Positions 1 to 34,495 of a stretch of 34,495 nt of DNA are shown here, in pieces. Below the pieces are notes generated by a model. It saw nothing but the letters and a program-made list of their open reading frames with translations, was not told the origin of the DNA and did no database searches. A program made the position numbers and the translations under genes. Location: IMG/VR virus record IMGVR_UViG_3300047561_001131, positions 1 to 34,495 of that record. The stretch is one strand, 5' to 3'. Within the stretch, counting starts at the first letter, position 1. Every line of letters starts with the position of its first letter. Source of the DNA: a virus. Its lineage: Duplodnaviria; Caudoviricetes.

Positions 1-420
1 GTCCGTTGGCTAACGATCAAGATGCTGAAAAGTTTCAAGGACAAAACCTAAGCCATGCAGCCATAGAAGAGGCAGGTAACTACTCTGACCCATCCTGTAT
101 ATGGAAGCTGTTTGGAGCGTTGCGAGGTAAGGGCGGTGGCCAGGTTATACTTACCTTTAACCCAGGCGGCGTAGGTCACGGATGGCTTAAAGAGCTGTTT
201 ATTAAGCCAGCGCCAAAAGGGATGAAAATCCTACAAAAACAGTTACCCAACGGAAGCAGTTTTGACTACATTTATATTCCAAGTAGGGTACACGATAACC
301 AGATTCTGCTCGCTCGTGACCCTGAGTATATCAACCGATTGCACATGGTAGGCTCGCCAGAGCTTGTTCGTGCATGGCTTGAAGGAGACTTTGAAATCCA
401 TGAAGGCAGCTATTTTCCTG
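1..420. repeat. Terminal direct repeat, left copy (circular assembly overlap)
   Basis: Matches 34076-34495 except at positions 119, 170, 182, 257, 260, 320 and 392. Confidence 0.97.
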
Positions 421-1094
421 AGTTCTCTTCTAAACATATCATTAGTCCTTTCAATATCCCTAAACACTGGCCCCGATATATGGGGTACGATTGGGGTTAC
501 CGCTCTCCTTTTGCTGCTATCTGGGGCGCTGTCAGCTCAGGTCGTGATGATGCTGGAAACGAAGTTCCGTACCAAAAAGGAGCAATCGTCATATACCGAG
601 AGATGTGGGGAAAAGGAGTTGATAACATTGATCAGGCAAATCGAATTGGAGCAATTTCTGTCGGAGAAAATCCATTAGCTTTTGCCGACCCCAGCATATT
701 CAACCACGAGGGCGGTCCAAGCATCGCAGACCAGTTTACCCAGGTATTTGCCAAGTATAAGTTCCCTTCGTTTAGAGCGGCTGATAACGAGCGCATATCT
801 GGCTGGTCGCAGATCCGGCAACGGCTGGTGTCTAACCCTCCGCTCCTCTACATATTTGCCAGTTGCCCATATTTGCTGGAAACACTACCATCTCTGTCAA
901 TAGACAAACGTAACCCTGAAGATGCTGATTCGACTGGGAATGACCACGCCTGCGACGCCTTACGCTACCTTTGCAAAGGCCGCCTCGTAGACGCTAAATG
1001 GGAGCAACCAGCGGAAGTCTTTAACAAGGGTAAGATTAAGCTACAGGCGTATATCGCTCAAATGCGGTCACAACAGAAACGAGCTAAGATATGA
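1..1094 (+). CDS. terL: Terminase large subunit, C-terminal part (gene starts at 33754 across the join; about 471 aa)
   Basis: Walker B-like AAIEEA, LTFNPGG coupling motif, RNase H-like nuclease motifs GYDWG and NDHACDALRY. Confidence 0.95.
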   Translation, partial: PLANDQDAEKFQGQNLSHAAIEEAGNYSDPSCIWKLFGALRGKGGGQVILTFNPGGVGHGWLKELFIKPAPKGMKILQKQLPNGSSFDYIYIPSRVHDNQILLARDPEYINRLHMVGSPELVRAWLEGDFEIHEGSYFPEFSSKHIISPFNIPKHWPRYMGYDWGYRSPFAAIWGAVSSGRDDAGNEVPYQKGAIVIYREMWGKGVDNIDQANRIGAISVGENPLAFADPSIFNHEGGPSIADQFTQVFAKYKFPSFRAADNERISGWSQIRQRLVSNPPLLYIFASCPYLLETLPSLSIDKRNPEDADSTGNDHACDALRYLCKGRLVDAKWEQPAEVFNKGKIKLQAYIAQMRSQQKRAKI

Positions 1095-3604
1095 GTGTAA
1101 AGATTAAGCCTCTCGTCCAAAAGTACAGTCCTCGCTGGTGGAAGGCTCAAATCACTCAATCCGAATCTCGTCGTCGTAAATTCATTGAAACCTCAGAAGA
1201 GTCGATTCGTGTTTATAACGCTCAAAAACAAGTAGGAATCCTCAACGATGCCGAGCGACGACTTAATGTTTGGTGGTATTGTATCAATACTTTGCTTCCT
1301 GCTTATTACTCTTCTACCCCGAGAGCGGAAGTAAACCTTCGTAAGCGAACAGGTGGCTTACCATACGAGCTTGGCAGTGTAATCCTTGAACGAAACACAC
1401 AGTTTGTCATGGATACGCATTTTGACTTCGATAAGGTTGGTTATAACGCAGCATTACAGTTTTTGCTTACTGGTCAAAGCGTTCTGTGGGCGAGATACGC
1501 TGCCAAGTTTGAAACCGTTATGGAGGAAATGGCGGTAATCAAAGACCCGTCAGGTCAGATTATTGACGGTAGCGGTCGGCCATATACAGGCGATACTGAC
1601 ATCCTTGAAGAAGGCGAAGGCAATATCCTTATGGCCTCAATGGAGGTTGAGCGTAAGGTTCGTGAAAAAGCGTTGCTCGACGTTATCCAATACAACGATT
1701 ACAACTGCTCCGATGCTCGTACAGAGGATGAAATCGAATGGCAGTCTCGCCGTGCGTTCCTTGACCGTGACCAGGCAGAACAGCTTTTTGGCCGTGATGT
1801 AGCTGACGACCTTATTTATGACTCGTTTCCTGAAGTCATGAAGAAAGACTTGGCTCGTAAAGAGGACAAGTTTGAGGGTAAGGCCGAGCTGCACGAGATT
1901 TGGTGTGAAGCTACCAACAAGGTGTACTGGCTTCAAAAGACAGGCGAAAAGGCTATCATTGAGTCGTCTGAGCCACCGACTAAATTTGAAAAGTTCTATC
2001 CTTGCTCGGTTATCCGTCAGTCAGCAGACCCAGATTCAGTAGTTCCTGTTTCTGACTATGCTCACGTTCGTGACCAGATTCTTGAGGTTGAGCGGCTTAC
2101 AACTCGTATTCATGCTGTAACTCAAGCTATCCGTACCAACTTCCTCTATGACGCCGCAATGGGACCAACCGTTGAGCAGTTGTTTGCTGGCGACCTGAAA
2201 GGTACTCCAATCATCAACTGGCCGTCCTATAAGGGTCGTGGTGGTTTGCAAGCTGGAGTAGAGTTCTATCCAGTCGAGCCATTCGTAAATGCTCTTAACG
2301 TGCTTCAGGGCGCTCGTGGAGCGGCATTACAGCAGCTTTACGAAACAATGAAAGTATCAGACCTGCTTCGTGGAACAAGCGAGCAGTACAAGTCTGCAAC
2401 CGCAAACCGATTGGAAAACCAGTGGTCATCCCTTGGTCTGGTTGTGCGTCAGAATATGTTCAGCAAGTTCATATCAGATGCTATTAGCAACCTTGGCACG
2501 ATTATTGCGGAACAGTTTGAGCCAGAAACAATCCTAGAGATTGGCGACGCTGACGCTCTTATTGAGCCAACAATCTACATCCCGCCACCTCCTCCAGCAC
2601 CTCCAATGCCAGAGATGGGGCCAGAGGGTCTGCCACCAGGTGATACAGGTATGATGCCGCCAATGGCACCACCTCCACCTCCTGCTCCAGATCCGTTGCA
2701 ACTTATCGACGATATGAAGCAACAGATCATCGGACTGCTTCGTGATAACAAGAAGCGCAGCTACCGGATTCAAATTGCTACTGACAGCATGATTGCTATC
2801 GACCAGCAGCAACAGCAGCAAGACGGCGCTATGCTCATTCAACAGGCAGGTCAGTTCTTCGACCAAATGAGAGGCTTAGTAGACCAGTATCCACCATTGC
2901 TGGACTTCAGTATCTCCCTGTTCCAAAACATGATTAAGCGCATGAAGGGAGGCAAGGAACTCGATGGTATTTTCACAAAAGCTATGCAGCAAGTTGGAGA
3001 AATTGCGAAAGCTAAGGAAGAAGCTGCTAAGCAACCGCCGCCGCCGGACCCTACAACGCTTGAGGTGCAAGGGCGTCTCCAAATAGCTCAGGTTGAGTCA
3101 CAAGCTAAGCTTCAAGTCATGCAGATGGAAATGCAGGATAAGGCGACTAAGAACCAGCTCGCTTATCAAGACCAACAGCTCAAGATGCAGCGTGACCAGC
3201 TTTCAGCACAGCTCGACATACAGAAGCAGCAAACTGACGAGTACTACAAGCAACAAGAGCTTGGCTTGCAACAGCAAGAGATACAAGTCAAACAAAGCGC
3301 CGTTCAAGTTGATATGCTTAAAGTTCAAGCAATGTCAGCTAGTGACGCTAATAAGCAAGCTATACAGCAAGAAACTAACCGTATGGCTCAAATCCTTGAG
3401 ATTCAAAAACTGGAGCTTGACCAAATGCGTATGCGTTTGTCCGAGTCCGAGAAACTTATGGAAGAACGACGGTTGGCTTCAGAACAGCAAATCGAACGTG
3501 TGCGGTTGCAAATGGACGTTATCCAAAAAAAAAGAAAAGCGACTATAATCAATGATACTCAAGGTAATCCGATTGGAATAGACATCCAGGATATTATTGA
3601 ATGA
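1091..3604 (+). CDS. Portal protein with Pro-rich linkers and a long Gln-rich coiled-coil C-terminus
   Basis: 837 aa directly after terL (ATGA-type overlap with the stop region); SATA motif; P22-like barrel-type helical tail. Assigned by position and sequence character. Confidence 0.85.
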   Translation: MSVKIKPLVQKYSPRWWKAQITQSESRRRKFIETSEESIRVYNAQKQVGILNDAERRLNVWWYCINTLLPAYYSSTPRAEVNLRKRTGGLPYELGSVILERNTQFVMDTHFDFDKVGYNAALQFLLTGQSVLWARYAAKFETVMEEMAVIKDPSGQIIDGSGRPYTGDTDILEEGEGNILMASMEVERKVREKALLDVIQYNDYNCSDARTEDEIEWQSRRAFLDRDQAEQLFGRDVADDLIYDSFPEVMKKDLARKEDKFEGKAELHEIWCEATNKVYWLQKTGEKAIIESSEPPTKFEKFYPCSVIRQSADPDSVVPVSDYAHVRDQILEVERLTTRIHAVTQAIRTNFLYDAAMGPTVEQLFAGDLKGTPIINWPSYKGRGGLQAGVEFYPVEPFVNALNVLQGARGAALQQLYETMKVSDLLRGTSEQYKSATANRLENQWSSLGLVVRQNMFSKFISDAISNLGTIIAEQFEPETILEIGDADALIEPTIYIPPPPPAPPMPEMGPEGLPPGDTGMMPPMAPPPPPAPDPLQLIDDMKQQIIGLLRDNKKRSYRIQIATDSMIAIDQQQQQQDGAMLIQQAGQFFDQMRGLVDQYPPLLDFSISLFQNMIKRMKGGKELDGIFTKAMQQVGEIAKAKEEAAKQPPPPDPTTLEVQGRLQIAQVESQAKLQVMQMEMQDKATKNQLAYQDQQLKMQRDQLSAQLDIQKQQTDEYYKQQELGLQQQEIQVKQSAVQVDMLKVQAMSASDANKQAIQQETNRMAQILEIQKLELDQMRMRLSESEKLMEERRLASEQQIERVRLQMDVIQKKRKATIINDTQGNPIGIDIQDIIE

Positions 3605-3849
3605 GTACTGTAGTTTCGAATTCAGCAGCCGCAGTTAATCCTGATATTCCTGTCGCTACCGTTGTTCGTAGCGGTAGTGTGTATCAAGAAATTGTTGCTG
3701 GCATAGCAAACCAACCGCATGATGAGATTGTATTATCGTATACAGGAACAAACTTAACTGGCGTTGTGTATAAATTGGCTGGCGTGACTGTTGCGACTCT
3801 TACACTTGGCTATACAGGCTCAAATCTTACTAGCGTAGTGAGGAGTTAA
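3601..3849 (+). CDS. Small beta-rich virion-associated protein
   Basis: 82 aa coupled to portal; internal repeat SYTGTNLTGV / GYTGSNLTSV. Confidence 0.6.
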   Translation: MSTVVSNSAAAVNPDIPVATVVRSGSVYQEIVAGIANQPHDEIVLSYTGTNLTGVVYKLAGVTVATLTLGYTGSNLTSVVRS

Positions 3850-5354
3850 TGCCTTACGTTTTTAATCCGTTTACAGGAACTTTAGACTATACCGAGTCGT
3901 CGGTAACGGATGGAGATAAAGGTGATATCACTGTTAGCAGTTCCGGTGCTACATGGACCATTGATAATGACGCTGTAACCTACGCAAAGATTCAAAATGT
4001 CAGTGCTACTAATAAGGTTCTTGGTCGTTCAACTGCTGGCGCTGGAGATGTAGAAGAAATTACTTGTACTGCCGCAGGAAGAGCTTTAATCGATGATGCT
4101 GACGCCGCAGCGCAACGAACTACTCTTGGCCTTGGAACTCTCGCCACTCAAAGTGGCACGTTCTCTGGAACTTCTAGCGGAACGAACACAGGCGACCAGA
4201 ACATTTTCTCAACGATTGCCGTTGCAGGTCAAAGCAATGTAATTGCTGATACAACAGCCGATACTTTAACGCTGGTAGCTGGTACGAACATTGGCATAAC
4301 AACAAATGCTACGACTGATACCGTTACAATTTCATCAACAGTGATTAATGGCGTCAACCAACAAGACTCAGTGCCGTTCTTTACTGACACAAACACATTA
4401 ACGTCCAGCACGGGGTTTTATTATAATGGATATGATCTTCATGTAGCAGATGCAGTTTTTAATTGTTTTATTAGTGTTAACGGCATCTATTATACTAATG
4501 ATGTAGGGACATATTTTGCTGTTACATCTAGTGCTGTGTATATAGGCGACGGATATCCGAATCCTATAAACCTAATAGTAAGCAGCTATTTTAGCGGATT
4601 TCCGGATGCGCTAACTGTGCTGGCAAACTTCTCTCGTGTAGGCATTAGAAACAGCAATCCCAACCAACCTTTAGACGTTGTTGGCACTGTTAGGATTGGT
4701 TTTGATACTACAAATCATCTTGAGATATCTTCCTCTTCGACTGGATTAATTACGTACAATGCTACTGGAACCGGCTCGGCTCATTATTTTGCCGACGCAA
4801 TTCGAGCAACCAACCACATAAATTTTGACGCTACTATCGGCGATAGCGGCTATGGATTTCGCTCTAGCTCTGGAGTGATGCAATTTAAAAACAGTGGTGG
4901 CAGTTGGCAGTCTATTGAAAAGGGTTCTGAAGCTCTTACAGCTAATTTTACAACATCAAACACAACAGCTACCAACACAAATTTAAGTTTTTCTATAGCG
5001 GCTAACGAAAAGTATAAAGTCACAGTAACGGGTACGGCATCAAAAGCGATTAGCGCAACTGGCTTGAAACTTGCGATTGCGGCTCCGACTGGATGCACGA
5101 TAAAAGGCGTTCAATACGGCGGTGGCGCAACATTAGCAGCGTCATTAGTTCCCTCCTTGATTACTGCGATTAATACGCTCGGCACTACATTCGCTACAGG
5201 AATTGGTATAGAGGTGCCTTTTGTGCTTGAGTTTGTAGTTACAAACAGCTCAACCGCTGGCAGCATTACTTTGCAAGCCGCAACTGTAACCTCTAATACT
5301 CTTACAATTTACGCAGGAACCTGCATGCAATATGAACCGTATACAGGAGTATAA
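3849..5354 (+). CDS. Fibre-like structural protein (head or tail fibre)
   Basis: T/S/G/A-rich; typical phage fibre segments FNPFTGTLD, DGDKGDITVS, VTYAKIQNVSAT, AAAQRTTLGLG, RVGIRNSNPNQPLDVVG. Confidence 0.75.
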   Translation: MPYVFNPFTGTLDYTESSVTDGDKGDITVSSSGATWTIDNDAVTYAKIQNVSATNKVLGRSTAGAGDVEEITCTAAGRALIDDADAAAQRTTLGLGTLATQSGTFSGTSSGTNTGDQNIFSTIAVAGQSNVIADTTADTLTLVAGTNIGITTNATTDTVTISSTVINGVNQQDSVPFFTDTNTLTSSTGFYYNGYDLHVADAVFNCFISVNGIYYTNDVGTYFAVTSSAVYIGDGYPNPINLIVSSYFSGFPDALTVLANFSRVGIRNSNPNQPLDVVGTVRIGFDTTNHLEISSSSTGLITYNATGTGSAHYFADAIRATNHINFDATIGDSGYGFRSSSGVMQFKNSGGSWQSIEKGSEALTANFTTSNTTATNTNLSFSIAANEKYKVTVTGTASKAISATGLKLAIAAPTGCTIKGVQYGGGATLAASLVPSLITAINTLGTTFATGIGIEVPFVLEFVVTNSSTAGSITLQAATVTSNTLTIYAGTCMQYEPYTGV

Positions 5355-5513
5355 ATGGAAAAAAAGCTAATACTGGAAGCAGAAATAGGAAGATTGTTTC
5401 TTGAGTTGGAAAAAACTAAGGCAACACAGCAACAATTAACTCAGAAAATTAACGCAATTTTGACACAACTTGAAAAGCTGAAGGATTCGTCAAATGGCAC
5501 GGAAAATAATTAA
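5355..5513 (+). CDS. 52-aa coiled-coil protein (possible fibre chaperone); not in the ORF track
   Basis: MEKKLILEAEIGRLFLELEK...; AGGAG upstream; fills the gap between neighbouring genes. Confidence 0.65.
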   Translation: MEKKLILEAEIGRLFLELEKTKATQQQLTQKINAILTQLEKLKDSSNGTENN

Positions 5514-5823
5514 CATTAGATATGAGGGCGAGGAGGCCGATATTGCGGCAGCAATTGATGCCTTGGCTTACTTTGGTCAATATGATCCAACTGGAACTGC
5601 AACAAAGGAAGAGGTAGCGCAAGAATACCTAACTGCGTTTATCCGTTCTCGTGTAAAAACGTTTGTTCCAATGATTGCAACTCAAGCAGATCGTAATGCT
5701 CTTCAAGATAAAGAGATTGCGGCAGCGGCGGCAGCACAGGCGGCATTAGACAACATTGTGAAACTCCCGATCGAAATAACAGACGCAGCCACTACTGCGG
5801 AGATAGTAGATGGGTCAGTTTAA
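5494..5823 (+). CDS. Hypothetical protein
   Basis: 109-aa ORF with AAGGA upstream, in operon. Confidence 0.65.
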   Translation: MARKIINIRYEGEEADIAAAIDALAYFGQYDPTGTATKEEVAQEYLTAFIRSRVKTFVPMIATQADRNALQDKEIAAAAAAQAALDNIVKLPIEITDAATTAEIVDGSV

Positions 5824-6325
5824 TCAGCCACGAGCGCAATTACCCACTTTACCTGACCGTCCTATTACGTTCGCCAGTTATGCGGAGTATGCGACGGGAA
5901 TGTTGTTGGAGCGTTACATTGGCGATTATGAATTGAAAATGGGACACACGTTCCAAGTTCCTATCGGTCACAACAAGCACTGCGATTTTTTAGTTAATGG
6001 CGTTTTTGTGGAGTTTCATCCTATCAACCTTCGTCACGAATTCTCGGACCGACAAGCGGCGAGGCAGTTTGGCGAAGCTATGCGGCACGTCGCTCATCCG
6101 TTTCGAGAACGAATAGTAAATGCTGTTAAGAATGAGCTTGCGGAAAAATACTATGAACGACGTAAGTTTTTAGTGTCGATGCACGGAGGTAAAGATTCAG
6201 AACTAATCGTTTGTCAGGATCATATTGATCTATACCAGTCAGTTATTAAACGGTTTGGGGTTGGGTATCCAAAGCAAGCAAATTTTATAAATGAGTTTAA
6301 TGCTTTAGCTCGGCAAAGGTTTTAA
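5810..6325 (+). CDS. PD-(D/E)xK-like nuclease-fold protein
   Basis: Motif HCDFLVNGVFVEFHP resembles a Vsr-like / PD-(D/E)xK core. Confidence 0.55.
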   Translation: MGQFNQPRAQLPTLPDRPITFASYAEYATGMLLERYIGDYELKMGHTFQVPIGHNKHCDFLVNGVFVEFHPINLRHEFSDRQAARQFGEAMRHVAHPFRERIVNAVKNELAEKYYERRKFLVSMHGGKDSELIVCQDHIDLYQSVIKRFGVGYPKQANFINEFNALARQRF

Positions 6326-6328
6326 CGT

Positions 6329-6805
6329 ATGTTTCTTATTTTTAAACCACCTCAGAGTTATTTGCAGGTACAACTGCTAGATCCTGATGGGTTTAAGAAG
6401 AGCTTCGATGAGCTATACGAAGAACAGTATGCAGCCGCTATTCTTAAAGCTCGGCAAAAGCGCAATAAAAAGCGAAAGAAAGAACCAGAACTAAAGAAAA
6501 GCATTAAGCAGCGACTTGAGGCAGGTCAACAACTCGAAAGCGTTATTGCTGACATTGCACTGGAAGAATCGCTTCGGCAATCGCAACAAAAGCTGTTCGA
6601 TGACCTTAACGTTCAAATTGTAGCTACCGACCATGCACCACAGTTAATGACGGCGTATGCGGAGCAGGTTCGTTCCGATATTGCTGAAATGGTTGCAGCA
6701 ATTCAAAAAACCATTCAAGATGAAATAGCGACAATAAAACGTAAACAAAAAGAAAAACGTATAAAAATACTGCTGTTGTTTGCTACGATGGAAGAAGATG
6801 AGTAA
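6329..6805 (+). CDS. Hypothetical helical protein
   Basis: 158-aa ORF in operon. Confidence 0.6.
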   Translation: MFLIFKPPQSYLQVQLLDPDGFKKSFDELYEEQYAAAILKARQKRNKKRKKEPELKKSIKQRLEAGQQLESVIADIALEESLRQSQQKLFDDLNVQIVATDHAPQLMTAYAEQVRSDIAEMVAAIQKTIQDEIATIKRKQKEKRIKILLLFATMEEDE

Positions 6806-7124
6806 CAAATATAAATTGTTCCAATACTGCCACGTTCAAAAGAAGGTTGTTCCAATCGAGCAAGTTGAAAGGCGAGCGCAGTCTAATGCTCGTGATTTGT
6901 TCATCCAAGACGAGATGGAACCAACTAGAAACCCACTAAACCCAAAAGAGATTTACACAAGTAAGAGCAAACTGCGAGCAGCATACAAAGCTGCTGGCGC
7001 TGTAGAAGTTGGAGACGCTTACGATAAAGGCTACCAGAGCGACCGTGAAAACGGGTCACGGGAGCGAGAACTCGTAAGCAAACTTAAAGAGACTATGGTC
7101 GATAGGTATAGAAATGGAAGATAA
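6798..7124 (+). CDS. Conserved head-module protein preceding the scaffold
   Basis: FIQDEMEP...YTSKSKLRAAYKAAGAVEVG resembles a motif seen at this position in podovirus-like phages; ATG at 6798 preferred. Confidence 0.6.
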   Translation: MSNKYKLFQYCHVQKKVVPIEQVERRAQSNARDLFIQDEMEPTRNPLNPKEIYTSKSKLRAAYKAAGAVEVGDAYDKGYQSDRENGSRERELVSKLKETMVDRYRNGR

Positions 7125-8136
7125 TACGCCTGATGTTGAGTCAACAGAGGTAGTTGTAGACCGAGAGCCAGCAGAGCTTTCAATACGTCAAAGCCTCAGT
7201 AAGCAGTTTAAAAACCTGAAAGAAGAAGAGCGTGTAGAGGAACCCACAAACGAACGCTCCAATGAATCCGCTGTAGTTGAGCAGAGTGCTCCGCAGGTTC
7301 AGGAGCGTATCGCCTTGGCTCCTCCGGCTGACATGAATGCTGCCGAAAAGGACGCCTTTCTTAATCCAAACACTGACAACGCTCATATACTACAGTCCTA
7401 TCTCAATCGTAGAGCTTACGAAACACGGACGCAGTATGACCGAAAGATGCAGGAAGTTAATCAACTTCGTGAGCAGAACTCCCGTGTTTACGACGTAATT
7501 AAAGAATACGAAAACGATTATGCCAAGGATGGAATAAGCGTTGCTGACGTTACTCGTCGGTCGGTTGCTTGGGATAGAGCCATGCAAGCTAACCCAGTGC
7601 AGACGGCTATTGAATGGCTTGAGGCTTACGGCCTTAACCCTAACGACCTTGTAGGGCAGCAGGAGGCGTATCAACAGCCAACCGAATACCTGACAAGGCA
7701 GGACGCAGAAAGAATCGCTGAGGAGCGTTATAAGAGCATACAGCAGGAACAGGAAAAAAAGGCAGTTGAGTACATGAATCAACGTGCTGTAGAATCCTTT
7801 ACAAGCCGTAAGCCTTTGTTCCGTGACCCTGAAACCGCTTCGCAATTAGAAGCAGAGATGGCCCCCGTGGTACAGGCTTTAGCAACTACAGGACGGTATA
7901 GCTCGACTGACGAGATCCTAGAAACCGCCTATAATTACGTTGTAAACGGCAATCCGACGTTTGCGTCTATAGCTCAAAAACTACAGACAACGCCGGTAAT
8001 ACAGCAGCAGCAAGTAGCCACACAAAAGGCAAAAGCAGCTTCTAAATCTATATCTGGCTCCGCAGGAAGTGGAACTCCCAGGATCGTAACGAAAGATATT
8101 CGGGACAACCTGCGGCGTCGCCTTTCTGGAGATTAG
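7114..8136 (+). CDS. Capsid scaffolding protein
   Basis: Acidic, helical, immediately before the capsid gene; C-terminal KAKAASKSISGS...IRDNLRR pattern. Confidence 0.75.
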   Translation: MEDNTPDVESTEVVVDREPAELSIRQSLSKQFKNLKEEERVEEPTNERSNESAVVEQSAPQVQERIALAPPADMNAAEKDAFLNPNTDNAHILQSYLNRRAYETRTQYDRKMQEVNQLREQNSRVYDVIKEYENDYAKDGISVADVTRRSVAWDRAMQANPVQTAIEWLEAYGLNPNDLVGQQEAYQQPTEYLTRQDAERIAEERYKSIQQEQEKKAVEYMNQRAVESFTSRKPLFRDPETASQLEAEMAPVVQALATTGRYSSTDEILETAYNYVVNGNPTFASIAQKLQTTPVIQQQQVATQKAKAASKSISGSAGSGTPRIVTKDIRDNLRRRLSGD

Positions 8137-8142
8137 CCAATA

Positions 8143-8174
8143 GTGGTTGTCCCTTAACTTAAAGGGATAACTAC
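8143..8174 (+). promoter_or_regulatory. 13-bp hairpin sequestering the major capsid RBS
   Basis: GTGGTTGTCCCTT (8143-8155) pairs with AAGGGATAACTAC (8162-8174), with two G-U pairs. Confidence 0.65.
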
Positions 8175-8175
8175 A

Positions 8176-9132
8176 ATGCCTAATTTAGAAGAAGCAATAG
8201 TAACTACCCTGTTTGATCAATCGGACGCCATTGCGGATGAGGTTCTTCACCACAACCCGCTTTTGGCTTCTCTTGATGAGCAGGGTCTTATTCGTAAATT
8301 TTCCGGTGGATATGAACTCCGTAAGCCAATCATGTACAATGATGCAGCTGTAGGTGGATTCTACTCTGGATTTGACGCATTTGATCTTTCAGCAATCGAC
8401 GATGCAACCGCTTTCCGTTTTGCAATTAAGCAGGTTTATGAGCCTGTAGCTATTGCTGGACGTGAGCGTCGTGCTAACCGTGATGAGGCTCAACTCCTTG
8501 ACCTTGCTGAGATGAAGATGAAGGCTGCAATCAGCCGTCTGAAAAACACCGTATCTACCTCGCTTCGTGGCGACGGAACAGGTTCTGGTGGACTTGAGTT
8601 CGACGGTATTAAGAAAGCAGTTTCGACATCTCCATCGTCTGGTACCTACGGAGCTATTGACCGTAGTGCTAACGTTTGGGCTCGTAACCTTGCAGTAAAC
8701 GTAACCCTTTCAGCTTCCAACGTTCAGGAGCAAATCACTGACGCTATCTCGCAGGTAACACGAGGTGACGAGCAGCCTGACCTTGGACTCATGGATCGTA
8801 CCGCTTGGAAGTACCTCCACAGCTCATTGACCGCAATTCAGCGTATTCAGCTTCCTGCAAAGAAGGCTGTAGCTGGATTCCGGGTTCTTAGCTACGACGG
8901 ATGCGATTTCGTATTCGACGGTGGATTTGGTTCCGCAGTGCTTGAGACTAACTCATGCCGACTTCTCAGTACTAAGTATTGGACATTCGACATGGTTCGT
9001 GGCGCAGACTTCAAACCGCTCGCTCCAGAAATGGCTCGTCCGGTTGACCAGGATGCTTTCTTCACGGTTATCATCGTTGAAGGAAACCTCTGCTGCTCTG
9101 CTCCTGCACTTCAGGCTGTAATTTACGCTTAA
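8176..9132 (+). CDS. Major capsid protein
   Basis: 318 aa; IVTTL...IAD.V..HNPLL, GDGTGSGG.EFDGI, GTYGAIDRS..WARN, P.DQDA...GNL are characteristic of an HK97-fold capsid family. Confidence 0.9.
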   Translation: MPNLEEAIVTTLFDQSDAIADEVLHHNPLLASLDEQGLIRKFSGGYELRKPIMYNDAAVGGFYSGFDAFDLSAIDDATAFRFAIKQVYEPVAIAGRERRANRDEAQLLDLAEMKMKAAISRLKNTVSTSLRGDGTGSGGLEFDGIKKAVSTSPSSGTYGAIDRSANVWARNLAVNVTLSASNVQEQITDAISQVTRGDEQPDLGLMDRTAWKYLHSSLTAIQRIQLPAKKAVAGFRVLSYDGCDFVFDGGFGSAVLETNSCRLLSTKYWTFDMVRGADFKPLAPEMARPVDQDAFFTVIIVEGNLCCSAPALQAVIYA

Positions 9133-9149
9133 TAAGGGAGGAATAGAGT

Positions 9150-9629
9150 ATGTCACGTTCAGGATCTTTTGGTGTTAATTACAAAAAGTCATACGGAACA
9201 GATCCAGCGATTATGCCAGCACGACTTGGCGATCTTGGAACTAATCCAGAGGGCGAATGGATGTTTGTAAAAGCATCTGCCGCCGTAGCTCAGTATGCGT
9301 TTGTGCTTATTTCAGACACGTTCACCGTGGCTGAGACAAGCGGAGCATCGAGCATCGTTCAGCACGTTGGAGTTGCTCAGGCAGCTCTTGCGATAAACGA
9401 GTATGGATGGGTATGGATCGGCGGAGCTGCTGGTGGTGGAGTTGGTAAGGGAATCAAAGGAAAGATTGCAGCATCGTATGTTGCAAATACTCCTCTCCTT
9501 ACAACTGCTACTTCTGGCGTAGCTGACGATGCTGGTTCGACTACAATCAAAAACGTATCTGCTACTACCCTTACAACGGGTGCTGCAAGCGTAGAATTGA
9601 AGTCAACTGGCTACCTCACGCTTAACTAA
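9150..9629 (+). CDS. Capsid decoration / cement protein
   Basis: Follows the capsid gene; GEWMFVKA, VGVA..A....EYGWV motifs; good RBS (GGGAGG). Confidence 0.65.
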   Translation: MSRSGSFGVNYKKSYGTDPAIMPARLGDLGTNPEGEWMFVKASAAVAQYAFVLISDTFTVAETSGASSIVQHVGVAQAALAINEYGWVWIGGAAGGGVGKGIKGKIAASYVANTPLLTTATSGVADDAGSTTIKNVSATTLTTGAASVELKSTGYLTLN

Positions 9630-9634
9630 TTCAT

Positions 9635-9660
9635 AGGGGGGTGTAACAACCCCCCTTTTT
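9635..9660 (+). terminator. Intrinsic terminator
   Basis: AGGGGGGT / ACCCCCCT stem followed by a T run. Confidence 0.8.
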
Positions 9661-9671
9661 AAGGATATACT

Positions 9672-10079
9672 ATGCCACTTATTACAGAATTGATGGGCGT
9701 GGGCATGCCAGCGGAATTGGCTTCAGTAATTGCTACTGAAACCCTTACCTCTGCTCCAGTTCTTTCATCCTCTGGATCACTTACGGCAGCTGGTACAAAT
9801 CTTGCTACTGCTCTTGTTTTAACCTCGTTTGTAAACTTGGTTGGAACCGCAGCGGCAAGCACTGGTGTAGCGCTGCCTGTTGAGTGTCCTATCGGTCAGT
9901 GTGTTTATATTGCTAACAACGGAGCCAACAGCATAAAGGTTTATGCTCAAAGCTCTCAGACAATCAATACAAGCATCGCTGGCGCTACTGGAACCACAGT
10001 AACAAACCTTCAAGCTGTTCAGTGTATTCGTCAATCGGCGACTAACTGGATGGTTTTGCTTCACACTAAGGCAACTTAG
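9672..10079 (+). CDS. Virion structural protein
   Basis: A/T/S/G-rich; GVALP...IANNGANSIKVY motif. Confidence 0.6.
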   Translation: MPLITELMGVGMPAELASVIATETLTSAPVLSSSGSLTAAGTNLATALVLTSFVNLVGTAAASTGVALPVECPIGQCVYIANNGANSIKVYAQSSQTINTSIAGATGTTVTNLQAVQCIRQSATNWMVLLHTKAT

Positions 10080-10085
10080 TTTTAC

Positions 10086-10115
10086 GGGGTGGCTTGTACA
10101 GCACCCCAATTTTTT
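10086..10115 (+). terminator. Intrinsic terminator
   Basis: GGGGTG / CACCCC stem followed by TTTTTT. Confidence 0.7.
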
Positions 10116-10124
10116 AGGTGATTT

Positions 10125-10442
10125 ATGACGGCTTATACCGGAAATACCACAACCACCACTCCAACTATTCCAACGGCTACTAGCACGACAGTTCTTGCAG
10201 CTAATCCGTTTAGAAAGTTTCTTCTTATTCAAAACCACTCAGCAGCAGCTATTGGAGTTGGCTTAGAGGGTCAAACCCTTACGGGAGTAAACCCTTCAGC
10301 TACCAATAAGTGTTTTAATTTAGACAGCACCAGTAACGCCAACAGATTGATATTTTTGGATGGATTTATTCCTGGTGGACCTATTACGGTTTATCAAGCC
10401 AGTGGAGCTTCAATTAACACTATTACGGTTATTGAGGGTTAG
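10125..10442 (+). CDS. Small beta-sandwich virion protein
   Basis: VLAANPFRKFLLIQN motif common in small phage structural proteins. Confidence 0.6.
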   Translation: MTAYTGNTTTTTPTIPTATSTTVLAANPFRKFLLIQNHSAAAIGVGLEGQTLTGVNPSATNKCFNLDSTSNANRLIFLDGFIPGGPITVYQASGASINTITVIEG

Positions 10443-10480
10443 TGCTATAAGGTATTTACGCATTTTTGCGTAATATTACG
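10423..10480 (+). promoter_or_regulatory. Candidate promoter with overlapping palindromes
   Basis: TTACGG-17-TATAAG with TG extension; inverted repeat TTACGCA-4-TGCGTAA (10456-10473) and palindrome CGTAATATTACG (10469-10480). Confidence 0.4.
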
Positions 10481-10488
10481 GAGATTAT

Positions 10489-11169
10489 ATGGCACAGATA
10501 GACTGGCAGTCGATCATGTCGGGGAATTCGCAGCCAAAGAAACGATACTCTGGCGCTAACGTTAAGTTCTTTTTCGCTTACAACGAGAACCGTGAAAAGT
10601 CATTGAAGGAGGGTCGTCCAATTTTTGACGAGATCCCATCCATTTCAATTCAATGGCCTGGCATGGACGAGACAGTTCGACGGATTGAGCCACAGGACAT
10701 TCACGATTACCCTGAGCTGTACGCTCGTTTTAAGGCTGGTAGCGAGCCTGTAGTCGAAGGAACTCCGCTGGCTGAATGGCCGATGATGTCTGGTTCTGCG
10801 ATGCGTGAGCTTCAGTACCTTGGCTTTAAGACGGTAGAGCAGTTGGCTGCAGCTAACGATGAGATTAAACGCAAACTTGGACCCTTGTCTAAGTTCTGCA
10901 AATTAGCACAAGATTGGATAGACGCAGCAAAGTCCGACCAGAACGAGGTCGTGAAGTTACGACAGCTCTTGGATCGGGAAACAACTCGTCGTGAGCAGCT
11001 TGAGCATAAACTTGAGCTTTTCATGCAACGTGTAGAAGCCAACGAGGGAATTGACCTTCGTGCCGAGAGAAAGGGGGTGATCCAATCTGTTCCAGATGAA
11101 GCCCTAGAAGAAGGCATTATTGAGGCTCAGGACGAAAGTCCACGACGAGGTAGACCAAGGAAAGTATGA
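10489..11169 (+). CDS. Conserved phage protein (between head and adaptor genes)
   Basis: EGRPIF...GTPLAEWP...LGFKTVEQLA followed by coiled coil and RRGRPRK tail; GGAG RBS. Confidence 0.7.
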   Translation: MAQIDWQSIMSGNSQPKKRYSGANVKFFFAYNENREKSLKEGRPIFDEIPSISIQWPGMDETVRRIEPQDIHDYPELYARFKAGSEPVVEGTPLAEWPMMSGSAMRELQYLGFKTVEQLAAANDEIKRKLGPLSKFCKLAQDWIDAAKSDQNEVVKLRQLLDRETTRREQLEHKLELFMQRVEANEGIDLRAERKGVIQSVPDEALEEGIIEAQDESPRRGRPRKV

Positions 11170-12029
11170 CGATAGCCACGGTTATTACGAACGTTGCAAA
11201 TGAGGCTGGATACACGGTTGAATCCAACATCCTTACGTCTAATGAGACGACTACAAAGCAGCTCTTAGCGATTGCACAACGTATTAACCGTGACATCTTT
11301 GAGGCTTACCCTTGGCCTAAATGTTACGCTTCAGGGTCAATCACGCTGGTAGCTAATACGGCAACGTACGAGTTACCAGCGGCCTTTTCATGGTACCAGT
11401 ACGAAACCTTTTGGAATTCATCGACTCGTTGGAGACTCTTAGGACCAATGAGCGAGCAGGATTACGCCGATATAAGAGGTTTCCAACTTAACCCTACCAT
11501 TTATCAGCGATTCCAAATTCGGGGACTCAGCAACAATCAGCTCCTTATTAGTCCAACCCCAGGTGCTAACTATGACGGTGATGTAATCATATTTGAGTAT
11601 ATCGCTGACAGAAGTGTGCGTCCTCGCCAGTGGGCAACAGCAACATCATTTGCTGCTGGCTCTTACTGCTTTAACAACGGGAACTACTACCAGACGACAG
11701 CAGGAGGGACGACAGGTGCTACAGTTCCTACACATACTACAGGCACTGTATCGGATGGCGGCGTTGATTGGACCTATTATAACGGTGCTTATAATACTTT
11801 TCTTGCTGACACTGACGTAAGCATATTTAACGAGAAACTGCTTGAGCAGGGTATCCTTGAACGGTTTGCTGAAATTCACGGACTGGAAGGTGTTAAGCCA
11901 CGCTTTGATATTCAGCTTCATGAAGAATTTAGTCGTGACCAAGTTGGCAAAGTGATATTTGCTGGTGGCACTACACGACCTAATTTGTTCGCTCGTGACG
12001 GTGTAGCAGTGTTTGGAACATGGATTTAG
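11166..12029 (+). CDS. Head-tail adaptor (podovirus tail tubular A / gp4-like) with carbohydrate-binding-like insert
   Basis: N-terminal helices, PW, ITLVANTATYELP, ISPTP, FEY, D.D.SIF.E.LL..G pattern. Confidence 0.7.
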   Translation: MTIATVITNVANEAGYTVESNILTSNETTTKQLLAIAQRINRDIFEAYPWPKCYASGSITLVANTATYELPAAFSWYQYETFWNSSTRWRLLGPMSEQDYADIRGFQLNPTIYQRFQIRGLSNNQLLISPTPGANYDGDVIIFEYIADRSVRPRQWATATSFAAGSYCFNNGNYYQTTAGGTTGATVPTHTTGTVSDGGVDWTYYNGAYNTFLADTDVSIFNEKLLEQGILERFAEIHGLEGVKPRFDIQLHEEFSRDQVGKVIFAGGTTRPNLFARDGVAVFGTWI

Positions 12030-12030
12030 T

Positions 12031-13563
12031 ATGGCAGGACAAGAACCAGCATTAGCACAAAGCGACCCTAAAGCTTACTACCTCTGGCTCCAGACTCAGG
12101 GCTTGTCTCCACTGCAAGCTGTTCAACAAGTTCAGCAACGTTTTGGCGCTCCTAAAACACCTGAACAACAGCAGAAAGAAGCCGCTGACAAAGCGCAAGG
12201 CAACGCTCTAGCTCAAGCTGGTGGAGTAGTTGCTGGCGCTATTGCCGGACGGTTTATATACAATAAAATTGATGGTTGGGTTGATAAATTAACTGGCGCT
12301 AAAGTAGGCGAAGAAACGGTTAAGCAAGCGGCACAGCAAACCGGCCAATCGCTTTCAACTACCGCTCAAACAGCTACCGGAGCAACACAGGGCACAACAT
12401 CTGGCATTGATGCGTTTAACAAAAACTTTACGCCAGTAAATCCTGGTGCTCTTCCTGCTGGTCAGCAAGTACCTGAAGGCATGACCGCTATTCGCAGTAA
12501 CGTCGATGGGACCGTTCAGGTAGTTCCAACCGAAAGTCTTAATGACCCTGGCTTCATGAGTTCTGTAAATTGGAACGCTGTCGCTACTGGCGCTGTAGCA
12601 TTATTAAATGCTTATCAAGCTTATAAGGCTTATCAATCTGGTGATAACCTTGGCGCTGGCATTGCTGCTGGAGGTGCTATTACTGGAGGCGCTGCCGCTG
12701 CTAATATGGCTGGCGCTTCTTTTGCAGGATCGGAAACGCTTGGCGCTGCTGCTCCGATATTTGGAGCTGCAGCTGGAGCATATCAAGGATACAAAACGGC
12801 TGAAATGATTGGTAGCACCGCTGCTGGTGCACAAAGAAATAGAAATGCCGCTTTGGGTGGAGCAGCTGCTGGAGCTTCCATTGGAACAGCTATTTTACCA
12901 GGAATAGGTACAGCTATTGGAGCTGCTGTTGGAGGGCTTGCTGGCGCAGTTGGATCTTGGACTGGCTCTAAAAAAGGTAAAGCGCAATTCATGCGTGACA
13001 ACATCCGTGGAGTTTTGCAGGAAGGTGGAGTCCTTGACCAAGATTTTAAGGGAACGCTTGCCGACGGATCTCAGTACGATTTTGGCAAAGATGGTTCCAC
13101 GTTAAAGTGGAAAGAAATTGATAAAATCTCTTCAAAACAACCAGCGGCATGGAACGCTGCTGTTCCACTTACAGACGCATTAGCTACTGCATACGGCTTC
13201 GTAGGTCAGAAGGCTTCTGATATTTCTGCTTGGTATGCTAAGGGTGCTGTAAGCAATGCTGGCGACGATGTTGCTACTGCCATTAAAAACGCTCAGCACT
13301 TTGCTCAACAGCAGGGTATTACGTTTGAGCAAATCAAAGCTAAGTTGGATGAGGCAATGAAGGATAATCGTATCAATCAAAGCCAATACGATTACTATCT
13401 TGGCGGCGCTCGTCAACTGACTGCTGGCATTAAGGGTGGACCACAAACAAGACCACCTGCGCCTATGGGACCGCCACAGCAAATGCCGCAACAGCCTCAG
13501 CAGGAAGAGGGCAAAAAGAAATCGATTAGAGACGTTCTCCAACAAAACATGGGTAAAAAGTAG
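12031..13563 (+). CDS. Putative ejection / internal virion protein with glycine-zipper helices
   Basis: Long G/A-rich hydrophobic tract (GAAAGASIGTAILPGIGTAIGAAVGGLAG); ATG at 12031 preferred. Confidence 0.6.
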   Translation: MAGQEPALAQSDPKAYYLWLQTQGLSPLQAVQQVQQRFGAPKTPEQQQKEAADKAQGNALAQAGGVVAGAIAGRFIYNKIDGWVDKLTGAKVGEETVKQAAQQTGQSLSTTAQTATGATQGTTSGIDAFNKNFTPVNPGALPAGQQVPEGMTAIRSNVDGTVQVVPTESLNDPGFMSSVNWNAVATGAVALLNAYQAYKAYQSGDNLGAGIAAGGAITGGAAAANMAGASFAGSETLGAAAPIFGAAAGAYQGYKTAEMIGSTAAGAQRNRNAALGGAAAGASIGTAILPGIGTAIGAAVGGLAGAVGSWTGSKKGKAQFMRDNIRGVLQEGGVLDQDFKGTLADGSQYDFGKDGSTLKWKEIDKISSKQPAAWNAAVPLTDALATAYGFVGQKASDISAWYAKGAVSNAGDDVATAIKNAQHFAQQQGITFEQIKAKLDEAMKDNRINQSQYDYYLGGARQLTAGIKGGPQTRPPAPMGPPQQMPQQPQQEEGKKKSIRDVLQQNMGKK

Positions 13564-13569
13564 GGTTTT

Positions 13570-14223
13570 ATGGCACGAAAAACAGCAATGGGAAAAGAGC
13601 CTGGCAACGTTAGTATTGCTTTGCCACAGTCTGAAAAAGATAGGCTGCGAGGTGGTGGACGACGTATGCCTGGCAAGCCACGACCAATGGACGACAAGGG
13701 TAACTTTACCGATAAGCAATCTCTTGATCGTGTATCTCCTGGTGTTTACCGAAACAGCCAAGGCAAGCTAGTAGGTTCCAAGGGACAAGCACTTCCTAAG
13801 CCATCACCTATTCAAAACGCTTTGCAGGGTGCAGCACAATCCGCTAATCAACAAGGTGGTATGTTGGCTGGAATGGAAGGTGGCAGGATGCCAGCCGGAC
13901 GGCCAGGACAGCAGATGTCGCAGCAAGAAGTTGACGCTGGGATGCAAGCTCAAAACTTGGCTAATTCCTTTATGGAGCAATATCCAAGTCAGATTCAATC
14001 TGGATACCTTAGAGCGCCGCAAGGACAAGCCCCAATGCAAATGCAAGATTTTAGATATGGATCTCCGCAAGGGCAGCAGGGACAGATTCAGGATTTGATG
14101 TATCGTTATCCGCCTGGACAAGCTCCTAATATTCAAGCTTTGTTTAATTACGGCCAACGACAACAGGAGCAACAGCAACAACCAAATTCAGTATCAGGAT
14201 TGCTTCAGCGACGGTTTAAATAA
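13570..14223 (+). CDS. Low-complexity Q/G/P/M-rich protein
   Basis: 217-aa ORF coupled to the next gene; probably disordered. Confidence 0.6.
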   Translation: MARKTAMGKEPGNVSIALPQSEKDRLRGGGRRMPGKPRPMDDKGNFTDKQSLDRVSPGVYRNSQGKLVGSKGQALPKPSPIQNALQGAAQSANQQGGMLAGMEGGRMPAGRPGQQMSQQEVDAGMQAQNLANSFMEQYPSQIQSGYLRAPQGQAPMQMQDFRYGSPQGQQGQIQDLMYRYPPGQAPNIQALFNYGQRQQEQQQQPNSVSGLLQRRFK

Positions 14224-15815
14224 TGGCCTTTCAGGGATTTACAATGCCACCTCCTTATGGAGGGTTGGACCTAGTAAGTCCAATAGATAACATGGAGCCA
14301 ACGTTTGCTCTGGAACTCGTTAATGTGTTTCCAGGTGCAAACGCTCCAACCGTTCGTCTTGGCTACGAGCAGTTTGCCGATATAGGTACTGCTACGCCTA
14401 TTGTAACCCTGACATCACTACAGCTTAAAGATGCCACTACGCAGCTTATAGCGGCCACTGACAGCGATATTTACAAGATAACGACTGGCGGTGTGTCTAC
14501 GTCAATTAAGGGCGCTACGACCGTTACAGACGGTGAGTTCCAAACCATTACTTATGGTAATAACCTTTACCTGTGTAACGGATTAGACAACGCCAAGGTT
14601 TATACCGGCACTGGTAACGTTATCGACGTCACATTCACTGGCGTCACAATTGCTGACCTTATTAACGTTACTGCTTATAAAGAGCGATTATACTTTGTAG
14701 AGCAAAACACAGCTAAGGTTTGGTATGGCGGTTTGCAGGTAACTGGAACTGCTGGCTCTCCTGCCCTGACATCCTTTGACTTCCAGTACGTCTTTACCAA
14801 GGGTGGCTACCTTGTCGGGATTGGCAGCTTTAGCACCAATACCAGCATGACCAGCCAGGACTACTTTTGGGCGTGTAGCAGCGAAGGCGAGATAGTTTTC
14901 TACAATGGTACCTATGCTGGCGACCCTACATCCTGGGCGTTGGTAGCTCGGTATTACATCGGACGACCTCTTGGATACAGAGGGTTTATCCGAATCAACA
15001 ATGATGTATGGGTTATAACCGAGCAGGGAATTGTCCCAATTTCTGGCTTATTTATGTCAGACCCTGAAGCGGCGGTGCAAATCGTTAGCTACAAGGTAAA
15101 CCCGCTTATCTCGGAATATGCAGCCATATCCCCATTTGATCATCAGTGGTCAGGCTTTTTTTGGCCGCAAGGACGCAGGGTTTATATTAGCATACCTACG
15201 ACTGGTAACTCCTGCCGTTTTTTAGTGTACAGCATTGATACTAAGGGTTGGACACAGTTTCAGCTCTACAACGATGAACACGCTTTCAGTAGTTGTCTCT
15301 TCAACCAGAAGCCGTATTACGCATCTGCAACGGGTATTGTGTGGAAGGGTGAGACAGGTCAGGCAGATGCTGTAACGGCGACTGATAGCCAAGCCATAGC
15401 CTATAGTGGCCGGTCAGCGTTTAGCTTTTATGGCAGCCGGTCTAACTACAAGGCGTTTAAGGATATTCGACCAATCCTCAAGGTAAAGCGTGGCGTAACC
15501 CTAAACATTGGGTTGGACACTGACTTTAGGCGAGCGCCAACGGTAACGGCAGTATCAACCGCCAGTGGAGTATTTACGCCTTGGGGTAGTCCTTGGGGTG
15601 TTGCTCCAGGAACTACATTGCCAATAGCACCATTTACGCCAGTGCCAGCGGTAACACCGCCACCCTGGTCAGCCGAGGTGGAATACGTCTTTGACCGATA
15701 CGCCACTAAGGGTCAAGGTCATTGTGCCGCTGTACGATTTGGCGGTTCACTAAAGAACTCAACTATGCAGATACTAGGATTCGAGGTCCGATACGATATG
15801 GGTGGACAGGTATAA
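14223..15815 (+). CDS. Tail stabilisation / nozzle protein (P22 gp10-like beta-propeller)
   Basis: PPPYGGL, NVFP....VRLG, NGLD, YKERLYF, SSEGEIVFY.G, TKGWTQF motifs. Confidence 0.8.
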   Translation: MAFQGFTMPPPYGGLDLVSPIDNMEPTFALELVNVFPGANAPTVRLGYEQFADIGTATPIVTLTSLQLKDATTQLIAATDSDIYKITTGGVSTSIKGATTVTDGEFQTITYGNNLYLCNGLDNAKVYTGTGNVIDVTFTGVTIADLINVTAYKERLYFVEQNTAKVWYGGLQVTGTAGSPALTSFDFQYVFTKGGYLVGIGSFSTNTSMTSQDYFWACSSEGEIVFYNGTYAGDPTSWALVARYYIGRPLGYRGFIRINNDVWVITEQGIVPISGLFMSDPEAAVQIVSYKVNPLISEYAAISPFDHQWSGFFWPQGRRVYISIPTTGNSCRFLVYSIDTKGWTQFQLYNDEHAFSSCLFNQKPYYASATGIVWKGETGQADAVTATDSQAIAYSGRSAFSFYGSRSNYKAFKDIRPILKVKRGVTLNIGLDTDFRRAPTVTAVSTASGVFTPWGSPWGVAPGTTLPIAPFTPVPAVTPPPWSAEVEYVFDRYATKGQGHCAAVRFGGSLKNSTMQILGFEVRYDMGGQV

Positions 15816-15817
15816 CT

Positions 15818-16756
15818 ATGGCACAAGCACAAAACAGACAAAACCGTGGAGCTATGGCTAACGACCCTAAGACACCTAAAACCTCTAAGCGAGGCAACTG
15901 GCAGTTTAATGGTCAGTGGGTAGACAAGGAAGGTTACAAGGTTGATGGTTACGGCAAACGGCTTGGTAATCAAGCTAAGCCTTACGTCCCTGCTAACAAG
16001 AATCCGTTTGCTCCTAAGACATCGACTCCTACCACACAAGGACCAGCAGCTCCTACCGCACAGCAAAACATCCAAACTGGTATGCAAGGTTTAGTGCAAG
16101 AAGGCATAGACTACGCACAAGGGTTTGATCCTAACACCTTCCAGCAGCAGTATGAGCCTCAGTTTGAGCAAGGTATGCAACGAGCTTACGACACTGTTTA
16201 CAACCAGTTTGAGCGCAAGAACCAAGAGCAATTTGCAAGACAGAACGAACAATTACAGCAAAGCCTTGTAGAGCGTGGATTAGATCCTAACTCTCCTGCT
16301 TATCAAGCGCTTACTAAGCAACTGGCAGAGCAACAAGGGTCAGCTCGTCAGGATGCTCAAACCGCAGCATGGCAAGCAGCACAAGGTTATCAGCAGCAAG
16401 GGTTTACTCAAGCCACCGGCAGTGCTCTCTTGCCTGGGCAAGTTGCTAGTCCTTACCTTGAGCTTTACGGCCAAGGACAACAGTTGCAGTTTACTGGCTC
16501 TGAGGCTGACAAACAGCGTCAATGGCAAGCACGTCAAAATCAACTTGAAATGCAAAATCGTCTTAAAATTTCTCAAAAACAAGGCGGTGGCGGTGGCGGC
16601 GGCAATTCCGCTGAAGCTGCATTGGCTGCTTACACAATGGGGCAATACAGTAATCAAGGACAGAACAGTGGACAATCTACTGGTAACGCAGCTGTAACCG
16701 GAGCGACACAAGGTGTAACTCAAGGAATTGTTGGTAGACTTAATCGACCGAGCTAA
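15818..16756 (+). CDS. Putative DNA-transfer (ejection) protein
   Basis: Q/G-rich; LQQSLVERGLDPNSPAYQ motif; ATG at 15818 preferred. Confidence 0.6.
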   Translation: MAQAQNRQNRGAMANDPKTPKTSKRGNWQFNGQWVDKEGYKVDGYGKRLGNQAKPYVPANKNPFAPKTSTPTTQGPAAPTAQQNIQTGMQGLVQEGIDYAQGFDPNTFQQQYEPQFEQGMQRAYDTVYNQFERKNQEQFARQNEQLQQSLVERGLDPNSPAYQALTKQLAEQQGSARQDAQTAAWQAAQGYQQQGFTQATGSALLPGQVASPYLELYGQGQQLQFTGSEADKQRQWQARQNQLEMQNRLKISQKQGGGGGGGNSAEAALAAYTMGQYSNQGQNSGQSTGNAAVTGATQGVTQGIVGRLNRPS

Positions 16757-16758
16757 CT

Positions 16759-17880
16759 ATGGCAGATGAACTTACTAACGCATTAGCTGGATTACAGTAT
16801 ACGCCACTGGATACTGGTTGGGGCATTGGCGCTCAGGGCGTAGCACAAGCACTTCCTGCACTAATTAATCCATATTCCAGTCCAATGCAAAACCTTGGCG
16901 TCACCCTCGGTGGTGCGTTAGTAGCGTCCTTGCTTGGATACCAGGCACAAAAAGAATCGTTTAACCTTGGATTGCAGACACAGCAATACGCTAATAAAAT
17001 GTCAGCTCTTACTACGCCAGAAGCTCGCACGGATTTCTTGGCAGCTCTCCCAAGTGAAGCAATAAGCTCGGGTGTAGGCGGCAGACTTAGTGCCTTGTCT
17101 CGTGCGTTGGGAACAAGTGAAACAGAACAGCGAATAGCAAGGGCCGCAAAACTTGCAGACCTTACAACCGCTGCTGAGTTTAAGTTAGGTGGCTTAGGCC
17201 AGAAGCTAGAAGAACAAGATTTACGCAAGGCTGCTTTGCTGGCTGGCATACAAGCTGGAAATATACCGACAGGATATGCAGACTTGTTTGCTGCTAAACC
17301 ATCTGTCGATCTTTCAGTATTAGATACGCTTAACGTTGACCCAGCAGCTAAAGAATATATTAAGACTTTGCCGCCTGCTGAACAGAAAGAGCAGATAAGC
17401 AAGTTAGTTCAAACTAAGGCAACGCAAGAAGGGTCTGAAGTTGCCAAGGCTCAAAAGGCTGCATTTGAAACAGTAAAGGATTTAGAGAAAACCTTTCGTG
17501 ACTTAGACGTAAATGCGGTAGAGCTAAAAACAAGGTCTGCTATCCCAGGAGATCCGGTTGAGTTGGCAATGAGTAAGCTTAAAGGCTCATTAGCACAGCT
17601 TGCTCGTGTGTCAGGTCAACAATCTCAGTTAAGCAACGTAGATCTTGACCAGCAGCTTGCTTCAGTTATCGGCCCACAGTTGCCAATGGGCATGGGAGGA
17701 ATATCTGGAAGCAACTCTATAGCGGATCGAATCAAGGCTAAACTTGAAATGGGCAAGCGACAACTTGCTACAACGACAGACACTGCACCTTCAGATGATG
17801 CAGCAAAGAAAGCTAGAGCGGCGCAGTTACGCAAAGAAATAGATGAGCTTAAAGCGTTGTTAGCTCAAAGGAATCAATAA
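16759..17880 (+). CDS. Putative ejection protein
   Basis: Helical A/L-rich protein with N-terminal hydrophobic segments, in the ejection gene position. Confidence 0.55.
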   Translation: MADELTNALAGLQYTPLDTGWGIGAQGVAQALPALINPYSSPMQNLGVTLGGALVASLLGYQAQKESFNLGLQTQQYANKMSALTTPEARTDFLAALPSEAISSGVGGRLSALSRALGTSETEQRIARAAKLADLTTAAEFKLGGLGQKLEEQDLRKAALLAGIQAGNIPTGYADLFAAKPSVDLSVLDTLNVDPAAKEYIKTLPPAEQKEQISKLVQTKATQEGSEVAKAQKAAFETVKDLEKTFRDLDVNAVELKTRSAIPGDPVELAMSKLKGSLAQLARVSGQQSQLSNVDLDQQLASVIGPQLPMGMGGISGSNSIADRIKAKLEMGKRQLATTTDTAPSDDAAKKARAAQLRKEIDELKALLAQRNQ

Positions 17881-20618
17881 TGGATGAAGAGTTACAGGCA
17901 CTAGAAGCAGAACTGGCGCAGTTGCGAGCTGCTGTAAATGCTCCTGCAACTCCTACGGCAACACCAAATATGAGACCTGCCGTTGCTACTGGCGGCTTGC
18001 TTAACCTTGGTGACATCCTTACGTTTGGCCAACTTAGCAAAGGCATTGCAGCGGTTCCTGCTATTGGCCGTGATCTTTATGGACTGGCTACTGGTGCTGA
18101 GCCGCAAGACTACTACAGTCAAGAACTCGCAAAGGTAAACGCACTTAAAGATTTATACGCAGCAGAGAGAGACCGACAAAGTTTGTCTGGATTGGAAACC
18201 GCTCTTAGCTTTATGGCTCCTGTGCCTGCTGGCAAGGCAGAAGCGCTAATGTCCGTTGCTCGTCCTTTAAAAGAAGCTGGCTTAGGGTTAGCGGCTTATG
18301 GCGGGAGCGAATTAGGCGAAGCAACGATTGGTGGTACAGGCGGCGCTATAACTGGTGCGTTAGCCGCACCATCGTTACTTTCTTTGGGCAAGGCTGGCAT
18401 GAGAGCAATTGCTCCTTCTCTTGAAGAAGGCGGCAAAGGACTTCAACGTACCTCATTGGGAATTCGCCAATCTGATTATACCAAAACGGCACGAAATCAA
18501 ATTATTGAATCATTGCCTGGTGATTTTGAAACTACATTAAAAAACTCAGCGGATAGGCTTGTTGAAAACAAAACGTTAGGCACATCAACTAACCCTGATG
18601 TTTTATATTCAAACCTTCGTGACGCTAAGGAATCTACTGAAGGTGCAATTCAAGGCGTTTTGCAAGAAGTCGATAAGACTCGCAAAACGGGAATTATTCC
18701 ACGTTTGGATAAAACCCTTGAGTGGATTCAAACAAAAGCTCCTGCTACCGAAGTTAAGTATTACAAAGAAAAAGTTAATGAGTTTTTAAAAGCTCTTAAA
18801 GAACAAGGGCAGGGCTCTCTCGTTTATCTTAACCAGCAGAAAAAAGCGATTGGAGAAAACTGGAAACAATCGCCTGAAACTGACCCTACGTTTTGGCGGC
18901 GGTTTTATACCGACGTTAAAGATACGATTGAGGAATACGCACCTCAAGTAAAACAACTTAACAAAGACAAGCGTGATTTACTTGTTATTGAGCCAGTTTT
19001 AGAGCGAGTTAAAAGAGCTTCAGAAACGCCTTTAACACCTCAAAAACTTGCGGCGGCATTGTTTTATACTACAGGCCAACTTGGATTGCCCGGGGCTGCA
19101 ATGCTTACTGGTAGTCCTGTTCTTGGCACTGCCTTAGCTGGAGGACTTGCTCTTGCTGGTACCAAGCCAGGGCAAAGTTTGCTCGGTCGATCTTTGACTG
19201 CTACTGGTCGTGCTGGACAAGCATTGGAGCCTTCGTTATTGCAAACGACTCCACGAACAATAAGAGAAGCAACCAGCGAAATGTTGAGCAAAGAACAGTT
19301 TATTGCTCAACAATCATATTTGCATGGCACCTCCGAAGCTGGATTAAAAGCCATCGAAGAAGCAAAGGCGTTCATACCTAAAACAATTAACTACTCAGTT
19401 TTAGGCGAAGGCACTGTTTACGGAGCTAAACAAAACTCTTGGTGGTTTGATCCTGAAAAGGCAGCTGCCGGTCGAATGTGGGAACTTCCAAATAAAGTCC
19501 CAATGTATGTAAAGCCTGAAGCAAACATAACAAAAATTAACAATGATAAAGACTGGGAGAAACTTGCTTCAAAATTAAACATGACTGGAGAGGAATTGGC
19601 TTCGGCATTATATTTTGAACCTGGAGCGTCTAAAGCGAAAGTTCAACAAGCAAAAGTTGTTAAGCAAAAACTTATTGATTCTGGCGTTGATGCGATTGAG
19701 ATTGGCAAGCAGCCGGATTGGATTAAGTCAAAGGCAGTACAAGAATTAGAGAGTAAGTATATTGATATTTACTATAAGTTTCTTCAAAAAGGCGACACTG
19801 TTTTCAACGATGCCAATATCGTCAAGCGCCTACCAGTCGCTTTACTTGATAAACTAAAAGGGTTGACTGGATTTAAGAAATACGAATTTGGAGATGATCA
19901 ACTGGCGATTATAAATCACAAAGTTGCTGAACCAGCTGAATATGCTTACGAGCGATTACTTAAAAATGATCCAAGTAAGCTAATGAAAATGACACCGCAA
20001 GAACGGGAATTGTTGCCACCAGCAATTAAGGAACAAGCGTCACGTCTTGGGTACTTTGGCGCACGAGGAGCACAACAAGCAGGAGAACAAGCACCTGTAT
20101 CACCTGCTGCTATACCGACTGCTACACCTACCGAGGATACAGAAATTGCTGACCTTGAATCAGAGCTGGAGTCGTTACGGCAAATGCTACCGAAGCAAGA
20201 AGCTAAGGTTGGCAAACAAGACATAAGCATCCCTACTGGCAAGCAGTACGCACCTGCATCGTTGGTTAAGGCTGTGATGAAGGTTGAGTCAGGCGGTAAG
20301 CAAGAAGCGGTTAGCAGCAAAGGTGCTCGTGGGTTGATGCAGCTTATGCCAGCTACAGCTCGTGACCTTGGCGTGGATGCTAAAGACCCTAAGCAAAACG
20401 TTGAAGGTGGCAGTCGTTACCTCGCACAGCAGCTTAGTGAGTTTGGCGATGAGAGCCTTGCGTTGGCCGCTTATAACTGGGGACCTAACAACATTAAGCG
20501 AGCTATGGCTAAGGTAAGGGCCGAGGGCAAACGTCCAACCTGGGCCAATATAAAGGCTTACGTTAAGGTTCCAAAAGAAACACGAGAGTACGTCGATAAA
20601 GTTTTGAGTTTAATATGA
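17880..20618 (+). CDS. Large internal virion protein: glycine-zipper regions, ART-like domain, C-terminal soluble lytic transglycosylase
   Basis: SLT motifs KVESGG, GARGLMQLMP.TA, ALAAYNWG, ETREYV; ART-like YLHGT...LGEGTVY...GVDAI. Confidence 0.85.
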   Translation: MDEELQALEAELAQLRAAVNAPATPTATPNMRPAVATGGLLNLGDILTFGQLSKGIAAVPAIGRDLYGLATGAEPQDYYSQELAKVNALKDLYAAERDRQSLSGLETALSFMAPVPAGKAEALMSVARPLKEAGLGLAAYGGSELGEATIGGTGGAITGALAAPSLLSLGKAGMRAIAPSLEEGGKGLQRTSLGIRQSDYTKTARNQIIESLPGDFETTLKNSADRLVENKTLGTSTNPDVLYSNLRDAKESTEGAIQGVLQEVDKTRKTGIIPRLDKTLEWIQTKAPATEVKYYKEKVNEFLKALKEQGQGSLVYLNQQKKAIGENWKQSPETDPTFWRRFYTDVKDTIEEYAPQVKQLNKDKRDLLVIEPVLERVKRASETPLTPQKLAAALFYTTGQLGLPGAAMLTGSPVLGTALAGGLALAGTKPGQSLLGRSLTATGRAGQALEPSLLQTTPRTIREATSEMLSKEQFIAQQSYLHGTSEAGLKAIEEAKAFIPKTINYSVLGEGTVYGAKQNSWWFDPEKAAAGRMWELPNKVPMYVKPEANITKINNDKDWEKLASKLNMTGEELASALYFEPGASKAKVQQAKVVKQKLIDSGVDAIEIGKQPDWIKSKAVQELESKYIDIYYKFLQKGDTVFNDANIVKRLPVALLDKLKGLTGFKKYEFGDDQLAIINHKVAEPAEYAYERLLKNDPSKLMKMTPQERELLPPAIKEQASRLGYFGARGAQQAGEQAPVSPAAIPTATPTEDTEIADLESELESLRQMLPKQEAKVGKQDISIPTGKQYAPASLVKAVMKVESGGKQEAVSSKGARGLMQLMPATARDLGVDAKDPKQNVEGGSRYLAQQLSEFGDESLALAAYNWGPNNIKRAMAKVRAEGKRPTWANIKAYVKVPKETREYVDKVLSLI

Positions 20619-21172
20619 TTGATTTTGCTGCTTACAACAAAGAAGCCAGGTCATATGAGCGTTTTCTACAGCGCATAAGCATTTCCGATTCTGGTTGTTG
20701 GCAAATGACTGGATGGCATGATCGGGATGGGTACGCTCATTTTCATAAATCAAAACACCAAAGCAAGGCGCACAGAATTAGTTATGAATTTCACAACGGA
20801 TTAATACCGGCGGGGCTAACAATTGATCACCTTTGCAAAAATAAAGGGTGCGTAAATCCTGAGCATTTAGAAGCCGTTACTGCTCAAGAAAACGCAAGTC
20901 GTCATAATGCAGAAGGTTATAAGCAGTGGTGGTCTGCTTTATCAAATGAGGATAAAGCTGCTTTTGTAGAGAAATCTGGCAAAAAAGCATCACAGATAGC
21001 AGCAGCTAAAAAACTAACAGCTACGCATTGTAGGCGTGGGCATGAGTGGAAGCCAGAAACTACATACATTGTGCCAAGCAACGGGAGTAGACGATGTAAT
21101 GTTTGCTTTGCAGAGGTCCAAAAACGAGCTAGAACTAAGGCATCTAAAAGTTTAATTAAATCAAATAGTTAG
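20615..21172 (+). CDS. Free-standing HNH endonuclease
   Basis: CW..TG...GY, AHRISY, IDHLCKNKGCVNPEHLEAVT..EN, C-terminal THCRRGH...RRCNVC. Confidence 0.92.
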   Translation: MIDFAAYNKEARSYERFLQRISISDSGCWQMTGWHDRDGYAHFHKSKHQSKAHRISYEFHNGLIPAGLTIDHLCKNKGCVNPEHLEAVTAQENASRHNAEGYKQWWSALSNEDKAAFVEKSGKKASQIAAAKKLTATHCRRGHEWKPETTYIVPSNGSRRCNVCFAEVQKRARTKASKSLIKSNS

Positions 21173-21180
21173 GAGGATAC

Positions 21181-22596
21181 ATGGTTTGGGCTGGTGGGTC
21201 GTATACGAAAGGAAATAACGCAACTGGTGGTTGGACTGGCGATGCGTCGCTTGGTATCGGCATTGAGGCTGGTCGTCACGATACGCAGGATAATGACTTT
21301 GCTACAGGTATTAACCAATGCTTGAACAAGGATGGGTCTAACCCTGCTACTGGTCCTCTTAACGCAGGTGGCTTCAAGCTTACTAACGCAGCTGATGGCA
21401 CAGTAACCACAGACGCTACTACCCTTCGACAAGTTCAGGCACAAGCATACATTTGGTGCGGAACATCCGGTGGATCTGCCAATGCTCAAACTCTTACGCC
21501 ATCACCTGCTATTGCTGCGTATGCTGCTGGTCAGATGTTTCGCTTCATTGCTGGCTTTACAAGCACTGGCGCTTTAACGCTTCAGGTAAGCGGATTAGCA
21601 AGCCCTGTAACCTGCCTGATGAAGAACTCTAAGGTTGCGTTTGGCACCCTAGCTCCTGTCATGGCTGGCCTAACCTATGAGGCTCTTTACGATGGAACTA
21701 ATTTTCTTATCAGCGATTTACTTGAGTTAGGTCAATTTACTAACGATGCTGGCGCTGCACGTTTAAAGCTGTTCAAGTCTCGTGCAACTACGGCTGGAAC
21801 TAATACTATCGTTCAAAACGGCGATGGGTTGGGTCAGATTGATTTTTATGGCGCAAGTGGCAGTGAGTACACTCGTGGCGCATTTATTAACGCAACGGTA
21901 ACTGGAACTCCTGGCGCTACAAACGATATGCCAACGTCATTGACGTTTGCTACGGCGGCAGACGGTTCTGGAACACCAACGGAAAGAGCACGAATACTTC
22001 CATCAGGTGAAGTGTTAATTGGAACAACTACCTCAATAACTTCCGCCTACAAGTTACAAGTAGGAAGTGCCAGCGGTTCAAATTTGGCCGCTGTCATTGG
22101 AGGTTCTTCAGCTGTAGCTGATGGTGCTGCCTTAGCTATTTTTAACGGCGCAGCGGTTTCAGGACAAATAGGAAACTATTCAGCAATACAAGGTGGCGCA
22201 TACAATGGCGGCTTTACAGTAAAAAACTCTGGTAGTTCTTTGTATCTGATTGGAGTAACTGCCGCTGTTGGTACGCATTTCTTGAAATGGAATAACGTAT
22301 CCGGCGCTTGGACTTACGATACTTCATCCGCTCGATATAAGCAGGATATTGAAAACCTGCCTTATGGCCTTGATGAAGTGTTGGCAATGCGTCCTGTAAC
22401 ATTTACTTACAAAGCTGAACCAACTCGTCATGACGTTGGATTTATCGCTGAGGAGATGGAACAGGTAATTCCAGAAGTAGTAGCTAAAAATCTTGATGGT
22501 GAGCCTGATGCTATTAGTTATGACCGGCTCACATCTGTGTTGTGTAAAGCTATTCAAGAGCTTGAGGCACGAGTGGCCGCACTTGAGGGCGCATGA
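21181..22596 (+). CDS. Tail fibre with C-terminal intramolecular chaperone (Peptidase S74)
   Basis: DFATGINQCLNKDG anchor; SSARYKQDI...GFIAEE...PEVV...Y..L...L.KAIQEL; AGGAGG RBS. Confidence 0.9.
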   Translation: MVWAGGSYTKGNNATGGWTGDASLGIGIEAGRHDTQDNDFATGINQCLNKDGSNPATGPLNAGGFKLTNAADGTVTTDATTLRQVQAQAYIWCGTSGGSANAQTLTPSPAIAAYAAGQMFRFIAGFTSTGALTLQVSGLASPVTCLMKNSKVAFGTLAPVMAGLTYEALYDGTNFLISDLLELGQFTNDAGAARLKLFKSRATTAGTNTIVQNGDGLGQIDFYGASGSEYTRGAFINATVTGTPGATNDMPTSLTFATAADGSGTPTERARILPSGEVLIGTTTSITSAYKLQVGSASGSNLAAVIGGSSAVADGAALAIFNGAAVSGQIGNYSAIQGGAYNGGFTVKNSGSSLYLIGVTAAVGTHFLKWNNVSGAWTYDTSSARYKQDIENLPYGLDEVLAMRPVTFTYKAEPTRHDVGFIAEEMEQVIPEVVAKNLDGEPDAISYDRLTSVLCKAIQELEARVAALEGA

Positions 22597-23012
22597 AGCA
22601 GCTCAGGTTAGTCAGAGTTACAGAGCATAACGGCGCTACAATGGGCGTCCTCTGTATTGATGGCTCGCCTGAGTTAGTAACGCTGGAGGATCCCTGGCGA
22701 TACAACGAGAAGTTAATTAGCTGTATCCCAGTTGGTCGTTACAAATTAAAACTCCATCGTAGTCCTAAGTTTGGTCTGACCTACCAGATTATGGATGTGC
22801 CTGAGCGTAGCCAGATATTGATTCACGCTGGCAACACGCACAAGGACACCCATGGTTGTGTCTTGGTAGGTTTGCAGTTTGGCAAACTTGGAAGTGAATC
22901 AGCGATATTAGCGAGCAAGTCGGCGTTCCAAAAGTTCATGGAACTTATGGGGAACACTCCCGAAGCAGAGATTGTAGTTATAGATGCTTACGGTGGCGGG
23001 AGGGTACATTGA
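22593..23012 (+). CDS. DUF5675-family protein (candidate endolysin)
   Basis: T.G.L..DG, TLE.PW, SCIP.GRY, VP.RS.ILIH.GN..D..GC.LVG. Confidence 0.8.
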   Translation: MKQLRLVRVTEHNGATMGVLCIDGSPELVTLEDPWRYNEKLISCIPVGRYKLKLHRSPKFGLTYQIMDVPERSQILIHAGNTHKDTHGCVLVGLQFGKLGSESAILASKSAFQKFMELMGNTPEAEIVVIDAYGGGRVH

Positions 23013-23251
23013 CGGACGGAGATTTTACACAAATACGTTATTGGTTTGACCTTGCCATAAAAGCAATCATTGGTGTCGTCATATCCATTGTCGGCATGGA
23101 CTACAGGTCGGTTAAAAATTCACTTCATGAGCTTGAGCAATCTAAATATCAAGTGACGATGGAAGTGCAGATTCTCAAGGCCGAGCTTAACAACATCCAG
23201 TCTCAAATTGAGCGCATGGATAAGAAGCTCGACAAGGTACTGGAAAAATGA
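23009..23251 (+). CDS. Single-TM plus coiled-coil protein (holin/antiholin-like)
   Basis: Hydrophobic LAIKAIIGVVISIVG followed by heptads; located in the lysis cassette. Confidence 0.55.
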   Translation: MTDGDFTQIRYWFDLAIKAIIGVVISIVGMDYRSVKNSLHELEQSKYQVTMEVQILKAELNNIQSQIERMDKKLDKVLEK

Positions 23252-24060
23252 AATGGCTGTTGACGCTTATGGTGCTGACGTTAGCACCACAAGCTGTGGC
23301 AGCTCCCAGCCTATTGGCCATGTGTCACAAGGACTGGAACTGTGACGCAACGGTTAAGATGTACCGTAGCCATGATACGCTTTACCTTGGTTGGCTAACC
23401 AATACGTTTGGTGAAAAATGCTCCTGCCCTAAACGGCTCATGAGCGACGCTAGGCCAAAGGTTGTTCGGGTGCACCTGGCTAATGGTCCCTGCATGAGAA
23501 ACAAGCGCTGTGGCCGTTATGAGGCTTTCTACGGGTACAACAAGGTATCAGCGACCAGAGCCATCCTCCGTGGCGATACTAAGCTGATGGGATACTTTGA
23601 TAAGCAGTTAAATGACCTGGCTGTGATGTTGAACAGCTCGACTAACCTGACGTGTTACGTCAGTCCATGTTTGGAGTGTGACCTGAATGAAAGTGCCAGA
23701 AGAGTTCTCCTCAATAGGGTGTCTGCTGCTTTGCCTCAGTGTATTCCTGTGGACAATCCTCACTGGCAACGCTGTGCCAAGGGATACCATTGTGAAGGAC
23801 ACGGACAGGCTCCTACAGTGTCTCGACCGTGTATAGTGGACTTAGACGGCAAGGATGGCCGTACCCTTAACCTTAAGAAATGGGTAGACCGATACCGTAC
23901 GTGTGATTTAGCCTATTACTGGGAACCCTGGATGAACTGCATACGGGGTGGCTTTGTTGATCCACGGCGCAGGAACTGCAAGTACGATAGCGCCACGTTT
24001 ATTAGAACACGGAGAATCTTATGCCGGTACTTCTTGCATCCATTATTCGGCACCTGCTGA
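23248..24060 (+). CDS. Secreted cysteine-rich protein of unknown function
   Basis: Signal peptide MKWLLTLMVLTLAPQAVA; 18 Cys in 270 aa. Confidence 0.7.
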   Translation: MKWLLTLMVLTLAPQAVAAPSLLAMCHKDWNCDATVKMYRSHDTLYLGWLTNTFGEKCSCPKRLMSDARPKVVRVHLANGPCMRNKRCGRYEAFYGYNKVSATRAILRGDTKLMGYFDKQLNDLAVMLNSSTNLTCYVSPCLECDLNESARRVLLNRVSAALPQCIPVDNPHWQRCAKGYHCEGHGQAPTVSRPCIVDLDGKDGRTLNLKKWVDRYRTCDLAYYWEPWMNCIRGGFVDPRRRNCKYDSATFIRTRRILCRYFLHPLFGTC

Positions 24061-24206
24061 CCCTTGCGGCTGGTGGCTTGCTCACCATTGGCGTATCTGA
24101 GGCTGACGCTACCAACCTTGTAACTGCCGCTGAGCCGATTGTAGGTGGTGCGGTGTTGTACGGCCTTGGTCAGGCTTGGAGTTTCTTCGATAAGAAGAAG
24201 CGCTAA
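24021..24206 (+). CDS. Putative two-TM holin
   Basis: SIIRHLLTLAAGGL...IVGGAVL...WS..DKKKR with a basic C-terminus. Confidence 0.7.
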   Translation: MPVLLASIIRHLLTLAAGGLLTIGVSEADATNLVTAAEPIVGGAVLYGLGQAWSFFDKKKR

Positions 24207-24586
24207 AAAAACCTACTGTTAATTCGTAGGTTGTAGCGTTTCTTTGCGAAGCGTTTAAGTTCCTCCGGGTCAGTCTTGAGCTTTCCAACTCTTGCTCTAA
24301 TTGCCGATACCTTTGAACTGTCATCAAAAAGCATATCGCAAATGTAGGCTAGGTTGAACGGTGCTGCTTTTAGCTCGTAGAAAAACCAGTCTAACCCTTG
24401 AGTGTAGGTAGCTGACAGATCAGGCGTTGGGGCAACGTAATCGGTAATGGCCTTATCAATGACCGCCAACCACAGTAACCCTTCAGGTGTGTTTACTTCT
24501 TCTGGTCCTGGGTCGGACTCGATGTCTGCGTAACCTTTGGTTTTACCAACGTTAGCCAATCTTCGAGGAACATTGTCACTAGCCAT
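24203..24586 (-). CDS. Conserved phage protein (start uncertain)
   Basis: PE..LW.AVI..AI.D...WF...F...CD pattern; overlaps the resolvase 3' end. Confidence 0.6.
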   Translation of the reverse strand: MASDNVPRRLANVGKTKGYADIESDPGPEEVNTPEGLLWLAVIDKAITDYVAPTPDLSATYTQGLDWFFYELKAAPFNLAYICDMLFDDSSKVSAIRARVGKLKTDPEELKRFAKKRYNLRINSRFF

Positions 24587-24846
24587 GGTTTGTGGTTTTT
24601 CCGGTGTACACATATTGGGGTCTTGTCCTTGCAGTCATTGAGCGACTGCTCCATTGCCTTGTCGATGTTGAGCGACTGAACAACCTTACATTCGATGTGG
24701 TAATCGCTTAATTCGGTGCACACTACATCTGGGTCGCCATTAGAGCCACAAAACTGCTGGCCTCTACGAGCTTCAAACCCATGCTCCTTTAGCTTATTAG
24801 CCAGCTCTCGCTCGCCTCTGGCACCCTTGGCTCTACTGTTTACCAT
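24493..24846 (-). CDS. Holliday junction resolvase (Hjc-like PD-(D/E)xK)
   Basis: NSRAKGARGERE, PDVV, HIECK, HRKNHKPWLVTM. Confidence 0.85.
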   Translation of the reverse strand: MVNSRAKGARGERELANKLKEHGFEARRGQQFCGSNGDPDVVCTELSDYHIECKVVQSLNIDKAMEQSLNDCKDKTPICVHRKNHKPWLVTMFLEDWLTLVKPKVTQTSSPTQDQKK

Positions 24847-25226
24847 TAGTCTACCTGCTTAATTGTAAACGTTTCTTTCAAAACGCTTTTTAACTTTTTA
24901 AGCTCTTTAAGTTTGCGGCGCACATGAGCATGAAACGTGTGTAGTTTTGATTCTTTTGCCTCAAGCCTTGTTTCGTACTGCTCTAAGCGAAACCGAGCGA
25001 TTCGTAACTGAGTCCATTGAGTATGGATATAATCAGCCTCATCAATAACTATGTTTTGCTTACCTAACCTATATCCAACGAGGAACCCATCTTTGATAGC
25101 GTCGTAATGACTACCTTTTTTTATTGATGAATAGTTTTCAATCATAAACTGAGCGGCAAGGTCGTCCAAATGAACTAAATCATCCTGCCATCGTTCATGT
25201 TGTGTTTTGTCTGTGCTGTATTGCAT
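24846..25226 (-). CDS. Hypothetical protein with coiled-coil C-terminus
   Basis: GAGGAGAC RBS before ATG at 25226; coupled on both sides. Confidence 0.6.
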   Translation of the reverse strand: MQYSTDKTQHERWQDDLVHLDDLAAQFMIENYSSIKKGSHYDAIKDGFLVGYRLGKQNIVIDEADYIHTQWTQLRIARFRLEQYETRLEAKESKLHTFHAHVRRKLKELKKLKSVLKETFTIKQVD

Positions 25227-25834
25227 TAGTAATAAGTCTCCTCTTTGTCTGCTACTGACCATCGGTCACAAGTTTCGGCGGTGTAAACCACGTCCACGGT
25301 TTTATAGTTGCGGGTGGCAGCGTCTGGAACGTTTCCAATAAAGAATCCGTCTTTGAAGAGGACTCTATTGGTTGGCAGACATCCAATTTGTCCGTTTTCC
25401 AGCAGAAGTATATGGGCGCATTTATTTTGGTCGGGATGTAGCAACCAGCCAGACTTAGCATCACAATCAGGAAGCCAATCCACTGTGCAATAATAAGTGG
25501 CGCTAAGCTTAGTTTTGTCACGGAGTATCGCCTCACACTGGTAGTCTCTTAGCAGGTCAAATACGGTAACTACCGGCTTGTAGCTAAAGCAGTCCCAAAG
25601 CTGTAAATCCTCGACCGACCGCTCGTCTACAACCGCAGGAGCATGATGACACAACCAGTGAAGCGGCACATGACGAAAATGAGCACCCGATTTAAGCAGA
25701 ACATGGAAGTGCAATGCTCGTCCCTTCATGGACTGCACCGCAAACGCTACCCCCTCCTCAAAGCCTGACTCCTCACCACTTGTGAGGTACTCCCGTTTAA
25801 TCCAAACCTTGAGTGGGGGTATATCAGCGTTCAT
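25226..25834 (-). CDS. Conserved phage hypothetical protein
   Basis: V..EYL, GRAL.F.VLL..GA, LQLWDCFSY, K..H...L.NG.....P.NR motifs familiar from aquatic phages. Confidence 0.75.
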   Translation of the reverse strand: MNADIPPLKVWIKREYLTSGEESGFEEGVAFAVQSMKGRALHFHVLLKSGAHFRHVPLHWLCHHAPAVVDERSVEDLQLWDCFSYKPVVTVFDLLRDYQCEAILRDKTKLSATYYCTVDWLPDCDAKSGWLLHPDQNKCAHILLLENGQIGCLPTNRVLFKDGFFIGNVPDAATRNYKTVDVVYTAETCDRWSVADKEETYY

Positions 25835-26016
25835 TTCTTTGTTTCCTTGTTAAGCCGCTCTTGAGTCAGTGCCTCACTGCTCCACCGAATGATGGCGGCG
25901 TCCTGACTGATCGTGGCTGGGTCTATCTTGCCTCGCTCTACAGACGCCTTGTGCTGTGCTTCCAACTTGCGCCACAACTGGTCCTTAAATAGTTCACTCA
26001 CTGGCTTGATCATCAC
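25831..26016 (-). CDS. Hypothetical protein
   Basis: 61-aa ORF with GAGG upstream, coupled. Confidence 0.5.
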   Translation of the reverse strand: MMIKPVSELFKDQLWRKLEAQHKASVERGKIDPATISQDAAIIRWSSEALTQERLNKETKK

Positions 26017-26254
26017 AACGCCTCACTACAATACCCTGACCCGACATATTGTGAATCTCGACTACTTCACAGTGCAGAACGCTATCCAAAAGCAGCTTCG
26101 CCATAACATCTGGCGAAACGTGGTAGTTCTCATCGATTAACGCTCTCAGTTCTGGCCGTGGCTCGTACTGAAATTGCCAATCGTCGTTACGGCGTATGTG
26201 CAAAACCACTTCCCATTTGCCGTCTATCACCCTAAAAAGACTATAAAGTTTCAT
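25994..26254 (-). CDS. Hypothetical protein
   Basis: 86-aa ORF with GAGGA RBS. Confidence 0.6.
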   Translation of the reverse strand: MKLYSLFRVIDGKWEVVLHIRRNDDWQFQYEPRPELRALIDENYHVSPDVMAKLLLDSVLHCEVVEIHNMSGQGIVVRRCDDQASE

Positions 26255-26262
26255 AAAGTCCT

Positions 26263-26583
26263 CTAGAAAGGTATATCGTCATCTTCAAACTTAACCGCTT
26301 TTACGGTCTGTTTGACCACAGCGCTAAGGGAGCCTGATTCCACGGCGGCCCACTTATGTTCCTCACGGTCAGCGGCGTTCCCACTGTTCCAGGCGATAGC
26401 TTGCTCCAACAGTTCAACCAAGGCTCGTAAATCGTCCTGGTACAGGTATTTAGTGTCAGTCCATGTGTTGGTCTGCTTATTAAGGTAGGATTTTCTCATT
26501 GTAAATGAGACCCTTCCCTCGTCGTTTTGCCATGCGGCAATATCGATTCCCTTGTTTCGCCATGTTTTAGCTGGTTTCGCCAT
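26263..26583 (-). CDS. SSB-like / PC4-like ssDNA-binding protein
   Basis: Acidic tail EDDDIPF; I.IAAW.N...SF...KSY.....W..T.Y core. Confidence 0.7.
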   Translation of the reverse strand: MAKPAKTWRNKGIDIAAWQNDEGRVSFTMRKSYLNKQTNTWTDTKYLYQDDLRALVELLEQAIAWNSGNAADREEHKWAAVESGSLSAVVKQTVKAVKFEDDDIPF

Positions 26584-26591
26584 AAATCCCC

Positions 26592-26620
26592 TTGATAAAG
26601 ACTACAAAAGCACTTAGTAT
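26592..26620 (+). promoter_or_regulatory. Candidate sigma70 promoter for the rightward island
   Basis: TTGATA-17-TAGTAT in a divergent intergenic gap. Confidence 0.5.
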
Positions 26621-26654
26621 CTACAAGAACCGTACAGAAACCGCAAGGTAATTT

Positions 26655-26843
26655 ATGACAGATGAAGAAAAAAACAATTACGTTCCGATAAGCGCAGCTA
26701 AAACCTATTTTGCCGTTTCGGATATGACGATACGCACCTGGCTAAAAGCTGGCTGTCCTCATTTAAAGCTCAAGACTCACCGCCGTGTAAAAATTGCAGA
26801 CATGGAAGCATGGCTAAAGGAGCGTCATGATAAAACAGCATAA
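26655..26843 (+). CDS. Excisionase/MerR-like winged HTH DNA-binding protein
   Basis: AAKTYFAVSDMTIRTWLKAGCP...RVKIADMEAWL. Confidence 0.8.
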   Translation: MTDEEKNNYVPISAAKTYFAVSDMTIRTWLKAGCPHLKLKTHRRVKIADMEAWLKERHDKTA

Positions 26844-27117
26844 ACCCATCATCACTGACCTGCATCAGCGGCTCTACAGCATCCTGCCAGAGTATGCGCC
26901 GATCTCAACGCATGAGGGCGACCGCACTGGTACGTTTAAGGCTGTGGACAGTGACGGGAATGTTTTCCTGGTTGACTATGAGGCTGGTGAAAATGGCCTT
27001 AGGCGCAATAAACGTTTCTTCTGCGACTACGGACAACTGGTGGCTAATTCATCGCTTAAAAGCGAGCCTAAGAGGTGTGCGCCGAGTGAGAATTGGACTT
27101 TGACGCTGCTTGGATAA
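26827..27117 (+). CDS. Hypothetical protein
   Basis: 96 aa, AAGGAG RBS, coupled to the HTH gene. Confidence 0.65.
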   Translation: MIKQHKPIITDLHQRLYSILPEYAPISTHEGDRTGTFKAVDSDGNVFLVDYEAGENGLRRNKRFFCDYGQLVANSSLKSEPKRCAPSENWTLTLLG

Positions 27118-27128
27118 TGCTGTAAATT
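27100..27128 (+). promoter_or_regulatory. Sigma70 promoter with no downstream ORF
   Basis: TTGACG (27100-27105), 17-nt spacer, TAAATT (27123-27128). Confidence 0.6.
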
Positions 27129-27133
27129 GAAGG

Positions 27134-27205
27134 AGACACGTTCATCGGTTTGTCTCCATTGATTTTGTCGTGGCCGGTCAGAGTTTCCCCCTGACCGGCT
27201 TTTTT
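27134..27205 (+). ncRNA. Candidate ~70-nt antisense small RNA
   Basis: Bounded by a promoter and an intrinsic terminator; carries two segments complementary to start regions of - strand genes. Confidence 0.5.
27173..27205 (+). terminator. Intrinsic terminator
   Basis: GCCGGTCAG / CTGACCGGC 9-bp stem, loop AGTTTCCCC, then TTTTTT. Confidence 0.85.
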
Positions 27206-27206
27206 A

Positions 27207-27464
27207 TTATTCAATCCCAAAAAGTGTGCTGACGTGCTCCACCGTCCATAGAATGCCGTCAACCTGGCCGTCCTGAAAGCCAGTAGACTTAATTGGCGGC
27301 ATCATACCGTTCACCCTGCCAGCGAACTGTTGAAGATAGCGCAACACCTGTTTGGCTCCCTCCTCGTATGCGGCTTGGTAATCCGTCAGGTCCTGCGTCC
27401 TATTCGGATGCGGTAGAAACGACTCACTAAAGGTAATTGCGTCCTGAGTTATTTGGCTCATCAT
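27207..27464 (-). CDS. Hypothetical protein
   Basis: 85 aa, GGGAAAC upstream, coupled. Confidence 0.6.
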   Translation of the reverse strand: MMSQITQDAITFSESFLPHPNRTQDLTDYQAAYEEGAKQVLRYLQQFAGRVNGMMPPIKSTGFQDGQVDGILWTVEHVSTLFGIE

Positions 27465-27664
27465 TTTAGTTTCCCGTGAAAGTTGATCCGATTGCGTAAA
27501 GCCTCTTCCAACAATGTGGTGAAGCTAATTTTATCCTTTGAGCACACTGACTTGCAGCGCCACAACAGATCCACGTTAATGAATATAGTGTGTCGCTTGT
27601 AACCAGGTCGTGGGGAATCAAAGCGTGGTCGGCAATAGTCAGCCGGTGGTATATCGTTACTCAT
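27461..27664 (-). CDS. Ribbon-helix-helix DNA-binding protein
   Basis: KRHTIFINVDLLWRCK...ISFTTLLEEALR strand-helix-helix pattern. Confidence 0.6.
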   Translation of the reverse strand: MSNDIPPADYCRPRFDSPRPGYKRHTIFINVDLLWRCKSVCSKDKISFTTLLEEALRNRINFHGKLK

Positions 27665-28496
27665 TGAAAGCCTCATCGATGCAGCTAGTCAGTTTCTCAA
27701 GCCGGATGGGTGACTTCCAGTGTGTCTCGGTCAGCCGTTTGGCGTTATTGGCTACCAAATACGTTTCAGCGATAACCAGCTTGTCACCCTGTAGCGTTTC
27801 TGTGTTGTAGTAGGTTGTCGTGGCCCTGGACTTCTTGGCCTTTGGCTTAACTTCCATAAATTCCGGCAACTCTTCTATTTTTTCGAATACTTCGCCGGTT
27901 TCTACGTCTACAACTGCCTCCGCTGGCTCAACCTTCGTCCCTATAACCTTTCCCGTCTTTTCAGAGACGATTAAAGCCTCTTGGGGGATGGTTGTGACTC
28001 GTGGAGGTGCGAACTCAGCTGGCATTTCCTCTTGGGTATACAAACCGCCAAGTTCCTGCACGAAAGCCTCTCTTATGGCCAGACTTTTCGCACACTTACT
28101 AAGCATAACTGACGGCATCGTTTTCCATATAGGACTCGGTTTGCCGTATTCGTTCATGTAAGCAGTAGCTACAGCCGGAAAACGCCTATCCTTGCGGTAC
28201 ACTTTCGCCGTGGCCGAAACGAGTTGCTTATTGTCCCACTCAAACTCAACTTCCATGCCGTCAAACATAGGGTGCGAGTTAGCGATACGCAGGAATCCGT
28301 TAATCCCTGTCATAAGTTGCAAGCGGCCACCTGCCTTGATCGCCCACACCTCTTTGGTTACGGGATTCAAGCCGGTGCTTTTAACGATCTCCGCAAATAG
28401 TGCGAACTCGCTATCGGTCAACCCTGGTGCAACGGTGTTGCGGAGTGTGTTGAGCATCTCCACGTTGTTTTGTGTTATTAGTGCTTTATCGTTCAT
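27657..28496 (-). CDS. recT: RecT/Bet single-strand annealing recombinase
   Basis: TGLNP..KEVW.IK, MTGINGFLRIA, SATAKVYRKD, W..MP.VML.KCA...A.R.AF, GLYT.EEM. Confidence 0.9.
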   Translation of the reverse strand: MNDKALITQNNVEMLNTLRNTVAPGLTDSEFALFAEIVKSTGLNPVTKEVWAIKAGGRLQLMTGINGFLRIANSHPMFDGMEVEFEWDNKQLVSATAKVYRKDRRFPAVATAYMNEYGKPSPIWKTMPSVMLSKCAKSLAIREAFVQELGGLYTQEEMPAEFAPPRVTTIPQEALIVSEKTGKVIGTKVEPAEAVVDVETGEVFEKIEELPEFMEVKPKAKKSRATTTYYNTETLQGDKLVIAETYLVANNAKRLTETHWKSPIRLEKLTSCIDEAFNE

Positions 28497-28506
28497 TGTT
28501 GTCTCC

Positions 28507-28896
28507 TTACTTGGAATTAAGCGTTAAAAAATCGGCCACCATTTGACGGTACAGCCGCTCCATAGGCCACTTTCGAGCCTTGGCGATCTCCACCAGCTGC
28601 CGATATTGCGCTTGGCTTACGTTAGGCACGTTGAGCTGTAAAAATGGCTTTTCAAAGTTAGTTACAGGCAATTTCACCATTTTTTTAGCGTGTTTTTTTG
28701 GCTTTTCAGCGCTAGGACGTTGGCAGTTGCTTTGACAGGTGCGGCACCAATATTGCAAGCCGTCAGCGGTGCGCTTGCACTTATTGAAAGCCGACGTTTC
28801 AAGCGTATTTTTGCACTTGCTACAATGTTTGGTAGCTTTTAGTTCAATCCACTCGGTCGGTGGCGTTGGTCTAAATAGTTTTTTGAATATATTCAT
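28507..28896 (-). CDS. Zn-finger plus ribbon-helix-helix protein
   Basis: CSKC...F.K.....DGLQ.WC..C followed by QLNVPNVS...L...A......ME...R; GGAGAC RBS before ATG at 28896. Confidence 0.65.
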   Translation of the reverse strand: MNIFKKLFRPTPPTEWIELKATKHCSKCKNTLETSAFNKCKRTADGLQYWCRTCQSNCQRPSAEKPKKHAKKMVKLPVTNFEKPFLQLNVPNVSQAQYRQLVEIAKARKWPMERLYRQMVADFLTLNSK

Positions 28897-28930
28897 GGTT
28901 GTCTCCAATAAAATTACATCTTACATCTTA

Positions 28931-29434
28931 CTAGCCTAATTTCTTAGACAGTGAAAGTACCTTTCTAGCGTATTCTTTACCCTCCTTGCAGTTAATTTTG
29001 CCACAGTTGTACACGGTTAAAGCGTCTCGGATGTTGCCAGTGCGCTCCAGTTCCTCCGACAGTATACGAGCACCACACCGCACATTGTGAGTTGGATCCC
29101 ATAGCCTGTCAGGGTGCCACCCACAGCGGCGAGCGTTAAACGGCATAACCTGAGACAGGCCACGAGCACCTACATGACTCTCAGCTTTCACATTCCCGCC
29201 GCTCTCCACCTGTACGACGGCATGATACACGTTCCGATCTAACCCATAAGCGTCCGCCGCCCTGCTCACCTCTTGACGTATAACAGCCTTAGAATGACCG
29301 CTACTGAGTCCAAAAAAGCGAAGGGTGTGGTAGGATAGGTCAGCTGGTAATCGTACAGCACAACCAGTTAGGGCGATTATAACAACCCCACCGATCCAAC
29401 CTGGATCGGCAGGGCTACCCTTGACGGCTTTCAT
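28931..29434 (-). CDS. Membrane-anchored lytic transglycosylase (SLT)
   Basis: QVESGG, GARGLSQVMP, NVRCGA..L, YNCG, EYARKV; N-terminal hydrophobic helix ending ALTGC. Confidence 0.88.
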   Translation of the reverse strand: MKAVKGSPADPGWIGGVVIIALTGCAVRLPADLSYHTLRFFGLSSGHSKAVIRQEVSRAADAYGLDRNVYHAVVQVESGGNVKAESHVGARGLSQVMPFNARRCGWHPDRLWDPTHNVRCGARILSEELERTGNIRDALTVYNCGKINCKEGKEYARKVLSLSKKLG

Positions 29435-29598
29435 CGTCGTTTTCCAAGGGATTGAACCTGCTCGATAGGGTCATTCCCAAGGATCTGAGTCTGAATACCG
29501 ATCCAGCACGTTACAGCACCCACGAAAAAGGCTACATGGAGCAACGAAACGATGATTCCAGTAGGCGTGAAAAGTAGTTGTTTGATTTGATCGATCAT
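29431..29598 (-). CDS. 55-aa membrane protein; not in the ORF track
   Basis: MIDQIKQLLFTPTGIIVSLLHVAFFVGAVTCWIG...; AGGTGA RBS; ATGA overlap with the SLT gene. Confidence 0.7.
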   Translation of the reverse strand: MIDQIKQLLFTPTGIIVSLLHVAFFVGAVTCWIGIQTQILGNDPIEQVQSLGKRR

Positions 29599-29606
29599 AA
29601 AGTCAC

Positions 29607-29795
29607 CTATTTGAGTTCGGTAGTCGGTTCAGTGCAGCTTACGAAGTAGCATTTTAAAGGCACCTTGTTTTCGACGTTAGTACGGCTTGATTCCTGCCTT
29701 TCATCGACACGGTACAGGCCAACACGGCCACCTAGTTCAATACCGGTACAGCCAGAAACAAGGCACAGCACAGCACAGCATATAAACACTTTCAT
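29607..29795 (-). CDS. Small lipoprotein
   Basis: MKVFICCAVLCLVSG-C lipobox; AGGGGAAACT RBS before ATG at 29795. Confidence 0.7.
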   Translation of the reverse strand: MKVFICCAVLCLVSGCTGIELGGRVGLYRVDERQESSRTNVENKVPLKCYFVSCTEPTTELK

Positions 29796-29844
29796 AGTTT
29801 CCCCTATTTTTACGTTAAACAGATCCCGTACTGGCAATCAGAGA

Positions 29845-29860
29845 TTCCCCCGAAGGGGAA
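29845..29860 (-). terminator. cUUCGg tetraloop hairpin (stabiliser or weak terminator)
   Basis: TTCCCC-TTCG-GGGGAA on the - strand just after a stop codon; no U tract. Confidence 0.5.
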
Positions 29861-29867
29861 CCGCTCA

Positions 29868-30188
29868 TTACCAGGGCAGTTCCATTCCCTTGATCGGTTG
29901 ACCCAAGGCATCGTTAGGAACGACCCTTTGCGTGGTTGTCGTCGTTGTAGCGTCACGATCGCCTAACACCCTTCCCCAAGTGTCAGGGCGCTCCCGAGTT
30001 TCCGTCACGACACTGTAGCCAGTCCCCCACGGCCCTCTGTCCCTTGGAACGGGTAAAACGGGTTGAACGGCTATCGGGTAGGATGGTTGGACGCCTATGG
30101 CCAGATCGGGCCTGTAGTTTCCCTCATCGTCGAATTGAGCCAGGGCTACCCCTGGCAACATTGCAAGTGTGAAAAGTATCGCTTTCAT
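29868..30188 (-). CDS. Secreted protein
   Basis: Signal peptide MKAILFTLAMLPGVALA; AAGGGGGA RBS. Confidence 0.7.
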   Translation of the reverse strand: MKAILFTLAMLPGVALAQFDDEGNYRPDLAIGVQPSYPIAVQPVLPVPRDRGPWGTGYSVVTETRERPDTWGRVLGDRDATTTTTTQRVVPNDALGQPIKGMELPW

Positions 30189-30197
30189 ATATCCCCC

Positions 30198-30641
30198 TTA
30201 ATTAAACCATCGTGATTGAATACCTCGACCGAATTCCCGCTTAAAATAGGTGCGCTTGTCGTCCCCCGTAGAACGTTCACACCATGCCCACAATACCGCT
30301 GCAAGTACGGCGCAAGCCGCTGCACGATATTCGGTTGGAAAGTATTGGCCGGTGCAGTAATCGAAACGATCTGTTTCGGCGTTGTAGGTCAATCGACCAC
30401 TGAAGGCGTGTTTCGTAGCCTTGAGAATATCGTCGGCCGTAATGGTAACGGAACGGCGCACTGCATACAGTAACGCCCTTGCATCTCGACCCTCACGCAA
30501 TATCTCACGGTATTCGGTGTTAAAAGACTTACGGCCTTCCGTGTCGCTCCAACTGTCAAAGTAGTTTCGAGCGTCAATCCCGCTACGTTGTGAGATGTGA
30601 CGTGAAAGAGCGTCGAGTATTTGATCCTTTGTTAGTTCCAT
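30198..30641 (-). CDS. Early hypothetical protein
   Basis: 147 aa, AGGGGAAAC RBS. Confidence 0.75.
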   Translation of the reverse strand: MELTKDQILDALSRHISQRSGIDARNYFDSWSDTEGRKSFNTEYREILREGRDARALLYAVRRSVTITADDILKATKHAFSGRLTYNAETDRFDYCTGQYFPTEYRAAACAVLAAVLWAWCERSTGDDKRTYFKREFGRGIQSRWFN

Positions 30642-30673
30642 ATTGTTTCCCCTAAAAATTAACTACTCTATGG

Positions 30674-30703
30674 ATGATGCCATACATCCCACATAGGATG
30701 CAA
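30674..30703 (-). promoter_or_regulatory. Candidate early sigma70 promoter
   Basis: TTGCAT-18-CATCAT with TG extension; CATCC/GGATG inverted repeat overlapping the spacer. Confidence 0.5.
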
Positions 30704-30706
30704 GTA

Positions 30707-30829
30707 CTACCATGAAAGAAATAGGACCAACCCTGCAAAGAGGGACAGTCCGATTAGTACGCTGTAAATGGCGTCAGTTAGGAATGACCCGGATACGGTG
30801 TATTCTTGTCGCAATCGTGCTTTATTCAT
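30707..30829 (-). CDS. 40-aa single-TM peptide; not in the ORF track
   Basis: MNKARLRQEYTVSGSFLTDAIYSVLIGLSLFAGLVLFLSW; AAGGGGGAAC RBS. Confidence 0.65.
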   Translation of the reverse strand: MNKARLRQEYTVSGSFLTDAIYSVLIGLSLFAGLVLFLSW

Positions 30830-30845
30830 ATGGTTCCCCCTTTAA

Positions 30846-31070
30846 CTAAAACCAATCCCCGTTTTCTTTGAGCAGGCTCACGGCGTCCTCAAAAGCGTCT
30901 GTGGGAATCTTGCGATCAATCTTGGTCACTTCCTGAAACAACTTAACCCCAACGTCTGTATATGATATCCGAGCCTGATAAGTTGTTGGGTAATTATTCC
31001 AAAACACTGGAAACACTGTGATCACTGCCTTGCAATGTCGTGCGTCGGATTTAGTGAATGTTTCTTTCAT
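30846..31070 (-). CDS. Early hypothetical protein
   Basis: 74 aa, AAGGGGAAAC RBS, first gene after the promoter. Confidence 0.65.
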   Translation of the reverse strand: MKETFTKSDARHCKAVITVFPVFWNNYPTTYQARISYTDVGVKLFQEVTKIDRKIPTDAFEDAVSLLKENGDWF

Positions 31071-31118
31071 ATCGTTTCCCCTTAATCAGTAAGCGTTAAT
31101 CACTCACTCAATATACTC

Positions 31119-31147
31119 AGTATATATGTAGGATGTAGCACATGCAA
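31119..31147 (-). promoter_or_regulatory. Strong early sigma70 promoter
   Basis: TTGCAT-17-TATACT at the head of the leftward arm. Confidence 0.75.
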
Positions 31148-31401
31148 TATATTATTCGGGGTAATGTAAAAAAATCTTAAGAATGTCTTGAATAAAAGTG
31201 AGATCCGTTTCGTCATGCTGAAACAAGTTGTGACAGTGATGTAACCCTCTCGATGTTGTCTGCCGTAAGTAGTTACCGTATCGTTATACATACTGATGTA
31301 TGAGTCTTATTATATAAGGTTAGGTATATAACGTGCGGCAACGTGCAACAGATAGACACTTTGTTAATGATAAGTGGTGGGTAGGTAGTTATAGGCACGC
31401 T

Positions 31402-31617
31402 ATGCCTTACCCTAAGGATAACCTGTATAGGCGTATACGTTACACTATGGGGCTAACACAACGTAGGGCGGCCGCACTATTCGGTATGTCACATCATGCG
31501 TGGTGCTACCGTGAGCGGGTGAAACGTATGTACCATCTCGCAGAGATACTAGCGTTACGTGAGGTAAGCGGTATGAGTGACAGGGACTTCATGAAATTAA
31601 TGAGTGAGTGTGCATAG
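31402..31617 (+). CDS. XRE/Cro-like HTH regulator (start uncertain, 31333 or 31402)
   Basis: RRIRYTMGLTQRRAAALFGMS...W..RER pattern; divergent from the early arm. Confidence 0.65.
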   Translation: MPYPKDNLYRRIRYTMGLTQRRAAALFGMSHHAWCYRERVKRMYHLAEILALREVSGMSDRDFMKLMSECA

Positions 31618-32160
31618 TTACTACCTACCGAGAATTAGAAAACTAGTTAGGTATGTAAATTAGGTAGTGATTTCAAGGGTATAAACCTGGGGAACCTATT
31701 AGAGTTTTTCGTTTTCAAAACGAATTTAAAAACAAGTGAGGTACCGGTTACATGTATATCCACATTCTCATATAAAATTCCTATACCCTATTTGAAACAT
31801 TGTTCTATAAGTTGTTTCTTCGAAAGAGTTAGTAACGATAGATTAGGTTATAGGTTAGCGATGAAAGAGTTAGGTTGTTCTTAGAGTATAGGTGGAGCTT
31901 TGCTTGGCGTAAGGTAGGAGAAAGTTACGACTGGCAGGGAAGAATGAAGCTAAGCAGAGAACGAAGTAGAGATCTGAAATATATTTATAAGATTAATAAT
32001 GTTTTTTTATAATAGAATAGAGAAAGAACGTAACGAGAAGTGAGGTAGTTCTTTGTGTAGGTGAAGCTGCGTTAGAAGGGGGGTGTAAAAGAAGGACTTC
32101 CCTATTAGGGGGGGTTACATCACACCTTGTCAAGGGGGTATTTTCAAATTATTTTTATTA
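31618..32160. other. Long non-coding, strand-skewed region (candidate origin or packaging/terminus region)
   Basis: About 540 bp without an ORF, immediately upstream of terS; C-poor + strand, AT-rich core near 31975-32020. Confidence 0.45.
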
Positions 32161-32625
32161 GTGAGTTATATGGATGAGTTAGATACGAAAATAGTTGAGG
32201 TAGAAACTCAAAAAACTAGTGAACTAAGCGTTCAAAATGATGGAATTGAGGTTGAGGTCATACATAAGCAGAGTCCAAGTCATACCAAATGTGACCGTAT
32301 TGGGGCTCAGATTAGGGATATGGCACGTATGGGGTTAACTCGTGGGAATGTCGCTATAGCGGCTCGTATAAGCCCGTATATCTTGGATAAGTACTATGCC
32401 GATGAGTACGCTGCTGGAGAGGGTGAGATGCGTAAGGGATTAGCTACGGTGGCTATGGCTGAGGCTTTGAATGGGAACACTGCTATATTGCTTCACTTGG
32501 TTAAGACTAAGCTTGGTTGGAATGAAACACAGCTTATCCAGCACAGTGGTGAGGTGAGGAGTGTCGTTAGTGCGAAACCGTTATCCAAAGAAGAGTTTGC
32601 CGAAAAATTCCTTAACAAAGAATAA
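32161..32625 (+). CDS. terS: Terminase small subunit
   Basis: HTH (MARMGLT...VA.AARIS) followed by ALNGN...L.HLVKTKLGW.E...HSGEV. Confidence 0.78.
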   Translation: MSYMDELDTKIVEVETQKTSELSVQNDGIEVEVIHKQSPSHTKCDRIGAQIRDMARMGLTRGNVAIAARISPYILDKYYADEYAAGEGEMRKGLATVAMAEALNGNTAILLHLVKTKLGWNETQLIQHSGEVRSVVSAKPLSKEEFAEKFLNKE

Positions 32626-32803
32626 GAAGATAGCAGAAACGTACAGAACATGGTATTTCGTATGTCCGGGTTGCGGTAAGGCTACAATCGTTGTGACTGA
32701 GTTTGAAGCGGTGCCATGTGGCGGTAAGTGGTGCCGTGGGTTGGTCGATTTACGAGCTAACCAGATAACTCAGGACGAGTACAACCGGAAGTGGGGAATA
32801 TGA
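32561..32803 (+). CDS. Small Zn-ribbon protein (start uncertain)
   Basis: CPGC...CGGKWC. Confidence 0.5.
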   Translation: MSLVRNRYPKKSLPKNSLTKNKKIAETYRTWYFVCPGCGKATIVVTEFEAVPCGGKWCRGLVDLRANQITQDEYNRKWGI

Positions 32804-33216
32804 GCAAGACACCTGAACAGTTGGCAAAGGAGTTTTTTGAAAATTGGCAGCCAGAAAAGCCTAAGTACATCCGTCCGAAAGCAAGACAATATGCTTTAGA
32901 AAAAGTAACCGAATGTTTCCTCGCTGGCTACAAGGCGGGTCAAGAGCATCCATTTCAATTTCAAACAAAGATGTGGGTTGATCCGATGGGACCTCAAAAC
33001 CGATGGATCAGCGTTAAGGATAGGTTGCCGGAAGAAGGTCAAGACTGCATCTTCTACGTTGATTTTGTCGATAAATGGGACAAGGGAAGTGAAAGAATTA
33101 ACTTTCAAGAGATAGGTGTATTTAACGGCAAAGATCGTTTTTATCACCGCTCCCACACCGATTTAGACAGAGTGACCTATTGGATGCCTTTGCCAAAGTC
33201 ACCGGAGGAGGCATGA
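32800..33216 (+). CDS. DUF551-domain protein
   Basis: WISVKDRLPE...VTYWMPLP. Confidence 0.85.
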   Translation: MSKTPEQLAKEFFENWQPEKPKYIRPKARQYALEKVTECFLAGYKAGQEHPFQFQTKMWVDPMGPQNRWISVKDRLPEEGQDCIFYVDFVDKWDKGSERINFQEIGVFNGKDRFYHRSHTDLDRVTYWMPLPKSPEEA

Positions 33217-33410
33217 GCAAATGGATCAGCGTTAAGGAGCGTTTGCCCGAAGATGGGGATGATTTATCAATCATGCTCGTATGGCGTAGCATTGAACATG
33301 ATTACGATACCGTAAGATGGAGATACCAGCAGGGATGGGATTGCGTTGTTCAAGATAAATCAACAATTACCCACTGGATGCCGCTACCTAAGCCACCGGA
33401 GGACAAGTAA
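33213..33410 (+). CDS. DUF551-domain protein
   Basis: WISVKERLPE...ITHWMPLPKPP; GGAGG RBS. Confidence 0.88.
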   Translation: MSKWISVKERLPEDGDDLSIMLVWRSIEHDYDTVRWRYQQGWDCVVQDKSTITHWMPLPKPPEDK

Positions 33411-33610
33411 TGGGCATTGAACACCGCATGAAGGATGAGACAGAAACTACACGCCGGTGTCCTTGGTGCAATCACGTTTCCACTGCCAGCGTCCAAGATG
33501 GCAGGGATTTCTATTTCTACTGCCAAAACCCTAATTGTAAGGTAGAGCGCATATACGGCGACAACGCTGTAATGGTTGGCGGTGGGCCGGAGATTAAACA
33601 CTATGGATAA
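33410..33610 (+). CDS. Small Zn-ribbon protein
   Basis: CPWC...CQNPNC. Confidence 0.6.
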   Translation: MGIEHRMKDETETTRRCPWCNHVSTASVQDGRDFYFYCQNPNCKVERIYGDNAVMVGGGPEIKHYG

Positions 33611-33764
33611 CAGCGGTCATTGGAAATGTCCCGAATGTGGCTCACTGTGGGACATAACTACAAACCTCTGTGTTGAGTGCGAAAAGGAGTTCGTTAAGGA
33701 GTTATACGAGCTTAGTTGGGAGCAGTTTTGGGCTGAATGTAACGAGCTAAAGAATGGATGCTGA
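33603..33764 (+). CDS. Small Zn-ribbon protein
   Basis: CPEC...CVEC; GGAG RBS; overlaps the terL start. Confidence 0.55.
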   Translation: MDNSGHWKCPECGSLWDITTNLCVECEKEFVKELYELSWEQFWAECNELKNGC

Positions 33765-34495
33765 GTTACAAGCTAACGAGCAGATCGTATGGTGCCCTCA
33801 ACCTGGAAGCCAGGAGGCATTAGTAAACTGCCCTATTACGCTTATCGGTTTTGGTGGAGCGCGAGGCGGCGGTAAAACCGACGGAGTTTTAGGTAAATTT
33901 GCTGTAGATCAAGATAGGTTTGGCAGTGACTTCAATGCGATATTTTTTCGAAAAGAACTCCCTCAAGCGGATGACCTTATCGAGCGAGCTAAGCAAATCT
34001 ACCTACCGCTCCAAGCACACTGGCAAGATCAGAAAAAGCAGTTTACTTTCATTAACGGCGGTCGGTTGCGGTTTCGTCCGTTGGCTAACGATCAAGATGC
34101 TGAAAAGTTTCAAGGACAAAACCTAAGCCATGCAGCCATAGAAGAGGCAGGTAACTACTCTGACCCATCCTGTATATGGAAGCTGTTTGGAGCCTTGCGA
34201 GGTAAGGGCGGTGGCCAGGTTATACTTACCTTTAACCCAGGCGGTGTAGGTCACGGTTGGCTTAAAGAGCTGTTTATTAAGCCAGCGCCAAAAGGGATGA
34301 AAATCCTACAAAAACAGTTACCCAACGGAAGTAGCTTTGACTACATTTATATTCCAAGTAGGGTACACGATAACCAGATTCTGCTCGCTCGTGATCCTGA
34401 GTATATCAACCGATTGCACATGGTAGGCTCGCCAGAGCTTGTTCGTGCATGGCTTGAAGGAGACTTCGAAATCCATGAAGGCAGCTATTTTCCTG
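33754..34495 (+). CDS. terL: Terminase large subunit, N-terminal part (runs off the end; continues at the window start)
   Basis: My translation: MDAELQ...WCPQPGSQ...FGGARGGGKT (Walker A); in frame with the ORF at 6. Confidence 0.95.
   Translation, partial: MDAELQANEQIVWCPQPGSQEALVNCPITLIGFGGARGGGKTDGVLGKFAVDQDRFGSDFNAIFFRKELPQADDLIERAKQIYLPLQAHWQDQKKQFTFINGGRLRFRPLANDQDAEKFQGQNLSHAAIEEAGNYSDPSCIWKLFGALRGKGGGQVILTFNPGGVGHGWLKELFIKPAPKGMKILQKQLPNGSSFDYIYIPSRVHDNQILLARDPEYINRLHMVGSPELVRAWLEGDFEIHEGSYFP
34076..34495. repeat. Terminal direct repeat, right copy
   Basis: 413 of 420 bases identical to 1-420. Confidence 0.97.

Follow-up and report, generated by a model that had tools for sequence, protein, structure and literature searches.

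We propose that a short intergenic element of this phage genome encodes a trans-acting small RNA of 70 nt which would dampen the translation of most promoter-proximal early genes by pairing with their ribosome-binding sites (RBSs), and we give this reading a probability of roughly 0.6. The element is complementary to early RBSs and selective for the genes between 27464 and 31070, its promoter-hairpin-terminator anatomy is conserved, and its seeds are specific for the lineage. An earlier note had suggested a dual-seed anti-RBS RNA that silences the whole leftward arm and may serve as an immunity switch. The core of that suggestion is supported by selectivity, conservation and the co-variation of seeds and RBSs, but neither the whole-arm scope nor the immunity role found support.

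The window, i.e. the whole stretch of DNA that was analysed, comprises an entire virus record, 34,495 bases long and classed as linear. Positions 1 to about 420 recur, with a few base differences, at 34076-34495, and given this terminal repeat the genome is probably circular. The structural genes (terminase, portal, capsid, tail fibre) point rightward and occupy 1-24206, and a leftward arm runs from 31070 to 24203 through small unknown genes, a transglycosylase, a Zn-finger gene, Bet/RecT, an ssb-like gene (recognised by eye) and RusA. Neither a replication initiator nor a polymerase was identified in the window, and the region 25200-31300 had no match among annotated phages. Nested in the leftward arm is a rightward pair of genes, one xis-like with a helix-turn-helix (HTH), the other a 96-aa orphan (p96), and the RNA element lies between the stop codon of p96 and that of a leftward 85-aa gene (27207). 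The features of this setting are as follows.

26592-26646, both strands: face-to-face, overlapping promoter-like pair (pattern scan and conservation)
26655-26843, plus strand: xis-like helix-turn-helix gene upstream of the RNA (phrog_66, E 6e-5; HTH_17 below the cut-off)
26827-27117, plus strand: p96, the 96-aa orphan gene directly upstream of the RNA (49 homologs, no fold match)
31119-31147, minus strand: likely early promoter TTGCAT-17-TATACT heading the target arm (single match of the pattern on the minus strand in 27200-31500)

The rightward member of the promoter-like pair (TTGATA-17-TAGTAT, 26592-26620) would serve the xis-like and p96 genes, and the leftward member (TTGCGG-17-TAGATA, 26646-26618) the ssb-like distal genes; for the latter, TTG(C/T) followed by TA 16-17 nt on was seen by eye in 13 sequences, with L056 not parsed. 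The pair is compact, lying within 26584-26654 with -10 elements that overlap on opposite strands, the leftward one usually without its last T, and the xis-like HTH protein may switch it. A conserved HTH-like gene at 31333-31617 (plus strand; weak HTH_31 match), divergent from the likely early promoter, is a candidate repressor of the early arm. The lytic-transglycosylase gene (28931-29434, minus strand) has a signal-like N terminus and sits within the early arm near genes for small membrane or lipoprotein-like products; the RNA is not predicted to target it (-2.9 kcal/mol). As for p96, none of the 49 homologs is named beyond 'hypothetical'. Its model, a helix with a three-stranded sheet (pLDDT 78), gave no Foldseek match at E<=0.001, the best VIA match has Z 3.6 and the Atlas matches stay below 0.9. 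A role of p96 as an RNA chaperone thus found no support in the fold searches, although absence of a match proves nothing.

The predicted RNA has a simple anatomy, and a direct sequence check found the promoter, seed 1, the loop and the target sites quoted in the earlier note all in place.

27100-27128, plus strand: sigma70-like promoter TTGACG-17-TAAATT (pattern and conservation)
27132-27157, plus strand: 5' hairpin GGAGAC/GTCTCC, able to hide seed 1 (fold; the arms covary in L031)
27134-27205, plus strand: predicted small RNA of about 70-72 nt (folding and same-shaped units in relatives)
27139-27158, plus strand: seed 1, with the core TTTGTCTCCA at 27149-27158, antisense to the GGAGACAA-type RBS and start codon
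27173-27205, plus strand: intrinsic-terminator-like hairpin and U tract (stem 27173-27181/27191-27199)
27182-27190, plus strand: seed 2, the open 9-nt terminator loop AGTTTCCCC, antisense to the GGGGAAAC-type RBS

The -35 of the RNA promoter falls within the last codons of the 96-aa gene and the -10 in non-coding DNA; the start of the RNA was assumed to lie 6-8 nt past the -10. Promoter-like sites are no rarity here (11 observed in 22000-34495, 16.9 in shuffles), so that the promoter taken alone is not above chance and its support is its conservation across relatives. The RNA from 27134 to 27208 folds at -25.8 kcal/mol (z -3.9) with the 9-nt loop open, and units of the same shape, 64-74 nt long, were found in 25/25 sequences folded. 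Seed 2 costs only 0.7 kcal/mol to open. The cost of opening GTCTCC depends on where the transcript begins, i.e. 5.8 kcal/mol from 27129, 2.3 from 27134 and 0.2 from 27136, and is 4.4 kcal/mol in a read-through transcript. In L031 both arms of the 5' hairpin have changed together, to GGTGAC/GTCACC. The terminator has a G+C-rich, covarying stem followed by a U tract in all complete sequences folded; a pattern scan did not list it because its loop is longer than the 8 nt allowed. Rfam covariance models gave no match at E<=1 in the window, and only tRNAs in five relative loci. Four RNA runs cover small shares of the window, with scattered, diverged contig pieces in 16-27 of 30 bins; such contigs cannot give start, end, strand or level and speak neither for nor against a transcript.

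The sites to which the two seeds are complementary coincide with the starts of early genes.

27468-27475, minus strand: predicted target, RBS of the 85-aa gene 27207-27464 (loop, -10.7 kcal/mol)
28490-28506, minus strand: predicted target, RBS and start of the Bet/RecT-like gene (seed 1, -12.2)
28892-28907, minus strand: predicted target, RBS and start of the Zn-finger gene 28507-28896 (seed 1, -11.0)
29796-29804, minus strand: predicted target, RBS of gene 29607-29795 (loop 9/9, -11.1)
30189-30214, minus strand: possible target, start region of gene 29868-30188 (-10.6, an irregular long duplex without the loop)
30645-30652, minus strand: predicted target, RBS of gene 30198-30641 (loop, -12.9)
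30833-30840, minus strand: weaker predicted target, RBS of the 40-aa gene 30707-30829 (loop with one G-U, -7.5)
31074-31081, minus strand: predicted target, RBS of the first early gene 30846-31070 (loop, -11.5)

The matches reported earlier were reproduced to the letter: the loop AGTTTCCCC at 27182-27190 is complementary over 9/9 positions at 29796 and over 8/8 at 30645, 31074 and 27468, while seed 1 matches all 16 nt of 28892-28907 with two single bulges and 28490-28506 in blocks of 7+8 nt; GTCTCC also occurs at 25236. GGGGAAAC occurs four times on the minus strand (three early RBSs and once in the element itself) and never on the plus strand. When both strands of the genome were scanned with the loop, the best five non-self sites were the RBSs of the genes starting at 29795, 30641, 31070, 30829 and 27464; with seed 1, the two named targets come third and fourth among non-self sites, and the two sites above them lie outside start regions. 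A repeat search of 26500-32200 found the RBS type as the sole repeat family. Pairing is predicted to be weak at the three partial matches, with -5.3 kcal/mol at 26587 and -7.6 at both 25841 and 25236. Targets lie 0.3-4 kb from the RNA, several of them are genes for small unannotated proteins, and the exact blocks are 7-11 nt long. The predicted duplexes span the SD and often the AUG, and a duplex over these elements as a rule blocks initiation.

Selectivity was assessed with a home-made pairing model (not IntaRNA) that combines the RNAduplex energy with the opening energies of both partners, applied to 45-nt windows (-30 to +15) at hand-picked heuristic gene starts, 47/49 of which were scored, the coordinates of the other two being off the start codon. 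The proximal leftward starts (27464-31070) have a mean of -9.0 kcal/mol with 7/11 at or below -10, the remaining four pairing weakly (above -8). Late starts average -4.8 kcal/mol (0/23 at or below -10), distal leftward starts from the ssb-like gene to 24613 average -4.9 (0/7), and other rightward starts -4.9 (0/6). The enrichment over late starts and shuffles that the earlier note had called for is therefore present. Proximal and late starts differ at p=0.003 with the RNA, and at p=0.065 with a generic 16S tail motif as an anti-SD control; none of 60 RNAs with shuffled single-stranded parts attained the observed mean (-8.7 vs -5.5 +/- 1.1). Even the hairpin alone separates early from late starts with its native loop (p=0.002), whereas four generic anti-SD loops fail to do so (p 0.13-0.24). 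The caveat that all SD sequences are alike is answered by the match continuing into the spacer, AAAC or ACAA. The RNA would target the promoter-proximal early arm, not the entire leftward arm: the seven distal starts pair no better than late ones, and the distal genes appear to have their own promoter. The distal start 25226 of the window, at its corrected coordinate, scores -7.6 kcal/mol, and in four relatives 1/22 distal starts reached -9 or better, a strong site in L026 (-12.4).

Relatives were drawn from viral and metagenome contigs. The alignment of 29 sequences contains the window, 16 loci and 12 of 21 further loci, after exclusion of five duplicates of viral contigs, two loci cut inside p96 and two weak matches. 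Twenty of the 29 have the window-type RNA and seven fall into the distant clade C; of the remaining two, one is truncated by the end of its contig and the other, L038, carries a different gene at this place. The loop TTCCCC is kept in 20/20 window-type sequences, many of which are near-identical; eight of the more distinct stems were compared. Among 10 aligned terminators, 96% of the cells are paired and 7/10 pairs have changed on both sides, as against 23-46% pairing in slid controls; the shuffle control may be inflated by related sequences. Six G-U cells occur among the stem pair types when read on the plus strand. TTGAC is kept in 11/14 aligned sequences, and in 10 of those 11 TAnnnT follows 17-18 nt on, with six different inner triplets; note that TTGAC falls on a TTG leucine codon, which accounts for 18% of the leucine codons in eight genes of the window. 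L029, L030, L031 and L056 have a weak form of the promoter, and in L034-L037 its last T is missing. A search of viral contigs for the loop-plus-U-tract pattern found 15 loci, six of the window's family and nine that share no protein with the window. The element represents a real, conserved and uncatalogued family of predicted phage RNAs, and the comparison of sequences gives good evidence that it would pair with early RBSs.

Five more distant lineages have an RNA of the same shape in the same slot, with other seeds that mostly match their own early RBSs. The clade C unit consists of TTGATT-17-TA... followed by 68-71 nt with a 5' hairpin, the linker CCCCTTAGTTG and a terminator with a variable loop; its loop drifts, its seed sits in the linker, and the early genes of this clade have CAACTAAGGAGATAC or AAGGGGACAA sites that are predicted to be paired over up to 18 nt. 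L038 has a 67-nt unit (TTGATT-17-TATGAT, seed GTCATGTCTCC) that is separated from p96 by an initiator-like gene; since the promoter stays with the RNA despite the inserted gene, the unit need not form the 3' end of the p96 transcript. The inserted gene (L038:5166-5855) encodes 229 aa with short internal repeats and has no match in the window or in the other loci compared. In L085, L087, L088 and L090 the unit was found in 4/4 cases by position and promoter pattern; L089 is cut inside the unit. The linker seed looks ancestral because it is present in all lineages, and the loop seed would then be an addition of the window's lineage.

Several other features of these lineages deserve mention. Clade C has a second tandem unit (L033:4660-4727, L034:10391-10458, L035:1176-1243, L036:2201-2267, L064:708-777 and L067:372-441, plus strand) that follows the first and is made up of a promoter-like TTG..16..TG-n-TAT(T/G)GT and 67-70 nt with a 5' hairpin, a C-rich linker and a terminator; against its own early starts this second RNA reached -9 or better in just 2/50 cases. 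A minus-strand tRNA-Asn stands between the 85-aa gene and the RNA unit at L033:4730-4805, L034:10461-10536 and L038:6076-6150, and likewise in L087, L088 and L090; L036 additionally has a tRNA-Cys, and tRNAs are absent from the close relatives scanned. The spacer between p96 and the RNA unit in L085 (6400-6600) is AT-rich and repeat-rich, with an ATAT run and ATAATTAGAT repeats, and is a possible origin.

If the RNA reads RBSs by base pairing, seeds and RBSs should differ together between lineages, and this expectation of the earlier note was supported in cross-lineage pairing matrices, with the reservation that the lineages are few and related and were counted without tree-based control. For clade B (L030, L031, L056, L058-L063) the contigs lack most of the early arms. 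In the 12 x 10 RNA-by-start matrix two starts were miscalled and one gene was dropped. The RNAs of clade A give -7.6 to -9.5 with the starts of their own clade and -4.7 to -6.5 with those of clade C; for the clade C RNAs the ranges are -6.5 to -10.3 with C starts and -4.8 to -8.5 with A starts. The window RNA scores -8.8 on clade A (27/46 at or below -9), -5.8 on clade C (6/50) and -5.8 on L038 (0/8), and the L038 RNA -9.7 on its own starts, -5.3 on clade A and -6.0 on clade C. With L038 included, the matrix is diagonal for 5/5 RNAs tested, the clade C RNAs being best on C. In a six-lineage matrix, for which every second start of clades A and C was used, own starts are best for L034, L038, L087 and, weakly, L085; they are tied for the window and not best for L090. 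The window RNA pairs equally with the L089 set (-8.6) and its own starts (-8.7), and the L090 RNA has better scores on sister lineages than on its own starts.

Own early starts were also compared with control genes, although for the later-added lineages the complementarity had been seen in the same outputs that were used for testing, so that these tests are not strictly blind. The comparison gave p=0.003 in L026, 0.011 in L038, 0.03 in L028 and 0.05 in L034. The L087 RNA scores -9.3 on early starts taken from the sister contig L089 vs -3.9 on 11 other genes taken from L088 (p=0.0014). The difference is not significant in L033 (p=0.36, with one control gene) nor, by energy, in L085 (-4.6 early vs -4.0 control, p=0.37) and L090 (-7.9 vs -7.0, p=0.29). 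The longest exact match is equalled in at most 26/1000 shuffles in 11/14 phages, and is weak in L010r (435/1000), L038 (62) and L090 (46). Individual substitutions tell the same story in part. In L001/L023 the recT RBS is GGGGAACA in place of GGAGACAA, and seed 1 is GTTTCC, which restores the pairing. In L029, where 0/8 starts have GGAGAC, a second TTCCCC replaces GTCTCC; the L029 RNA pairs weakly with the starts of its own genome (-6.4), and that of L031 fails to discriminate between clades. Mismatches between RNAs and targets show no G-U bias (40 G-U, 56 A-C and 96 transversions in 14 phages).

On these grounds we infer that the RNA is made as a discrete transcript, likely from its own conserved promoter at 27100, and perhaps in addition by read-through from the xis-p96 unit, the RNA then forming the end of that transcript, in which case seed 1 is predicted to be less open (4.4 vs 0.2-2.3 kcal/mol). 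Pairing in trans would start at the open loop or the linker, seed 2 serving the GGGGAAAC sites and seed 1 the GGAGACAA sites together with the AUG. The SD and often the AUG would then be covered in about seven of the 11 proximal early genes, which would block ribosome loading and likely damp the first wave of phage proteins as a group; the ssb-RusA genes, with their separate promoter, and the late genes would be spared. Since the early promoter and the RNA promoter both look sigma70-like, the RNA would accumulate after entry and act as a delayed brake. Early transcripts may in addition cross the locus, because the minus strand has no U tract past the hairpin, and as perfect antisense they could titrate the RNA and add a threshold. 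We offer a wider version of this model tentatively, as a serious possibility that may well fail: first-wave genes would bear a private extended-RBS barcode, and a co-evolving modular sRNA (linker seed, added loop seed, the tandem of clade C) would end the early phase in the manner of T4 RegB but by base pairing, with read-through titration as a threshold timer.

The same pairing could have another role, and this is the strongest of the alternatives although we consider it unlikely. The RNA would silence the early arm in a carrier or plasmid-like state, or block superinfecting kin with the same RBSs, like C4. Its promoter looks constitutive, heteroimmunity would follow from clade-specific seeds, the order of small genes, bet and a xis-like gene is lambda-like, and in L038 an initiator-like gene with repeats adjoins the RNA; that gene, however, is unmatched in the window. 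The immunity switch of the earlier note becomes less likely because no tyrosine integrase (PF00589) or resolvase-type recombinase (PF00239) was matched in the genome, in searches whose controls matched in 14 and 12 of 14 genomes. Nor was p96 matched, as a prophage copy, in genome contigs; the capsid protein had one match in genome contigs, a 6-kb contig of an unclassified MAG.

It is improbable that the element is an ordinary terminator, the 3' end of the xis-like/p96 unit, in which the RBS-like stretches are remnants of duplicated early starts (by descent or RecT-type recombination) that pair with nothing. The element does close a rightward operon that converges on the 85-aa gene, its motifs share a DNA strand with the RBS repeats, the promoter by itself does not exceed chance and the G-U bias is absent. 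Against this, the loop has stayed the same on a changing stem, terminator loops without a seed drift, the seeds follow the RBS class, and promoter, length and fold are kept in lineages of unrelated sequence, even with a gene between the unit and p96. Slightly less probable still is that the minus strand does the work, the RBS-like motifs at the end of the early transcript, GGGGAAAC in a GGAAA-type loop, binding or titrating a protein that recognises early RBSs. The minus-strand version of the hairpin also folds (z -6.2), and a motif read by protein would account for the absent G-U bias; but the U tract and the promoter are on the plus strand in every lineage, the six stem G-U cells fit the plus strand, the motif is in the linker and not in the loop in other lineages, and fold searches with p96 found no candidate RNA-binding protein. 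A minus-strand ORF of 25 codons behind seed 1 (27068-27145) was rejected as a gene, as it meets a stop after seven codons in L027, L028 and L055. Least probable of all is that a real RNA acts mainly on host mRNAs with similar RBSs, as the phage sRNAs PreS and VpdS do (PMC12197685) and as the promiscuity of C-rich seeds would allow, or that pairing protects or stabilises early mRNAs, for the seeds track the phage's own RBS motifs across lineages and the predicted duplexes lie over the SD and often the AUG.

We return to the anti-RBS sRNA and compare it with known systems. The phage antisense RNAs sar, OOP and aQ are encoded opposite their target. The present RNA, in contrast, is intergenic, with targets 0.3-4 kb away and partial complementarity. 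Like P22 sar, lambda OOP and aQ, it would be a short phage antisense RNA that represses phage genes post-transcriptionally, but these have one target each (PMC12197685), as opposed to 7-8 predicted targets with partial pairing. There is a further likeness to C4 of P1/P7, a trans-acting phage RNA of about 77 nt with two exposed seeds that blocks translation at an RBS (PMC5320573; PMC12197685), and whose seed and target differ together between P1 and P7 (PMC5320573). Firstly, however, C4 has three stem-loops, P1-P3, and is cut by RNase P from a precursor (PMC5320573), as opposed to two predicted hairpins with their own promoter and terminator. Secondly, both C4 loops act on the ant mRNA of the immunity system, while here each seed would serve a separate RBS class in several genes. 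No antirepressor was found among 37 ORFs compared with PHROGs (best five families per protein) or 24 compared with Pfam, most targets being unannotated.

Host RNAs of the S. aureus RsaE/Rsa family and RNAIII also pair with several SDs through an unpaired UCCC in a hairpin loop (PMC3861533). The window RNA likewise has an open, conserved UCCC loop with five complementary RBS sites. These RNAs are host-encoded and target host genes, whereas here a phage-private, extended RBS changes with the seed, and an Rfam scan of the window found no sequence or model homology to them. The cuckoo RNAs of Alphaproteobacteria have a fixed anti-SD loop on variable stems, and their tandem units recall the clade C pair, but their loop CCUCCUCCC on 2-4 hairpins (PMC4615179) is absent here in the sequences and folds examined. 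In T4, RegB and RegA inactivate many early mRNAs via a motif in the SD region; these are proteins, RegB cutting GGAG/U (PMC3014915), while here the reader would be a base-pairing RNA. By analogy, the predicted RNA would thus resemble C4 and the UCCC-loop sRNAs in action and RegB in logic.

Literature searches, limited to the main text of open-access papers, turned up no phage RNA directed at an RBS type common to many of its own early genes. The phage antisense RNAs reviewed in the available text of PMC12197685 have one phage target each, or host genes, and 38 sRNAs without function in its Table S1 may bear on novelty. Even in T4 the shut-down of early promoters is described as 'not completely understood', with RegB acting on SD motifs (PMC3014915). 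An RNA that covers an entire class of the phage's own RBSs would, if true, be a new route to temporal control. The seed/RBS variants from six lineages are natural compensatory pairs, and orthogonal seed/RBS pairs of this kind could act as multi-gene translational switches.
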